IMG/VR virus record: IMGVR_UViG_3300000052_000003 | Direction: 5' to 3' (one strand) | Origin: a virus | DNA: 64,000 nt | In this document: in pieces, positions 1 to 64,000 of the stretch | How positions within the stretch are numbered: position 1 is the stretch's first letter | Layout: each line of letters begins with the position of its first letter | Program-made: the position numbers and the translations under genes | Notes under the pieces: model-generated | Told to the model about the DNA's origin: nothing | The model's input: the letters and a program-made list of their open reading frames with translations, nothing else | Databases searched by the model: none

Positions 1-48
1 ATCTTTGATATGTAGTCAGAACGACAAAACATCTAAACAATAAAAGTC

Positions 49-336
49 ATGAATGCTCAATTAAAAGAACTTGCCTACGGTGCTGCTTACAATGCTTTCT
101 TCAATAGCCATCGTGCTGATCGCGCTGGACTTAATGAAAACCAGATCAAAATTTTAGACTGGGTAGAGCCTAGCCTAGCTGACGCCTACGCTCAGTTAAT
201 GGTAGCTAGCGGAGGCAATCAAAAAGAAGCTTTGCGAATTATTCAGATTTTATACAAGCCAGAAAACTTAGTCAAAATCTTCAAGGCGATCGAGGCTGGT
301 GAACTTGAAGAAATTTTTCCAGGGCTGAACATTTAG
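49..336 (+). CDS. Hypothetical early protein (95 aa)
   Basis: ORF directly downstream of early promoter P1 with ACATCTAAAC leader motif. Confidence 0.75.
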   Translation: MNAQLKELAYGAAYNAFFNSHRADRAGLNENQIKILDWVEPSLADAYAQLMVASGGNQKEALRIIQILYKPENLVKIFKAIEAGELEEIFPGLNI

Positions 337-339
337 CCC

Positions 340-405
340 TAGAAAAAAAAGTTTAAAAAAAGTTTTTATTTATCAAATCTTTTATTACCTTTACTAAGTA
401 GTCAG
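340..405 (+). promoter_or_regulatory. Early promoter P2 (A/T box-TATCAA-N9-TACCTTTA-N4-GTAGTCAG)
   Basis: Same spacing and boxes as P1 (32243-32307) and P3 (20488-20541); -7 element resembles the Bacteroidota TAnnTTTG consensus. Confidence 0.75.
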
Positions 406-432
406 TGTGCTACTAATCTAAACCCCATCAAA

Positions 433-519
433 ATGATTTATTTATTTATTTTACTCGCCCTTGTTTTCCAGATTGTTTTAAACAATCACGTTCAGAGAAA
501 CGGAAATATCAGTCTTTAA
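433..519 (+). CDS. Small hydrophobic peptide, 28 aa (MIYLFILLALVFQIVLNNHVQRNGNISL)
   Basis: Hand-translated; first ATG after P2, preceded by ATCTAAACC and an A-rich leader. Confidence 0.55.
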   Translation: MIYLFILLALVFQIVLNNHVQRNGNISL

Positions 520-539
520 TCTTTTAAACATCTAATATC

Positions 540-1106
540 ATGAAAAATTTAATCAGTAAATTCGCCAGTGTTAATGTCGGTCTTGAGATCAATATCGAAA
601 GATGTGTCGCTTTGGGCCGTAATTTAAGAGCAAAAAGCGCCTATGCTAAACCACTTTTCAATTATAGATTTAGCAGTGTTGAACAAATGGAAGCTTGGCT
701 TGAAAAAGAATTAAATCGTAAATTAGCGATCCAAGCCTACCAGGATGAAAGAAAAGCAGAGAAGAAAAGAGCGCTTGAAAATAATCCTTTCCAGGTTGGA
801 GATCTTGTCTACGATAGCTGGGGATACGAGCAAACTAACATTGACTTCTACCAGGTGATCGAAGTTAAAAACAAAAGCGTAATGATCCAGCCGATCCAGG
901 GCAAAATGGTTCCAAGCCAAGGATATAGTAGCATGGCCGGTTTAACTGCTCCAGTTGCTAATAGTTTCTGTGGGGAGCCAATCAGAAAGAATGTGAACGC
1001 CTGGGTAAGTGGCGGAAATCCTAGCTACTATTTAAGAAGTGAGCACGGGATCATCAATCTTTACAATAAAGGAGACGAAGGAGTTTATTGCAGTTGGTAT
1101 GCTTAA
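540..1106 (+). CDS. Hypothetical early protein (188 aa; SWGYEQTNIDFYQV motif)
   Basis: Long ORF with ACATCTAA leader; stop overlaps the HD gene start (ATGCTTAA). Confidence 0.8.
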   Translation: MKNLISKFASVNVGLEINIERCVALGRNLRAKSAYAKPLFNYRFSSVEQMEAWLEKELNRKLAIQAYQDERKAEKKRALENNPFQVGDLVYDSWGYEQTNIDFYQVIEVKNKSVMIQPIQGKMVPSQGYSSMAGLTAPVANSFCGEPIRKNVNAWVSGGNPSYYLRSEHGIINLYNKGDEGVYCSWYA

Positions 1107-1617
1107 AAATAAAAATATAGAAAGTCAATTAATTAAGGAAGCCAGGGAACTGGCTTTCTGTTATCACGCCGATCAGATGTATGGATCACGTCCTTACTCT
1201 TATCACTTGCAAAAGGTAGTCAATATAGCTAGATTTTATTCTAGTTTGATCCCTAAGGAAGATCTTGAAGACGTCATTTGTGCCGCTTATTTGCACGATA
1301 TCCTCGAAGATACCCTATGCACCCAGGATGAAATTTTAAGAGCCTTAAATCCAAGGATTTTGTTGTTGGTTAAACTGCTGACAAAAAACGGATCAGATCC
1401 AGAAAGCTATTTTAACCAGGTAGCCCAGGATGATCTGGCGATCTTTATCAAATTATGCGATAGATATGCGAATGTTTTAGCGTGTGTTTACGATGGCGAA
1501 GATAAGAAGCTTGCTAAATATAAAAAGCAGAACCCTTATTTAATTAGGATTCTGCTTAATAAAAATTATATCGAATTAATGGAAGGAATCGAAGGATTAC
1601 TTCTTGCTTTTGATTAG
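1099..1617 (+). CDS. HD-domain small alarmone hydrolase (Mesh1/SAH/Aph1-like (p)ppNpp hydrolase)
   Basis: Motifs H..Q.Y...PYSYH, AAYLHDILEDT, IKLCDRYAN typical of RelA/SpoT HD hydrolases; ATG 1099 preferred over GTG 1039. Confidence 0.85.
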   Translation: MLKNKNIESQLIKEARELAFCYHADQMYGSRPYSYHLQKVVNIARFYSSLIPKEDLEDVICAAYLHDILEDTLCTQDEILRALNPRILLLVKLLTKNGSDPESYFNQVAQDDLAIFIKLCDRYANVLACVYDGEDKKLAKYKKQNPYLIRILLNKNYIELMEGIEGLLLAFD

Positions 1618-1838
1618 TAGGCTAAATACTCCGACTCGCTAATCTCTTTGCCTCCTTGATAGATCGCTTCGATCGCTAAGTCGGTGTTGAATGCCAAAGG
1701 GAATTCTTCGCCGGCTTTTCTTTTTGCAATCAGGCTCGGATTTTCTGGAAGACTTTTAATTACCAGATCTTCGCTTTCTAAAAGCAAATAAACTGGCACG
1801 CTATTTAAGCGCTCTACTAAATTCATCAAGTCACTCAT
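1614..1838 (-). CDS. Small acidic protein (74 aa), candidate immunity/antitoxin
   Basis: Immediately downstream of the protease-synthetase gene on the same strand; role inferred from position. Confidence 0.6.
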   Translation of the reverse strand: MSDLMNLVERLNSVPVYLLLESEDLVIKSLPENPSLIAKRKAGEEFPLAFNTDLAIEAIYQGGKEISESEYLAY

Positions 1839-1861
1839 ATTTACAATATATAAAATTTTAT

Positions 1862-3160
1862 TTAGAAACCAAAATTTTTGTAGTAATTTATTGACTGAGA
1901 TTTTAGCTCCTCAATCCTCTTTACATTTCCTACGGTTGGACGTTCAGCATTTAGGACTCTGATCTCTTCGTATAGCTTATGACCTTGGCCCCCAGGTAAA
2001 CCGGTTCTTTGTGCGATCTCATTATATTTCTGATCTCCTAATACTGCTCTAGCGCTTCCTTCTTTTTCTTTAGCGTATATCATCGCTGGAGTGTTGATCT
2101 GCATTTCTGCCATCGTACCGTTTTCAGTCTTGAAATTTACGATCGTTCCAGAATAGCCGAAGAATTGATCGCCTTCCTGAACCTTAATTCTACCGCCATT
2201 CTCAGCGCTGAATCTAGGATCAGATTTTGCCAGATCTCTGGCTGATCCGATCTTGTCTCGATCTATTACGACGGTGTTTCTGACTGCATCTTTTATCGCG
2301 TCTACCTTTCCACCTTCTTCGTCGTTTACCTTTCTTAAAATACTATCTTCAGATTTTAAGTTGATCGGAGTCACTACGCCTCCCAGTTTTTCAGCATAAC
2401 CTTTGCCTACTTTGTCCACTTCGCCAGACGAAGCTTTAGCGCCTGCCATTAAACTAGAAACTCTCGGATCTCCTGGTTTTACGATTGCCACTTTTGGCAT
2501 CCTACCAGCTCCCTTTGATTCTTTATCGGATCCTCCTTCTGGACGTCTACCACTACCAGGACCACCGAAATCTATTGCCTCCAGTATTACTGAAATTTCA
2601 GACCAAAGTTTTTGTTCTTTAGTCATCTCTCCAGGTTGCTTTTTGTAATTGAACATACCTTCGACGCTAAAGCCTTTAAATTCTCCAGACTTAACCTTCG
2701 TCCAGACGTCATCATTATCGATCGAATAAGAGGCAAAAGCGGAGCCGTCGGGAGCATCCTCAAAACCTTTCATAGGTTTGATTCCTCTCGACTCATCTGT
2801 GATCCAGATTTCAAACATCGTCACACCTTCGACCACCTGGTTAGGATCGTGCATCAAATTGACGTTTGAAGTGTATCCCTTCTGGAACATTTTTTTAACG
2901 ATCTTGTAAATCGTGTCTTTAGGGAAGGAGACAAAGTACTCCTGGCCATTATCGTTTCGATAGATCGGTGTATCTGCCAGCATAATAGGACCAGAGATGA
3001 TTCGACGCTCTTCGTCTTGGATCTCAAAATTCAATCGATCTGCTTTGAAGCGTAGGAAGTTTCTCTCGATCGCTGGCTTGTCTACCAAAGCGACGAAATC
3101 CACTTCTGATCCATCCATTAGATCCTCATTAATTTCTAGCAAGTAAATAGGTAAATTCAT
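1862..3160 (-). CDS. Prohead protease (XkdF-like) fused to C-terminal RelA/SpoT-type (Apk/Tas1-like) alarmone synthetase domain
   Basis: N-term NLMHD and GFSVEG protease motifs; GGPGSGR linker (aa199-205); C-term KSEDSILRKV, DAVRNT, GYSG, EMQINT, HKLYEEIR. Confidence 0.85.
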   Translation of the reverse strand: MNLPIYLLEINEDLMDGSEVDFVALVDKPAIERNFLRFKADRLNFEIQDEERRIISGPIMLADTPIYRNDNGQEYFVSFPKDTIYKIVKKMFQKGYTSNVNLMHDPNQVVEGVTMFEIWITDESRGIKPMKGFEDAPDGSAFASYSIDNDDVWTKVKSGEFKGFSVEGMFNYKKQPGEMTKEQKLWSEISVILEAIDFGGPGSGRRPEGGSDKESKGAGRMPKVAIVKPGDPRVSSLMAGAKASSGEVDKVGKGYAEKLGGVVTPINLKSEDSILRKVNDEEGGKVDAIKDAVRNTVVIDRDKIGSARDLAKSDPRFSAENGGRIKVQEGDQFFGYSGTIVNFKTENGTMAEMQINTPAMIYAKEKEGSARAVLGDQKYNEIAQRTGLPGGQGHKLYEEIRVLNAERPTVGNVKRIEELKSQSINYYKNFGF

Positions 3161-3171
3161 TCTTTTTTTAT

Positions 3172-5046
3172 TTAAAATCTTGAAGCTTTCTCGATACGCT
3201 CAATTCTTTTCTGCGATCCAGTGATGTCGCTTTCTACTACATAAGCCCTAGTCACTACGTTTGAAATAGTATTTAGTGATGTTTGATCCAATGTAGTTGC
3301 AATAGGCTCCGCTGATCTAGGTGCAATCGGAGCGCCAGCTCCTGCACTTGGTCCAGATCCTAGACTAGGAGCTGATCCTCCACCCGACTGACCAGGCACT
3401 TGGACAGATAAGATATTTTGAATTGACTTATATCCAGAAGCTAAAGCAAGTCCAGCGTTGATCGGGGCTAGCACTGGTCCGACAATAGGAATACCAATCG
3501 TAGACTCGTATGCTTTCTGAGCTGATAAGATCGCGGAGATAGTAGCACTGGCTACCGCTGCCGCCTTTCCTGCTGCCGTCTCCTGGCCTAAAAGATTCGA
3601 AAGACTTGCTAGTGTGTCAGCGGTTGCTTGAGCCGCTACAATCTTAGCCTTCTTCTCCTCGTCTGCTAGTTTTTTTCTTGCATCAGTTTGCGCCTTTAGA
3701 TTTTTAGTCTCAAGCTCTTCTCCTTTTTTAATTACTTGGACCGTCTCCTCAGTGGTAGCAGAAAGTTGCTCAAGTGCTAACTGATCATATTTTTGTTGGA
3801 TTGCTAAAAGCTCCTCATTCTTAGCCTCCTCAATTACTGCCTCATCACCTCCAAATTTAATTCGGTCCTCAAGTTGCTTTGTGTATTTAGCTTGGACTGC
3901 TTCTTCTTCTTTTTGTTGATCACTCAGGAATTTATCAGCGTTTCTGTTTCTTAATTCCTCATCTTCAGAAGCTATTCGATCCTGATTCTTTTTAAGCTCT
4001 TTAGCGGCCTCCTCAGCTCTTTTCTTTTCCTCCTCTTTACGTTTGTTCTCTTCTGCTATTTGCTTGTCTCTAGCCTCTTTGTTTTGCTTTGCTACTTCCT
4101 CATTCCTTTTATTATTTGCATCTACTACCGACTTATTATACTTAGTATCAATTACTACTAATTCGGTTTTTAGATCACGAAATTTTTTAGCCTCTTCGTC
4201 TGATAACTTGCCAGTCGCTTTTAGTTTTTCGCGTAATACATTTAAGTCAGTATTTACAATTTCCTTGCGCTTATCAGATAGAGCCTTTTCGCTGGCTCCT
4301 GCCGCTTCCATAACTTTAAGCTCAGCCTCTAGGCTTTCTTTTTTTCTTACGGATGATTTAGTGAATTTCTCTAAAGATCGTTCTGCTTCGTTTGTAATCC
4401 CTACAAAGTCAGTCACTTTTTCAACAATTCCAGTGAATATCTTACCTACGTCAGCAAGTCCAGGAATAACTTTAAGCACTGCTTCCTTAATCGCGTCAAA
4501 GTTTGCCACAATTAAACCCAAGGCAATCGCAAAAGCACCCACACCAGTGGCTATCAAAGCTCCTCTAATGGTAGTAAATGCCGTAATCGCTGCCGCTTTC
4601 ATCGAAGCAAAAGCGCTTAATACGTTAGTCTTAATTACAAGCGCTAAGTTTTTAAAGCCATCTATCGATGATAAGACCGTATTAAGTCCTTCAGATAACG
4701 CCAGGGCTCCCTGAACTTTTAAGAGTTGCTTCTCTACCTCAGCAGATTCTACTCCGACAAGGGCAAGAGCTCCCTGAGTTGCAGCGAACGCCCCAGCTAC
4801 GCCCTGGATCGATTGTCCGAATGCCTTGAATTTAGCATCTGGATCAAAAGCTTCGATAGTCGCCTTAGCATCACCAATCCGGTCTTTAAGTTCGGCCGCT
4901 CTTTTGGCAGCGTTAGCAATCTCAGCAGCGGAGGCTCCAGCAGAATTCTGGAGTTTTACTAATTCCATCATCGCCTCTCGAAGTTGCCCTCTAAGACTCC
5001 TGGTATCAGCTACTAGATTTATTCCTACGGTTTCGTTTACTGCCAT
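3172..5046 (-). CDS. Tail tape measure protein (624 aa)
   Basis: Long Ala-rich helical protein with hydrophobic segments and a charged coiled-coil stretch. Confidence 0.85.
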   Translation of the reverse strand: MAVNETVGINLVADTRSLRGQLREAMMELVKLQNSAGASAAEIANAAKRAAELKDRIGDAKATIEAFDPDAKFKAFGQSIQGVAGAFAATQGALALVGVESAEVEKQLLKVQGALALSEGLNTVLSSIDGFKNLALVIKTNVLSAFASMKAAAITAFTTIRGALIATGVGAFAIALGLIVANFDAIKEAVLKVIPGLADVGKIFTGIVEKVTDFVGITNEAERSLEKFTKSSVRKKESLEAELKVMEAAGASEKALSDKRKEIVNTDLNVLREKLKATGKLSDEEAKKFRDLKTELVVIDTKYNKSVVDANNKRNEEVAKQNKEARDKQIAEENKRKEEEKKRAEEAAKELKKNQDRIASEDEELRNRNADKFLSDQQKEEEAVQAKYTKQLEDRIKFGGDEAVIEEAKNEELLAIQQKYDQLALEQLSATTEETVQVIKKGEELETKNLKAQTDARKKLADEEKKAKIVAAQATADTLASLSNLLGQETAAGKAAAVASATISAILSAQKAYESTIGIPIVGPVLAPINAGLALASGYKSIQNILSVQVPGQSGGGSAPSLGSGPSAGAGAPIAPRSAEPIATTLDQTSLNTISNVVTRAYVVESDITGSQKRIERIEKASRF

Positions 5047-5047
5047 T

Positions 5048-7198
5048 TTATGCGTATGTTAATTCAATCACTCTTAATAATTCCACTTGAGTAGTCTTTG
5101 GTACGCTTGGATTGTAGTCATTAACTTTATTCAGTCTCCAAAGTGCGCCATCAATCAGGATCAGCTTTGCAAAATCTAGCGAATAGATGTCTTGCAAGTC
5201 TAGGTATAAATAGCAAGTAAGGAGCTTACTATCTTTGTTCACTATCTCAGCCAAATAATCACCCCAAAAAGCAGTAAATAAATTTGCACTAGGATAAGCT
5301 CCAGAAAGATTAAATAGAATTTCTTTAGGAACTCCAAAATTAATATCCGTAGCCGGTGTCGTTGGATTATCTAAGTGACCAGCATAACCGTAGTAAGTTA
5401 TCGAACTACCTAAATTACCGTTTCCTTGAGCGCTTGGTTGCTTTATATGCCAGCTAGGAACTCCAGTGATTTTTTTGTATTGCATGATTCGAAGATTATT
5501 ATCTCTTCGTGCCTCTACTCCGTCCGTCAAATCATATAAAGCAGTAGATAACTTGTCGTCTCCTCCTCTAGCTACCAATATAGACGGAGAAAAAATGATT
5601 TCTATATTTGTACGATCCTTAGTGAATTCAAAACCAGTATCTTCGTCTCGATCGCCATAACTTTGATTGAACTTTTTATTATAAGACTCATTATAAAAGT
5701 CATCGTCCTGAGTGTACTTAAAATCATAGAAGCGAGAATTTAGTTCGCTCATTGGTTTTATACTTATCTCTTGAGAGTAATCTACTTTATCTGTCCAGTC
5801 AATCGCATTTGATACTGGGCTTTCTAATAAAATTAATCCAGTCGAATCGCCAGGTTCCCCGTGAAGAAGCAAGTCTCCGAAATCGTCTAATTTTATAAAG
5901 CCTCCACCAATCTGATAGAAATCTATGTATGGCTCAATAATTATATGCTTGTCGATCGAGCTATCTTCATAGACATAAAGATTAAACATTCTACAAATCG
6001 AAATGAATAAATCCTTTTGAAGAATCCCCTTAGGTAATAAATCACCCATTACTAAGGAAGCTCCATAAATAGATTTTACTGGAGTCTTAGCGTTTGAGAT
6101 ATAATTAAATGATAAATTACTTCCTTCGAATGTGAAAGAATTTGCAGAAGTGACGTAAATAAATAATGTATCATTTGTGACTAGCGATATAGAAGCATTC
6201 AGAGTTATGAAAAAAGCATTTCTAACTCCACCGGTTGAGGCATAAGTTTGCTCAGCTATTACGTTAGAAGTACTATTTTTGCATATTTGGATTTTAACTG
6301 TGTTCGTGCTTGTTATATATCCATTCCCGTATACGCTAGAAGTACCGTTTAAAGCAGGAGTTCCAGTGTAGGTGAAAGTATTTGAAGTACTTAAACTGAA
6401 TAAATATAAAGAGTTATTTTCAAATGATACTTTGCTATTGGTCCCCGTGTAAATAAAGGTCCTGGTATTTGCGGATAATAGATTATCGATTACTTGCTCT
6501 AAATCTGCGTAATTATTAGGTAAAATCAGTCCTTTAAAAAAGCTACTATTAATAAAATCAGAGCTATAAGTATAGCCTGAATAATCAATTATCTTATCTA
6601 TTAATTCATGGACAAAAAATGCCGGTCTAAAAGCATCTAAGTGATAGTCTATTGTTCCATGCTTGCAAAGTCCGTAGTCTATTAAAGGATAAACTATTCC
6701 GGTTCCGCTAGCATCCCAGGAGTTTTTTACATTTGTCTCAGTCCAAGATTGATCGTAAGCAGTGAAATGATTTTTTAAATCTTGATCTTCTAGTGTTTTG
6801 TTAGCGATCGCGGAGGCAAATCCACCAAGCTCACCAAACACTGCGCACTCATATTCGATCTGGCCCTTAATGATTTTGATTTCTAGCAAGCGCAGAACTC
6901 CCTTGAATACCTGGATTTTATTTACAAAAATTTTTGCATTCGTCTGCTTAGTCGGATCGAAATTGTAACCAACACTTGGAGACTCATTATTAATCCCGTA
7001 ATTATTAGCGCTAGTAAGGCTATAAATATGCCCAAAAATTTTATTGTTATTAGCATTACCTGGAACCGTAATCGTTTTTGAATACGTTGTATTTCTGCTA
7101 GAAAAGTCTTTAATATCATCAATCGCCAAATTAAGCTCAAGTCCGATATCTTCATAAATATCGAGCCTGCTATTTTCTAAGATTATCTCTGTTATCAT
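5048..7198 (-). CDS. Tail tip/hub-like structural protein (716 aa)
   Basis: Beta-rich large protein in tail operon next to the tape measure gene. Confidence 0.65.
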   Translation of the reverse strand: MITEIILENSRLDIYEDIGLELNLAIDDIKDFSSRNTTYSKTITVPGNANNNKIFGHIYSLTSANNYGINNESPSVGYNFDPTKQTNAKIFVNKIQVFKGVLRLLEIKIIKGQIEYECAVFGELGGFASAIANKTLEDQDLKNHFTAYDQSWTETNVKNSWDASGTGIVYPLIDYGLCKHGTIDYHLDAFRPAFFVHELIDKIIDYSGYTYSSDFINSSFFKGLILPNNYADLEQVIDNLLSANTRTFIYTGTNSKVSFENNSLYLFSLSTSNTFTYTGTPALNGTSSVYGNGYITSTNTVKIQICKNSTSNVIAEQTYASTGGVRNAFFITLNASISLVTNDTLFIYVTSANSFTFEGSNLSFNYISNAKTPVKSIYGASLVMGDLLPKGILQKDLFISICRMFNLYVYEDSSIDKHIIIEPYIDFYQIGGGFIKLDDFGDLLLHGEPGDSTGLILLESPVSNAIDWTDKVDYSQEISIKPMSELNSRFYDFKYTQDDDFYNESYNKKFNQSYGDRDEDTGFEFTKDRTNIEIIFSPSILVARGGDDKLSTALYDLTDGVEARRDNNLRIMQYKKITGVPSWHIKQPSAQGNGNLGSSITYYGYAGHLDNPTTPATDINFGVPKEILFNLSGAYPSANLFTAFWGDYLAEIVNKDSKLLTCYLYLDLQDIYSLDFAKLILIDGALWRLNKVNDYNPSVPKTTQVELLRVIELTYA

Positions 7199-8349
7199 TA
7201 TTTGAACTGGCTAAATTGTTTAATCCCCAAATTAAAGTTTAATTCGTAATTAAAGATTTTGTCTGATGTGACGTCCTTTCCTTGCCATGTAGTGCCAGTA
7301 AATACGATAGGATAATAGTTACCACCAAACTGATAATATATCTCATTAGAAGCTAAAAGCTGAGCTCCTAGGTTATAGTCATCAATCGTCAGATAATCAC
7401 TTACAATAAAATAATCGTAATCGATACCAGTCGTGAAGCTTCGAGTACCGCCGTAAAATATATTCGACGAATCTTTAAAATCCATCGCTTTAGTCGAATT
7501 GTTAATTTCATATTCAGAACGTGTGTAAGTTTTGCGATCCATTTTTCTTGATTGTCGTGATAGCAATCTAAAAGCGAACTGATCGTATCCACCAAACTGA
7601 TTAAGGAATACAATCTGAACCGGTGTAAATCTAGGCGCGCATGTTTGTGTAATAGTTATCGAATCAGCTCCGATCGATACGCGATAAGCATAAGTACTCG
7701 CCGTGATCTTAGTCGTTCCTAGGTAGGCGTTTATCGAAGCTGGAGATAGATCGAGTAGTATTCCGTGGACCGCGCTAGCTAAGAAGTTAGATCCAGTCGA
7801 TGGGCTTCCGTTATTGGTCCCGTCCTCGTTTAGATTCTGGATCGTAGCAGTTAGCGAGGAGGCTAAGTCTGAATTAAAATATGTTATTAAGAACGATTCA
7901 CCAGAAATCACCTTAGCACTCAATCGATCGCGAGAAGTCAAGAACTTATTTTCATAAGTAGTCATCGGAGTTCGGAAAGGATCAAGCGAAAAGTTCCAGC
8001 CTTTATATGATCCAGAAGTCAAGTTTGGATAAGTTACTCCTGCATATTCTTCCCCAAAGCGGATCGTGTAATCGACATGGAGAAAACCGTCTGCGCATCT
8101 GACAAAGCCCGATCCGTCATCGACAAGTTGGCTTGCAAAGTAATTTCTGACAATAGGTCCGAAATCGATGATCCCCAGATCGTTAGTGTCTGGATAGACT
8201 TTGAAGCTTGCGACGGTTGCGGAATTAATTTGTACGTCAAATACATATTTAAAATTAGTTTGTCCGATATTGTCTGAGCTCACTACGAACCAAAGCGCGT
8301 CATGAGCGGAAGTATAACTAGCAGGAATGCTCTCGATAGTGATCGCCAT
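7198..8349 (-). CDS. Putative tail structural protein (383 aa)
   Basis: Beta-rich, translationally coupled within the tail operon. Confidence 0.6.
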   Translation of the reverse strand: MAITIESIPASYTSAHDALWFVVSSDNIGQTNFKYVFDVQINSATVASFKVYPDTNDLGIIDFGPIVRNYFASQLVDDGSGFVRCADGFLHVDYTIRFGEEYAGVTYPNLTSGSYKGWNFSLDPFRTPMTTYENKFLTSRDRLSAKVISGESFLITYFNSDLASSLTATIQNLNEDGTNNGSPSTGSNFLASAVHGILLDLSPASINAYLGTTKITASTYAYRVSIGADSITITQTCAPRFTPVQIVFLNQFGGYDQFAFRLLSRQSRKMDRKTYTRSEYEINNSTKAMDFKDSSNIFYGGTRSFTTGIDYDYFIVSDYLTIDDYNLGAQLLASNEIYYQFGGNYYPIVFTGTTWQGKDVTSDKIFNYELNFNLGIKQFSQFK

Positions 8350-9044
8350 TATTTAAAAGTTTGTTTTATGCTTAATGCTATGTCTTGACCTAGTGCCTTC
8401 GATAAAGCTATTTGGAAATCTTCACCAAAAGCAAGATCGATATTATCCTCAAAGAATCCAGTTCTTGAAATACCTTTACGCTTTATGTTTCTTGCCGTTG
8501 CAATCGCTATGCCTCTAATCTTATCGCTCTCATTTCCGATTGCTCCTAGCGTCTTTCTTTTACGTTGTAAAGCGGTTAAGTTCTCTCGCTGGTCTTCATT
8601 CCTTATATAGCTTTTATGACGTAAATACCACTTAGTAATTGAGTTAATAAATCCGCTAGATAGTCGTAAATTCTTAAAGCTATAAGGACTACCAGTAGGC
8701 TCATGAAATCCGCTTGGAAGCTTACCCTTAAATCCTCCGATTCCCTTAACACCCTTGTCGTTGAAGTCGTAATACTCAGAGGCTGGATTGCTTTTGTCGT
8801 ATCCGATCGTAATCGAATAAGATCCGCCCTTCTTAGTTAATTGACTAACTACGATGTCGGATAAATTACCAGTATCAATCTTGCCTCGCTGAGTTAATCG
8901 CTTTTTAGCTAATTGGATAAATTTAAGCGCTGCCTGAGACATGATCGTCTCGACTGCATTAAGTTGCAAGTCTCCACCTTTGGCGATTCCGCCTGGATCG
9001 AAACTAGAACCTAAAGAAGCCTGAGCCTGGCTAATGCTTTCCAT
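8349..9044 (-). CDS. Putative neck/tail-completion protein (HK97 gp10-like)
   Basis: Basic protein with DTGNL, EYYDF.DKGVKG and IARNIKRKGI motifs. Confidence 0.55.
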   Translation of the reverse strand: MESISQAQASLGSSFDPGGIAKGGDLQLNAVETIMSQAALKFIQLAKKRLTQRGKIDTGNLSDIVVSQLTKKGGSYSITIGYDKSNPASEYYDFNDKGVKGIGGFKGKLPSGFHEPTGSPYSFKNLRLSSGFINSITKWYLRHKSYIRNEDQRENLTALQRKRKTLGAIGNESDKIRGIAIATARNIKRKGISRTGFFEDNIDLAFGEDFQIALSKALGQDIALSIKQTFK

Positions 9045-9312
9045 ACGCTTTTTTTATTTGTTCGCGATCGTGCGCGGTTTTACTCTTTAAATATGCCAGG
9101 TCATTAAGGGCCTGAATCGTAGTGAGATTATAAACCTCATCCAATTTTATTCTTTCGTGTTCAGCGATGAGCGTAGCTTGATAAATCCATCCGTAGCGTC
9201 GCATAAATCCTGAGCCATTTTCTCGGCCTCCTCTTCCGTCATCCCCGCCTTCATTGACTCCGTCTTGAAATAGCCCGCTAAATTCTTTATCGAGTCGCTG
9301 AATAATTGACAA
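9031..9312 (-). CDS. Tail assembly chaperone frameshift extension (gpT-like part of G-T)
   Basis: -1 frame ORF overlapping the 215-aa gene, beginning at a U9 slippery run (9311-9319). Confidence 0.7.
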   Translation of the reverse strand: MSIIQRLDKEFSGLFQDGVNEGGDDGRGGRENGSGFMRRYGWIYQATLIAEHERIKLDEVYNLTTIQALNDLAYLKSKTAHDREQIKKAYGKH

Positions 9313-9794
9313 AAAAAAACAATCGAACCGTATACTTGCTCGAATGGAGCTTCCAAAAGATCCTCAGCGTATTCCTCGTGCTTTGCAGAGTCATAAGATG
9401 CGACCTTCCATCCTCGCCAAGTGAGTTTCATAGGCATCACCATAGAGGCGCAGATTTTGTGAATGTTCAAACCTATATCGGTACCGAAAAATTTAGTCTC
9501 CAGGTATCTTGCATATGGTATATTTTTTACATCGTAAACGCACCGATATCTTCGCCCTGGAGTCTTTATGAAATCCACTGGCTTAGGTTGTGGGAGTGTG
9601 TTAGTAATAAACTTAATACCCTCTAGTTGTTTTTGTAGATCCTTTATTTTTAAAGAATCTATTTGGTTTTCTGTTTGGTTAGTCAGAATAGCCAAGGATT
9701 TCACGGCGATGTCAAGCTCTGTATATTCTTCTTTTTTTAGAAGCACATTTTGGAGCTGGATCCATTGCCAAACGGTTACATCTTTCCAAGTCAT
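9147..9794 (-). CDS. Tail assembly chaperone (gpG-like)
   Basis: Contains GTT TTT TTT TGT slippery site with an open -1 frame downstream. Confidence 0.65.
   Translation of the reverse strand: MTWKDVTVWQWIQLQNVLLKKEEYTELDIAVKSLAILTNQTENQIDSLKIKDLQKQLEGIKFITNTLPQPKPVDFIKTPGRRYRCVYDVKNIPYARYLETKFFGTDIGLNIHKICASMVMPMKLTWRGWKVASYDSAKHEEYAEDLLEAPFEQVYGSIVFFCQLFSDSIKNLAGYFKTESMKAGMTEEEAEKMAQDLCDATDGFIKLRSSLNTKE
9311..9319 (-). other. Programmed -1 frameshift slippery site (U9)
   Basis: A9 on the + strand; -1 frame continues for 93 codons. Confidence 0.7.
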
Positions 9795-9812
9795 ATTAAT
9801 TATAAATAGCTT

Positions 9813-10985
9813 TTAAACAAAATTGTATTTTCCAGTTCCAGCCTTAAAGTCTAGCTTTCTCCAGGCAAGCGCCAAAGCCATGACGCAGTCATCGTGAAAA
9901 CCGCTCGGTGCTGAGTACTTTACACCATTAGCAGAGTACTGGTACTCAAAGATTTCAAGCTCCTCCTGGATCATGCCTGGAGGGTAGTGAATTTTTTCTT
10001 GATGGATCGCCACCTGCAAGCCTAACATTAATTCCTGCTTCGACTGGCTTGTAAACTTAAAGCCCTCGATCGCTAATCCTTCGCGCTGGAGTTGCTCGAC
10101 TACCGGATCACCTACGCCAGTGCTATCGATCAACATCGGAGCCCTGGGAAGCGTTCTGATTTTATTTTGTGTGCTAGCCCAGTCACTTTGGAATCGATCA
10201 AAATAAGCGACGTTTCCGTTTGCATCCATTCCGATGATCACCGTCCAGTCGCTATACTTTGCAAGGTCAATTCCGTAAACCTTAACCGGCTCCGATGACA
10301 TAGCAGAAACACATTTGGAAAGAGCCTGAGATCCAAAAGGATTCGCGCTATTCTCTGCTGGGTTTGCCATGTATTCCTGCTCGAATACGACTTCAGGAAG
10401 TGCAAGTCTTGCGCTATCGATTTCATCGTCTGAGATATACGGATTATCATAAGAGCTAAACTTAAACGATTCCCACTCGCTGGATGGATCAATCCCTTTT
10501 AAGAATAAAGAATAAAAGAAGTTCTTCCCTTTCGGAGTTGATAAGAAGATCGCCTTCCCCTGGTAATCTGTAAGCGTTGGACGTATCGCATTATTCCAGC
10601 CATCTTCAAGATCAGGAATAAAGGAAGCCTCATCAATGATCACATAGTGAAACTTTAAACCGCGGAGATTATCCAGGCGTTCACCAGTGAAGAATCTGAT
10701 CGATCCTCCAGAGATTAACTTAAAGGTTAGATCCGATCGGTTTGGTATCGCTACGTTTGCCGGCATCAATAAGGCCAGCTCATCGAAGAACGCCTTAGCT
10801 AATAGATACGTCGGTGTGATGTAAGCTACGCGCTTTCCTTGCATGGATTCAAGGCAAGTGATTACCTGGCAGATTAAGGACTTACCCCATCGTCTGCCGG
10901 ACATTAACACCTTGAACCTTGCTTTTGAATTTAAGACCTTCGCTTGGTTAGTGTGTGGTCTAGGAAGTGTGATCTTCGTTTGCAA
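9813..10985 (-). CDS. terL: Terminase large subunit
   Basis: Walker A SGRRWGKS, Walker B VIIDEA, nuclease motifs GIDLAKYSD and HDDCVMALALA. Confidence 0.95.
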   Translation of the reverse strand: MQTKITLPRPHTNQAKVLNSKARFKVLMSGRRWGKSLICQVITCLESMQGKRVAYITPTYLLAKAFFDELALLMPANVAIPNRSDLTFKLISGGSIRFFTGERLDNLRGLKFHYVIIDEASFIPDLEDGWNNAIRPTLTDYQGKAIFLSTPKGKNFFYSLFLKGIDPSSEWESFKFSSYDNPYISDDEIDSARLALPEVVFEQEYMANPAENSANPFGSQALSKCVSAMSSEPVKVYGIDLAKYSDWTVIIGMDANGNVAYFDRFQSDWASTQNKIRTLPRAPMLIDSTGVGDPVVEQLQREGLAIEGFKFTSQSKQELMLGLQVAIHQEKIHYPPGMIQEELEIFEYQYSANGVKYSAPSGFHDDCVMALALAWRKLDFKAGTGKYNFV

Positions 10986-11424
10986 AGCTTATGATTACTT
11001 CTTGTTTCTCTTCGTTCTTAGCTCTATCCGTCCATCCTAAGAGATTCTTAGCGTAGAAAATACCCTTTCCTTCATTGGCCACAATATCAGCCGCTAGAGC
11101 TCGAAACATTTCATCGATCTCTTTGACTTCTTTGTGTAGTGGATGATCAGAATTGCCCAGTACATTATACCAATTCGATCGCTTGTAAAATTGAGCGCCT
11201 TGTCTTGGTAGCCAGATCAGTAAAAAGTAGCTGATCGTAGGCAAGTGACGCTCACGAATGATCCGAACACCGGCCCCGGTTGCTACTTCCTTCGTGGAAT
11301 CTAGGCAATAATCAATATATTTATTTGCCCACTCCAGGATCAGGTCAGCTTCTCTGATTTTTTCGACTGGCTTCTTGTTGCTTACTGGTTTTTTCTCTTT
11401 CATTTTTTGAATAATAAGGTCCAA
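10960..11424 (-). CDS. terS: Terminase small subunit (P22 gp3-like)
   Basis: Directly upstream of TerL; PTIS and C-terminal IFYAKNLLGWTD motifs. Confidence 0.75.
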   Translation of the reverse strand: MDLIIQKMKEKKPVSNKKPVEKIREADLILEWANKYIDYCLDSTKEVATGAGVRIIRERHLPTISYFLLIWLPRQGAQFYKRSNWYNVLGNSDHPLHKEVKEIDEMFRALAADIVANEGKGIFYAKNLLGWTDRAKNEEKQEVIISFANEDHTS

Positions 11425-11936
11425 TCAGTCGGTAAGGTTAAGCGCTTTTCTAAGTTATAACCATATTCTGCCATAAATTCGATCCACTGATCTGTCGATT
11501 TTATGTTAATATGCCCCCACCAGGCGTCAAATTCTTCAGTCGTAGTGTAAGGAGTCGAAGAAAGTAGTAGGTATTTAGCCTCAATACTCTCTAAATAGTC
11601 ATTAATCTGTTCGTCTGTTAGATGTTCAAACACCTCAATGCTCACAATTAGATCACATCGGTTTGGATAATTCTTAAGTCCGTGCAATAATTGCCCCCTC
11701 TTTTTAGCAAAAGCCCGATGATATCTATTAGGCTCGATCCCGTAATAGTTTATTTTTAACTTAGACAAGCATTCTCCCAAGGTTCCCATTCCTGCCCCGA
11801 TCTCGATAACGCTCTTAGGATCGTATTGTTCGATGATGTTGGCAGTTTCCATCATTAAGTTCCAATAATCCGGATTATGTGGGGAAACTCCGATTTTAAT
11901 CTCGTAATCAAAAAACTCTTTAGGCGTTGCTTGCAT
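11400..11936 (-). CDS. Class I SAM-dependent methyltransferase
   Basis: VIEIGAGMG motif I, YGIEP, SIEVFEHL. Confidence 0.85.
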   Translation of the reverse strand: MQATPKEFFDYEIKIGVSPHNPDYWNLMMETANIIEQYDPKSVIEIGAGMGTLGECLSKLKINYYGIEPNRYHRAFAKKRGQLLHGLKNYPNRCDLIVSIEVFEHLTDEQINDYLESIEAKYLLLSSTPYTTTEEFDAWWGHINIKSTDQWIEFMAEYGYNLEKRLTLPTDWTLLFKK

Positions 11937-12351
11937 TATCTATCTGGTCTAATTTTCTAATCGCCCATTCTATCCCCTCGGTGCCTCCCCAGGCGTCCCA
12001 CATCAAGCCTCCACACCCTTCGCCATAAGCGACGTCTTTATTTTGTTGATGTCTTTTAAAGCTCGCCATTCTTGCGATCGTGTCTCTCGAAATGTCTTCT
12101 TTGTTTGCCAGCTGGTTAGCACGAATTTTTCCTACTGGAGTACCACATGATCCCCAGCCATTTTTCTCAGCATAATCAAGCGCTCGCTTAGCGTTATTAG
12201 TCGCAGCCTCTGGATAGTCATTGTAAGATTCAGCAAAAGCACCACCGGCTAGAATTGCCTGGTAGACTTCGATTGCCTTCTCCTCGGTATCGTAGATGCA
12301 AGCACCCGATCCGATTCTGTATTTTCCATTATTGCATTTAATGACTGGCAT
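11920..12351 (-). CDS. Conserved-looking phage protein of unknown function (143 aa)
   Basis: DYPEAATNNAKRAL...CGTPVG...GCGGLMWDAWGG; coupled to neighbouring genes. Confidence 0.7.
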   Translation of the reverse strand: MPVIKCNNGKYRIGSGACIYDTEEKAIEVYQAILAGGAFAESYNDYPEAATNNAKRALDYAEKNGWGSCGTPVGKIRANQLANKEDISRDTIARMASFKRHQQNKDVAYGEGCGGLMWDAWGGTEGIEWAIRKLDQIDNASNA

Positions 12352-12355
12352 AATT

Positions 12356-13378
12356 TTACTCGATTAGTTTGGAGTAAGTAGCAAATCGGGCCTCGTTAAT
12401 TTTAAAGATGTCGTAATGTTCGCGGACATATTCCCCATTTGCCTTACCATAGTCCTCTCGCATCTGCTTGCTAAATGCCATTCGTTTGATATCCCTCTCC
12501 CAGTTATCCACTTCGAAGATCGTTGGAATATCATCATAAGGAGCTCGCTTGTAGGTTAAGATCGGGATGTTTTTCGCTCCTGCCTCCAGGGCTTTAAGGT
12601 TTGACTTTAGACGGTTAAATTTATTATCTAGCAAAGGAACCAGAAGCATGTCAGCCTCCAGGTAGAAATTCATGTATAGATCCACCGGCATCGATTCAAG
12701 TATCTTGTATTCAAGCTTCTCGTTTGCCGTGTAGATATCGCCTATCTGCTTCCAGTGCCATTCGTTAAAATTATTCCATCCACATAAAAGCATTCTAGCG
12801 TTATCTCTAAATACCTTAGACTTCGCCAGCTCTGCAATAGGTTGCTTCAGTTGCTGGATGTCTGGATAGTGAGTGATCGATCCAGTGTGTGCGATTGTGA
12901 CTTTCTCATTTTCCTTTCTTACATCTGTGAACTGATCCTTATCGAATGGCAATGCGTTTGGCAGGATCTCGCAGTTTTTATTTATTTGGATTATTTCTAA
13001 ATAAAGTCTATTGTGAGTCGTTGTAACTAGGTCCGCGTGTTTGATGTAGTCACGAATAATCCTAGTGATCCCTAACTTGCGATAAGTGCCAGCGCTTAGG
13101 TGCTTATCAAATAGAATCCAATAGTCATCGATATCGATCACCAATTTAAATCCAAACTTCTGGCGCCACTCCAGGAGCTGAAGCAAAGGCACCGATTCCA
13201 GGAACCGATTTACCACTACGACGTTAAAGTTTTTATCCTTCAATAGCTCCTCTGTGATCGTGTCAGTTATCAGGCAGTATTCCTTCTCCATGATCGACAA
13301 AGGAAGCGCCAGTCTGTGATAGGTTACTCCGCTATTTTGACTTCCTACCGCGAGGATTCTTAGCTTGGATTTTGTCAT
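12356..13378 (-). CDS. GT-B (GT4-like) glycosyltransferase
   Basis: SGVTYHR, DIDD, and PLLDNKFNRLKSNLKALEAG donor-binding motif. Confidence 0.85.
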   Translation of the reverse strand: MTKSKLRILAVGSQNSGVTYHRLALPLSIMEKEYCLITDTITEELLKDKNFNVVVVNRFLESVPLLQLLEWRQKFGFKLVIDIDDYWILFDKHLSAGTYRKLGITRIIRDYIKHADLVTTTHNRLYLEIIQINKNCEILPNALPFDKDQFTDVRKENEKVTIAHTGSITHYPDIQQLKQPIAELAKSKVFRDNARMLLCGWNNFNEWHWKQIGDIYTANEKLEYKILESMPVDLYMNFYLEADMLLVPLLDNKFNRLKSNLKALEAGAKNIPILTYKRAPYDDIPTIFEVDNWERDIKRMAFSKQMREDYGKANGEYVREHYDIFKINEARFATYSKLIE

Positions 13379-13646
13379 TTGATTGGTTAGTTTGGTTAGT
13401 CTGGATCACTGCCTCCGCTTGCTTAGCTGATATAACATTCTCGTAGTGATGCTTTAGTCGTTTAAGCATGTCAAAAACGCATCCACCACACCAGGCGTTT
13501 AATACGAAGCTTGGATCCAGAGATCTCTTGTAGATTTCGTGATACTCATTAAGTACCGCGTGATCTAGATTTCTAGTGTAACCCAGAGCAACCGATTCAA
13601 AGTTGATGATATTGTCTTGGATAAATTTAATATCTTGATCTGTCAT
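13332..13646 (-). CDS. Hypothetical protein with CGGC motif
   Basis: AWCGGC; coupled ORF in operon. Confidence 0.6.
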   Translation of the reverse strand: MTDQDIKFIQDNIINFESVALGYTRNLDHAVLNEYHEIYKRSLDPSFVLNAWCGGCVFDMLKRLKHHYENVISAKQAEAVIQTNQTNQSNDKIQAKNPRGRKSK

Positions 13647-13882
13647 AGCTTTGTAAGTAATTTCATTAACAATCTTTCCACTATCGCAGCGATCACACCG
13701 GCGCCAAAAGATACCGCTAGGATCGTCGATAATAACTCAGGAGCAAACATCAATCCAAGCGCAACCCAGAACCCCAGGCAAGGCGCGCAGTTAAACGGTT
13801 TGAAATTTAACCCTAGGTCATAGGGCATATTGTTCATATTCCAGAACGTGACGAAAGAGACTGAGGCGATAAGTTGAATCAT
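13643..13882 (-). CDS. Small membrane protein with CxxC (KPFNCAPCLGFW)
   Basis: Hydrophobic helices flanking a CxxC motif. Confidence 0.65.
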   Translation of the reverse strand: MIQLIASVSFVTFWNMNNMPYDLGLNFKPFNCAPCLGFWVALGLMFAPELLSTILAVSFGAGVIAAIVERLLMKLLTKL

Positions 13883-13943
13883 TTGTTTATCATTTTTAGC
13901 AAATTTTGAAGAACAAAGTATTTTGTTGTTAAAATCTTGCAGT

Positions 13944-14135
13944 CTATTTTATTTCTATTTTATAAAGTGCTTCTTTAACTTCCAGGTAATAACACTTATC
14001 GTCCATCCTCTTGGACATATCGATGAACTTCTGGCACATATACAGAGCGCACTCTCGAGCCATTAGTTTGGAGCCAGTAAAGTAAAGGCAATTATTGAAC
14101 AGCTCTCGCGCTGTCTCATCTGGCTTCTTATTCAT
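13944..14135 (-). CDS. Small hypothetical protein (paralog of 18298-18498 and 18502-18693)
   Basis: Shared N-terminal ARELF-type helix and C-terminal Y[WY]xE[VL] motif. Confidence 0.65.
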   Translation of the reverse strand: MNKKPDETARELFNNCLYFTGSKLMARECALYMCQKFIDMSKRMDDKCYYLEVKEALYKIEIK

Positions 14136-14631
14136 CCTTGAGTTTATTCTTAATTAGCGAAATCGTCTTCACTATCGATGGATATGGGATCCGAGTCTTT
14201 CTGTGTAGCTCCATTTGATTAAAATTTGAAGCGACATATTGATCAAGCAAGGTGTTCTCATACCAGCAAAGATCTTTTCTTCTCTCGTCCAGTAGATCAA
14301 ATAGCTTTTCTTTCTCGTCTTTACGATCGTCGATCTGGTCCGCTATATTGTCGATCTCTTCGATTGACTCAAACTTAGCCCGAAAGTTTTTAAAGAAAGG
14401 CTGATTCATCCCAGTGCTTCGAATCATGTTTAGCATCGCGCGGACCAGGTAGAACTTCAAAGCGTTATTCTCGTGAAGGTTCCAGAACTTTTGATCTGAT
14501 AGGTTGCATAAGGAGATAAACATTTCCTGCCTAAGATCGTCGCGGAGGCTAGCCGGTTGCATCTTACGAAGCGCCTGGCTTATATCCTTGGAAAGATATA
14601 ACTCCTCGATTATCTGATTTCTGGTCTTCAC
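14128..14631 (-). CDS. Sigma70/ECF-like transcription factor
   Basis: Region-2-like LRDDLRQEMFISL...FYLVRAMLN and a C-terminal HTH-like segment. Confidence 0.65.
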   Translation of the reverse strand: MKTRNQIIEELYLSKDISQALRKMQPASLRDDLRQEMFISLCNLSDQKFWNLHENNALKFYLVRAMLNMIRSTGMNQPFFKNFRAKFESIEEIDNIADQIDDRKDEKEKLFDLLDERRKDLCWYENTLLDQYVASNFNQMELHRKTRIPYPSIVKTISLIKNKLKDE

Positions 14632-14894
14632 TATAAGTCCTCTGGTAAACTGGCGATGTAAGCTTCGACCTCCTTTACGATCTTCTTTGTATTTTCGATT
14701 TCGTACTTTAAGTATTCCATCGCTTTCTCTAAATCCTGGAGACGATCTTGTTTCTTGCCAGCTCTTAAGACGTACTTGACTACGTTACCTAGGGAGAACC
14801 CAAGCCCGAAAGCATCGATAACATCGATCGCCTGGAGTCCTCCCTTTCCTTGATAGTGATCAGGCTTGACCACTTGCTCAGCGTTACTATTCAT
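14631..14894 (-). CDS. DUF3310-like protein
   Basis: VVKPDHY...AIDVI...FSLGNVVKYVLRAGKK...DLEKA. Confidence 0.8.
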   Translation of the reverse strand: MNSNAEQVVKPDHYQGKGGLQAIDVIDAFGLGFSLGNVVKYVLRAGKKQDRLQDLEKAMEYLKYEIENTKKIVKEVEAYIASLPEDL

Positions 14895-14934
14895 TTTCTT
14901 TTCGTTTGGTTAGGCAAAGTTTAAAAAATGTTTT

Positions 14935-15279
14935 TTAAAACTCCAAATTTACACCGTAATTTTTTAGTAATATATTTAGCTGAGTATTAAGCCCTTCGCT
15001 CTTGGTCTCTGTCATTTCAGTCATCTCCAAGCCCAGGCGAAAGAATAAAAGCATAAGCTTGCCAGCATCCAGGTATTGATCAGTGACATCTCCGCTCGGA
15101 TCGCCTTTGTAGATCTCTTGCTCGATCTTTAGCAATTCATCCATGACGCTATTTGATTTCATCTTCAGCGCCTGGCGATTAAAAATGGACGGACGGAAGT
15201 CTGCCTCGATGTGATCGATCAGCGCATTGATCAGTCCGGCGTAGATAATGATCGTCTCTTTTTCTTTTAACTTTTTCAT
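14935..15279 (-). CDS. Hypothetical protein (114 aa)
   Basis: Operon ORF with CATCTAAA leader and ATGAAAAA start. Confidence 0.65.
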   Translation of the reverse strand: MKKLKEKETIIIYAGLINALIDHIEADFRPSIFNRQALKMKSNSVMDELLKIEQEIYKGDPSGDVTDQYLDAGKLMLLFFRLGLEMTEMTETKSEGLNTQLNILLKNYGVNLEF

Positions 15280-15506
15280 GGTTTTTTATTTAGATGGTCC
15301 TTTATTCTTTTGGTCCTCAGGAAGGCAGCCCTCCGCTCGGATCCGTGATTATTTAAAATTCTCAATAGATTGATTCTAAGCGAATGATTTACATCATTGA
15401 TATAAACACCAGGCAGAAGGATAGATCGCGTCTCTCGTGTCAATTCTGACTCGATCCAAGCGATGCACTGCTTGTAATTGTCTGGCAGATTTTTATTAGT
15501 GTCCAT
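15276..15506 (-). CDS. Hypothetical protein
   Basis: Coupled ORF; ATG at 15506 preferred over the longer track call. Confidence 0.55.
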   Translation of the reverse strand: MDTNKNLPDNYKQCIAWIESELTRETRSILLPGVYINDVNHSLRINLLRILNNHGSERRAAFLRTKRIKDHLNKKP

Positions 15507-15507
15507 T

Positions 15508-15846
15508 TTAAACCGGTTTAATCTCAAACTCAATCCTGGGATTTAGCTTATCGATGTGCTTTCTCATAACCAGGACCGAACACAGTCGATCGTTCTGGAT
15601 CATGCTAGTATTCTGCAAGCAGTCCAGGATTATCTTTGCCGCGTTGTCCAGGTCAGATCTGTTAGATTGGAAGTAGACATCGATCCAGATCTGGAAGGGA
15701 ACGCTGATTGTTTCGCCTCTGTGCTTTCTGATCTGCCACTCAAAACTTACTTCGTACTCTTTTAGATCTACCGTCTTATAAAGGCGATTTCCTCCGATCC
15801 GGTATCCGTTTGACTTGCTAGGCACCTGGCCCTTGATTATGATCAT
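15508..15846 (-). CDS. rusA: RusA-like Holliday junction resolvase
   Basis: PSKSN, SDLDNAAKIILDCL and NDR motifs. Confidence 0.85.
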   Translation of the reverse strand: MIIIKGQVPSKSNGYRIGGNRLYKTVDLKEYEVSFEWQIRKHRGETISVPFQIWIDVYFQSNRSDLDNAAKIILDCLQNTSMIQNDRLCSVLVMRKHIDKLNPRIEFEIKPV

Positions 15847-15849
15847 GAT

Positions 15850-17268
15850 CTAAAATTTAGCCTCCTCGAAGGTGTGATTTATTGTATTGATCGCGCTTTG
15901 CTTATCCGAACCCGTTCCAATTTGGAACGCTTTGAGTTCCTCGTAAGAATCCGCGATTCGATTGGTAGTAACATCGACGTATCGATCAATAGTGCAAGTC
16001 TCTCCGTCTCTATTTTTAAGTATCACATAATTAAGGATATTATCGTCCGGTCCTTTGGGGGTATTGTTAGCCCTGGCGTCAGTGTACTTGTAATAGTCAT
16101 CACGATATAAACCTATAACTGCAATCGCGTCCTGCTCGACATTCCCAGAGCTTCTAATATCTGATAACTGGGGCAGTCTTGATGATCGCCCCTCTATGCC
16201 CCTGGATAACTGAGACAAGGCGATTATCGGAATCTTTAGCTTCCTGGTTAGCTTCTGGATTTTATTTGATACGGATGAAACCTGGGCAAAGTCAGACTGA
16301 TCCTTGAGCTGATTGTCTCTGATCAGTTGAAGATAGTCAATAACTACCAGGTCAATTTTATTCCGTTTGGCCTCAGATGTCAGGATCATGGACAGATAAT
16401 TAATATCACGATTATCGGAGTCATAAAAGAAGATCGGTAAGGATTTTAAGATCGAAGCGTTTGAGTTGCGGATCTTAAGGATGTCATCTGGCTTCACTCG
16501 GTTAGCTTTTAGATCGCTATACTTGTAGTCAAAATTCTCGGAGCTTATAAGTCTATACATTAGCGACTCCTTTGGCATCTCAAGCGAAAGGAATAGAACT
16601 CTTTTGCCAGATTTTGCAGCGCTCTTAGCGTGTTGCAATCCAGCGATTGTCTTTCCCATACCTGGACGCCCAGCGATAACCGTCATTCCTTCCTGGAATC
16701 CTCCAAGAATATAATTTAGATCCCTTGATCCAGTGTCAATCCCTGAGAATTTTATCTTTCCAGCGTTTGCTTCTAGTCGATCAATCACTTGATCATAAAT
16801 AGTTGCGATATCAAACACCTCAGAGGAGGCTACCGACTTATCTAGGCTTTCAATCTCCTTATCTACGATCGTTTGTAAGTCAGAGACTTCCTTATTATCC
16901 AGGATTGCCGTCTGTAATTTGAAGGCAAGATCGTAAAATCTCCTCTTTCCTTCTGTCTCTTTTAGCTGATAGCACGATTCTTCTAGGTTGATCACACGAT
17001 CTGGCATCAATTTTAGGATCAATTCGGATGAATATCCCTTTTCTGATTCCTTTGATTTAAGCAATCTAAATACATCCGCTCTAGTGATTCTCTTATCTTC
17101 TAGAGATAACTCTTTAAATCCAAGGAATGACGCCTTAAATAAAGCGTCAGTAAAAGATTCTTCACTGACTAATTTATTAGCCTCGCTAAATAGGTGAGGA
17201 TAAGCTAGTAAGTGTGCAATGATGTCACGCTCTAGGTGAACATCGTTAAGATTTATTTTTACTGCCAT
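15850..17268 (-). CDS. dnaB: Replicative helicase
   Basis: GRPGMGKT, SLEM, IDYLQL, LSQLSR, DIRSSGNVEQDA, KNRDG. Confidence 0.95.
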   Translation of the reverse strand: MAVKINLNDVHLERDIIAHLLAYPHLFSEANKLVSEESFTDALFKASFLGFKELSLEDKRITRADVFRLLKSKESEKGYSSELILKLMPDRVINLEESCYQLKETEGKRRFYDLAFKLQTAILDNKEVSDLQTIVDKEIESLDKSVASSEVFDIATIYDQVIDRLEANAGKIKFSGIDTGSRDLNYILGGFQEGMTVIAGRPGMGKTIAGLQHAKSAAKSGKRVLFLSLEMPKESLMYRLISSENFDYKYSDLKANRVKPDDILKIRNSNASILKSLPIFFYDSDNRDINYLSMILTSEAKRNKIDLVVIDYLQLIRDNQLKDQSDFAQVSSVSNKIQKLTRKLKIPIIALSQLSRGIEGRSSRLPQLSDIRSSGNVEQDAIAVIGLYRDDYYKYTDARANNTPKGPDDNILNYVILKNRDGETCTIDRYVDVTTNRIADSYEELKAFQIGTGSDKQSAINTINHTFEEAKF

Positions 17269-17975
17269 TGTTCTGGTATTATAGGTTTGTTCTGCAATGT
17301 AGTTAAATTGCGATTATCTTGTGCTCCTGGAGTTGTATTATTTTTTTTAGGAGAAAATAATCCTTGATAATTATTAGAAATTGAGTGATTAATTGCAAGC
17401 TCTAAATCTTCATCGCTTTTATCTGACCACTCCTTTTGTAGTTGTAAGGATCCAATAAGAGTATAGCTAGACTTCTTTTCTTTTTTATAATCAAACCATC
17501 TTTGAAAAAGAAAATCTCGCTTAGTAAAATCTCCTTTGATTTTCTCTTCTTTACTTTCTTCTTCTTTACTTTCCTTTACTTTGTTGAACGGTCGTTGAAC
17601 GGTCGTTGAACGGTCGTTGCTAAGTCGCTTAGCAGCAGACTTTAAGCCAGCATCTCTACGTTGTTCTTTCATCTTAAAATAGGGCTCCAAATAGATCAAC
17701 ATTTTAGGAGAAAAGAATTTCTGTTCTGGATCGAGTTGAAACAATTCGTAGTTGCAGATCACGACTCTGATCTTCTGCTCTGAGGTTCCAAACTCTTCAG
17801 CTAATAGATCAATGTCTTCGATTGGATACATCAAATCTTGTTGCTCTCTTAGCGTCTCCAATAACATAAAATAAATACCGTACCCTTCAAGTCCGAGCTC
17901 CTTTCTTAGTCGCTTAATCTTTCGATCATGTCTAGCGTTACAAAAGTGTGGGAAATAATAAGCGTCTTTTTGCAT
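17259..17975 (-). CDS. Replication initiator (DUF4373/Lin1244-like N-terminal domain)
   Basis: YFPH...DRKIKRLRKELGLEGYGIYFMLLE N-terminus; internal iterons; upstream of dnaB. Confidence 0.8.
   Translation of the reverse strand: MQKDAYYFPHFCNARHDRKIKRLRKELGLEGYGIYFMLLETLREQQDLMYPIEDIDLLAEEFGTSEQKIRVVICNYELFQLDPEQKFFSPKMLIYLEPYFKMKEQRRDAGLKSAAKRLSNDRSTTVQRPFNKVKESKEEESKEEKIKGDFTKRDFLFQRWFDYKKEKKSSYTLIGSLQLQKEWSDKSDEDLELAINHSISNNYQGLFSPKKNNTTPGAQDNRNLTTLQNKPIIPEQWQ
17545..17619. repeat. Putative replication origin: 3.4 x 11-bp GTTGAACGGTC iterons plus adjacent TCTTTACTT repeats
   Basis: Tandem repeat 17583-17619 inside the initiator gene, lambda O-like arrangement. Confidence 0.75.
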
Positions 17976-17986
17976 TGTAATAAAAT

Positions 17987-18072
17987 AAAAAAAAGCCAGT
18001 CTGCGTAGGAGTGCAAATCTGGCTCTGGTTTTTAAACCCTTAAATAACCCAAGAACTCCTACCCTCTTGGCT
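17987..18072 (-). promoter_or_regulatory. Structured initiator leader: two hairpins with complementary loops, the second followed by U8
   Basis: Loops GTAGGAGT and ACTCCTAC on the mRNA are exact 8-nt complements. Confidence 0.7.
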
Positions 18073-18081
18073 TATTGTTCT

Positions 18082-18089
18082 CAAATATA
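18082..18089 (-). promoter_or_regulatory. -7 promoter element TATATTTG for the initiator leader
   Basis: Matches TAnnTTTG about 10 nt upstream of the first leader hairpin. Confidence 0.6.
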
Positions 18090-18106
18090 AAAAACATTTT
18101 TAACAC

Positions 18107-18301
18107 CTACAAATCATTTAAAAGATTCTCGAGTCTCATGATCTCTGCCTCCGCTTCGCTCATTTTATCCAGGATCAGATCGAATGCTTTGACATCTGGA
18201 TTGTAATACTTCATGATCTGAGTGTACTCGTTAAGATCAATTTTACGGTGAGCGATCTGGACATTCACCACTGCAAGAAAGCATCTGTCTTCTAGTGTCA
18301 T
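18107..18301 (-). CDS. Hypothetical protein (64 aa)
   Basis: Coupled operon ORF. Confidence 0.6.
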   Translation of the reverse strand: MTLEDRCFLAVVNVQIAHRKIDLNEYTQIMKYYNPDVKAFDLILDKMSEAEAEIMRLENLLNDL

Positions 18302-18498
18302 TGTCTTTCCTTTATGTGACTAACTACTTCACGCCAGTACGTCGCATCTAGTCCGTCGATGATCCGATTTTTAATGATCAGAATTGAGTTTTCCAGGGCT
18401 TCTTCTAGGACGTATTTCATCTGAATCTTACCATATTGCTTTAGATGAGTTTCGCTGATATAGTCGATTATATCGTCTGCCTTTTCTTTCGGTGTCAT
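18298..18498 (-). CDS. Small hypothetical protein (MTPKEKA-type)
   Basis: Paralogous to 18502-18693 and 13944-14135. Confidence 0.7.
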   Translation of the reverse strand: MTPKEKADDIIDYISETHLKQYGKIQMKYVLEEALENSILIIKNRIIDGLDATYWREVVSHIKERQ

Positions 18499-18501
18499 GG
18501 C

Positions 18502-18693
18502 TTACAGATTTATAAGGTCCTCTCTTAATTCTGCCCAATAACTAAGATCTAAATCGCCAGCGTGGATCGCTTCCATCACTATCTCAGCTCCTAGAATTGC
18601 GGAGGCGATGGCCTCCTCTTTATTTTTCTTGATCTGTGGATGCGATTCCTGGAAACGCTTCACTAGACTTATTGCGAATTGCTTTCTTGTCAT
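18502..18693 (-). CDS. Small hypothetical protein (MTRKQFA-type paralog)
   Basis: CACATCTAACC leader; C-terminal YWAEL. Confidence 0.7.
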   Translation of the reverse strand: MTRKQFAISLVKRFQESHPQIKKNKEEAIASAILGAEIVMEAIHAGDLDLSYWAELREDLINL

Positions 18694-18708
18694 TGTCTTG
18701 GTTAGATG

Positions 18709-18746
18709 TGGGCCAGCCTAGATGACCGGCCCAGTTTACAAATATA
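18709..18746 (-). promoter_or_regulatory. -7 element TATATTTG followed by a 5' hairpin (TGGGCC/GGCCCA)
   Basis: CAAATATA at 18739-18746 on +; stem arms 18709-18714 and 18728-18733. Confidence 0.55.
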
Positions 18747-19013
18747 CTAATTTTTTACTTTCCTGATTCTGTGAAAGAATATACCTTCCAGGTAAGGGAA
18801 GTCTGATTCTAACTTTCTCGAATAGTCTGCCGTGTAGTTATTATTTACTTTATATCGATCAGTCTTTTCGATCATTGACTCCCAGCGGATCCTCTCGAAG
18901 ATCTGCTTAGCTCCAATTTTTTTGTGACCGTTATTGATCAGCAAAAAGGCAAAGCGTTTGAACTCTTCGTAGATCCTGGGATTTAGCTCGTGATACTCTT
19001 TGAATGTTAGCAT
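18747..19013 (-). CDS. Conserved phage protein (88 aa, possible winged-helix)
   Basis: NPRIYEEF...IFERIRW...KVNNNY pattern; TCACATCT leader. Confidence 0.7.
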   Translation of the reverse strand: MLTFKEYHELNPRIYEEFKRFAFLLINNGHKKIGAKQIFERIRWESMIEKTDRYKVNNNYTADYSRKLESDFPYLEGIFFHRIRKVKN

Positions 19014-19116
19014 CTTGCTTTATTTGAGATGTGATGTAAAGTTTACGACGATCATTTTGAAGCTCTCTGGCTATGTGATCCATCCAGTCATTGAAATTAA
19101 GCTTGTTCGTATTCAT
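18931..19116 (-). CDS. Hypothetical protein (61 aa)
   Basis: ATG overlaps upstream stop; overlaps the next gene at its 3' end. Confidence 0.45.
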   Translation of the reverse strand: MNTNKLNFNDWMDHIARELQNDRRKLYITSQIKQDANIQRVSRAKSQDLRRVQTLCLFADQ

Positions 19117-19291
19117 TGTAGATCAATTTAATTTCGTCTAAAACCTCTGGATATTTTACCTTCCCGTATACGGTCTGCTGAACTATCGCAGTGGTCCACT
19201 CTCTAGCGCTAAAGGGCTTAATCCCTTTAGCATTTAAACGCTCAGCACATTGCTGATAAACATTCATTTTTTTAACTCTTGTCATCTTCAT
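19097..19291 (-). CDS. Small putative DNA-binding protein
   Basis: AERLNAKGI....W....V resembles the DNA-binding segment of serine recombinases; no catalytic domain present. Confidence 0.55.
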   Translation of the reverse strand: MKMTRVKKMNVYQQCAERLNAKGIKPFSAREWTTAIVQQTVYGKVKYPEVLDEIKLIYNEYEQA

Positions 19292-19469
19292 TTTCTTTTA
19301 ATTTCATGTAAGGACTTGATCCGATTACTTTATAACCTGACCACATTTGCCAGTCCACATATTTAACGTATTCCTCGCTGGAAGCAAACCGCTCAATGAC
19401 GCTGTAATAATTGCCTGACGGGCTCTTCAAGTCTAACCTTAGAACCTGGGGATAAGTCTCTTCTACCAT
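19272..19469 (-). CDS. Hypothetical protein (65 aa)
   Basis: Coupled operon ORF. Confidence 0.55.
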   Translation of the reverse strand: MVEETYPQVLRLDLKSPSGNYYSVIERFASSEEYVKYVDWQMWSGYKVIGSSPYMKLKENEDDKS

Positions 19470-20116
19470 GGTAAATCGTCTTCGCTAATTTCACCAAACT
19501 CTACATTCTCTGGAGCATCTGCGATCACTGGTGAATTCTTAAGGATTGCCTGATATTCCTGCGAGCTTGCAATCTTCTCCTTGATAAAATCTGGGAAGGA
19601 ATCATAAGCCACCTGGTCAAAGTTATTAACCGAAAAGACCATTTGAGGATTGATCAAATCCGGCACTTGCATTCCTTTCATCACGCCTCCGATCGATGCG
19701 ATCTCAGCGTAAGTCTTACCGCTTACCTTAGACGTCTTATGGATGATCGATAAGGTGCAAGCCTTACCAGCTAGGACCGCGATGTCGAATGCCTTACATT
19801 CGTCCTCTGTTAGTGCCTTGCCTCTCCAGGAGTTAAGAAAAGCGCGAAGGTTTGATTTATCACCTAGCGACAAAGTAAATTCCTTAGAGATTACCTGAGG
19901 TTGCTCTCCGTTCTCTTCCTTGAATACTTTCATTTCCGTAGGAAGCTCGAAAGTAAGGCGTACCTTATTGACGTTTTTCTCTTCGCCCATGTAGGATTCT
20001 TTGATAGTTCCTAAGTGAACCATAGAATAGCATCGTGCGACGTAAGTACCTGCCGGGATCGGCTCGTAGTTTGAGCCTCCAGTTGAGGAGGCAATGATAG
20101 TTGTTTTGTTAGACAT
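19463..20116 (-). CDS. Putative single-stranded DNA-binding protein
   Basis: PAGTYVARC N-terminus, beta-rich core, acidic SSB-type tail EDDLPW. Confidence 0.7.
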   Translation of the reverse strand: MSNKTTIIASSTGGSNYEPIPAGTYVARCYSMVHLGTIKESYMGEEKNVNKVRLTFELPTEMKVFKEENGEQPQVISKEFTLSLGDKSNLRAFLNSWRGKALTEDECKAFDIAVLAGKACTLSIIHKTSKVSGKTYAEIASIGGVMKGMQVPDLINPQMVFSVNNFDQVAYDSFPDFIKEKIASSQEYQAILKNSPVIADAPENVEFGEISEDDLPW

Positions 20117-20127
20117 GATAATAAAAA

Positions 20128-20238
20128 TTAAAGGTTTGAAATGATTGTGATTACTGATAAAATTCCGATGATAATCAGAGTTAGGATAGTAGCCTGGGCT
20201 AGTTCAGATCCTGGGATTGTTTTTAATAATTCTCTCAT
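20128..20238 (-). CDS. Small membrane peptide, 36 aa (MRELLKTIPGSELAQATILTLIIIGILSVITIISNL)
   Basis: Hand-translated; ACATCTA leader; fills the gap upstream of the SSB gene. Confidence 0.6.
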   Translation of the reverse strand: MRELLKTIPGSELAQATILTLIIIGILSVITIISNL

Positions 20239-20290
20239 TTGGATAGATGTTTAAAGATTGCCAGGGAATCAGCCCTGGCTCTGTTATGAA

Positions 20291-20458
20291 TTAATAAACC
20301 TTAACAATGAATAAATTGTCGTAATTCATTTCTTTTTGAAATTGATTTACGAAAGTCATTGCAAGTCTTTTAGTAGGAAATAAATGATCTAAAAAAACTG
20401 GATTTCCGTAAACTGTTTTTTGATTCTTGCTGACAATTACTTGAGTTGGCTTTTTCAT
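20291..20458 (-). CDS. Hypothetical early protein, 55 aa (MKKPTQVIVSKNQK...)
   Basis: Hand-translated; first ORF after promoter P3, ACATCTAAA leader. Confidence 0.65.
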   Translation of the reverse strand: MKKPTQVIVSKNQKTVYGNPVFLDHLFPTKRLAMTFVNQFQKEMNYDNLFIVKVY

Positions 20459-20487
20459 GATTTAGATGTTTTGTAGTTGCTTCGTTG

Positions 20488-20541
20488 CTGACTACATGAC
20501 AAATTTAATACCTTTTTTGATATAAAAAAACTTTTTTTAAA
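20488..20541 (-). promoter_or_regulatory. Early promoter P3 (A/T box-TATCAA-N9-TAAATTTG-N4-GTAGTCAG)
   Basis: Identical spacing to P1 and P2. Confidence 0.8.
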
Positions 20542-20567
20542 TTTATTTTAAATTATTTTTCAGACAC

Positions 20568-20600
20568 AAAAAAAGCCCAAGGATAAGATCCCAGGGCTTT
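20568..20600 (-). terminator. Intrinsic terminator ending the minus-strand late transcript / sRNA
   Basis: GCCC..GGAT-loop-ATCC..GGGC stem followed by U7 on the minus strand. Confidence 0.8.
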
Positions 20601-20636
20601 AGTATTCACATCTAAACCTATACTATGAAAAACAAT
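20568..20636 (-). ncRNA. Candidate antisense sRNA targeting ACATCTAA(AC) leaders of early genes
   Basis: TAAATTTG promoter at 20641-20648, TAGTAT/ATACTA stem with loop AGGTTTAGATGTGA, then terminator; 5' end estimated. Confidence 0.55.
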
Positions 20637-20645
20637 TAAACAAAT

Positions 20646-21638
20646 TTACACTATTTTTCCTTCTTTAATCATAAGATTCGAAACTTTACTTTTGCCGTCT
20701 TTAATTTCTACCAGTGCGAAGCCGTGATTATGCTGGGCAAAAGGATAGTATTTGGGAGACAAGTGAGTCAGGCACCCAGTCGAATAGGAATGAATGAAGT
20801 TTTTAAACCCGTCTTTCTTTGTCGTGCTAGTGGTCCGATGAACGTGACCAATCAAGGTATTGCAGAAAGTCTTATTAAATGTAGTCTGGGAAGGATTCAT
20901 TCCGCCAGCCATGATCTCGTGTCCATGACAAACTAATAAATCTCCCATTTCCATACCTTGCCAGTCCTCTACCCACTCGATTTTTAAGTGATCCATACGG
21001 AAGAACTTATCGAATTGCAATTCGTGGAGGCCGGCGAACTCCTCCGCCTGGCTAAACAGATAGCGCTGGAATCGATTCTCGTGATTGCCTGCCTTAAAAT
21101 AGATTGGAATAGTTGGAAAGATGTCGCGAAGCTTCTGAAGAAAGTTTCTAGCCATCTCGATCTCTCGCGGGAAGTCTCTAAGATCCTTCTCCTTCTCGTG
21201 TCTAGATATCGAATAGAAGTCGAAGGTATCACCGTTCAAATAAAGGCAGTCGATCTCTTGCTCTCTTAGGTACTTAATAGCGCAGGTAAGCGCTTCTAAA
21301 GAATGAAACGGGACATGGATGTCTGATAGGATCCCGATCTTTTTTAAGTGATCTGGAAGGCGTGCACTGGTGTAATCTTTCCCGATCCCTGGCTCAATCC
21401 CAAAGCTATCGATTTCGTCCAGGTTAAATGATTCTATCTTAGCGCTTGGTCTTGTCTTTTTAAAGTATTCGGACCTATCCTTTACAGATATACCTAGTCT
21501 AGTCATCTGGCGATGAAAGGTAGATAAATCTTTATATCCGTAATTCTCCCAATTTTCACGCTCAAAATCTGCGCGAGTCATATTAGTAGAATAAAAATGC
21601 TTTTTTATCGCCTCGGATTTACCGTTGTCTTTGTTCAT
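20646..21638 (-). CDS. Calcineurin-like metallophosphoesterase with N-terminal extension
   Basis: SDIH, NGD..D, GNHE, HGHE, GHVHR metal-binding motifs. Confidence 0.9.
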   Translation of the reverse strand: MNKDNGKSEAIKKHFYSTNMTRADFERENWENYGYKDLSTFHRQMTRLGISVKDRSEYFKKTRPSAKIESFNLDEIDSFGIEPGIGKDYTSARLPDHLKKIGILSDIHVPFHSLEALTCAIKYLREQEIDCLYLNGDTFDFYSISRHEKEKDLRDFPREIEMARNFLQKLRDIFPTIPIYFKAGNHENRFQRYLFSQAEEFAGLHELQFDKFFRMDHLKIEWVEDWQGMEMGDLLVCHGHEIMAGGMNPSQTTFNKTFCNTLIGHVHRTTSTTKKDGFKNFIHSYSTGCLTHLSPKYYPFAQHNHGFALVEIKDGKSKVSNLMIKEGKIV

Positions 21639-21813
21639 ATTCTTCCATTAGTTGGTCTACCAGAAACTCAATGTTATTTAATAGCTTCATGCGAAGCACA
21701 AAACCAGCATCGTCGATGTGCTCGATAGATTCCATTACCTCAATCATTTTATCTAGCGTTTCACTTGTAGGATTTCGAGGATTTTCGATAGGATCGATGT
21801 CTATTTGATACAC
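21619..21813 (-). CDS. Hypothetical acidic protein (64 aa)
   Basis: Coupled ORF. Confidence 0.55.
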   Translation of the reverse strand: MYQIDIDPIENPRNPTSETLDKMIEVMESIEHIDDAGFVLRMKLLNNIEFLVDQLMEEYEQRQR

Positions 21814-22259
21814 TATTTTAAACCGAATTTAAGGTATAAATAAGCCACTAGCATAATAGCTTCCGCAAATAGTAGCATTACTACCCAATCAGGAACCCGA
21901 TACTTGATTACTTCCTTGTCTCTGTATTCGATCCATTTTACCTGGGAGTTGCGATAGTTATTCTCGATCTCCTGGCGCATCGAATCAATATCGATCGTCG
22001 CTCTGATCTGGCCCTTGTCAGACTTGATTGTTACTGATCCATTAGGAAGGACCAGACGTGAATAAAAAGTAGATAGTAAGCCAGCGGAGTCGCAAGGATT
22101 CGAGATCGTGAGCGTGTCGTGTACCGCTCTAAATCTTTCGACTATTTTCTCGCTTTTCATTGTGTCGATTCTAAGCGTTTCTTTATACTCGGTTAGAGTC
22201 TTTGTCTGCTTACAAGAAACAAACACAATACAAGCCAAAAGAATGATGAATTTTTGCAT
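21813..22259 (-). CDS. Putative unimolecular spanin (lipoprotein with C-terminal TM helix)
   Basis: Signal peptide ending FVSC at Cys16; C-terminal hydrophobic helix; directly after endolysin. Confidence 0.65.
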   Translation of the reverse strand: MQKFIILLACIVFVSCKQTKTLTEYKETLRIDTMKSEKIVERFRAVHDTLTISNPCDSAGLLSTFYSRLVLPNGSVTIKSDKGQIRATIDIDSMRQEIENNYRNSQVKWIEYRDKEVIKYRVPDWVVMLLFAEAIMLVAYLYLKFGLK

Positions 22260-22261
22260 TA

Positions 22262-22717
22262 TTAAGAGAAGTAAAGGTCAGCCTCCGCTTGACGTCGTTT
22301 AGTTAATCCAGCTAGAACCTTTCCGCCTCCCTTATTCCACTTCATAAACTCCGCGCGAATCGTCGGATCATTCGGATTAAGATTGACTTTCTTTAATAAA
22401 GTGGATGATTTTAGATTTCTTGGTCCGCAATTATAAGCAAAGGATGCAAGTGCATCGAATTGATTTTGACTGATATCGTCGCGACAGAAACTATCGACGT
22501 CTTTCTCGTAGGATTGAATTAAAAACTTTAGTAACTCTTCTGCTTTTTGAGGAGTGATCGCCGGATCTGTTAATTTTACTTTAGATCCATCTGGATAATA
22601 GCAATTTCCAAACCCGATTGTCGGAATGTTAGCAGGGCAAAGGTATGGCTTCAATTTAAGCCCCTCAAATCTTTTTATTAGATCGAGTCCTTTTTGGCTG
22701 GCTTTGGTTACTTTCAT
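22262..22717 (-). CDS. Endolysin (GH24 lysozyme)
   Basis: FEG....Y.C.A..PTIGFG catalytic region, QNQFDALASFAYNCG, GLTKRR..E. Confidence 0.92.
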   Translation of the reverse strand: MKVTKASQKGLDLIKRFEGLKLKPYLCPANIPTIGFGNCYYPDGSKVKLTDPAITPQKAEELLKFLIQSYEKDVDSFCRDDISQNQFDALASFAYNCGPRNLKSSTLLKKVNLNPNDPTIRAEFMKWNKGGGKVLAGLTKRRQAEADLYFS

Positions 22718-22985
22718 CAATTATGCCTAGTTTGGTTTTTAGGTTTGAATTTTCGGATTTTAAAGAGTGAACTTCAGCCGTTAAGACGTCTATCTTGTCG
22801 CTTAGTTCCTTCACTTTGTCAGACATTTCTTGAGCCATCTGTCTCCAGATTTCGATGGCCTTAGAGGTTTGATCGAGCTCAGAGGTTGTGATCTCAGCCT
22901 GCTCTTTTCTTCTACCTACTAGCCATCCGATCAGTGCGGCGATCGCCCCCGTGACAGATTGCCCAAGAATGTCTTCCAAATTCAT
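22665..22985 (-). CDS. Putative holin/antiholin (one N-terminal TM plus coiled coil)
   Basis: Hydrophobic N-terminus then basic residues; directly upstream of endolysin. Confidence 0.55.
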   Translation of the reverse strand: MNLEDILGQSVTGAIAALIGWLVGRRKEQAEITTSELDQTSKAIEIWRQMAQEMSDKVKELSDKIDVLTAEVHSLKSENSNLKTKLGIIDESNQSQPKRTRSNKKI

Positions 22986-22988
22986 TTA

Positions 22989-23258
22989 TTAATCCTTCTT
23001 TAATACCTGCAATAATTGAGCTTTTGCAAGGATTGTGAAACCTTCAGAATCCTTGATAAAGTTTTTGATCGTTTCTTGATCGCTTGAGTCCAAGTCAAGA
23101 ATCTCTCCTTTGTTTAAGTTTACCGCCCAGTCCCAGAACTTTAAGGCATCGCCTTTGGATCCTTGAGCTAAAGCGTTAGCTAATAACTTACCTGCATTCG
23201 CGCCATCAATGGCCTGACCGTCTAATCCGACAAGGTCAAAATTAAAATTTAACTTCAT
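22989..23258 (-). CDS. Hypothetical protein (89 aa), possible fibre-assembly factor
   Basis: Position between fibre cluster and lysis genes. Confidence 0.55.
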   Translation of the reverse strand: MKLNFNFDLVGLDGQAIDGANAGKLLANALAQGSKGDALKFWDWAVNLNKGEILDLDSSDQETIKNFIKDSEGFTILAKAQLLQVLKKD

Positions 23259-23301
23259 TCTTTTTTTTGTTTGGTTTAACTTTTAATATATAGCAAAAGT
23301 C

Positions 23302-23631
23302 CTAGATTTTTGCAGGATCCTCTTCTATTACTGGCGCTTCTTCTTCTATTACTGGCGCTACATAATCTCCGGTAATAGTTAGATTTAATTTTTCTGCGAT
23401 AAAATCCCAAGCTAAAGAATCATCTTCCCAAGCTTCGTACTCTTCTCCTTGCATTGTTAAATTTCCATCTGTTAATTTTTCAGCTAAAAATCCTTCTTCG
23501 TTTTGAACATGCAAAGAATAATAAAAAGTAGCAGAACTATTTATAGTTACATTAACTGCATAAGCGTTTAAAATTTTAGCCTCTTTGCTTACTCCGTTAT
23601 CCCAGATAGAAACTGGCTCGATAATTTTCAT
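23302..23631 (-). CDS. Hypothetical fibre-associated protein with duplicated APVIEE tail
   Basis: 21-bp-period repeat at about 23320-23359. Confidence 0.65.
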   Translation of the reverse strand: MKIIEPVSIWDNGVSKEAKILNAYAVNVTINSSATFYYSLHVQNEEGFLAEKLTDGNLTMQGEEYEAWEDDSLAWDFIAEKLNLTITGDYVAPVIEEEAPVIEEDPAKI

Positions 23632-23656
23632 ATTTTTATTTATTTAAAGTTTAAAT

Positions 23657-24091
23657 TTAAGGGCATCCAGTTTGTCCAGATACTATTTGAATAGAGCCAT
23701 TATAGCCAGCTGGTAAAGTAGTTTGCGAATTACCGCTAAAGGTGTAATAAACTGGTGTACTGCTTGGAAATATGTAACGCTGACCAGTTCCTAAAGTAGG
23801 AACAATTTTTGTCCAAGCTACTGCACCACCAGAGCAGTTATTTAATTGATAATAGGTTGCTGGTGTAGCTAATAAATTACTTTTTACTACTAGCTGATTA
23901 TCCGATTTACCAGATAATGGAGAACTCTGAATATCTACCGTAGTTAAGGCTCCAATTTTAGTTACTTGCCTAGAGCCAGAAACTCCAGGAGGCGGAATTG
24001 TACCTATTTTTATAAATACGTTATTATCTACCGCGTTCTGTAAATTATCCCAGCTAACCGTTTGACTATTTGATATACCACTCCAAGACAT
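23657..24091 (-). CDS. Putative tail-fibre-associated protein (144 aa)
   Basis: Ser/Thr/Gly-rich, 2 Cys, directly downstream of the fibre gene. Confidence 0.6.
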   Translation of the reverse strand: MSWSGISNSQTVSWDNLQNAVDNNVFIKIGTIPPPGVSGSRQVTKIGALTTVDIQSSPLSGKSDNQLVVKSNLLATPATYYQLNNCSGGAVAWTKIVPTLGTGQRYIFPSSTPVYYTFSGNSQTTLPAGYNGSIQIVSGQTGCP

Positions 24092-24092
24092 A

Positions 24093-26453
24093 CTAATTTA
24101 ATTTAGCTTTTAGTTCTTCAATTTCTTTTTCAAGTCTAGCTATTTTAGCCGTATGCACTTCGCGGTAAGAAAGATTTAATAATCCATTTTCTCCAGTTGT
24201 AACTGCGCTAGGTAGAATAGGCTTTACGTCTTGCGCAAAATAACCTAGCTCCTCTACTCCATTCTTTAAATATAACTTAGGAGTTATAGTCTCTATACCT
24301 TTAGCCTGGTAGTTATCTTCGATTAAAGTTTTAATAGTCTTGTCAGAAGATTCAAAAAAAGCGGTAGCGGTTACTGTGTTGTTAAACGTAGCTGCCCCGT
24401 TAGGATAATAAAATTTAACCGCGGCTAAAGTATCAGCCATTCTTATTTCTAAATCGTCTCCTCTAGTTCTTAATCTCCAGTTATAATTTGAAGAACTTCC
24501 AATTATTATTTGTCTATCCGTACCAGTAACAAGTGATAAATTAGCACTTATAGAAACGTCTCCAGTAAAGTTAGCAGTTGTAGAGGTCAAACCACTACTA
24601 AATCTTCCGCTCCCATTAACATCTAGTTTAAATCCAGCGTCTGTAGTGCCATTTCCTACAATTAAATTACCTCCATTTGTTAGATGTAATTTTTCTGTAG
24701 TAGTTCCATTTGTAAAAAAAGAAATTCCATAAGCACCATCTGTAGCAAAACCTAGATTATTTTCTGTAGTTCCTTTCCATGTTCCCGATCGAATAAAATA
24801 TCCTAAAACACCATCTGTATTTGTATTTAATCTAAAAACTCCACTAGATAAAGCTCTAAATGAATCGCCAGAAATGACTGCATTTGAAAACGTGGCTACT
24901 CCTGTGGAGGCAATGACAAATTGATTAGTACCAGCTGACTGAAAACTAAAACCATTACCATTTCTATTATCAAGAACAAAAGAAGATCCAGCATCGTAAA
25001 GCCTAGTATAAATTCCATTATCCGTACGATAAAATCTTAATTCATTACCGCTTAAAATTGAATTATTTGCCCCTTGTAAAGTTAAGGTGCTTGTAATTCT
25101 AACCGTACCCGTTACGTCTAATTTGAAAGAGCCTGGAGCTTGTCCGATTCCGACATTAGTTCCGTCATCCCAAATCTGAGCGACGCTTAAATCAGAGCTA
25201 CTAATCCATCTTGCTAATCTAGAAGAAGAACCAGAGCCAGCTACATAAGTTCCGATAGGTTGGTATTGTGCCGCTGCGCTAGACGTAGTCAAATAAGTAC
25301 TTGAATCTACGGAGCCATCCGCTTTCAAGAATTGTCCAGAAGTACCACTAGATTTAACAAAAGAGCTAGCAGTAACAGAGCTAGAAAAAGTAGCCGCGCC
25401 AGTTACTCGAAGAGTTCCAGTAACGTCTAGTTTAAACGCTCCAGGTGCTTGACCTATTCCTATGTTTGTGCCATCGTCCCATATTTGAGCGACGCTTAAA
25501 TTAGAAGTGCTAGTCCATCTTCCCAAGCGCGAAGACTCGCCAGATCCAGTCATATAAGAGCCTAAAGGCTGGTACTGAGCGGCGGCGCTTGCAGTCGTTA
25601 AATAAGTGCTAGAGTCTACGCTTCCGTCTGCCTTTAAAAATTGGCTAGAAGTACCGCTTGTTTTTACAAAAGAAGTAGCAGTAACGCTATTCGAAAAAGT
25701 TGCAGCGCCATTAGGATAATATATTTTTAAAGCCGTAAAAGCATCCGCCCCTCCTATTATTTCAAAATCATTATCATATGCTCTTAATTTATAATAATAA
25801 CTAGCTGCACTTCCTATTTGAATATATTTATTAGAGCCAGTATCTAGAGTTAAATTACCGGTTAAAGTACCGCCACCTATTGGTAAATAAAGTCCAGCAT
25901 GATTACCCCAGCCGTAGGCAGTATTCCAGTTTGCAGAATTGTTAGTAATTGAAGTACCCCAAGCCGTACCCGTAGAGATTGGAATACCAGCCCCAGGGTA
26001 AACCATTGAATCAACAGACCAGCTACGGTCTGCGCTTAAATCGTAAGCCGTCCCGTTAATTGTTAAAGTCCTAGAAGTGCTTACCTTATTATTAAAAGTA
26101 CTCCAGTCTGTCGAGGTTAAATATCCGTTCTGTGAGCTTGTCGCCGCCGGAATACTAAATACTCCAGTCCCACTATTATAAGCTAAAGGAGACGAAGAAG
26201 AAAGCGCAGCTCTCGCCCTGGTATCTGTAAACCATTTATTTGTAGGACTAGCCAGCTCCTGGATGTCGTCAGTGTCTAAAACTACGACGCCCACCAAACC
26301 GTTTACTGAAGCTACCGCTGAACCGATAACCGCTCCAAGAGATGAAACCGTGGTCTTGAATAGCTGACCAGTTGAAGGATCAGCAATAGGTAGTAAATCA
26401 GTCGTAAGGACTGAGGGCTTGCTGGTTAATTGACTTACTTTTTTATTTGCCAT
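24093..26453 (-). CDS. Tail fibre with C-terminal intramolecular chaperone (peptidase S74-like)
   Basis: Gly/Ser/Thr-rich repeats; SDKTIK...GYFAQDV...C-terminal coiled coil. Confidence 0.9.
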   Translation of the reverse strand: MANKKVSQLTSKPSVLTTDLLPIADPSTGQLFKTTVSSLGAVIGSAVASVNGLVGVVVLDTDDIQELASPTNKWFTDTRARAALSSSSPLAYNSGTGVFSIPAATSSQNGYLTSTDWSTFNNKVSTSRTLTINGTAYDLSADRSWSVDSMVYPGAGIPISTGTAWGTSITNNSANWNTAYGWGNHAGLYLPIGGGTLTGNLTLDTGSNKYIQIGSAASYYYKLRAYDNDFEIIGGADAFTALKIYYPNGAATFSNSVTATSFVKTSGTSSQFLKADGSVDSSTYLTTASAAAQYQPLGSYMTGSGESSRLGRWTSTSNLSVAQIWDDGTNIGIGQAPGAFKLDVTGTLRVTGAATFSSSVTASSFVKSSGTSGQFLKADGSVDSSTYLTTSSAAAQYQPIGTYVAGSGSSSRLARWISSSDLSVAQIWDDGTNVGIGQAPGSFKLDVTGTVRITSTLTLQGANNSILSGNELRFYRTDNGIYTRLYDAGSSFVLDNRNGNGFSFQSAGTNQFVIASTGVATFSNAVISGDSFRALSSGVFRLNTNTDGVLGYFIRSGTWKGTTENNLGFATDGAYGISFFTNGTTTEKLHLTNGGNLIVGNGTTDAGFKLDVNGSGRFSSGLTSTTANFTGDVSISANLSLVTGTDRQIIIGSSSNYNWRLRTRGDDLEIRMADTLAAVKFYYPNGAATFNNTVTATAFFESSDKTIKTLIEDNYQAKGIETITPKLYLKNGVEELGYFAQDVKPILPSAVTTGENGLLNLSYREVHTAKIARLEKEIEELKAKLN
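25092..25709 (-). repeat. Tandem 309-bp (103-aa) module duplication in the tail fibre
   Basis: aa249-351 vs aa352-454, e.g. QFLKADGSVDSSTYLTT and VAQIWDDGTN in both. Confidence 0.9.
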
Positions 26454-26911
26454 TAGTTAGGATAATTGAAATCGGTTGGAACTTGACATCTGTCTGATAA
26501 CATCGGGAAGGAAACGGTTACGTCTGCCTTTACTCCTGCTAAATAATCTTCTTCTTTCTCTGTAAAAAACTCCATTGAAACCTGATCACCTATCTCCCAG
26601 TCAAATTTAGGATATCTCATCATGGAGATAATATCTTGGGCAATTAATAACTGATCTGAAAGGACCTCATTTTCATTTGACTCATCTTGTAATTGACGAT
26701 CCAGGAAGAAAAAAGAGAAATCCAGGTTTAATGATTTACCAGAAATCGAAGATCCAGTCAATGAATAGAACATGGCTGGATAAACATTATCCGCTTGACT
26801 TAAAAACTCCCATACATCACCAAAATAAACCGTGTTTATTTGCTCATGTGCTAAGCCTAAATCACTTATTAATTGGATTGTTTGATTTAATGTCAGTTGC
26901 TTGATTGCCAT
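26453..26911 (-). CDS. Putative tail terminator/neck protein (152 aa)
   Basis: Acidic, YPAMF motif, follows the head-tail adaptor. Confidence 0.55.
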   Translation of the reverse strand: MAIKQLTLNQTIQLISDLGLAHEQINTVYFGDVWEFLSQADNVYPAMFYSLTGSSISGKSLNLDFSFFFLDRQLQDESNENEVLSDQLLIAQDIISMMRYPKFDWEIGDQVSMEFFTEKEEDYLAGVKADVTVSFPMLSDRCQVPTDFNYPN

Positions 26912-26975
26912 TTGTTTGGGTAGCCAGGTAAACCTGGAGCTTTTTTATATTTTTTGTGCTATATGCTTTAGGCAT
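26862..26975 (-). CDS. Small ORF, 37 aa (MPKAYSTKNIKKLQVYLATQ...)
   Basis: Hand-translated; A-rich leader fills the 26912-26986 gap. Confidence 0.35.
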   Translation of the reverse strand: MPKAYSTKNIKKLQVYLATQTNGNQATDIKSNNPINK

Positions 26976-26986
26976 CTTTTTATTTT

Positions 26987-27568
26987 TTAGCAGAGACCAT
27001 TCTCGCCCTGGTATCTTTCTTCAAAGCTCATCGGTGTACAAGATGAATCATCACCTAACCAGATCGAAGCCTTATAAGCGTCGCGTTCTGGCTTGATAAT
27101 ATCGACACCGGTGCCATAGTTCACGTATTCCTGGAACTTATCAGATGTAGAAGATACTTGCTTTAGGTGCTTTATCAATCTCTCTGTATAAAACTCAGCT
27201 CGTGTACGATATCTGTTAGCGACATCAATAAGATCCTGCATATTTGGAGTATCTGTGTTGTCGCTTGTCTTTCTGATTAATCCTTTATTGTAAAATTGAT
27301 AAGACAATCCTACTGGAAGCTCGGAAAGCGTGTAATAAACTAGCGCATTTGTGATAAAATTATCTAATAAGTCCACCTCGTCAGCGGTTAGATTATTATT
27401 ATCAATCCCATCCTGCAAGCGATCATATAAAGCAGATCCCAAAGATGGCAAAATATACATGTCTTGAGCCGTCAAGATTTCTGGAAGGATCAATTTGTCA
27501 TCGACATTCGAATGAAGCGCTGATCTTTCCTTGATCGTGTTTACGTTTATAAAGCAGATATTTTTCAT
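26987..27568 (-). CDS. Putative head-tail adaptor
   Basis: Helical protein immediately after the portal. Confidence 0.6.
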   Translation of the reverse strand: MKNICFINVNTIKERSALHSNVDDKLILPEILTAQDMYILPSLGSALYDRLQDGIDNNNLTADEVDLLDNFITNALVYYTLSELPVGLSYQFYNKGLIRKTSDNTDTPNMQDLIDVANRYRTRAEFYTERLIKHLKQVSSTSDKFQEYVNYGTGVDIIKPERDAYKASIWLGDDSSCTPMSFEERYQGENGLC

Positions 27569-27571
27569 TCC

Positions 27572-29545
27572 TTAGTCTTTTTTTATTACCACTTGAGAAG
27601 CCCAGACGTGACGGCAAGAAGGAGAGTGTTCTCCGTCTGGCATTGTCCACCAGCCACCGCGACGATCAAATACTGAATAACCTAGGCGCAAGCTGATCGC
27701 TTCGATTTCTGCTCTGGTGTATAGCTTATCTAATTGCATCAAGCGCGCACAGAATTGTCTGCTTGGATGCGCTGCTGAGTTTCTCTGTCCTGCTGGTATC
27801 GATGATCTCCACTCGTAAGAATAACGGACCATAAAGCTACGCGTCGATGGCTTGGTGTCAGTGATCTCAGATAGGGGAGATGTTAAAATTCTCTCGACGT
27901 TTCCCCTTACATTTGTGGACTTGATCAAACCGCGCTCCTCTAAGGAGTCCATGATTTTATTTATGATCCCTAGATCCGTTTTGATCGTCCCAGCTATAAT
28001 CTCAGGAGTGATTCTTTTGTCCTTCTGGATGAGATCCAATACATTCGCCTCTAGACGCGTTAATTCTTGCGTAGCAAAGTCTAAATTCATCGCCTCCTCT
28101 AAGTCATTAGGCAAAGCAGAGAACGTGTCTCTAGTGCGAAATATGGAGTAATTACTTTTAGACTCTCCGAACTGATCAAATATCGAGATTACATCATCTT
28201 CGCTGAATCGTAAATTAGTAGAAGCTGGAGCTCCTTCTAATTCAGATCCACCTTGCTCAGCTATTAAGCCTACCAAAGCGCGGACCTCATTTGGAGTCAT
28301 TGACTCAAGTACTTTATTTGCTACTAATGGCGATAAGCTATTGATTGCATCGATCACATCCTGAGAAGTTCCAGAAGTTTTCGGTTCTAATTTAGGAGCT
28401 CCAAGTTTTTCGCGGATCTCGTCTTTAGTTAAGTTCTGCGCGATCGTAGTTTCAGAGAACTCCATACCAATCGGCTCGACTGGAATTATTTGTAGCCCAT
28501 TGATAGCACCGCGTAATTTGGCAAGTAAACTGAATACTTGTTCTTGATATATTTGCTTATCATTTACATAAGTGTTTTTAAATATCTCGTAAGAATCGCG
28601 CATTTGCTGGCGTGATCCTAATTGCCCAGGTGTAGCAATACCGAATAAATCTGGAGACGTGATCTGGTGACCAGCGTACACGTTTTTCTCAATGATTTTA
28701 TCTACGTTTGCGAAATCCTCCTTTGTAATATCAGAAGCTCCTAGATCCTCAATGATTGGCTTTCTAGAAGCATCGTTCACAAAGGAAAGAATGAACTTTT
28801 TTCCGTCGGATCCTGAGAAACGATCTGTAAATTTACGCTCTACTATTCTCTTCTCTTCATCTTGAGGCTCACCGTTAGGAAGAGTGATCAATTTTGAAGC
28901 ACTAAATCCGGTCTGAGCATTGCCTAAAACGTGCTTAGAAACCTCGATATCTGACTCGATATAGTTTAAAGCACCAATATAACCAGGTAAAGAGTAAGCC
29001 GAAAGGTTAGGACGGTACTCTTTTAGATACAAAATCTGGGTTCCTTGAGGCAATTTGTCGTTAAAAGCGTTGTAAATAGAGCGCTTATACTTACTATCTT
29101 GCCAGTTTTCAGAGTACCAGAACTGGGTATTATCGTCATTTGTCCGGACCTTAGTATAGTCTAAGTGATAAATCTCCGAAACTTGACCAGCTATCTGGCT
29201 CCAGATTACTTGAAGATAAGCACCTCCAAACAATTCGACGTCAGTAGATACTTTTTTTAAGATATCATTTAATGATTCGAAAGGGTTTGGCTTCTCAATA
29301 AACTCCTGAGCGATCTGATCGTTTTCATCTACTGGTTTAAAGCCATTACCAGTGATATAATTTACCTTGCTTTTAATAATCGCGTTATGCTTAGCTGATT
29401 TAGTAAACAAATCGACCAAGTAATTAGGGTAGTCGTTCTTTTTTCCGAACTCAATATATCCGCCGTTCTCTCCTTTTTTCTCAGAGTATTCTGGCTGCCT
29501 TGCTTCAGCAAAGGTAAGGACATTTAAAAAGTTTGTATTGCTCAT
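27572..29545 (-). CDS. Portal protein with C-terminal winged-helix and MuF-like extensions
   Basis: Portal-like core (HNAIIKSK..YITGNG, GHQITSP.LFGI); C-terminal SRQFC and CRHVW motifs. Confidence 0.85.
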   Translation of the reverse strand: MSNTNFLNVLTFAEARQPEYSEKKGENGGYIEFGKKNDYPNYLVDLFTKSAKHNAIIKSKVNYITGNGFKPVDENDQIAQEFIEKPNPFESLNDILKKVSTDVELFGGAYLQVIWSQIAGQVSEIYHLDYTKVRTNDDNTQFWYSENWQDSKYKRSIYNAFNDKLPQGTQILYLKEYRPNLSAYSLPGYIGALNYIESDIEVSKHVLGNAQTGFSASKLITLPNGEPQDEEKRIVERKFTDRFSGSDGKKFILSFVNDASRKPIIEDLGASDITKEDFANVDKIIEKNVYAGHQITSPDLFGIATPGQLGSRQQMRDSYEIFKNTYVNDKQIYQEQVFSLLAKLRGAINGLQIIPVEPIGMEFSETTIAQNLTKDEIREKLGAPKLEPKTSGTSQDVIDAINSLSPLVANKVLESMTPNEVRALVGLIAEQGGSELEGAPASTNLRFSEDDVISIFDQFGESKSNYSIFRTRDTFSALPNDLEEAMNLDFATQELTRLEANVLDLIQKDKRITPEIIAGTIKTDLGIINKIMDSLEERGLIKSTNVRGNVERILTSPLSEITDTKPSTRSFMVRYSYEWRSSIPAGQRNSAAHPSRQFCARLMQLDKLYTRAEIEAISLRLGYSVFDRRGGWWTMPDGEHSPSCRHVWASQVVIKKD

Positions 29546-29928
29546 ATATCGCGCACTTTATAAGTGTTGTTCGTTTGGTTGTATGTGGTGAATTCAAATT
29601 CAGTTGAATTCTTTAATGACATTTGTCCAGATTCTACCAGGCCAGAAGCTAGCGCTGGATTTAAATTGCTTGTAGATGCTTGCTGATAAATTGAGTAATT
29701 AAACTCTCCGCTTGTTACATTAGCAAAGTGATTATTAACTACTATATTAAAAGCATTGAAGCGATCTTTATAGGCAGATAGATCACTGGATCCTAGGACC
29801 ACAAAAGCGACGCTTAGATCAGTAACTCTGGAAGTGAAATAGAATAGGAAATTTGCACCCGTTAGGGTTTGCTTTTCCTTTAGAGTTAAAATAACTTTTT
29901 CGGTCTGTCCTTTAGTCAAGTGAATCAT
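29542..29928 (-). CDS. Hypothetical structural protein (128 aa)
   Basis: Between tail tube and portal genes, coupled to the portal start. Confidence 0.65.
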   Translation of the reverse strand: MIHLTKGQTEKVILTLKEKQTLTGANFLFYFTSRVTDLSVAFVVLGSSDLSAYKDRFNAFNIVVNNHFANVTSGEFNYSIYQQASTSNLNPALASGLVESGQMSLKNSTEFEFTTYNQTNNTYKVRDI

Positions 29929-29966
29929 CGAGATTAAATAGCAAAGGATTAATTATTTTATTAAAC

Positions 29967-29995
29967 AAAAAAAAGAGGAGGCTCTCGCCCCCTCC
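29967..29995 (-). terminator. Intrinsic terminator after the tail tube gene
   Basis: GAGGGGGC-GAGA-GCCTCCTC stem followed by U8. Confidence 0.85.
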
Positions 29996-30020
29996 CCCGT
30001 CTAACCAAACGACTATCTTA

Positions 30021-30533
30021 TTAGGTTGTTAAACCTGCAATGACGCTAGATTGAACTTCTGGAGCCATTGCTTTTTCAGATGCTGAGAAAGTTAATGTAT
30101 AACCAGAGCGATCTCCGTTAGCCGTACCGGTTGCACCGTTACCGCCTGACATATTGATCCCAGACACCTTGCCTAAATACCAATACTTCCCGTTATTATC
30201 GCCTACTACTGCGACTAAAGTGTTTTGAGCTAATAAAAGAATTTCATTTCTTGTATTTGCTTGTAATTTATTAAGAATGATAGACAATTCTTGAGCGTAG
30301 AATACGGTCCCGTTTTGCACGTTAGCGTTGATGTTCTCAGTTAAAGAAGAAGTTCCAGGAACTAATTCATATTTTCTGAAAACCTTACCGCTTGCCTTAG
30401 TGATTGCAGTAATTACACCGCTTGCCTCAGTCGTGCTAGATACGTTACCTTTTTCAATGAAATACACTTCCGTGATTCCGCCTAATGAATCTCTGCAATC
30501 TAAGGAATACCCTTGAGTTAATGCGCAAGCCAT
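30021..30533 (-). CDS. Major tail (tube) protein
   Basis: MAC.LT.G..LDC...GG; follows the capsid gene and shares its strong-expression context (terminator downstream). Confidence 0.75.
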   Translation of the reverse strand: MACALTQGYSLDCRDSLGGITEVYFIEKGNVSSTTEASGVITAITKASGKVFRKYELVPGTSSLTENINANVQNGTVFYAQELSIILNKLQANTRNEILLLAQNTLVAVVGDNNGKYWYLGKVSGINMSGGNGATGTANGDRSGYTLTFSASEKAMAPEVQSSVIAGLTT

Positions 30534-30560
30534 TATTTTAAATTTAAAAGGTTAAAATTA

Positions 30561-30588
30561 GGGGAGTCCTATCCAAAGGAATCTCCCC
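30561..30588 (-). promoter_or_regulatory. Intergenic hairpin between capsid and tail tube genes
   Basis: GGGGAG/CTCCCC outer stem with inner TCCT/AGGA; weak U tail. Confidence 0.6.
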
Positions 30589-30605
30589 AAACTTATTTGT
30601 AAGAA

Positions 30606-31568
30606 TTAAGCTAAGATAAAATCAACCATCTCAGCAGGGAAAGCGATCTGAACGCCAGCCTTGAACTCAGCTACGAAACGAACTTGATCCGCTTCTTTAG
30701 CGAAGAACAATTCGAAACGCTCTTGCTCATCTAATAAGTCAGTTCCAAAGAACATGTTAGAAACGCGACCACCGTAGATCTTAGAAGTACCGTTCAAACC
30801 TTGAACTGCTACTACTTTTACCGTAGTACCTGGAAGCATTAACTCAGAATCTGCCTTGCCATCAAAATTGTAAGCGAATAAGTTCGCGTTCTTTAATGCG
30901 ATTGTGTAAGTACGGAATACATCCATTCCTACGAAGATAGTCACATCATCCTTAGCTACGATCTCAGCAGGTAAAGCCTTGTAAACTGCGTCGATTACGT
31001 TGATCACGTTTGAAGTAGTGATACCAGCTGAAGCAGCTAATGGAGTACCGTAAAAAGTAGTCGTGTTAGCGTGGATTACTGAAGCAGAAGCAGCAGCTAC
31101 TAACTTAGCGAAACCGTCGAACTTGTTTAAGTTTCCGTTTGCTGAAGCAGTGTCTCCTTGCCAAGAAGCGATCTCTAATTGAGCAGCGATCTTGTCAGCC
31201 TTACGTTGTGAGTACTCAGCAGCGAATACGATTGAATCGTAAGAAGAACCAGCAGGTAAAGCCTTCTGTAAATACTTAGATTCTAAATCTTTCGGGCAAA
31301 GTTCCTCGTTTACCTTAATCTTTCCTACCGTTAAAGTACGTTGTGTGAAAGTAGTTGTACCTGAAGCGTTGAAACCGCAAGATGAACCATCTTGGAAGAA
31401 CGCGTCAGTGTCCATGATATTAACCGTTTCAGCAGACTTAACGCCTAACATCACGTTTCCTTGATCCTTGATCAAAGAGATTGTTTTTGCACCTAATACA
31501 GATGAAGCTACTAATTGGGTAGCGTTCTCTTCTGTATAGTTAGCTAATGAAGATACTACAAATGCCAT
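30606..31568 (-). CDS. Major capsid protein
   Basis: 320 aa after scaffold; HK97-type layout (ADKIAAQLE..WQGD, FDG), highly biased codon use. Confidence 0.9.
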   Translation of the reverse strand: MAFVVSSLANYTEENATQLVASSVLGAKTISLIKDQGNVMLGVKSAETVNIMDTDAFFQDGSSCGFNASGTTTFTQRTLTVGKIKVNEELCPKDLESKYLQKALPAGSSYDSIVFAAEYSQRKADKIAAQLEIASWQGDTASANGNLNKFDGFAKLVAAASASVIHANTTTFYGTPLAASAGITTSNVINVIDAVYKALPAEIVAKDDVTIFVGMDVFRTYTIALKNANLFAYNFDGKADSELMLPGTTVKVVAVQGLNGTSKIYGGRVSNMFFGTDLLDEQERFELFFAKEADQVRFVAEFKAGVQIAFPAEMVDFILA

Positions 31569-31588
31569 CTTTTTTCTTTTTTAAATTG

Positions 31589-32182
31589 TTATTTTAAATT
31601 TTTTACTTTGTTTAAAAATCTCTCGATTTTCTCGTCTCTTTTCTCAGATTGAGAGAAAGAATTTTTTGGTGCCTGGATAGGACTAGCGCCTGGAGTTGAA
31701 GCTAAACCTAAAACTACGTCAGATAGATCATTGATCGCTTGAGAGAATTTACCCTCGATAGATGCGATCTTAGCTTTTAAAGCTTCGTTCTCTGCCTTTA
31801 AGTTTTCGATAGTGCCATCAATTACCTGGAACTTATCTTCTTCCATTGGAATTTCTTCCTCTGGCATTTCAATCGGCTCCATTTCTGCCTGAGGTGTCTC
31901 AATGCCTTCAATTTTGCCCCCTACGGTTGTGACCATAGTACCGTCTACTAGCTCATGCTCGCCATCTGGAGCAGGATAAGTATTGCCGCTTTCATCCACT
32001 AGCATCGCTTCAGCTCCAATCTCTAAACCGCTTAATTCAATCTTAGATCCGTCTTTAAGATCATAAGTTTCAAAAGCTAATTCTGCGACTGGTGCCTCTG
32101 GTTCGCTAGTCTCTACTTGATCGACCTCAAATTCTGAAGCCAGCATCAAGCGGATTTTTTCGATTCCTTCTTTTACCGTCAT
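31589..32182 (-). CDS. Capsid scaffolding protein
   Basis: Very acidic, APDGEHEL.DG motif, C-terminal coiled coil; directly upstream of the capsid gene. Confidence 0.8.
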   Translation of the reverse strand: MTVKEGIEKIRLMLASEFEVDQVETSEPEAPVAELAFETYDLKDGSKIELSGLEIGAEAMLVDESGNTYPAPDGEHELVDGTMVTTVGGKIEGIETPQAEMEPIEMPEEEIPMEEDKFQVIDGTIENLKAENEALKAKIASIEGKFSQAINDLSDVVLGLASTPGASPIQAPKNSFSQSEKRDEKIERFLNKVKNLK

Positions 32183-32242
32183 TTTTTATTTTGGTTTTTT
32201 ACTTTGCTTATAAATACCGTAGAAAAAAAACTTTATACTTTA

Positions 32243-32307
32243 TAGAAAAAAAAGTTTAAAAAAGTTTTTTATTATCAATTACTTTTGTATCTTTGATATG
32301 TAGTCAG
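32243..32307 (+). promoter_or_regulatory. Early promoter P1 (A/T box-TATCAA-N9-TATCTTTG-N4-GTAGTCAG), divergent from the scaffold gene
   Basis: Near-identical to P2; its 3' part also appears at 1-19. Confidence 0.8.
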
Positions 32308-32336
32308 AACGACAAAACATCTAAACAATAAAAGTC

Positions 32337-32624
32337 ATGAATGCTCAATTAAAAGAACTTGCCTACGGTGCTGCTTACAATGCTTTCTTCAATAGCCATC
32401 GTGCTGATCGCGCTGGACTTAATGAAAACCAGATCAAAATTTTAGACTGGGTAGAGCCTAGCCTAGCTGACGCCTACGCTCAGTTAATGGTAGCTAGCGG
32501 AGGCAATCAAAAAGAAGCTTTGCGAATTATTCAGATTTTATACAAGCCAGAAAACTTAGTCAAAATCTTCAAGGCGATCGAGGCTGGTGAACTTGAAGAA
32601 ATTTTTCCAGGGCTGAACATTTAG
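32337..32624 (+). CDS. Hypothetical early protein, copy 2
   Basis: Copy of 49-336. Confidence 0.75.
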   Translation: MNAQLKELAYGAAYNAFFNSHRADRAGLNENQIKILDWVEPSLADAYAQLMVASGGNQKEALRIIQILYKPENLVKIFKAIEAGELEEIFPGLNI

Positions 32625-32827
32625 CCCTAGAAAAAAAAGTTTAAAAAAAGTTTTTATTTATCAAATCTTTTATTACCTTTACTAAGTAGTCAGTGTGCTA
32701 CTAATCTAAACCCCATCAAAATGATTTATTTATTTATTTTACTCGCCCTTGTTTTCCAGATTGTTTTAAACAATCACGTTCAGAGAAACGGAAATATCAG
32801 TCTTTAATCTTTTAAACATCTAATATC

Positions 32828-33394
32828 ATGAAAAATTTAATCAGTAAATTCGCCAGTGTTAATGTCGGTCTTGAGATCAATATCGAAAGATGTGTCGCTT
32901 TGGGCCGTAATTTAAGAGCAAAAAGCGCCTATGCTAAACCACTTTTCAATTATAGATTTAGCAGTGTTGAACAAATGGAAGCTTGGCTTGAAAAAGAATT
33001 AAATCGTAAATTAGCGATCCAAGCCTACCAGGATGAAAGAAAAGCAGAGAAGAAAAGAGCGCTTGAAAATAATCCTTTCCAGGTTGGAGATCTTGTCTAC
33101 GATAGCTGGGGATACGAGCAAACTAACATTGACTTCTACCAGGTGATCGAAGTTAAAAACAAAAGCGTAATGATCCAGCCGATCCAGGGCAAAATGGTTC
33201 CAAGCCAAGGATATAGTAGCATGGCCGGTTTAACTGCTCCAGTTGCTAATAGTTTCTGTGGGGAGCCAATCAGAAAGAATGTGAACGCCTGGGTAAGTGG
33301 CGGAAATCCTAGCTACTATTTAAGAAGTGAGCACGGGATCATCAATCTTTACAATAAAGGAGACGAAGGAGTTTATTGCAGTTGGTATGCTTAA
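32828..33394 (+). CDS. Hypothetical early protein (188 aa), copy 2
   Basis: Copy of 540-1106. Confidence 0.8.
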   Translation: MKNLISKFASVNVGLEINIERCVALGRNLRAKSAYAKPLFNYRFSSVEQMEAWLEKELNRKLAIQAYQDERKAEKKRALENNPFQVGDLVYDSWGYEQTNIDFYQVIEVKNKSVMIQPIQGKMVPSQGYSSMAGLTAPVANSFCGEPIRKNVNAWVSGGNPSYYLRSEHGIINLYNKGDEGVYCSWYA

Positions 33395-33905
33395 AAATAA
33401 AAATATAGAAAGTCAATTAATTAAGGAAGCCAGGGAACTGGCTTTCTGTTATCACGCCGATCAGATGTATGGATCACGTCCTTACTCTTATCACTTGCAA
33501 AAGGTAGTCAATATAGCTAGATTTTATTCTAGTTTGATCCCTAAGGAAGATCTTGAAGACGTCATTTGTGCCGCTTATTTGCACGATATCCTCGAAGATA
33601 CCCTATGCACCCAGGATGAAATTTTAAGAGCCTTAAATCCAAGGATTTTGTTGTTGGTTAAACTGCTGACAAAAAACGGATCAGATCCAGAAAGCTATTT
33701 TAACCAGGTAGCCCAGGATGATCTGGCGATCTTTATCAAATTATGCGATAGATATGCGAATGTTTTAGCGTGTGTTTACGATGGCGAAGATAAGAAGCTT
33801 GCTAAATATAAAAAGCAGAACCCTTATTTAATTAGGATTCTGCTTAATAAAAATTATATCGAATTAATGGAAGGAATCGAAGGATTACTTCTTGCTTTTG
33901 ATTAG
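33387..33905 (+). CDS. HD-domain alarmone hydrolase, copy 2
   Basis: Copy of 1099-1617. Confidence 0.85.
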   Translation: MLKNKNIESQLIKEARELAFCYHADQMYGSRPYSYHLQKVVNIARFYSSLIPKEDLEDVICAAYLHDILEDTLCTQDEILRALNPRILLLVKLLTKNGSDPESYFNQVAQDDLAIFIKLCDRYANVLACVYDGEDKKLAKYKKQNPYLIRILLNKNYIELMEGIEGLLLAFD

Positions 33906-34126
33906 TAGGCTAAATACTCCGACTCGCTAATCTCTTTGCCTCCTTGATAGATCGCTTCGATCGCTAAGTCGGTGTTGAATGCCAAAGGGAATTCTTCGCC
34001 GGCTTTTCTTTTTGCAATCAGGCTCGGATTTTCTGGAAGACTTTTAATTACCAGATCTTCGCTTTCTAAAAGCAAATAAACTGGCACGCTATTTAAGCGC
34101 TCTACTAAATTCATCAAGTCACTCAT
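33902..34126 (-). CDS. Candidate immunity protein, copy 2
   Basis: Copy of 1614-1838. Confidence 0.6.
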   Translation of the reverse strand: MSDLMNLVERLNSVPVYLLLESEDLVIKSLPENPSLIAKRKAGEEFPLAFNTDLAIEAIYQGGKEISESEYLAY

Positions 34127-34149
34127 ATTTACAATATATAAAATTTTAT

Positions 34150-35448
34150 TTAGAAACCAAAATTTTTGTAGTAATTTATTGACTGAGATTTTAGCTCCTC
34201 AATCCTCTTTACATTTCCTACGGTTGGACGTTCAGCATTTAGGACTCTGATCTCTTCGTATAGCTTATGACCTTGGCCCCCAGGTAAACCGGTTCTTTGT
34301 GCGATCTCATTATATTTCTGATCTCCTAATACTGCTCTAGCGCTTCCTTCTTTTTCTTTAGCGTATATCATCGCTGGAGTGTTGATCTGCATTTCTGCCA
34401 TCGTACCGTTTTCAGTCTTGAAATTTACGATCGTTCCAGAATAGCCGAAGAATTGATCGCCTTCCTGAACCTTAATTCTACCGCCATTCTCAGCGCTGAA
34501 TCTAGGATCAGATTTTGCCAGATCTCTGGCTGATCCGATCTTGTCTCGATCTATTACGACGGTGTTTCTGACTGCATCTTTTATCGCGTCTACCTTTCCA
34601 CCTTCTTCGTCGTTTACCTTTCTTAAAATACTATCTTCAGATTTTAAGTTGATCGGAGTCACTACGCCTCCCAGTTTTTCAGCATAACCTTTGCCTACTT
34701 TGTCCACTTCGCCAGACGAAGCTTTAGCGCCTGCCATTAAACTAGAAACTCTCGGATCTCCTGGTTTTACGATTGCCACTTTTGGCATCCTACCAGCTCC
34801 CTTTGATTCTTTATCGGATCCTCCTTCTGGACGTCTACCACTACCAGGACCACCGAAATCTATTGCCTCCAGTATTACTGAAATTTCAGACCAAAGTTTT
34901 TGTTCTTTAGTCATCTCTCCAGGTTGCTTTTTGTAATTGAACATACCTTCGACGCTAAAGCCTTTAAATTCTCCAGACTTAACCTTCGTCCAGACGTCAT
35001 CATTATCGATCGAATAAGAGGCAAAAGCGGAGCCGTCGGGAGCATCCTCAAAACCTTTCATAGGTTTGATTCCTCTCGACTCATCTGTGATCCAGATTTC
35101 AAACATCGTCACACCTTCGACCACCTGGTTAGGATCGTGCATCAAATTGACGTTTGAAGTGTATCCCTTCTGGAACATTTTTTTAACGATCTTGTAAATC
35201 GTGTCTTTAGGGAAGGAGACAAAGTACTCCTGGCCATTATCGTTTCGATAGATCGGTGTATCTGCCAGCATAATAGGACCAGAGATGATTCGACGCTCTT
35301 CGTCTTGGATCTCAAAATTCAATCGATCTGCTTTGAAGCGTAGGAAGTTTCTCTCGATCGCTGGCTTGTCTACCAAAGCGACGAAATCCACTTCTGATCC
35401 ATCCATTAGATCCTCATTAATTTCTAGCAAGTAAATAGGTAAATTCAT
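34150..35448 (-). CDS. Prohead protease-alarmone synthetase fusion, copy 2
   Basis: Copy of 1862-3160. Confidence 0.85.
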   Translation of the reverse strand: MNLPIYLLEINEDLMDGSEVDFVALVDKPAIERNFLRFKADRLNFEIQDEERRIISGPIMLADTPIYRNDNGQEYFVSFPKDTIYKIVKKMFQKGYTSNVNLMHDPNQVVEGVTMFEIWITDESRGIKPMKGFEDAPDGSAFASYSIDNDDVWTKVKSGEFKGFSVEGMFNYKKQPGEMTKEQKLWSEISVILEAIDFGGPGSGRRPEGGSDKESKGAGRMPKVAIVKPGDPRVSSLMAGAKASSGEVDKVGKGYAEKLGGVVTPINLKSEDSILRKVNDEEGGKVDAIKDAVRNTVVIDRDKIGSARDLAKSDPRFSAENGGRIKVQEGDQFFGYSGTIVNFKTENGTMAEMQINTPAMIYAKEKEGSARAVLGDQKYNEIAQRTGLPGGQGHKLYEEIRVLNAERPTVGNVKRIEELKSQSINYYKNFGF

Positions 35449-35459
35449 TCTTTTTTTAT

Positions 35460-37334
35460 TTAAAATCTTGAAGCTTTCTCGATACGCTCAATTCTTTTCT
35501 GCGATCCAGTGATGTCGCTTTCTACTACATAAGCCCTAGTCACTACGTTTGAAATAGTATTTAGTGATGTTTGATCCAATGTAGTTGCAATAGGCTCCGC
35601 TGATCTAGGTGCAATCGGAGCGCCAGCTCCTGCACTTGGTCCAGATCCTAGACTAGGAGCTGATCCTCCACCCGACTGACCAGGCACTTGGACAGATAAG
35701 ATATTTTGAATTGACTTATATCCAGAAGCTAAAGCAAGTCCAGCGTTGATCGGGGCTAGCACTGGTCCGACAATAGGAATACCAATCGTAGACTCGTATG
35801 CTTTCTGAGCTGATAAGATCGCGGAGATAGTAGCACTGGCTACCGCTGCCGCCTTTCCTGCTGCCGTCTCCTGGCCTAAAAGATTCGAAAGACTTGCTAG
35901 TGTGTCAGCGGTTGCTTGAGCCGCTACAATCTTAGCCTTCTTCTCCTCGTCTGCTAGTTTTTTTCTTGCATCAGTTTGCGCCTTTAGATTTTTAGTCTCA
36001 AGCTCTTCTCCTTTTTTAATTACTTGGACCGTCTCCTCAGTGGTAGCAGAAAGTTGCTCAAGTGCTAACTGATCATATTTTTGTTGGATTGCTAAAAGCT
36101 CCTCATTCTTAGCCTCCTCAATTACTGCCTCATCACCTCCAAATTTAATTCGGTCCTCAAGTTGCTTTGTGTATTTAGCTTGGACTGCTTCTTCTTCTTT
36201 TTGTTGATCACTCAGGAATTTATCAGCGTTTCTGTTTCTTAATTCCTCATCTTCAGAAGCTATTCGATCCTGATTCTTTTTAAGCTCTTTAGCGGCCTCC
36301 TCAGCTCTTTTCTTTTCCTCCTCTTTACGTTTGTTCTCTTCTGCTATTTGCTTGTCTCTAGCCTCTTTGTTTTGCTTTGCTACTTCCTCATTCCTTTTAT
36401 TATTTGCATCTACTACCGACTTATTATACTTAGTATCAATTACTACTAATTCGGTTTTTAGATCACGAAATTTTTTAGCCTCTTCGTCTGATAACTTGCC
36501 AGTCGCTTTTAGTTTTTCGCGTAATACATTTAAGTCAGTATTTACAATTTCCTTGCGCTTATCAGATAGAGCCTTTTCGCTGGCTCCTGCCGCTTCCATA
36601 ACTTTAAGCTCAGCCTCTAGGCTTTCTTTTTTTCTTACGGATGATTTAGTGAATTTCTCTAAAGATCGTTCTGCTTCGTTTGTAATCCCTACAAAGTCAG
36701 TCACTTTTTCAACAATTCCAGTGAATATCTTACCTACGTCAGCAAGTCCAGGAATAACTTTAAGCACTGCTTCCTTAATCGCGTCAAAGTTTGCCACAAT
36801 TAAACCCAAGGCAATCGCAAAAGCACCCACACCAGTGGCTATCAAAGCTCCTCTAATGGTAGTAAATGCCGTAATCGCTGCCGCTTTCATCGAAGCAAAA
36901 GCGCTTAATACGTTAGTCTTAATTACAAGCGCTAAGTTTTTAAAGCCATCTATCGATGATAAGACCGTATTAAGTCCTTCAGATAACGCCAGGGCTCCCT
37001 GAACTTTTAAGAGTTGCTTCTCTACCTCAGCAGATTCTACTCCGACAAGGGCAAGAGCTCCCTGAGTTGCAGCGAACGCCCCAGCTACGCCCTGGATCGA
37101 TTGTCCGAATGCCTTGAATTTAGCATCTGGATCAAAAGCTTCGATAGTCGCCTTAGCATCACCAATCCGGTCTTTAAGTTCGGCCGCTCTTTTGGCAGCG
37201 TTAGCAATCTCAGCAGCGGAGGCTCCAGCAGAATTCTGGAGTTTTACTAATTCCATCATCGCCTCTCGAAGTTGCCCTCTAAGACTCCTGGTATCAGCTA
37301 CTAGATTTATTCCTACGGTTTCGTTTACTGCCAT
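35460..37334 (-). CDS. Tape measure protein, copy 2
   Basis: Copy of 3172-5046. Confidence 0.85.
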   Translation of the reverse strand: MAVNETVGINLVADTRSLRGQLREAMMELVKLQNSAGASAAEIANAAKRAAELKDRIGDAKATIEAFDPDAKFKAFGQSIQGVAGAFAATQGALALVGVESAEVEKQLLKVQGALALSEGLNTVLSSIDGFKNLALVIKTNVLSAFASMKAAAITAFTTIRGALIATGVGAFAIALGLIVANFDAIKEAVLKVIPGLADVGKIFTGIVEKVTDFVGITNEAERSLEKFTKSSVRKKESLEAELKVMEAAGASEKALSDKRKEIVNTDLNVLREKLKATGKLSDEEAKKFRDLKTELVVIDTKYNKSVVDANNKRNEEVAKQNKEARDKQIAEENKRKEEEKKRAEEAAKELKKNQDRIASEDEELRNRNADKFLSDQQKEEEAVQAKYTKQLEDRIKFGGDEAVIEEAKNEELLAIQQKYDQLALEQLSATTEETVQVIKKGEELETKNLKAQTDARKKLADEEKKAKIVAAQATADTLASLSNLLGQETAAGKAAAVASATISAILSAQKAYESTIGIPIVGPVLAPINAGLALASGYKSIQNILSVQVPGQSGGGSAPSLGSGPSAGAGAPIAPRSAEPIATTLDQTSLNTISNVVTRAYVVESDITGSQKRIERIEKASRF

Positions 37335-37335
37335 T

Positions 37336-39486
37336 TTATGCGTATGTTAATTCAATCACTCTTAATAATTCCACTTGAGTAGTCTTTGGTACGCTTGGAT
37401 TGTAGTCATTAACTTTATTCAGTCTCCAAAGTGCGCCATCAATCAGGATCAGCTTTGCAAAATCTAGCGAATAGATGTCTTGCAAGTCTAGGTATAAATA
37501 GCAAGTAAGGAGCTTACTATCTTTGTTCACTATCTCAGCCAAATAATCACCCCAAAAAGCAGTAAATAAATTTGCACTAGGATAAGCTCCAGAAAGATTA
37601 AATAGAATTTCTTTAGGAACTCCAAAATTAATATCCGTAGCCGGTGTCGTTGGATTATCTAAGTGACCAGCATAACCGTAGTAAGTTATCGAACTACCTA
37701 AATTACCGTTTCCTTGAGCGCTTGGTTGCTTTATATGCCAGCTAGGAACTCCAGTGATTTTTTTGTATTGCATGATTCGAAGATTATTATCTCTTCGTGC
37801 CTCTACTCCGTCCGTCAAATCATATAAAGCAGTAGATAACTTGTCGTCTCCTCCTCTAGCTACCAATATAGACGGAGAAAAAATGATTTCTATATTTGTA
37901 CGATCCTTAGTGAATTCAAAACCAGTATCTTCGTCTCGATCGCCATAACTTTGATTGAACTTTTTATTATAAGACTCATTATAAAAGTCATCGTCCTGAG
38001 TGTACTTAAAATCATAGAAGCGAGAATTTAGTTCGCTCATTGGTTTTATACTTATCTCTTGAGAGTAATCTACTTTATCTGTCCAGTCAATCGCATTTGA
38101 TACTGGGCTTTCTAATAAAATTAATCCAGTCGAATCGCCAGGTTCCCCGTGAAGAAGCAAGTCTCCGAAATCGTCTAATTTTATAAAGCCTCCACCAATC
38201 TGATAGAAATCTATGTATGGCTCAATAATTATATGCTTGTCGATCGAGCTATCTTCATAGACATAAAGATTAAACATTCTACAAATCGAAATGAATAAAT
38301 CCTTTTGAAGAATCCCCTTAGGTAATAAATCACCCATTACTAAGGAAGCTCCATAAATAGATTTTACTGGAGTCTTAGCGTTTGAGATATAATTAAATGA
38401 TAAATTACTTCCTTCGAATGTGAAAGAATTTGCAGAAGTGACGTAAATAAATAATGTATCATTTGTGACTAGCGATATAGAAGCATTCAGAGTTATGAAA
38501 AAAGCATTTCTAACTCCACCGGTTGAGGCATAAGTTTGCTCAGCTATTACGTTAGAAGTACTATTTTTGCATATTTGGATTTTAACTGTGTTCGTGCTTG
38601 TTATATATCCATTCCCGTATACGCTAGAAGTACCGTTTAAAGCAGGAGTTCCAGTGTAGGTGAAAGTATTTGAAGTACTTAAACTGAATAAATATAAAGA
38701 GTTATTTTCAAATGATACTTTGCTATTGGTCCCCGTGTAAATAAAGGTCCTGGTATTTGCGGATAATAGATTATCGATTACTTGCTCTAAATCTGCGTAA
38801 TTATTAGGTAAAATCAGTCCTTTAAAAAAGCTACTATTAATAAAATCAGAGCTATAAGTATAGCCTGAATAATCAATTATCTTATCTATTAATTCATGGA
38901 CAAAAAATGCCGGTCTAAAAGCATCTAAGTGATAGTCTATTGTTCCATGCTTGCAAAGTCCGTAGTCTATTAAAGGATAAACTATTCCGGTTCCGCTAGC
39001 ATCCCAGGAGTTTTTTACATTTGTCTCAGTCCAAGATTGATCGTAAGCAGTGAAATGATTTTTTAAATCTTGATCTTCTAGTGTTTTGTTAGCGATCGCG
39101 GAGGCAAATCCACCAAGCTCACCAAACACTGCGCACTCATATTCGATCTGGCCCTTAATGATTTTGATTTCTAGCAAGCGCAGAACTCCCTTGAATACCT
39201 GGATTTTATTTACAAAAATTTTTGCATTCGTCTGCTTAGTCGGATCGAAATTGTAACCAACACTTGGAGACTCATTATTAATCCCGTAATTATTAGCGCT
39301 AGTAAGGCTATAAATATGCCCAAAAATTTTATTGTTATTAGCATTACCTGGAACCGTAATCGTTTTTGAATACGTTGTATTTCTGCTAGAAAAGTCTTTA
39401 ATATCATCAATCGCCAAATTAAGCTCAAGTCCGATATCTTCATAAATATCGAGCCTGCTATTTTCTAAGATTATCTCTGTTATCAT
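37336..39486 (-). CDS. Tail tip/hub-like protein, copy 2
   Basis: Copy of 5048-7198. Confidence 0.65.
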   Translation of the reverse strand: MITEIILENSRLDIYEDIGLELNLAIDDIKDFSSRNTTYSKTITVPGNANNNKIFGHIYSLTSANNYGINNESPSVGYNFDPTKQTNAKIFVNKIQVFKGVLRLLEIKIIKGQIEYECAVFGELGGFASAIANKTLEDQDLKNHFTAYDQSWTETNVKNSWDASGTGIVYPLIDYGLCKHGTIDYHLDAFRPAFFVHELIDKIIDYSGYTYSSDFINSSFFKGLILPNNYADLEQVIDNLLSANTRTFIYTGTNSKVSFENNSLYLFSLSTSNTFTYTGTPALNGTSSVYGNGYITSTNTVKIQICKNSTSNVIAEQTYASTGGVRNAFFITLNASISLVTNDTLFIYVTSANSFTFEGSNLSFNYISNAKTPVKSIYGASLVMGDLLPKGILQKDLFISICRMFNLYVYEDSSIDKHIIIEPYIDFYQIGGGFIKLDDFGDLLLHGEPGDSTGLILLESPVSNAIDWTDKVDYSQEISIKPMSELNSRFYDFKYTQDDDFYNESYNKKFNQSYGDRDEDTGFEFTKDRTNIEIIFSPSILVARGGDDKLSTALYDLTDGVEARRDNNLRIMQYKKITGVPSWHIKQPSAQGNGNLGSSITYYGYAGHLDNPTTPATDINFGVPKEILFNLSGAYPSANLFTAFWGDYLAEIVNKDSKLLTCYLYLDLQDIYSLDFAKLILIDGALWRLNKVNDYNPSVPKTTQVELLRVIELTYA

Positions 39487-40637
39487 TATTTGAACTGGCT
39501 AAATTGTTTAATCCCCAAATTAAAGTTTAATTCGTAATTAAAGATTTTGTCTGATGTGACGTCCTTTCCTTGCCATGTAGTGCCAGTAAATACGATAGGA
39601 TAATAGTTACCACCAAACTGATAATATATCTCATTAGAAGCTAAAAGCTGAGCTCCTAGGTTATAGTCATCAATCGTCAGATAATCACTTACAATAAAAT
39701 AATCGTAATCGATACCAGTCGTGAAGCTTCGAGTACCGCCGTAAAATATATTCGACGAATCTTTAAAATCCATCGCTTTAGTCGAATTGTTAATTTCATA
39801 TTCAGAACGTGTGTAAGTTTTGCGATCCATTTTTCTTGATTGTCGTGATAGCAATCTAAAAGCGAACTGATCGTATCCACCAAACTGATTAAGGAATACA
39901 ATCTGAACCGGTGTAAATCTAGGCGCGCATGTTTGTGTAATAGTTATCGAATCAGCTCCGATCGATACGCGATAAGCATAAGTACTCGCCGTGATCTTAG
40001 TCGTTCCTAGGTAGGCGTTTATCGAAGCTGGAGATAGATCGAGTAGTATTCCGTGGACCGCGCTAGCTAAGAAGTTAGATCCAGTCGATGGGCTTCCGTT
40101 ATTGGTCCCGTCCTCGTTTAGATTCTGGATCGTAGCAGTTAGCGAGGAGGCTAAGTCTGAATTAAAATATGTTATTAAGAACGATTCACCAGAAATCACC
40201 TTAGCACTCAATCGATCGCGAGAAGTCAAGAACTTATTTTCATAAGTAGTCATCGGAGTTCGGAAAGGATCAAGCGAAAAGTTCCAGCCTTTATATGATC
40301 CAGAAGTCAAGTTTGGATAAGTTACTCCTGCATATTCTTCCCCAAAGCGGATCGTGTAATCGACATGGAGAAAACCGTCTGCGCATCTGACAAAGCCCGA
40401 TCCGTCATCGACAAGTTGGCTTGCAAAGTAATTTCTGACAATAGGTCCGAAATCGATGATCCCCAGATCGTTAGTGTCTGGATAGACTTTGAAGCTTGCG
40501 ACGGTTGCGGAATTAATTTGTACGTCAAATACATATTTAAAATTAGTTTGTCCGATATTGTCTGAGCTCACTACGAACCAAAGCGCGTCATGAGCGGAAG
40601 TATAACTAGCAGGAATGCTCTCGATAGTGATCGCCAT
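39486..40637 (-). CDS. Putative tail structural protein, copy 2
   Basis: Copy of 7198-8349. Confidence 0.6.
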   Translation of the reverse strand: MAITIESIPASYTSAHDALWFVVSSDNIGQTNFKYVFDVQINSATVASFKVYPDTNDLGIIDFGPIVRNYFASQLVDDGSGFVRCADGFLHVDYTIRFGEEYAGVTYPNLTSGSYKGWNFSLDPFRTPMTTYENKFLTSRDRLSAKVISGESFLITYFNSDLASSLTATIQNLNEDGTNNGSPSTGSNFLASAVHGILLDLSPASINAYLGTTKITASTYAYRVSIGADSITITQTCAPRFTPVQIVFLNQFGGYDQFAFRLLSRQSRKMDRKTYTRSEYEINNSTKAMDFKDSSNIFYGGTRSFTTGIDYDYFIVSDYLTIDDYNLGAQLLASNEIYYQFGGNYYPIVFTGTTWQGKDVTSDKIFNYELNFNLGIKQFSQFK

Positions 40638-41332
40638 TATTTAAAAGTTTGTTTTATGCTTAATGCTATGTCTTGACCTAGTGCCTTCGATAAAGCTATT
40701 TGGAAATCTTCACCAAAAGCAAGATCGATATTATCCTCAAAGAATCCAGTTCTTGAAATACCTTTACGCTTTATGTTTCTTGCCGTTGCAATCGCTATGC
40801 CTCTAATCTTATCGCTCTCATTTCCGATTGCTCCTAGCGTCTTTCTTTTACGTTGTAAAGCGGTTAAGTTCTCTCGCTGGTCTTCATTCCTTATATAGCT
40901 TTTATGACGTAAATACCACTTAGTAATTGAGTTAATAAATCCGCTAGATAGTCGTAAATTCTTAAAGCTATAAGGACTACCAGTAGGCTCATGAAATCCG
41001 CTTGGAAGCTTACCCTTAAATCCTCCGATTCCCTTAACACCCTTGTCGTTGAAGTCGTAATACTCAGAGGCTGGATTGCTTTTGTCGTATCCGATCGTAA
41101 TCGAATAAGATCCGCCCTTCTTAGTTAATTGACTAACTACGATGTCGGATAAATTACCAGTATCAATCTTGCCTCGCTGAGTTAATCGCTTTTTAGCTAA
41201 TTGGATAAATTTAAGCGCTGCCTGAGACATGATCGTCTCGACTGCATTAAGTTGCAAGTCTCCACCTTTGGCGATTCCGCCTGGATCGAAACTAGAACCT
41301 AAAGAAGCCTGAGCCTGGCTAATGCTTTCCAT
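40637..41332 (-). CDS. Putative neck/tail-completion protein, copy 2
   Basis: Copy of 8349-9044. Confidence 0.55.
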   Translation of the reverse strand: MESISQAQASLGSSFDPGGIAKGGDLQLNAVETIMSQAALKFIQLAKKRLTQRGKIDTGNLSDIVVSQLTKKGGSYSITIGYDKSNPASEYYDFNDKGVKGIGGFKGKLPSGFHEPTGSPYSFKNLRLSSGFINSITKWYLRHKSYIRNEDQRENLTALQRKRKTLGAIGNESDKIRGIAIATARNIKRKGISRTGFFEDNIDLAFGEDFQIALSKALGQDIALSIKQTFK

Positions 41333-41600
41333 ACGCTTTTTTTATTTGTTCGCGATCGTGCGCGGTTTTACTCTTTAAATATGCCAGGTCATTAAGGGCC
41401 TGAATCGTAGTGAGATTATAAACCTCATCCAATTTTATTCTTTCGTGTTCAGCGATGAGCGTAGCTTGATAAATCCATCCGTAGCGTCGCATAAATCCTG
41501 AGCCATTTTCTCGGCCTCCTCTTCCGTCATCCCCGCCTTCATTGACTCCGTCTTGAAATAGCCCGCTAAATTCTTTATCGAGTCGCTGAATAATTGACAA
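41319..41600 (-). CDS. Tail chaperone frameshift extension, copy 2
   Basis: Copy of 9031-9312. Confidence 0.7.
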   Translation of the reverse strand: MSIIQRLDKEFSGLFQDGVNEGGDDGRGGRENGSGFMRRYGWIYQATLIAEHERIKLDEVYNLTTIQALNDLAYLKSKTAHDREQIKKAYGKH

Positions 41601-42082
41601 AAAAAAACAATCGAACCGTATACTTGCTCGAATGGAGCTTCCAAAAGATCCTCAGCGTATTCCTCGTGCTTTGCAGAGTCATAAGATGCGACCTTCCATC
41701 CTCGCCAAGTGAGTTTCATAGGCATCACCATAGAGGCGCAGATTTTGTGAATGTTCAAACCTATATCGGTACCGAAAAATTTAGTCTCCAGGTATCTTGC
41801 ATATGGTATATTTTTTACATCGTAAACGCACCGATATCTTCGCCCTGGAGTCTTTATGAAATCCACTGGCTTAGGTTGTGGGAGTGTGTTAGTAATAAAC
41901 TTAATACCCTCTAGTTGTTTTTGTAGATCCTTTATTTTTAAAGAATCTATTTGGTTTTCTGTTTGGTTAGTCAGAATAGCCAAGGATTTCACGGCGATGT
42001 CAAGCTCTGTATATTCTTCTTTTTTTAGAAGCACATTTTGGAGCTGGATCCATTGCCAAACGGTTACATCTTTCCAAGTCAT
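41435..42082 (-). CDS. Tail assembly chaperone, copy 2
   Basis: Copy of 9147-9794. Confidence 0.65.
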   Translation of the reverse strand: MTWKDVTVWQWIQLQNVLLKKEEYTELDIAVKSLAILTNQTENQIDSLKIKDLQKQLEGIKFITNTLPQPKPVDFIKTPGRRYRCVYDVKNIPYARYLETKFFGTDIGLNIHKICASMVMPMKLTWRGWKVASYDSAKHEEYAEDLLEAPFEQVYGSIVFFCQLFSDSIKNLAGYFKTESMKAGMTEEEAEKMAQDLCDATDGFIKLRSSLNTKE

Positions 42083-42100
42083 ATTAATTATAAATAGCTT

Positions 42101-43273
42101 TTAAACAAAATTGTATTTTCCAGTTCCAGCCTTAAAGTCTAGCTTTCTCCAGGCAAGCGCCAAAGCCATGACGCAGTCATCGTGAAAACCGCTCGGTGCT
42201 GAGTACTTTACACCATTAGCAGAGTACTGGTACTCAAAGATTTCAAGCTCCTCCTGGATCATGCCTGGAGGGTAGTGAATTTTTTCTTGATGGATCGCCA
42301 CCTGCAAGCCTAACATTAATTCCTGCTTCGACTGGCTTGTAAACTTAAAGCCCTCGATCGCTAATCCTTCGCGCTGGAGTTGCTCGACTACCGGATCACC
42401 TACGCCAGTGCTATCGATCAACATCGGAGCCCTGGGAAGCGTTCTGATTTTATTTTGTGTGCTAGCCCAGTCACTTTGGAATCGATCAAAATAAGCGACG
42501 TTTCCGTTTGCATCCATTCCGATGATCACCGTCCAGTCGCTATACTTTGCAAGGTCAATTCCGTAAACCTTAACCGGCTCCGATGACATAGCAGAAACAC
42601 ATTTGGAAAGAGCCTGAGATCCAAAAGGATTCGCGCTATTCTCTGCTGGGTTTGCCATGTATTCCTGCTCGAATACGACTTCAGGAAGTGCAAGTCTTGC
42701 GCTATCGATTTCATCGTCTGAGATATACGGATTATCATAAGAGCTAAACTTAAACGATTCCCACTCGCTGGATGGATCAATCCCTTTTAAGAATAAAGAA
42801 TAAAAGAAGTTCTTCCCTTTCGGAGTTGATAAGAAGATCGCCTTCCCCTGGTAATCTGTAAGCGTTGGACGTATCGCATTATTCCAGCCATCTTCAAGAT
42901 CAGGAATAAAGGAAGCCTCATCAATGATCACATAGTGAAACTTTAAACCGCGGAGATTATCCAGGCGTTCACCAGTGAAGAATCTGATCGATCCTCCAGA
43001 GATTAACTTAAAGGTTAGATCCGATCGGTTTGGTATCGCTACGTTTGCCGGCATCAATAAGGCCAGCTCATCGAAGAACGCCTTAGCTAATAGATACGTC
43101 GGTGTGATGTAAGCTACGCGCTTTCCTTGCATGGATTCAAGGCAAGTGATTACCTGGCAGATTAAGGACTTACCCCATCGTCTGCCGGACATTAACACCT
43201 TGAACCTTGCTTTTGAATTTAAGACCTTCGCTTGGTTAGTGTGTGGTCTAGGAAGTGTGATCTTCGTTTGCAA
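42101..43273 (-). CDS. terL: Terminase large subunit, copy 2
   Basis: Copy of 9813-10985. Confidence 0.95.
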   Translation of the reverse strand: MQTKITLPRPHTNQAKVLNSKARFKVLMSGRRWGKSLICQVITCLESMQGKRVAYITPTYLLAKAFFDELALLMPANVAIPNRSDLTFKLISGGSIRFFTGERLDNLRGLKFHYVIIDEASFIPDLEDGWNNAIRPTLTDYQGKAIFLSTPKGKNFFYSLFLKGIDPSSEWESFKFSSYDNPYISDDEIDSARLALPEVVFEQEYMANPAENSANPFGSQALSKCVSAMSSEPVKVYGIDLAKYSDWTVIIGMDANGNVAYFDRFQSDWASTQNKIRTLPRAPMLIDSTGVGDPVVEQLQREGLAIEGFKFTSQSKQELMLGLQVAIHQEKIHYPPGMIQEELEIFEYQYSANGVKYSAPSGFHDDCVMALALAWRKLDFKAGTGKYNFV

Positions 43274-43712
43274 AGCTTATGATTACTTCTTGTTTCTCTT
43301 CGTTCTTAGCTCTATCCGTCCATCCTAAGAGATTCTTAGCGTAGAAAATACCCTTTCCTTCATTGGCCACAATATCAGCCGCTAGAGCTCGAAACATTTC
43401 ATCGATCTCTTTGACTTCTTTGTGTAGTGGATGATCAGAATTGCCCAGTACATTATACCAATTCGATCGCTTGTAAAATTGAGCGCCTTGTCTTGGTAGC
43501 CAGATCAGTAAAAAGTAGCTGATCGTAGGCAAGTGACGCTCACGAATGATCCGAACACCGGCCCCGGTTGCTACTTCCTTCGTGGAATCTAGGCAATAAT
43601 CAATATATTTATTTGCCCACTCCAGGATCAGGTCAGCTTCTCTGATTTTTTCGACTGGCTTCTTGTTGCTTACTGGTTTTTTCTCTTTCATTTTTTGAAT
43701 AATAAGGTCCAA
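43248..43712 (-). CDS. terS: Terminase small subunit, copy 2
   Basis: Copy of 10960-11424. Confidence 0.75.
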   Translation of the reverse strand: MDLIIQKMKEKKPVSNKKPVEKIREADLILEWANKYIDYCLDSTKEVATGAGVRIIRERHLPTISYFLLIWLPRQGAQFYKRSNWYNVLGNSDHPLHKEVKEIDEMFRALAADIVANEGKGIFYAKNLLGWTDRAKNEEKQEVIISFANEDHTS

Positions 43713-44224
43713 TCAGTCGGTAAGGTTAAGCGCTTTTCTAAGTTATAACCATATTCTGCCATAAATTCGATCCACTGATCTGTCGATTTTATGTTAATAT
43801 GCCCCCACCAGGCGTCAAATTCTTCAGTCGTAGTGTAAGGAGTCGAAGAAAGTAGTAGGTATTTAGCCTCAATACTCTCTAAATAGTCATTAATCTGTTC
43901 GTCTGTTAGATGTTCAAACACCTCAATGCTCACAATTAGATCACATCGGTTTGGATAATTCTTAAGTCCGTGCAATAATTGCCCCCTCTTTTTAGCAAAA
44001 GCCCGATGATATCTATTAGGCTCGATCCCGTAATAGTTTATTTTTAACTTAGACAAGCATTCTCCCAAGGTTCCCATTCCTGCCCCGATCTCGATAACGC
44101 TCTTAGGATCGTATTGTTCGATGATGTTGGCAGTTTCCATCATTAAGTTCCAATAATCCGGATTATGTGGGGAAACTCCGATTTTAATCTCGTAATCAAA
44201 AAACTCTTTAGGCGTTGCTTGCAT
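43688..44224 (-). CDS. SAM-dependent methyltransferase, copy 2
   Basis: Copy of 11400-11936. Confidence 0.85.
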   Translation of the reverse strand: MQATPKEFFDYEIKIGVSPHNPDYWNLMMETANIIEQYDPKSVIEIGAGMGTLGECLSKLKINYYGIEPNRYHRAFAKKRGQLLHGLKNYPNRCDLIVSIEVFEHLTDEQINDYLESIEAKYLLLSSTPYTTTEEFDAWWGHINIKSTDQWIEFMAEYGYNLEKRLTLPTDWTLLFKK

Positions 44225-44639
44225 TATCTATCTGGTCTAATTTTCTAATCGCCCATTCTATCCCCTCGGTGCCTCCCCAGGCGTCCCACATCAAGCCTCC
44301 ACACCCTTCGCCATAAGCGACGTCTTTATTTTGTTGATGTCTTTTAAAGCTCGCCATTCTTGCGATCGTGTCTCTCGAAATGTCTTCTTTGTTTGCCAGC
44401 TGGTTAGCACGAATTTTTCCTACTGGAGTACCACATGATCCCCAGCCATTTTTCTCAGCATAATCAAGCGCTCGCTTAGCGTTATTAGTCGCAGCCTCTG
44501 GATAGTCATTGTAAGATTCAGCAAAAGCACCACCGGCTAGAATTGCCTGGTAGACTTCGATTGCCTTCTCCTCGGTATCGTAGATGCAAGCACCCGATCC
44601 GATTCTGTATTTTCCATTATTGCATTTAATGACTGGCAT
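44208..44639 (-). CDS. Phage protein of unknown function, copy 2
   Basis: Copy of 11920-12351. Confidence 0.7.
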   Translation of the reverse strand: MPVIKCNNGKYRIGSGACIYDTEEKAIEVYQAILAGGAFAESYNDYPEAATNNAKRALDYAEKNGWGSCGTPVGKIRANQLANKEDISRDTIARMASFKRHQQNKDVAYGEGCGGLMWDAWGGTEGIEWAIRKLDQIDNASNA

Positions 44640-44643
44640 AATT

Positions 44644-45666
44644 TTACTCGATTAGTTTGGAGTAAGTAGCAAATCGGGCCTCGTTAATTTTAAAGATGTC
44701 GTAATGTTCGCGGACATATTCCCCATTTGCCTTACCATAGTCCTCTCGCATCTGCTTGCTAAATGCCATTCGTTTGATATCCCTCTCCCAGTTATCCACT
44801 TCGAAGATCGTTGGAATATCATCATAAGGAGCTCGCTTGTAGGTTAAGATCGGGATGTTTTTCGCTCCTGCCTCCAGGGCTTTAAGGTTTGACTTTAGAC
44901 GGTTAAATTTATTATCTAGCAAAGGAACCAGAAGCATGTCAGCCTCCAGGTAGAAATTCATGTATAGATCCACCGGCATCGATTCAAGTATCTTGTATTC
45001 AAGCTTCTCGTTTGCCGTGTAGATATCGCCTATCTGCTTCCAGTGCCATTCGTTAAAATTATTCCATCCACATAAAAGCATTCTAGCGTTATCTCTAAAT
45101 ACCTTAGACTTCGCCAGCTCTGCAATAGGTTGCTTCAGTTGCTGGATGTCTGGATAGTGAGTGATCGATCCAGTGTGTGCGATTGTGACTTTCTCATTTT
45201 CCTTTCTTACATCTGTGAACTGATCCTTATCGAATGGCAATGCGTTTGGCAGGATCTCGCAGTTTTTATTTATTTGGATTATTTCTAAATAAAGTCTATT
45301 GTGAGTCGTTGTAACTAGGTCCGCGTGTTTGATGTAGTCACGAATAATCCTAGTGATCCCTAACTTGCGATAAGTGCCAGCGCTTAGGTGCTTATCAAAT
45401 AGAATCCAATAGTCATCGATATCGATCACCAATTTAAATCCAAACTTCTGGCGCCACTCCAGGAGCTGAAGCAAAGGCACCGATTCCAGGAACCGATTTA
45501 CCACTACGACGTTAAAGTTTTTATCCTTCAATAGCTCCTCTGTGATCGTGTCAGTTATCAGGCAGTATTCCTTCTCCATGATCGACAAAGGAAGCGCCAG
45601 TCTGTGATAGGTTACTCCGCTATTTTGACTTCCTACCGCGAGGATTCTTAGCTTGGATTTTGTCAT
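44644..45666 (-). CDS. Glycosyltransferase, copy 2
   Basis: Copy of 12356-13378. Confidence 0.85.
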   Translation of the reverse strand: MTKSKLRILAVGSQNSGVTYHRLALPLSIMEKEYCLITDTITEELLKDKNFNVVVVNRFLESVPLLQLLEWRQKFGFKLVIDIDDYWILFDKHLSAGTYRKLGITRIIRDYIKHADLVTTTHNRLYLEIIQINKNCEILPNALPFDKDQFTDVRKENEKVTIAHTGSITHYPDIQQLKQPIAELAKSKVFRDNARMLLCGWNNFNEWHWKQIGDIYTANEKLEYKILESMPVDLYMNFYLEADMLLVPLLDNKFNRLKSNLKALEAGAKNIPILTYKRAPYDDIPTIFEVDNWERDIKRMAFSKQMREDYGKANGEYVREHYDIFKINEARFATYSKLIE

Positions 45667-46415
45667 TTGATTGGTTAGTTTGGTTAGTCTGGATCACTGC
45701 CTCCGCTTGCTTAGCTGATATAACATTCTCGTAGTGATGCTTTAGTCGTTTAAGCATGTCAAAAACGCATCCACCACACCAGGCGTTTAATACGAAGCTT
45801 GGATCCAGAGATCTCTTGTAGATTTCGTGATACTCATTAAGTACCGCGTGATCTAGATTTCTAGTGTAACCCAGAGCAACCGATTCAAAGTTGATGATAT
45901 TGTCTTGGATAAATTTAATATCTTGATCTGTCATAGCTTTGTAAGTAATTTCATTAACAATCTTTCCACTATCGCAGCGATCACACCGGCGCCAAAAGAT
46001 ACCGCTAGGATCGTCGATAATAACTCAGGAGCAAACATCAATCCAAGCGCAACCCAGAACCCCAGGCAAGGCGCGCAGTTAAACGGTTTGAAATTTAACC
46101 CTAGGTCATAGGGCATATTGTTCATATTCCAGAACGTGACGAAAGAGACTGAGGCGATAAGTTGAATCATTTGTTTATCATTTTTAGCAAATTTTGAAGA
46201 ACAAAGTATTTTGTTGTTAAAATCTTGCAGTCTATTTTATTTCTATTTTATAAAGTGCTTCTTTAACTTCCAGGTAATAACACTTATCGTCCATCCTCTT
46301 GGACATATCGATGAACTTCTGGCACATATACAGAGCGCACTCTCGAGCCATTAGTTTGGAGCCAGTAAAGTAAAGGCAATTATTGAACAGCTCTCGCGCT
46401 GTCTCATCTGGCTTC

Positions 46416-46919
46416 TTATTCATCCTTGAGTTTATTCTTAATTAGCGAAATCGTCTTCACTATCGATGGATATGGGATCCGAGTCTTTCTGTGTAGCTCC
46501 ATTTGATTAAAATTTGAAGCGACATATTGATCAAGCAAGGTGTTCTCATACCAGCAAAGATCTTTTCTTCTCTCGTCCAGTAGATCAAATAGCTTTTCTT
46601 TCTCGTCTTTACGATCGTCGATCTGGTCCGCTATATTGTCGATCTCTTCGATTGACTCAAACTTAGCCCGAAAGTTTTTAAAGAAAGGCTGATTCATCCC
46701 AGTGCTTCGAATCATGTTTAGCATCGCGCGGACCAGGTAGAACTTCAAAGCGTTATTCTCGTGAAGGTTCCAGAACTTTTGATCTGATAGGTTGCATAAG
46801 GAGATAAACATTTCCTGCCTAAGATCGTCGCGGAGGCTAGCCGGTTGCATCTTACGAAGCGCCTGGCTTATATCCTTGGAAAGATATAACTCCTCGATTA
46901 TCTGATTTCTGGTCTTCAC
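46416..46919 (-). CDS. Sigma-like factor, copy 2
   Basis: Copy of 14128-14631. Confidence 0.65.
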   Translation of the reverse strand: MKTRNQIIEELYLSKDISQALRKMQPASLRDDLRQEMFISLCNLSDQKFWNLHENNALKFYLVRAMLNMIRSTGMNQPFFKNFRAKFESIEEIDNIADQIDDRKDEKEKLFDLLDERRKDLCWYENTLLDQYVASNFNQMELHRKTRIPYPSIVKTISLIKNKLKDE

Positions 46920-47182
46920 TATAAGTCCTCTGGTAAACTGGCGATGTAAGCTTCGACCTCCTTTACGATCTTCTTTGTATTTTCGATTTCGTACTTTAAG
47001 TATTCCATCGCTTTCTCTAAATCCTGGAGACGATCTTGTTTCTTGCCAGCTCTTAAGACGTACTTGACTACGTTACCTAGGGAGAACCCAAGCCCGAAAG
47101 CATCGATAACATCGATCGCCTGGAGTCCTCCCTTTCCTTGATAGTGATCAGGCTTGACCACTTGCTCAGCGTTACTATTCAT
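46919..47182 (-). CDS. DUF3310-like protein, copy 2
   Basis: Copy of 14631-14894. Confidence 0.8.
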   Translation of the reverse strand: MNSNAEQVVKPDHYQGKGGLQAIDVIDAFGLGFSLGNVVKYVLRAGKKQDRLQDLEKAMEYLKYEIENTKKIVKEVEAYIASLPEDL

Positions 47183-47795
47183 TTTCTTTTCGTTTGGTTA
47201 GGCAAAGTTTAAAAAATGTTTTTTAAAACTCCAAATTTACACCGTAATTTTTTAGTAATATATTTAGCTGAGTATTAAGCCCTTCGCTCTTGGTCTCTGT
47301 CATTTCAGTCATCTCCAAGCCCAGGCGAAAGAATAAAAGCATAAGCTTGCCAGCATCCAGGTATTGATCAGTGACATCTCCGCTCGGATCGCCTTTGTAG
47401 ATCTCTTGCTCGATCTTTAGCAATTCATCCATGACGCTATTTGATTTCATCTTCAGCGCCTGGCGATTAAAAATGGACGGACGGAAGTCTGCCTCGATGT
47501 GATCGATCAGCGCATTGATCAGTCCGGCGTAGATAATGATCGTCTCTTTTTCTTTTAACTTTTTCATGGTTTTTTATTTAGATGGTCCTTTATTCTTTTG
47601 GTCCTCAGGAAGGCAGCCCTCCGCTCGGATCCGTGATTATTTAAAATTCTCAATAGATTGATTCTAAGCGAATGATTTACATCATTGATATAAACACCAG
47701 GCAGAAGGATAGATCGCGTCTCTCGTGTCAATTCTGACTCGATCCAAGCGATGCACTGCTTGTAATTGTCTGGCAGATTTTTATTAGTGTCCATT

Positions 47796-48134
47796 TTAAA
47801 CCGGTTTAATCTCAAACTCAATCCTGGGATTTAGCTTATCGATGTGCTTTCTCATAACCAGGACCGAACACAGTCGATCGTTCTGGATCATGCTAGTATT
47901 CTGCAAGCAGTCCAGGATTATCTTTGCCGCGTTGTCCAGGTCAGATCTGTTAGATTGGAAGTAGACATCGATCCAGATCTGGAAGGGAACGCTGATTGTT
48001 TCGCCTCTGTGCTTTCTGATCTGCCACTCAAAACTTACTTCGTACTCTTTTAGATCTACCGTCTTATAAAGGCGATTTCCTCCGATCCGGTATCCGTTTG
48101 ACTTGCTAGGCACCTGGCCCTTGATTATGATCAT
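47796..48134 (-). CDS. rusA: RusA-like resolvase, copy 2
   Basis: Copy of 15508-15846. Confidence 0.85.
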   Translation of the reverse strand: MIIIKGQVPSKSNGYRIGGNRLYKTVDLKEYEVSFEWQIRKHRGETISVPFQIWIDVYFQSNRSDLDNAAKIILDCLQNTSMIQNDRLCSVLVMRKHIDKLNPRIEFEIKPV

Positions 48135-48137
48135 GAT

Positions 48138-49556
48138 CTAAAATTTAGCCTCCTCGAAGGTGTGATTTATTGTATTGATCGCGCTTTGCTTATCCGAACC
48201 CGTTCCAATTTGGAACGCTTTGAGTTCCTCGTAAGAATCCGCGATTCGATTGGTAGTAACATCGACGTATCGATCAATAGTGCAAGTCTCTCCGTCTCTA
48301 TTTTTAAGTATCACATAATTAAGGATATTATCGTCCGGTCCTTTGGGGGTATTGTTAGCCCTGGCGTCAGTGTACTTGTAATAGTCATCACGATATAAAC
48401 CTATAACTGCAATCGCGTCCTGCTCGACATTCCCAGAGCTTCTAATATCTGATAACTGGGGCAGTCTTGATGATCGCCCCTCTATGCCCCTGGATAACTG
48501 AGACAAGGCGATTATCGGAATCTTTAGCTTCCTGGTTAGCTTCTGGATTTTATTTGATACGGATGAAACCTGGGCAAAGTCAGACTGATCCTTGAGCTGA
48601 TTGTCTCTGATCAGTTGAAGATAGTCAATAACTACCAGGTCAATTTTATTCCGTTTGGCCTCAGATGTCAGGATCATGGACAGATAATTAATATCACGAT
48701 TATCGGAGTCATAAAAGAAGATCGGTAAGGATTTTAAGATCGAAGCGTTTGAGTTGCGGATCTTAAGGATGTCATCTGGCTTCACTCGGTTAGCTTTTAG
48801 ATCGCTATACTTGTAGTCAAAATTCTCGGAGCTTATAAGTCTATACATTAGCGACTCCTTTGGCATCTCAAGCGAAAGGAATAGAACTCTTTTGCCAGAT
48901 TTTGCAGCGCTCTTAGCGTGTTGCAATCCAGCGATTGTCTTTCCCATACCTGGACGCCCAGCGATAACCGTCATTCCTTCCTGGAATCCTCCAAGAATAT
49001 AATTTAGATCCCTTGATCCAGTGTCAATCCCTGAGAATTTTATCTTTCCAGCGTTTGCTTCTAGTCGATCAATCACTTGATCATAAATAGTTGCGATATC
49101 AAACACCTCAGAGGAGGCTACCGACTTATCTAGGCTTTCAATCTCCTTATCTACGATCGTTTGTAAGTCAGAGACTTCCTTATTATCCAGGATTGCCGTC
49201 TGTAATTTGAAGGCAAGATCGTAAAATCTCCTCTTTCCTTCTGTCTCTTTTAGCTGATAGCACGATTCTTCTAGGTTGATCACACGATCTGGCATCAATT
49301 TTAGGATCAATTCGGATGAATATCCCTTTTCTGATTCCTTTGATTTAAGCAATCTAAATACATCCGCTCTAGTGATTCTCTTATCTTCTAGAGATAACTC
49401 TTTAAATCCAAGGAATGACGCCTTAAATAAAGCGTCAGTAAAAGATTCTTCACTGACTAATTTATTAGCCTCGCTAAATAGGTGAGGATAAGCTAGTAAG
49501 TGTGCAATGATGTCACGCTCTAGGTGAACATCGTTAAGATTTATTTTTACTGCCAT
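48138..49556 (-). CDS. dnaB: Replicative helicase, copy 2
   Basis: Copy of 15850-17268. Confidence 0.95.
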   Translation of the reverse strand: MAVKINLNDVHLERDIIAHLLAYPHLFSEANKLVSEESFTDALFKASFLGFKELSLEDKRITRADVFRLLKSKESEKGYSSELILKLMPDRVINLEESCYQLKETEGKRRFYDLAFKLQTAILDNKEVSDLQTIVDKEIESLDKSVASSEVFDIATIYDQVIDRLEANAGKIKFSGIDTGSRDLNYILGGFQEGMTVIAGRPGMGKTIAGLQHAKSAAKSGKRVLFLSLEMPKESLMYRLISSENFDYKYSDLKANRVKPDDILKIRNSNASILKSLPIFFYDSDNRDINYLSMILTSEAKRNKIDLVVIDYLQLIRDNQLKDQSDFAQVSSVSNKIQKLTRKLKIPIIALSQLSRGIEGRSSRLPQLSDIRSSGNVEQDAIAVIGLYRDDYYKYTDARANNTPKGPDDNILNYVILKNRDGETCTIDRYVDVTTNRIADSYEELKAFQIGTGSDKQSAINTINHTFEEAKF

Positions 49557-50263
49557 TGTTCTGGTATTATAGGTTTGTTCTGCAATGTAGTTAAATTGCG
49601 ATTATCTTGTGCTCCTGGAGTTGTATTATTTTTTTTAGGAGAAAATAATCCTTGATAATTATTAGAAATTGAGTGATTAATTGCAAGCTCTAAATCTTCA
49701 TCGCTTTTATCTGACCACTCCTTTTGTAGTTGTAAGGATCCAATAAGAGTATAGCTAGACTTCTTTTCTTTTTTATAATCAAACCATCTTTGAAAAAGAA
49801 AATCTCGCTTAGTAAAATCTCCTTTGATTTTCTCTTCTTTACTTTCTTCTTCTTTACTTTCCTTTACTTTGTTGAACGGTCGTTGAACGGTCGTTGAACG
49901 GTCGTTGCTAAGTCGCTTAGCAGCAGACTTTAAGCCAGCATCTCTACGTTGTTCTTTCATCTTAAAATAGGGCTCCAAATAGATCAACATTTTAGGAGAA
50001 AAGAATTTCTGTTCTGGATCGAGTTGAAACAATTCGTAGTTGCAGATCACGACTCTGATCTTCTGCTCTGAGGTTCCAAACTCTTCAGCTAATAGATCAA
50101 TGTCTTCGATTGGATACATCAAATCTTGTTGCTCTCTTAGCGTCTCCAATAACATAAAATAAATACCGTACCCTTCAAGTCCGAGCTCCTTTCTTAGTCG
50201 CTTAATCTTTCGATCATGTCTAGCGTTACAAAAGTGTGGGAAATAATAAGCGTCTTTTTGCAT
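49547..50263 (-). CDS. Replication initiator, copy 2
   Basis: Copy of 17259-17975. Confidence 0.8.
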   Translation of the reverse strand: MQKDAYYFPHFCNARHDRKIKRLRKELGLEGYGIYFMLLETLREQQDLMYPIEDIDLLAEEFGTSEQKIRVVICNYELFQLDPEQKFFSPKMLIYLEPYFKMKEQRRDAGLKSAAKRLSNDRSTTVQRPFNKVKESKEEESKEEKIKGDFTKRDFLFQRWFDYKKEKKSSYTLIGSLQLQKEWSDKSDEDLELAINHSISNNYQGLFSPKKNNTTPGAQDNRNLTTLQNKPIIPEQWQ

Positions 50264-51750
50264 TGTAATAAAATAAAAAAAAGCCAGTCTGCGTAGGAGT
50301 GCAAATCTGGCTCTGGTTTTTAAACCCTTAAATAACCCAAGAACTCCTACCCTCTTGGCTTATTGTTCTCAAATATAAAAAACATTTTTAACACCTACAA
50401 ATCATTTAAAAGATTCTCGAGTCTCATGATCTCTGCCTCCGCTTCGCTCATTTTATCCAGGATCAGATCGAATGCTTTGACATCTGGATTGTAATACTTC
50501 ATGATCTGAGTGTACTCGTTAAGATCAATTTTACGGTGAGCGATCTGGACATTCACCACTGCAAGAAAGCATCTGTCTTCTAGTGTCATTGTCTTTCCTT
50601 TATGTGACTAACTACTTCACGCCAGTACGTCGCATCTAGTCCGTCGATGATCCGATTTTTAATGATCAGAATTGAGTTTTCCAGGGCTTCTTCTAGGACG
50701 TATTTCATCTGAATCTTACCATATTGCTTTAGATGAGTTTCGCTGATATAGTCGATTATATCGTCTGCCTTTTCTTTCGGTGTCATGGCTTACAGATTTA
50801 TAAGGTCCTCTCTTAATTCTGCCCAATAACTAAGATCTAAATCGCCAGCGTGGATCGCTTCCATCACTATCTCAGCTCCTAGAATTGCGGAGGCGATGGC
50901 CTCCTCTTTATTTTTCTTGATCTGTGGATGCGATTCCTGGAAACGCTTCACTAGACTTATTGCGAATTGCTTTCTTGTCATTGTCTTGGTTAGATGTGGG
51001 CCAGCCTAGATGACCGGCCCAGTTTACAAATATACTAATTTTTTACTTTCCTGATTCTGTGAAAGAATATACCTTCCAGGTAAGGGAAGTCTGATTCTAA
51101 CTTTCTCGAATAGTCTGCCGTGTAGTTATTATTTACTTTATATCGATCAGTCTTTTCGATCATTGACTCCCAGCGGATCCTCTCGAAGATCTGCTTAGCT
51201 CCAATTTTTTTGTGACCGTTATTGATCAGCAAAAAGGCAAAGCGTTTGAACTCTTCGTAGATCCTGGGATTTAGCTCGTGATACTCTTTGAATGTTAGCA
51301 TCTTGCTTTATTTGAGATGTGATGTAAAGTTTACGACGATCATTTTGAAGCTCTCTGGCTATGTGATCCATCCAGTCATTGAAATTAAGCTTGTTCGTAT
51401 TCATTGTAGATCAATTTAATTTCGTCTAAAACCTCTGGATATTTTACCTTCCCGTATACGGTCTGCTGAACTATCGCAGTGGTCCACTCTCTAGCGCTAA
51501 AGGGCTTAATCCCTTTAGCATTTAAACGCTCAGCACATTGCTGATAAACATTCATTTTTTTAACTCTTGTCATCTTCATTTTCTTTTAATTTCATGTAAG
51601 GACTTGATCCGATTACTTTATAACCTGACCACATTTGCCAGTCCACATATTTAACGTATTCCTCGCTGGAAGCAAACCGCTCAATGACGCTGTAATAATT
51701 GCCTGACGGGCTCTTCAAGTCTAACCTTAGAACCTGGGGATAAGTCTCTT

Positions 51751-52404
51751 CTACCATGGTAAATCGTCTTCGCTAATTTCACCAAACTCTACATTCTCTG
51801 GAGCATCTGCGATCACTGGTGAATTCTTAAGGATTGCCTGATATTCCTGCGAGCTTGCAATCTTCTCCTTGATAAAATCTGGGAAGGAATCATAAGCCAC
51901 CTGGTCAAAGTTATTAACCGAAAAGACCATTTGAGGATTGATCAAATCCGGCACTTGCATTCCTTTCATCACGCCTCCGATCGATGCGATCTCAGCGTAA
52001 GTCTTACCGCTTACCTTAGACGTCTTATGGATGATCGATAAGGTGCAAGCCTTACCAGCTAGGACCGCGATGTCGAATGCCTTACATTCGTCCTCTGTTA
52101 GTGCCTTGCCTCTCCAGGAGTTAAGAAAAGCGCGAAGGTTTGATTTATCACCTAGCGACAAAGTAAATTCCTTAGAGATTACCTGAGGTTGCTCTCCGTT
52201 CTCTTCCTTGAATACTTTCATTTCCGTAGGAAGCTCGAAAGTAAGGCGTACCTTATTGACGTTTTTCTCTTCGCCCATGTAGGATTCTTTGATAGTTCCT
52301 AAGTGAACCATAGAATAGCATCGTGCGACGTAAGTACCTGCCGGGATCGGCTCGTAGTTTGAGCCTCCAGTTGAGGAGGCAATGATAGTTGTTTTGTTAG
52401 ACAT
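51751..52404 (-). CDS. Putative SSB, copy 2
   Basis: Copy of 19463-20116. Confidence 0.7.
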   Translation of the reverse strand: MSNKTTIIASSTGGSNYEPIPAGTYVARCYSMVHLGTIKESYMGEEKNVNKVRLTFELPTEMKVFKEENGEQPQVISKEFTLSLGDKSNLRAFLNSWRGKALTEDECKAFDIAVLAGKACTLSIIHKTSKVSGKTYAEIASIGGVMKGMQVPDLINPQMVFSVNNFDQVAYDSFPDFIKEKIASSQEYQAILKNSPVIADAPENVEFGEISEDDLPW

Positions 52405-52855
52405 GATAATAAAAATTAAAGGTTTGAAATGATTGTGATTACTGATAAAATTCCGATGATAATCAGAGTTAGGATAGTAGCCTGGGCTAGTTCAGATCCT
52501 GGGATTGTTTTTAATAATTCTCTCATTTGGATAGATGTTTAAAGATTGCCAGGGAATCAGCCCTGGCTCTGTTATGAATTAATAAACCTTAACAATGAAT
52601 AAATTGTCGTAATTCATTTCTTTTTGAAATTGATTTACGAAAGTCATTGCAAGTCTTTTAGTAGGAAATAAATGATCTAAAAAAACTGGATTTCCGTAAA
52701 CTGTTTTTTGATTCTTGCTGACAATTACTTGAGTTGGCTTTTTCATGATTTAGATGTTTTGTAGTTGCTTCGTTGCTGACTACATGACAAATTTAATACC
52801 TTTTTTGATATAAAAAAACTTTTTTTAAATTTATTTTAAATTATTTTTCAGACAC

Positions 52856-52924
52856 AAAAAAAGCCCAAGGATAAGATCCCAGGGCTTTAGTATTCACATC
52901 TAAACCTATACTATGAAAAACAAT
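52856..52924 (-). ncRNA. Candidate antisense sRNA, copy 2
   Basis: Copy of 20568-20636. Confidence 0.55.
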
Positions 52925-52933
52925 TAAACAAAT

Positions 52934-53926
52934 TTACACTATTTTTCCTTCTTTAATCATAAGATTCGAAACTTTACTTTTGCCGTCTTTAATTTCTACC
53001 AGTGCGAAGCCGTGATTATGCTGGGCAAAAGGATAGTATTTGGGAGACAAGTGAGTCAGGCACCCAGTCGAATAGGAATGAATGAAGTTTTTAAACCCGT
53101 CTTTCTTTGTCGTGCTAGTGGTCCGATGAACGTGACCAATCAAGGTATTGCAGAAAGTCTTATTAAATGTAGTCTGGGAAGGATTCATTCCGCCAGCCAT
53201 GATCTCGTGTCCATGACAAACTAATAAATCTCCCATTTCCATACCTTGCCAGTCCTCTACCCACTCGATTTTTAAGTGATCCATACGGAAGAACTTATCG
53301 AATTGCAATTCGTGGAGGCCGGCGAACTCCTCCGCCTGGCTAAACAGATAGCGCTGGAATCGATTCTCGTGATTGCCTGCCTTAAAATAGATTGGAATAG
53401 TTGGAAAGATGTCGCGAAGCTTCTGAAGAAAGTTTCTAGCCATCTCGATCTCTCGCGGGAAGTCTCTAAGATCCTTCTCCTTCTCGTGTCTAGATATCGA
53501 ATAGAAGTCGAAGGTATCACCGTTCAAATAAAGGCAGTCGATCTCTTGCTCTCTTAGGTACTTAATAGCGCAGGTAAGCGCTTCTAAAGAATGAAACGGG
53601 ACATGGATGTCTGATAGGATCCCGATCTTTTTTAAGTGATCTGGAAGGCGTGCACTGGTGTAATCTTTCCCGATCCCTGGCTCAATCCCAAAGCTATCGA
53701 TTTCGTCCAGGTTAAATGATTCTATCTTAGCGCTTGGTCTTGTCTTTTTAAAGTATTCGGACCTATCCTTTACAGATATACCTAGTCTAGTCATCTGGCG
53801 ATGAAAGGTAGATAAATCTTTATATCCGTAATTCTCCCAATTTTCACGCTCAAAATCTGCGCGAGTCATATTAGTAGAATAAAAATGCTTTTTTATCGCC
53901 TCGGATTTACCGTTGTCTTTGTTCAT
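52934..53926 (-). CDS. Metallophosphoesterase, copy 2
   Basis: Copy of 20646-21638. Confidence 0.9.
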   Translation of the reverse strand: MNKDNGKSEAIKKHFYSTNMTRADFERENWENYGYKDLSTFHRQMTRLGISVKDRSEYFKKTRPSAKIESFNLDEIDSFGIEPGIGKDYTSARLPDHLKKIGILSDIHVPFHSLEALTCAIKYLREQEIDCLYLNGDTFDFYSISRHEKEKDLRDFPREIEMARNFLQKLRDIFPTIPIYFKAGNHENRFQRYLFSQAEEFAGLHELQFDKFFRMDHLKIEWVEDWQGMEMGDLLVCHGHEIMAGGMNPSQTTFNKTFCNTLIGHVHRTTSTTKKDGFKNFIHSYSTGCLTHLSPKYYPFAQHNHGFALVEIKDGKSKVSNLMIKEGKIV

Positions 53927-54100
53927 ATTCTTCCATTAGTTGGTCTACCAGAAACTCAATGTTATTTAATAGCTTCATGCGAAGCACAAAACCAGCATCG
54001 TCGATGTGCTCGATAGATTCCATTACCTCAATCATTTTATCTAGCGTTTCACTTGTAGGATTTCGAGGATTTTCGATAGGATCGATGTCTATTTGATACA

Positions 54101-54547
54101 CTATTTTAAACCGAATTTAAGGTATAAATAAGCCACTAGCATAATAGCTTCCGCAAATAGTAGCATTACTACCCAATCAGGAACCCGATACTTGATTACT
54201 TCCTTGTCTCTGTATTCGATCCATTTTACCTGGGAGTTGCGATAGTTATTCTCGATCTCCTGGCGCATCGAATCAATATCGATCGTCGCTCTGATCTGGC
54301 CCTTGTCAGACTTGATTGTTACTGATCCATTAGGAAGGACCAGACGTGAATAAAAAGTAGATAGTAAGCCAGCGGAGTCGCAAGGATTCGAGATCGTGAG
54401 CGTGTCGTGTACCGCTCTAAATCTTTCGACTATTTTCTCGCTTTTCATTGTGTCGATTCTAAGCGTTTCTTTATACTCGGTTAGAGTCTTTGTCTGCTTA
54501 CAAGAAACAAACACAATACAAGCCAAAAGAATGATGAATTTTTGCAT
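54101..54547 (-). CDS. Putative u-spanin, copy 2
   Basis: Copy of 21813-22259. Confidence 0.65.
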   Translation of the reverse strand: MQKFIILLACIVFVSCKQTKTLTEYKETLRIDTMKSEKIVERFRAVHDTLTISNPCDSAGLLSTFYSRLVLPNGSVTIKSDKGQIRATIDIDSMRQEIENNYRNSQVKWIEYRDKEVIKYRVPDWVVMLLFAEAIMLVAYLYLKFGLK

Positions 54548-54549
54548 TA

Positions 54550-55005
54550 TTAAGAGAAGTAAAGGTCAGCCTCCGCTTGACGTCGTTTAGTTAATCCAGC
54601 TAGAACCTTTCCGCCTCCCTTATTCCACTTCATAAACTCCGCGCGAATCGTCGGATCATTCGGATTAAGATTGACTTTCTTTAATAAAGTGGATGATTTT
54701 AGATTTCTTGGTCCGCAATTATAAGCAAAGGATGCAAGTGCATCGAATTGATTTTGACTGATATCGTCGCGACAGAAACTATCGACGTCTTTCTCGTAGG
54801 ATTGAATTAAAAACTTTAGTAACTCTTCTGCTTTTTGAGGAGTGATCGCCGGATCTGTTAATTTTACTTTAGATCCATCTGGATAATAGCAATTTCCAAA
54901 CCCGATTGTCGGAATGTTAGCAGGGCAAAGGTATGGCTTCAATTTAAGCCCCTCAAATCTTTTTATTAGATCGAGTCCTTTTTGGCTGGCTTTGGTTACT
55001 TTCAT
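54550..55005 (-). CDS. Endolysin, copy 2
   Basis: Copy of 22262-22717. Confidence 0.92.
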   Translation of the reverse strand: MKVTKASQKGLDLIKRFEGLKLKPYLCPANIPTIGFGNCYYPDGSKVKLTDPAITPQKAEELLKFLIQSYEKDVDSFCRDDISQNQFDALASFAYNCGPRNLKSSTLLKKVNLNPNDPTIRAEFMKWNKGGGKVLAGLTKRRQAEADLYFS

Positions 55006-55273
55006 CAATTATGCCTAGTTTGGTTTTTAGGTTTGAATTTTCGGATTTTAAAGAGTGAACTTCAGCCGTTAAGACGTCTATCTTGTCGCTTAGTTCCTTC
55101 ACTTTGTCAGACATTTCTTGAGCCATCTGTCTCCAGATTTCGATGGCCTTAGAGGTTTGATCGAGCTCAGAGGTTGTGATCTCAGCCTGCTCTTTTCTTC
55201 TACCTACTAGCCATCCGATCAGTGCGGCGATCGCCCCCGTGACAGATTGCCCAAGAATGTCTTCCAAATTCAT
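54953..55273 (-). CDS. Putative holin, copy 2
   Basis: Copy of 22665-22985. Confidence 0.55.
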   Translation of the reverse strand: MNLEDILGQSVTGAIAALIGWLVGRRKEQAEITTSELDQTSKAIEIWRQMAQEMSDKVKELSDKIDVLTAEVHSLKSENSNLKTKLGIIDESNQSQPKRTRSNKKI

Positions 55274-56380
55274 TTATTAATCCTTCTTTAATACCTGCAA
55301 TAATTGAGCTTTTGCAAGGATTGTGAAACCTTCAGAATCCTTGATAAAGTTTTTGATCGTTTCTTGATCGCTTGAGTCCAAGTCAAGAATCTCTCCTTTG
55401 TTTAAGTTTACCGCCCAGTCCCAGAACTTTAAGGCATCGCCTTTGGATCCTTGAGCTAAAGCGTTAGCTAATAACTTACCTGCATTCGCGCCATCAATGG
55501 CCTGACCGTCTAATCCGACAAGGTCAAAATTAAAATTTAACTTCATTCTTTTTTTTGTTTGGTTTAACTTTTAATATATAGCAAAAGTCCTAGATTTTTG
55601 CAGGATCCTCTTCTATTACTGGCGCTTCTTCTTCTATTACTGGCGCTACATAATCTCCGGTAATAGTTAGATTTAATTTTTCTGCGATAAAATCCCAAGC
55701 TAAAGAATCATCTTCCCAAGCTTCGTACTCTTCTCCTTGCATTGTTAAATTTCCATCTGTTAATTTTTCAGCTAAAAATCCTTCTTCGTTTTGAACATGC
55801 AAAGAATAATAAAAAGTAGCAGAACTATTTATAGTTACATTAACTGCATAAGCGTTTAAAATTTTAGCCTCTTTGCTTACTCCGTTATCCCAGATAGAAA
55901 CTGGCTCGATAATTTTCATATTTTTATTTATTTAAAGTTTAAATTTAAGGGCATCCAGTTTGTCCAGATACTATTTGAATAGAGCCATTATAGCCAGCTG
56001 GTAAAGTAGTTTGCGAATTACCGCTAAAGGTGTAATAAACTGGTGTACTGCTTGGAAATATGTAACGCTGACCAGTTCCTAAAGTAGGAACAATTTTTGT
56101 CCAAGCTACTGCACCACCAGAGCAGTTATTTAATTGATAATAGGTTGCTGGTGTAGCTAATAAATTACTTTTTACTACTAGCTGATTATCCGATTTACCA
56201 GATAATGGAGAACTCTGAATATCTACCGTAGTTAAGGCTCCAATTTTAGTTACTTGCCTAGAGCCAGAAACTCCAGGAGGCGGAATTGTACCTATTTTTA
56301 TAAATACGTTATTATCTACCGCGTTCTGTAAATTATCCCAGCTAACCGTTTGACTATTTGATATACCACTCCAAGACATA

Positions 56381-58741
56381 CTAATTTAATTTAGCTTTTA
56401 GTTCTTCAATTTCTTTTTCAAGTCTAGCTATTTTAGCCGTATGCACTTCGCGGTAAGAAAGATTTAATAATCCATTTTCTCCAGTTGTAACTGCGCTAGG
56501 TAGAATAGGCTTTACGTCTTGCGCAAAATAACCTAGCTCCTCTACTCCATTCTTTAAATATAACTTAGGAGTTATAGTCTCTATACCTTTAGCCTGGTAG
56601 TTATCTTCGATTAAAGTTTTAATAGTCTTGTCAGAAGATTCAAAAAAAGCGGTAGCGGTTACTGTGTTGTTAAACGTAGCTGCCCCGTTAGGATAATAAA
56701 ATTTAACCGCGGCTAAAGTATCAGCCATTCTTATTTCTAAATCGTCTCCTCTAGTTCTTAATCTCCAGTTATAATTTGAAGAACTTCCAATTATTATTTG
56801 TCTATCCGTACCAGTAACAAGTGATAAATTAGCACTTATAGAAACGTCTCCAGTAAAGTTAGCAGTTGTAGAGGTCAAACCACTACTAAATCTTCCGCTC
56901 CCATTAACATCTAGTTTAAATCCAGCGTCTGTAGTGCCATTTCCTACAATTAAATTACCTCCATTTGTTAGATGTAATTTTTCTGTAGTAGTTCCATTTG
57001 TAAAAAAAGAAATTCCATAAGCACCATCTGTAGCAAAACCTAGATTATTTTCTGTAGTTCCTTTCCATGTTCCCGATCGAATAAAATATCCTAAAACACC
57101 ATCTGTATTTGTATTTAATCTAAAAACTCCACTAGATAAAGCTCTAAATGAATCGCCAGAAATGACTGCATTTGAAAACGTGGCTACTCCTGTGGAGGCA
57201 ATGACAAATTGATTAGTACCAGCTGACTGAAAACTAAAACCATTACCATTTCTATTATCAAGAACAAAAGAAGATCCAGCATCGTAAAGCCTAGTATAAA
57301 TTCCATTATCCGTACGATAAAATCTTAATTCATTACCGCTTAAAATTGAATTATTTGCCCCTTGTAAAGTTAAGGTGCTTGTAATTCTAACCGTACCCGT
57401 TACGTCTAATTTGAAAGAGCCTGGAGCTTGTCCGATTCCGACATTAGTTCCGTCATCCCAAATCTGAGCGACGCTTAAATCAGAGCTACTAATCCATCTT
57501 GCTAATCTAGAAGAAGAACCAGAGCCAGCTACATAAGTTCCGATAGGTTGGTATTGTGCCGCTGCGCTAGACGTAGTCAAATAAGTACTTGAATCTACGG
57601 AGCCATCCGCTTTCAAGAATTGTCCAGAAGTACCACTAGATTTAACAAAAGAGCTAGCAGTAACAGAGCTAGAAAAAGTAGCCGCGCCAGTTACTCGAAG
57701 AGTTCCAGTAACGTCTAGTTTAAACGCTCCAGGTGCTTGACCTATTCCTATGTTTGTGCCATCGTCCCATATTTGAGCGACGCTTAAATTAGAAGTGCTA
57801 GTCCATCTTCCCAAGCGCGAAGACTCGCCAGATCCAGTCATATAAGAGCCTAAAGGCTGGTACTGAGCGGCGGCGCTTGCAGTCGTTAAATAAGTGCTAG
57901 AGTCTACGCTTCCGTCTGCCTTTAAAAATTGGCTAGAAGTACCGCTTGTTTTTACAAAAGAAGTAGCAGTAACGCTATTCGAAAAAGTTGCAGCGCCATT
58001 AGGATAATATATTTTTAAAGCCGTAAAAGCATCCGCCCCTCCTATTATTTCAAAATCATTATCATATGCTCTTAATTTATAATAATAACTAGCTGCACTT
58101 CCTATTTGAATATATTTATTAGAGCCAGTATCTAGAGTTAAATTACCGGTTAAAGTACCGCCACCTATTGGTAAATAAAGTCCAGCATGATTACCCCAGC
58201 CGTAGGCAGTATTCCAGTTTGCAGAATTGTTAGTAATTGAAGTACCCCAAGCCGTACCCGTAGAGATTGGAATACCAGCCCCAGGGTAAACCATTGAATC
58301 AACAGACCAGCTACGGTCTGCGCTTAAATCGTAAGCCGTCCCGTTAATTGTTAAAGTCCTAGAAGTGCTTACCTTATTATTAAAAGTACTCCAGTCTGTC
58401 GAGGTTAAATATCCGTTCTGTGAGCTTGTCGCCGCCGGAATACTAAATACTCCAGTCCCACTATTATAAGCTAAAGGAGACGAAGAAGAAAGCGCAGCTC
58501 TCGCCCTGGTATCTGTAAACCATTTATTTGTAGGACTAGCCAGCTCCTGGATGTCGTCAGTGTCTAAAACTACGACGCCCACCAAACCGTTTACTGAAGC
58601 TACCGCTGAACCGATAACCGCTCCAAGAGATGAAACCGTGGTCTTGAATAGCTGACCAGTTGAAGGATCAGCAATAGGTAGTAAATCAGTCGTAAGGACT
58701 GAGGGCTTGCTGGTTAATTGACTTACTTTTTTATTTGCCAT
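56381..58741 (-). CDS. Tail fibre, copy 2
   Basis: Copy of 24093-26453. Confidence 0.9.
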   Translation of the reverse strand: MANKKVSQLTSKPSVLTTDLLPIADPSTGQLFKTTVSSLGAVIGSAVASVNGLVGVVVLDTDDIQELASPTNKWFTDTRARAALSSSSPLAYNSGTGVFSIPAATSSQNGYLTSTDWSTFNNKVSTSRTLTINGTAYDLSADRSWSVDSMVYPGAGIPISTGTAWGTSITNNSANWNTAYGWGNHAGLYLPIGGGTLTGNLTLDTGSNKYIQIGSAASYYYKLRAYDNDFEIIGGADAFTALKIYYPNGAATFSNSVTATSFVKTSGTSSQFLKADGSVDSSTYLTTASAAAQYQPLGSYMTGSGESSRLGRWTSTSNLSVAQIWDDGTNIGIGQAPGAFKLDVTGTLRVTGAATFSSSVTASSFVKSSGTSGQFLKADGSVDSSTYLTTSSAAAQYQPIGTYVAGSGSSSRLARWISSSDLSVAQIWDDGTNVGIGQAPGSFKLDVTGTVRITSTLTLQGANNSILSGNELRFYRTDNGIYTRLYDAGSSFVLDNRNGNGFSFQSAGTNQFVIASTGVATFSNAVISGDSFRALSSGVFRLNTNTDGVLGYFIRSGTWKGTTENNLGFATDGAYGISFFTNGTTTEKLHLTNGGNLIVGNGTTDAGFKLDVNGSGRFSSGLTSTTANFTGDVSISANLSLVTGTDRQIIIGSSSNYNWRLRTRGDDLEIRMADTLAAVKFYYPNGAATFNNTVTATAFFESSDKTIKTLIEDNYQAKGIETITPKLYLKNGVEELGYFAQDVKPILPSAVTTGENGLLNLSYREVHTAKIARLEKEIEELKAKLN

Positions 58742-59199
58742 TAGTTAGGATAATTGAAATCGGTTGGAACTTGACATCTGTCTGATAACATCGGGAAGGA
58801 AACGGTTACGTCTGCCTTTACTCCTGCTAAATAATCTTCTTCTTTCTCTGTAAAAAACTCCATTGAAACCTGATCACCTATCTCCCAGTCAAATTTAGGA
58901 TATCTCATCATGGAGATAATATCTTGGGCAATTAATAACTGATCTGAAAGGACCTCATTTTCATTTGACTCATCTTGTAATTGACGATCCAGGAAGAAAA
59001 AAGAGAAATCCAGGTTTAATGATTTACCAGAAATCGAAGATCCAGTCAATGAATAGAACATGGCTGGATAAACATTATCCGCTTGACTTAAAAACTCCCA
59101 TACATCACCAAAATAAACCGTGTTTATTTGCTCATGTGCTAAGCCTAAATCACTTATTAATTGGATTGTTTGATTTAATGTCAGTTGCTTGATTGCCAT
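58741..59199 (-). CDS. Putative tail terminator, copy 2
   Basis: Copy of 26453-26911. Confidence 0.55.
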   Translation of the reverse strand: MAIKQLTLNQTIQLISDLGLAHEQINTVYFGDVWEFLSQADNVYPAMFYSLTGSSISGKSLNLDFSFFFLDRQLQDESNENEVLSDQLLIAQDIISMMRYPKFDWEIGDQVSMEFFTEKEEDYLAGVKADVTVSFPMLSDRCQVPTDFNYPN

Positions 59200-59274
59200 T
59201 TGTTTGGGTAGCCAGGTAAACCTGGAGCTTTTTTATATTTTTTGTGCTATATGCTTTAGGCATCTTTTTATTTT

Positions 59275-59856
59275 TTAGCAGAGACCATTCTCGCCCTGGT
59301 ATCTTTCTTCAAAGCTCATCGGTGTACAAGATGAATCATCACCTAACCAGATCGAAGCCTTATAAGCGTCGCGTTCTGGCTTGATAATATCGACACCGGT
59401 GCCATAGTTCACGTATTCCTGGAACTTATCAGATGTAGAAGATACTTGCTTTAGGTGCTTTATCAATCTCTCTGTATAAAACTCAGCTCGTGTACGATAT
59501 CTGTTAGCGACATCAATAAGATCCTGCATATTTGGAGTATCTGTGTTGTCGCTTGTCTTTCTGATTAATCCTTTATTGTAAAATTGATAAGACAATCCTA
59601 CTGGAAGCTCGGAAAGCGTGTAATAAACTAGCGCATTTGTGATAAAATTATCTAATAAGTCCACCTCGTCAGCGGTTAGATTATTATTATCAATCCCATC
59701 CTGCAAGCGATCATATAAAGCAGATCCCAAAGATGGCAAAATATACATGTCTTGAGCCGTCAAGATTTCTGGAAGGATCAATTTGTCATCGACATTCGAA
59801 TGAAGCGCTGATCTTTCCTTGATCGTGTTTACGTTTATAAAGCAGATATTTTTCAT
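59275..59856 (-). CDS. Putative head-tail adaptor, copy 2
   Basis: Copy of 26987-27568. Confidence 0.6.
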   Translation of the reverse strand: MKNICFINVNTIKERSALHSNVDDKLILPEILTAQDMYILPSLGSALYDRLQDGIDNNNLTADEVDLLDNFITNALVYYTLSELPVGLSYQFYNKGLIRKTSDNTDTPNMQDLIDVANRYRTRAEFYTERLIKHLKQVSSTSDKFQEYVNYGTGVDIIKPERDAYKASIWLGDDSSCTPMSFEERYQGENGLC

Positions 59857-59859
59857 TCC

Positions 59860-61833
59860 TTAGTCTTTTTTTATTACCACTTGAGAAGCCCAGACGTGAC
59901 GGCAAGAAGGAGAGTGTTCTCCGTCTGGCATTGTCCACCAGCCACCGCGACGATCAAATACTGAATAACCTAGGCGCAAGCTGATCGCTTCGATTTCTGC
60001 TCTGGTGTATAGCTTATCTAATTGCATCAAGCGCGCACAGAATTGTCTGCTTGGATGCGCTGCTGAGTTTCTCTGTCCTGCTGGTATCGATGATCTCCAC
60101 TCGTAAGAATAACGGACCATAAAGCTACGCGTCGATGGCTTGGTGTCAGTGATCTCAGATAGGGGAGATGTTAAAATTCTCTCGACGTTTCCCCTTACAT
60201 TTGTGGACTTGATCAAACCGCGCTCCTCTAAGGAGTCCATGATTTTATTTATGATCCCTAGATCCGTTTTGATCGTCCCAGCTATAATCTCAGGAGTGAT
60301 TCTTTTGTCCTTCTGGATGAGATCCAATACATTCGCCTCTAGACGCGTTAATTCTTGCGTAGCAAAGTCTAAATTCATCGCCTCCTCTAAGTCATTAGGC
60401 AAAGCAGAGAACGTGTCTCTAGTGCGAAATATGGAGTAATTACTTTTAGACTCTCCGAACTGATCAAATATCGAGATTACATCATCTTCGCTGAATCGTA
60501 AATTAGTAGAAGCTGGAGCTCCTTCTAATTCAGATCCACCTTGCTCAGCTATTAAGCCTACCAAAGCGCGGACCTCATTTGGAGTCATTGACTCAAGTAC
60601 TTTATTTGCTACTAATGGCGATAAGCTATTGATTGCATCGATCACATCCTGAGAAGTTCCAGAAGTTTTCGGTTCTAATTTAGGAGCTCCAAGTTTTTCG
60701 CGGATCTCGTCTTTAGTTAAGTTCTGCGCGATCGTAGTTTCAGAGAACTCCATACCAATCGGCTCGACTGGAATTATTTGTAGCCCATTGATAGCACCGC
60801 GTAATTTGGCAAGTAAACTGAATACTTGTTCTTGATATATTTGCTTATCATTTACATAAGTGTTTTTAAATATCTCGTAAGAATCGCGCATTTGCTGGCG
60901 TGATCCTAATTGCCCAGGTGTAGCAATACCGAATAAATCTGGAGACGTGATCTGGTGACCAGCGTACACGTTTTTCTCAATGATTTTATCTACGTTTGCG
61001 AAATCCTCCTTTGTAATATCAGAAGCTCCTAGATCCTCAATGATTGGCTTTCTAGAAGCATCGTTCACAAAGGAAAGAATGAACTTTTTTCCGTCGGATC
61101 CTGAGAAACGATCTGTAAATTTACGCTCTACTATTCTCTTCTCTTCATCTTGAGGCTCACCGTTAGGAAGAGTGATCAATTTTGAAGCACTAAATCCGGT
61201 CTGAGCATTGCCTAAAACGTGCTTAGAAACCTCGATATCTGACTCGATATAGTTTAAAGCACCAATATAACCAGGTAAAGAGTAAGCCGAAAGGTTAGGA
61301 CGGTACTCTTTTAGATACAAAATCTGGGTTCCTTGAGGCAATTTGTCGTTAAAAGCGTTGTAAATAGAGCGCTTATACTTACTATCTTGCCAGTTTTCAG
61401 AGTACCAGAACTGGGTATTATCGTCATTTGTCCGGACCTTAGTATAGTCTAAGTGATAAATCTCCGAAACTTGACCAGCTATCTGGCTCCAGATTACTTG
61501 AAGATAAGCACCTCCAAACAATTCGACGTCAGTAGATACTTTTTTTAAGATATCATTTAATGATTCGAAAGGGTTTGGCTTCTCAATAAACTCCTGAGCG
61601 ATCTGATCGTTTTCATCTACTGGTTTAAAGCCATTACCAGTGATATAATTTACCTTGCTTTTAATAATCGCGTTATGCTTAGCTGATTTAGTAAACAAAT
61701 CGACCAAGTAATTAGGGTAGTCGTTCTTTTTTCCGAACTCAATATATCCGCCGTTCTCTCCTTTTTTCTCAGAGTATTCTGGCTGCCTTGCTTCAGCAAA
61801 GGTAAGGACATTTAAAAAGTTTGTATTGCTCAT
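59860..61833 (-). CDS. Portal-wHTH-MuF-like fusion, copy 2
   Basis: Copy of 27572-29545. Confidence 0.85.
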   Translation of the reverse strand: MSNTNFLNVLTFAEARQPEYSEKKGENGGYIEFGKKNDYPNYLVDLFTKSAKHNAIIKSKVNYITGNGFKPVDENDQIAQEFIEKPNPFESLNDILKKVSTDVELFGGAYLQVIWSQIAGQVSEIYHLDYTKVRTNDDNTQFWYSENWQDSKYKRSIYNAFNDKLPQGTQILYLKEYRPNLSAYSLPGYIGALNYIESDIEVSKHVLGNAQTGFSASKLITLPNGEPQDEEKRIVERKFTDRFSGSDGKKFILSFVNDASRKPIIEDLGASDITKEDFANVDKIIEKNVYAGHQITSPDLFGIATPGQLGSRQQMRDSYEIFKNTYVNDKQIYQEQVFSLLAKLRGAINGLQIIPVEPIGMEFSETTIAQNLTKDEIREKLGAPKLEPKTSGTSQDVIDAINSLSPLVANKVLESMTPNEVRALVGLIAEQGGSELEGAPASTNLRFSEDDVISIFDQFGESKSNYSIFRTRDTFSALPNDLEEAMNLDFATQELTRLEANVLDLIQKDKRITPEIIAGTIKTDLGIINKIMDSLEERGLIKSTNVRGNVERILTSPLSEITDTKPSTRSFMVRYSYEWRSSIPAGQRNSAAHPSRQFCARLMQLDKLYTRAEIEAISLRLGYSVFDRRGGWWTMPDGEHSPSCRHVWASQVVIKKD

Positions 61834-62216
61834 ATATCGCGCACTTTATAAGTGTTGTTCGTTTGGTTGTATGTGGTGAATTCAAATTCAGTTGAATTCT
61901 TTAATGACATTTGTCCAGATTCTACCAGGCCAGAAGCTAGCGCTGGATTTAAATTGCTTGTAGATGCTTGCTGATAAATTGAGTAATTAAACTCTCCGCT
62001 TGTTACATTAGCAAAGTGATTATTAACTACTATATTAAAAGCATTGAAGCGATCTTTATAGGCAGATAGATCACTGGATCCTAGGACCACAAAAGCGACG
62101 CTTAGATCAGTAACTCTGGAAGTGAAATAGAATAGGAAATTTGCACCCGTTAGGGTTTGCTTTTCCTTTAGAGTTAAAATAACTTTTTCGGTCTGTCCTT
62201 TAGTCAAGTGAATCAT
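61830..62216 (-). CDS. Hypothetical structural protein, copy 2
   Basis: Copy of 29542-29928. Confidence 0.65.
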   Translation of the reverse strand: MIHLTKGQTEKVILTLKEKQTLTGANFLFYFTSRVTDLSVAFVVLGSSDLSAYKDRFNAFNIVVNNHFANVTSGEFNYSIYQQASTSNLNPALASGLVESGQMSLKNSTEFEFTTYNQTNNTYKVRDI

Positions 62217-62308
62217 CGAGATTAAATAGCAAAGGATTAATTATTTTATTAAACAAAAAAAAGAGGAGGCTCTCGCCCCCTCCCCCGTCTAACCAAACGA
62301 CTATCTTA

Positions 62309-62821
62309 TTAGGTTGTTAAACCTGCAATGACGCTAGATTGAACTTCTGGAGCCATTGCTTTTTCAGATGCTGAGAAAGTTAATGTATAACCAGAGCGAT
62401 CTCCGTTAGCCGTACCGGTTGCACCGTTACCGCCTGACATATTGATCCCAGACACCTTGCCTAAATACCAATACTTCCCGTTATTATCGCCTACTACTGC
62501 GACTAAAGTGTTTTGAGCTAATAAAAGAATTTCATTTCTTGTATTTGCTTGTAATTTATTAAGAATGATAGACAATTCTTGAGCGTAGAATACGGTCCCG
62601 TTTTGCACGTTAGCGTTGATGTTCTCAGTTAAAGAAGAAGTTCCAGGAACTAATTCATATTTTCTGAAAACCTTACCGCTTGCCTTAGTGATTGCAGTAA
62701 TTACACCGCTTGCCTCAGTCGTGCTAGATACGTTACCTTTTTCAATGAAATACACTTCCGTGATTCCGCCTAATGAATCTCTGCAATCTAAGGAATACCC
62801 TTGAGTTAATGCGCAAGCCAT
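62309..62821 (-). CDS. Major tail protein, copy 2
   Basis: Copy of 30021-30533. Confidence 0.75.
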   Translation of the reverse strand: MACALTQGYSLDCRDSLGGITEVYFIEKGNVSSTTEASGVITAITKASGKVFRKYELVPGTSSLTENINANVQNGTVFYAQELSIILNKLQANTRNEILLLAQNTLVAVVGDNNGKYWYLGKVSGINMSGGNGATGTANGDRSGYTLTFSASEKAMAPEVQSSVIAGLTT

Positions 62822-62893
62822 TATTTTAAATTTAAAAGGTTAAAATTAGGGGAGTCCTATCCAAAGGAATCTCCCCAAACTTATTTGTAAGAA

Positions 62894-63856
62894 TTAAGCT
62901 AAGATAAAATCAACCATCTCAGCAGGGAAAGCGATCTGAACGCCAGCCTTGAACTCAGCTACGAAACGAACTTGATCCGCTTCTTTAGCGAAGAACAATT
63001 CGAAACGCTCTTGCTCATCTAATAAGTCAGTTCCAAAGAACATGTTAGAAACGCGACCACCGTAGATCTTAGAAGTACCGTTCAAACCTTGAACTGCTAC
63101 TACTTTTACCGTAGTACCTGGAAGCATTAACTCAGAATCTGCCTTGCCATCAAAATTGTAAGCGAATAAGTTCGCGTTCTTTAATGCGATTGTGTAAGTA
63201 CGGAATACATCCATTCCTACGAAGATAGTCACATCATCCTTAGCTACGATCTCAGCAGGTAAAGCCTTGTAAACTGCGTCGATTACGTTGATCACGTTTG
63301 AAGTAGTGATACCAGCTGAAGCAGCTAATGGAGTACCGTAAAAAGTAGTCGTGTTAGCGTGGATTACTGAAGCAGAAGCAGCAGCTACTAACTTAGCGAA
63401 ACCGTCGAACTTGTTTAAGTTTCCGTTTGCTGAAGCAGTGTCTCCTTGCCAAGAAGCGATCTCTAATTGAGCAGCGATCTTGTCAGCCTTACGTTGTGAG
63501 TACTCAGCAGCGAATACGATTGAATCGTAAGAAGAACCAGCAGGTAAAGCCTTCTGTAAATACTTAGATTCTAAATCTTTCGGGCAAAGTTCCTCGTTTA
63601 CCTTAATCTTTCCTACCGTTAAAGTACGTTGTGTGAAAGTAGTTGTACCTGAAGCGTTGAAACCGCAAGATGAACCATCTTGGAAGAACGCGTCAGTGTC
63701 CATGATATTAACCGTTTCAGCAGACTTAACGCCTAACATCACGTTTCCTTGATCCTTGATCAAAGAGATTGTTTTTGCACCTAATACAGATGAAGCTACT
63801 AATTGGGTAGCGTTCTCTTCTGTATAGTTAGCTAATGAAGATACTACAAATGCCAT
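62894..63856 (-). CDS. Major capsid protein, copy 2
   Basis: Copy of 30606-31568. Confidence 0.9.
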   Translation of the reverse strand: MAFVVSSLANYTEENATQLVASSVLGAKTISLIKDQGNVMLGVKSAETVNIMDTDAFFQDGSSCGFNASGTTTFTQRTLTVGKIKVNEELCPKDLESKYLQKALPAGSSYDSIVFAAEYSQRKADKIAAQLEIASWQGDTASANGNLNKFDGFAKLVAAASASVIHANTTTFYGTPLAASAGITTSNVINVIDAVYKALPAEIVAKDDVTIFVGMDVFRTYTIALKNANLFAYNFDGKADSELMLPGTTVKVVAVQGLNGTSKIYGGRVSNMFFGTDLLDEQERFELFFAKEADQVRFVAEFKAGVQIAFPAEMVDFILA

Positions 63857-63876
63857 CTTTTTTCTTTTTTAAATTG

Positions 63877-64000
63877 TTATTTTAAATTTTTTACTTTGTT
63901 TAAAAATCTCTCGATTTTCTCGTCTCTTTTCTCAGATTGAGAGAAAGAATTTTTTGGTGCCTGGATAGGACTAGCGCCTGGAGTTGAAGCTAAACCTAAA
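63877..64000 (-). CDS. Scaffold protein, copy 2 (3' end only, cut by the window edge)
   Basis: Matches 31589-31712. Confidence 0.8.
   Translation of the reverse strand, partial: LGLASTPGASPIQAPKNSFSQSEKRDEKIERFLNKVKNLK

Follow-up and report, generated by a model that had tools for sequence, protein, structure and literature searches.

The end of the late operon

The window, a 64,000-nt stretch of viral DNA from one IMG/VR record, holds a single 32,288-bp genome that is present about twice with no mismatches between the copies, so that all features repeat at +32288. The genome is that of an uncultured 32 kb phage of Flavobacteria-type bacteria, and its host is likewise uncultured. The late/lysis operon contains the genes of capsid, portal, fibre, endolysin and phosphoesterase, and a putative RNA element sits at its very end on the minus strand. 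Neither integrase nor repressor appeared among the proteins covered by a non-exhaustive scan, and no lysogeny or immunity context was found.

The element begins with a Bacteroidota-type -7 box, TAAATTTG (20641..20648, minus strand), which overlaps the phosphoesterase stop codon TAA (20648-20646). The Flavobacterium sigmaA box spans -12 to -5 (PMC9723704), and with this spacing the box places the predicted +1 at the A of position 20636. The predicted small RNA of 69 nt thus runs on the minus strand from there to the end of the terminator U-run (20568..20636). It possesses two antisense modules, both on the minus strand: module 1, UUUUUCAU (20625..20632), is the complement of AUGAAAAA and therefore an anti-start-codon segment; module 2, the seed AUAGGUUUAGAUGUGA (20606..20621), is complementary to eight leader sites and consists of a conserved core, AUAGGUUUA, followed by a lineage-specific 3' part, GAUGUGA. 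The 3' end is an intrinsic terminator, AAAGCCCUGGGAU..AUCCUUGGGCU7 (20568..20599, minus strand), detected by a terminator scan and by RNAalifold. It is the only terminator after the capsid-to-phosphoesterase operon and is common to the operon and the small RNA. The sequence-only reading had described this box, UUUUUCAU, the loop AGGUUUAGAUGUGA and the terminator, and each lies where it had been placed.

The RNAalifold consensus of 53 sequences contains 13 pairs in the terminator, 10 of which have compensatory double changes; the terminator is under structural selection. With about 38 occurrences per copy of a genome this rich in AT, TAnnTTTG is frequent, and the box in the window alone means little. 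Of 61 distinct relatives, 44 have an exact TAnnTTTG at most 32 nt in front of the (T)TTCAT module, against a background of 2.5%, and relaxed matching raises this to 54 of 61; the box again adjoins the element where a homing-endonuclease (HNH) gene is inserted upstream. This conservation favours a promoter of the element's own, with an end at the terminator of the operon, over an origin by processing of the late transcript's 3' end, which is possible as well. With the box at the end of the upstream CDS and a terminator common with the upstream mRNA, the predicted anatomy is that of a small RNA gene embedded in a 3' UTR.

The predicted fold of the RNA has a free energy of -18.5 kcal/mol (z = -2.7). 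A weak hairpin 1 around the seed can be read in the sequence (20600..20625, minus strand), with arms UAGUAU (20625-20620) and AUACUA (20605-20600) enclosing the loop at 20619-20606. The 6-bp stem with a 14-nt loop proposed earlier thus exists, but it is weak: the minimum-free-energy (MFE) fold of the window RNA prefers UUCAUA/UGUGAA, and hairpin 1 is absent from both this fold and the consensus structure of the relatives, which rules it out as a conserved display of the loop. The seed is mostly unpaired with or without hairpin 1, with a mean unpaired probability of 0.74 in the window RNA. In module 1, UUCAUA(G) is near-invariant in all seed groups, and RNAduplex pairs the module with AUGAAAAA of the genes starting at 20458, 15279 and 540. 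Being A/U-rich and of low complexity, module 1 has weaker support than module 2, and the idea that it acts independently as an anti-start-codon on a target set of its own was rejected, the support being modest and of the same low-complexity kind. A small gene on the opposite strand (ATGAAAA...) was also rejected, as its frame is not conserved and ranges from 3 to 45 codons among relatives. Scanned against Rfam with cmscan (E <= 1), the complete genome gave no match over 20568-20648 and a single weak one, to a miRNA model, elsewhere.

Complementary sites in front of start codons

Eight leader sites of 7-10 nt complementary to the seed lie in mRNA sense within 20 nt of start codons, all at the positions given by the sequence-only reading. 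The genes behind them are called early from gene order only. Five sites are on the minus strand: ACAUCUAAA (20461..20469) lies 2 nt before ATG 20458 of a 55-aa protein, the first gene of the early operon; ACAUCUA (20244..20250) precedes ATG 20238 of a conserved 36-aa gene (20128-20238); UCACAUCU (19027..19034) precedes ATG 19013 of an 88-aa gene (phrog_13625); CACAUCUAA (18702..18710) precedes ATG 18693 of a 63-aa gene; and CAUCUAAA (15289..15296) precedes ATG 15279 of a 114-aa gene. The other three are on the plus strand, where ACAUCUAAAC (29..38) lies before ATG 49 of a 95-aa gene in an early cassette, AUCUAAACC (416..424) before ATG 433 of a 28-aa ORF, and ACAUCUAA (528..535) before ATG 540 of a 188-aa gene (phrog_37844). 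The genes at 540, 15279 and 20458 all begin ATGAAAAA, in agreement with the earlier observation of a common start in three targets. The occurrences before ATG 49, 433 and 20458 are not independent, as their leaders are parts of three promoter-leader cassettes, each about 90 bp long, that are homologous to one another. The leaders also carry a 5' hairpin. Further motif copies of at least 8 nt are inside CDSs, as had been claimed, or antisense to genes.

The concentration of the motif at translation starts is borne out by counting. ACATCTAA occurs 14 times in the window, that is 7 times per genome copy, compared to 3.0 in shuffles. A match of at least 8 nt to the loop complement is found in 7 of 52 start regions (-30..+3), against 0.31 for permuted 14-mers (P about 1e-4); in this permutation test only poly-A words equal the loop complement in the number of start regions reached.

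Ranking of the 52 start regions by RNAduplex puts the motif-bearing ones at 8 of the top 11 positions, with bipartite pairing across the start codon. The best predicted duplex is that of ATG 18693 (-21.1 kcal/mol); bipartite duplexes are predicted at ATG 20458 (-17.0 kcal/mol, spanning -12..+8), ATG 15279 (-16.0 kcal/mol) and ATG 540 (-15.2 kcal/mol). Across all pairs of small RNAs and leaders, raw RNAduplex energies are dominated by pairing of U-runs with A-runs and separate cognate from foreign pairs poorly, and exact-match statistics were therefore used. The second rank is taken by a possible extra target, AAACCUAUA (17280..17288, minus strand), located 12-20 nt ahead of ATG 17268, where the DnaB helicase gene begins; it complements the conserved UAUAGGUUU part of the RNA with -17.3 kcal/mol. 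The site is also found in one relative (L002), but was rejected as a cross-group target, since orthologous leaders beyond group A, the window's own seed group, do not conserve it.

Covariation of seed and leaders among related phages

The comparison set comprised 80 related IMG/VR loci with phosphoesterase identities from 64 to 95%, which shows that the loci are not assembly duplicates of one genome; homologous elements were found at about 60 distinct loci. These phages are present in freshwater or hydrocarbon-site samples. Seed and leader change together: GGUUUAGAUG occurs with CAUCUAAAC, GGUUUAGAAUUG with CAAUUCUAAAC, GGUUUAAGU with ACUUAAAC, and CAUAGUUGUUG with ACAACAAC..AUG. The paired changes hold before the same orthologous 36-aa gene: in group A its leader carries AUCAUCUAAA or ACAUCUA, in group B ACAAUUCUAAAC and in group C ACAACAAC, each fitting its own seed. 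At the 88-aa gene, relatives with the seed GAUGA have UCAUCUAAA at the equivalent place. Covariation thus extends across at least four seed groups and, on a finer scale, into group A, where the matched variants are GAUGAU/AUCAUC, GAUGUU/AACAUC and GAUGUG/CACAUC. Altogether, the element has an accessible seed that co-varies with several target sites.

Statistics over the loci agree with these pairs. The number of start regions per locus with a complement of at least 8 nt is 2.3-2.8 for seeds of the own group, compared to 0.2-1.4 for foreign seeds; one direction of this cross test does not distinguish group C, which uses the low-complexity ACAACAAC. When the 39 distinct seeds were permuted among loci, the own assignment gave 561 matched nt versus 242 +/- 45 (z = 7.1; none of 20,000 permutations reached it). 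Start-region matches of at least 10 nt number 41 in target sense and 0 inverted (72 and 1 at a threshold of at least 9 nt), whereas outside the start-region windows the two orientations are similar, 18 sense versus 27 inverted. Pairing beyond the 8-14-nt seed is rare: the flanks are mostly unpaired (74 GU versus 53 AC among 609 positions), and internal single mismatches amount to only 15, with 2 GU and 1 AC, a small sample for judging pairing at the RNA level. The covariation of loop and leader motifs, named earlier as a check, was found, and the comparative evidence supports the proposed small RNA with complementarity to many early-gene leaders at their translation starts.

In group-B genomes scanned as a whole, the matches of 10-14 nt fall on three early leaders in a row, which follow closely downstream of the element. 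A locus search with the capsid reached mostly group A, and the distal plus-strand cassette was accordingly compared within group A only; relatives of this group that have the cassette retain the site before ATG 49 as CAUCUAAAC. With the HD-hydrolase protein as query, the locus search gave no relatives. The loose IMG/VR pattern TTTCATA..AGGTTTAR gave, among the matches listed, mostly unrelated contigs and has no bearing on the distribution of the family. AUAGGUUUAG also resembles a TAnnTTTA -7 box and the 16S 790-loop sequence; both resemblances were set aside, as the sequence is better accounted for by its lineage-specific covariation with leaders of the phage itself.

A candidate antisense RNA against early start sites

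We propose that the minus strand at 20636-20568 is probably the gene of a trans-acting antisense small RNA of about 69 nt directed against start sites, a variant of the c4 type that would function like T4 RegA. The RNA would be made from its own -7-box promoter and end at the late operon's only intrinsic terminator, and each late transcript would also contain it as its 3' end. Its weakly structured 5' half would bear the two antisense modules, of which UUUUUCAU would pair with AUGAAAAA, the start codon and the next A-rich codon, and AUAGGUUUAGAUGUG with a private "address", (C)ACAUCUAAA(CC), located 2-15 nt upstream of about eight early/middle start codons. Initiation that is S1-dependent and does without a Shine-Dalgarno (SD) sequence requires that the start region stays open. 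As a host type without SD pairing needs an open A-rich start region, a duplex over -20..+8 should block ribosome loading, and the target genes would go off together as the RNA accumulates. Translation initiation without SD has been described (PMC9723704). Transcription of the RNA, repression of its targets and its late timing, with shut-off of the early genes, are what we infer from the sequence arrangement; the sequencing runs listed as containing this DNA were DNA runs, with no RNA run among them.

It is unlikely, in our view, that the complementarity acts exclusively in cis or exclusively as part of a 3' UTR, without a separate small RNA. Late or read-through transcripts would then carry an anti-leader that folds onto the first of the early leaders, some 150 nt further on, or the long mRNA tail would pair with leaders, and the outcome would be silencing of early genes or tuning of termination. 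Such a role fits the layout, as the element always lies directly between the last gene of the late operon and the first early promoter-leader, shares the only terminator of the operon, and usually has its longest and strongest matches on the nearest leader; its position about 110-170 nt upstream of its strongest target leaves room for linkage and for a cis role. It does not account for sites up to 5 kb downstream or for the opposite-strand cassette 12 kb off (29-535 in the window), since no single transcript covers all sites, and the -7 box stays beside the element while the terminator is strong and conserved. Quite improbable is a pairing RNA that activates, stabilises or guides processing of the leaders instead of repressing them: their 5' hairpin might interplay with the site, but the predicted duplexes span the start codon plus 20 nt upstream, a region that is needed open, and no inhibitory leader structure was seen that the RNA could open.

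The motif could also be a protein site, an alternative already named in the sequence-only reading, for a DNA-binding phage regulator or an RNA-binding translational factor; we give this a small probability. On DNA it would be an asymmetric 9-14-bp site in both orientations, for example looping 20606-20619 to 20461-20469 around the early promoter, which the inverted pair indeed flanks at a distance of about 145 bp. A co-evolving DNA-binding protein would likewise make identical words co-vary in two orientations, and the internal mismatches (2 GU and 1 AC of 15) lend no G:U support to RNA pairing. Yet the sites are single and non-palindromic, and they lie 2-15 nt before the starts of promoterless operon-internal genes, some within the preceding CDS; all 41 start-region matches are in mRNA sense, and the sole inverted copy has a -7 box, an anti-start-codon and a terminator around it. 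An RNA-binding protein would leave the co-varying complement on the same transcribed strand unexplained. Finally, chance or functionless A/U-rich similarity of low complexity is extremely improbable: A-rich leaders do share many words, poly-A 14-mers reach as many start regions, and ACAACAAC of group C is of low complexity, but against this stand the permuted seeds in the window (P about 1e-4), the cognate specificity (z = 7.1), the orientation bias (41 versus 0) and several independent matched changes at orthologous leaders.

The proposed trans-acting RNA can be compared with several known systems. The CI RNA of P4 is an antisense system related to c4. In the immI region of P1 and P7, c4 exposes segments that pair where ribosomes bind on genes of the same phage; parallel divergence of seed and target underlies heteroimmunity, and the c4 gene adjoins its targets (PMC12197685). 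Similarly, the exposed segments of the RNA predicted here are complementary to the phage's own start regions, with eight sites and duplexes that cover the start codon, seed and target diverge together between relatives, and the RNA gene lies beside targets. The earlier claim that the likeness to P1 c4 is one of logic only holds, as the window has no match to the Rfam C4 model, the element at 20568-20648 included. Whereas RNase P excises c4 from the leader of its target operon, the present element lies at the 3' end of a preceding late operon, behind a -7 box of its own; its roughly eight predicted targets are scattered over both strands and not confined to a single operon, its host type lacks SD pairing, and it was not found within an immunity region of a temperate phage.

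DapZ and MicL are chromosomal, Hfq-dependent 3'-UTR small RNAs of Proteobacteria with an internal promoter and the terminator of the mRNA. Like them, the element has a predicted promoter overlapping the end of the upstream CDS, an end at the operon terminator and a short seed for several start regions; it differs in being a predicted phage RNA against the phage's own genes, and the host phylum, to our knowledge, is without Hfq. T4 RegA is a protein repressor that accumulates late and, by recognising AU-rich start regions, shuts off many early phage mRNAs together. Here, too, one proposed factor would shut off many early start regions together, but as an RNA that base-pairs with a lineage-specific address. 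Phage small RNAs that control the phage's own programme are, as far as we know, very few; c4, CI, sar and OOP each control one gene or operon and come from temperate enterobacterial phages. In the virulent Pseudomonas phage PAK_P3, sRNA1 and sRNA2 of about 100 nt are intergenic, strongly late-induced and have an 11-nt match to an early phage gene (PMC4933390). They were seen by RNA-seq, and for each a single weak phage target has been predicted, with no evidence from covariation, whereas the RNA described here is predicted from sequence alone and its covariation is strong. A 2025 review of phage-derived small RNAs mentions neither Bacteroidota nor Flavobacteria phages (PMC12197685).

More tentatively, and with considerable doubt, Flavobacteria-type phages may tag their early genes with a private address that is read by a single terminator-embedded RNA to silence the early class as a whole, with at least four non-cross-reacting codes (GAUG, GAAUUG, AAGU and GUUGUUG), as if selected for incompatibility. 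If true, this would amount to RNA-based exclusion of co-infecting relatives with the same code, similar to the heteroimmunity of P1 and P7 but in lytic-type phages and acting on a regulon. The element would be the RNA counterpart of T4 RegA, one RNA for a regulon of early start regions, in a phylum that initiates translation without SD pairing and whose small RNA biology is little explored. The natural variants of seed and address in about 60 related genomes offer a ready series of compensatory mutations, by which the idea is testable with reporters, and they suggest orthogonal RNA switches for the genetics of Flavobacteria and Bacteroidota.

Genome context and layout of the candidate small-RNA element

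The window contains about two copies of one 32,288-bp genome, with no differing position between them, and every feature comes again at +32288. This genome is that of a tailed phage, encoding a portal (27572-29545), a capsid-like protein (30606-31568), an endolysin (22262-22720), a metallophosphoesterase (20646-21638) and a DnaB helicase (15850-17268), in addition to a fibre-like protein, a replication initiator, RusA, a large terminase and a tape measure protein. A near-identical phage record was not found. The start regions are A-rich without a Shine-Dalgarno sequence, the promoters have the appearance TAnnTTTG, and the only cultured relatives found are phages of Nonlabens (Flavobacteriaceae; portal identity of 26%). 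These features point to a Flavobacteriia-type bacterium as the most likely host.

The candidate small-RNA element (20568-20636, minus strand; again at 52856-52924) closes the late/lysis operon and precedes the early operon. Each part claimed by the sequence-only reading was located on the minus strand where expected: a TAnnTTTG-type box TAAATTTG (20641-20648), the TA of which is also that of the phosphoesterase stop codon TAA (20648-20646); the anti-start-codon stretch, module 1 or CAU module, UUUUUCAU (20632-20625); the stem arms UAGUAU (20625-20620) and AUACUA (20605-20600) flanking the loop AGGUUUAGAUGUGA (20619-20606); and a terminator composed of a GC-rich hairpin and a U7 tail (20599-20568), which was also found by a terminator scan. 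The 6-bp stem is present in the sequence but marginal; the MFE fold pairs UUCAUA/UGUGAA in its place. The seed, the stretch complementary to the leader motif, is mostly unpaired in the predicted ensembles (0.45-0.69 by seed group, 0.74 in the window). Since the Flavobacterium sigmaA box spans -12 to -5 (PMC9723704), the +1 is predicted at A 20636, which gives an RNA of 69 nt.

An IMG/VR search with the window phosphoesterase yielded 80 related loci (L001 onwards; protein identity of 64-95%). About 60 distinct loci share one order at the end of the phosphoesterase gene: the stop plus TTTG is followed by a spacer that varies, then by (U)UUUCAUA(G), seed, terminator, and an early promoter with its leader. 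The terminator consensus has 13 pairs, 10 of which show compensatory double changes. TAnnTTTG by itself is frequent in the window genome; within the 32 nt that precede the CAU module it is found exactly in 44 of 61 distinct loci and in relaxed form in 54, against a background of 2.5%. In 11 loci (L005, L008, L009, L026, L036, L038, L061, L064 and L068-L070) an HNH-type gene (MEIWK...) is inserted directly after the phosphoesterase stop, and the element still lies downstream of the insert, the end of which again supplies a TAnnTTTG-like box ahead of it.

The insert itself encodes a homing-endonuclease-like protein of 156-168 aa and has a conserved structured leader of ~100 nt (AGCAACTGCAACTGCTAAC...); the box thus occurs twice in these loci, once ahead of the insert and once ahead of the element. 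In L027 (5831-5935), L008 (after the insert), L034 and L035, the UUUUCAU module is doubled (TTGTTTTCATAGTTGTTTTTCATTAG), which suggests a local duplication within the 5' part of the small RNA. A coding gene starting from the opposite-strand ATG was ruled out, because the frames are only 3-45 codons long among the relatives.

Predicted pairing of the seed with early leaders

All eight complementary leader sites proposed earlier were recovered, in mRNA sense and 2-15 nt upstream of ATG codons. The candidate target genes, three of which begin ATGAAAAA as had been claimed, encode small proteins without known function. Comparison with shuffled or permuted controls revealed enrichment: each genome copy holds ACATCTAA 7 times versus ~1.5 expected, and 7 of 52 start regions carry a loop-complement match of at least 8 nt, versus 0.31 for permuted 14-mers (P ~1e-4); only poly-A words reach an equal count. 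The leaders of ATG 49, 433 and 20458 belong to three homologous promoter-leader cassettes of ~90 bp each (A/T box, TATCAA, TAnnTTT(G/A), GTAGTCAG, motif), and are paralogues rather than independent hits.

When the 5' 37 nt of the small RNA were compared with the 52 start regions using RNAduplex, motif bearers held 8 of the top 11 ranks, the strongest being gene 18693 at -21.1 kcal/mol (mean of -11.8, sd 3.2). At 20458, 15279 and 540 the predicted pairing is bipartite, joining UUUAGAUGU with ACAUCUAAA and UUUUUCAU with AUGAAAAA, and covers about -12 to +8. The second rank belongs to the DnaB leader, where AAACCUAUA (17280-17288, minus strand) pairs with the conserved UAUAGGUUU of the small RNA; this site is also present in the relative L002, and is not kept outside group A, with no orthologous feature in group-B genomes.

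The early mRNAs seem to begin with a 5' hairpin (20470-20495, minus strand; 32297-32325 and 395-420, plus strand), which is followed by the motif after 2-4 nt. The hairpin keeps its pairing while changing sequence, from GUAGU..ACUAC in the window to AUAUC..GAUAU in many relatives, where the arms enclose a conserved GAAAGCAACGAAGCUGA loop, and may be a 5'-end stabiliser.

Among the relatives, the seeds fall into groups, and the leaders of each group carry the exact complement. Group A, which includes the window, comprises 23 loci with seed GGUUUAGAUG and leader motif CAUCUAAAC; group B, 9 loci with GGUUUAGAAUUG and CAAUUCUAAAC; group C, 17 loci with CAUAGUUGUUG and ACAACAAC..AUG; and group D, 10 loci with GGUUUAAGUA and ACUUAAAC(C). 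Single-locus seeds follow the same rule, such as GAUAAGGUUUA against the leader UAAACCUUAUC in L025. Within group A the match extends to fine detail: a seed end GAUGAU faces AUCAUC, GAUGUU faces AACAUC, and GAUGUG of the window faces CACAUC at 18693 and 19013. The agreement reaches past the adjacent leader, as group-B genomes have matches of 10-14 nt on three consecutive early genes. A conserved 36-aa ORF (MRE...; 20128-20238, minus strand), found in 45 related loci of groups A, B and C, always carries the motif of its lineage: group A has (A)AUCAUCUAAA or ACAUCUA, group B has ACAAUUCUAAAC, and group C has ACAACAAC. It is a real, unannotated micro-gene.

In groups A, B and D, 2.3-2.8 start regions per locus contain a complement of at least 8 nt to the seed of their own group, compared to 0.2-1.4 for foreign seeds. 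Group C seeds have a mean best match of 5.45 on group C start regions versus 1.19 on those of other groups, the reverse comparison being blurred by low complexity. Upon permutation of the 39 distinct seeds among loci, the observed 561 matched nt stood against 242 +/- 45 (z = 7.1), and 0 of 20,000 permutations attained the observed figure. The covariation of loop and leader that the sequence-only reading had proposed to look for was found, and backs its claim of one RNA complementary to a motif in many early leaders.

In some relatives the terminator is separated from the early promoter by short tandem repeats, as AATGTCTAA units in L001 (2455-2500) and L012, and as ACCTATTTTT / TAGGTTTTTAATAGGTTACCTA units in L042, L062 and L075, the latter containing AGGTT/AACCT words that resemble the core of the seed. 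Another sRNA-like word, TAGGTTTAGATGA, absent from the window, lies inside late coding sequence of several group-A relatives, ~2.6 kb upstream of where the phosphoesterase gene stops (L007:4374, L010:1308, L018:1606 and L019:4412); it reads as codons L-G-L-D and is probably a coding coincidence.

Orientation of the motif

The motif might instead act as a double-stranded DNA operator. The G:U versus A:C comparison of seed-leader pairs offers too few positions that could discriminate, and orientation is the informative measure. From -35 to +3 of gene starts, distinct matches of at least 10 nt are one-sided, with 41 in target sense and none inverted (72 versus 1 when 9-nt matches are included); outside these windows both orientations are equally common (18 versus 27). 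Numerous sites are found in front of operon-internal genes and fall inside the preceding coding sequence, and the only inverted copy is flanked by the promoter box, the anti-start-codon and the terminator. An operator fits this arrangement poorly, whereas the orientation pattern fits a strand-specific, translation-level signal that would be read by a complementary RNA.

Proposed mechanism and known systems

From these sequence comparisons, we consider an antisense-RNA mechanism rather probable. Among sequencing runs holding this DNA, a search listed DNA runs and no RNA run. Transcription of the small RNA would start from its own box, and all late transcripts would include it as well; its level would rise in the course of infection, and it would pair with the motif-plus-AUG region of early messages. 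We infer that such pairing should prevent 30S loading where initiation works without Shine-Dalgarno pairing; repression as the outcome, and its timing, are likewise putative.

The architecture resembles that of 3'-UTR sRNAs with an internal promoter (DapZ/MicL type). The nearest lytic-phage case is PAK_P3, a virulent phage whose late sRNAs (PMC4933390) come without target evidence, and a recent review of phage sRNAs (PMC12197685) has no entry from Bacteroidota or Flavobacteria phages. The logic is like that of the P1/P7 c4 RNA, but the element gives no match to the C4 model, and its position, its biogenesis, the number of its targets and the life-style context are all different. The candidate small RNA would be a functional RNA analogue of T4 RegA.
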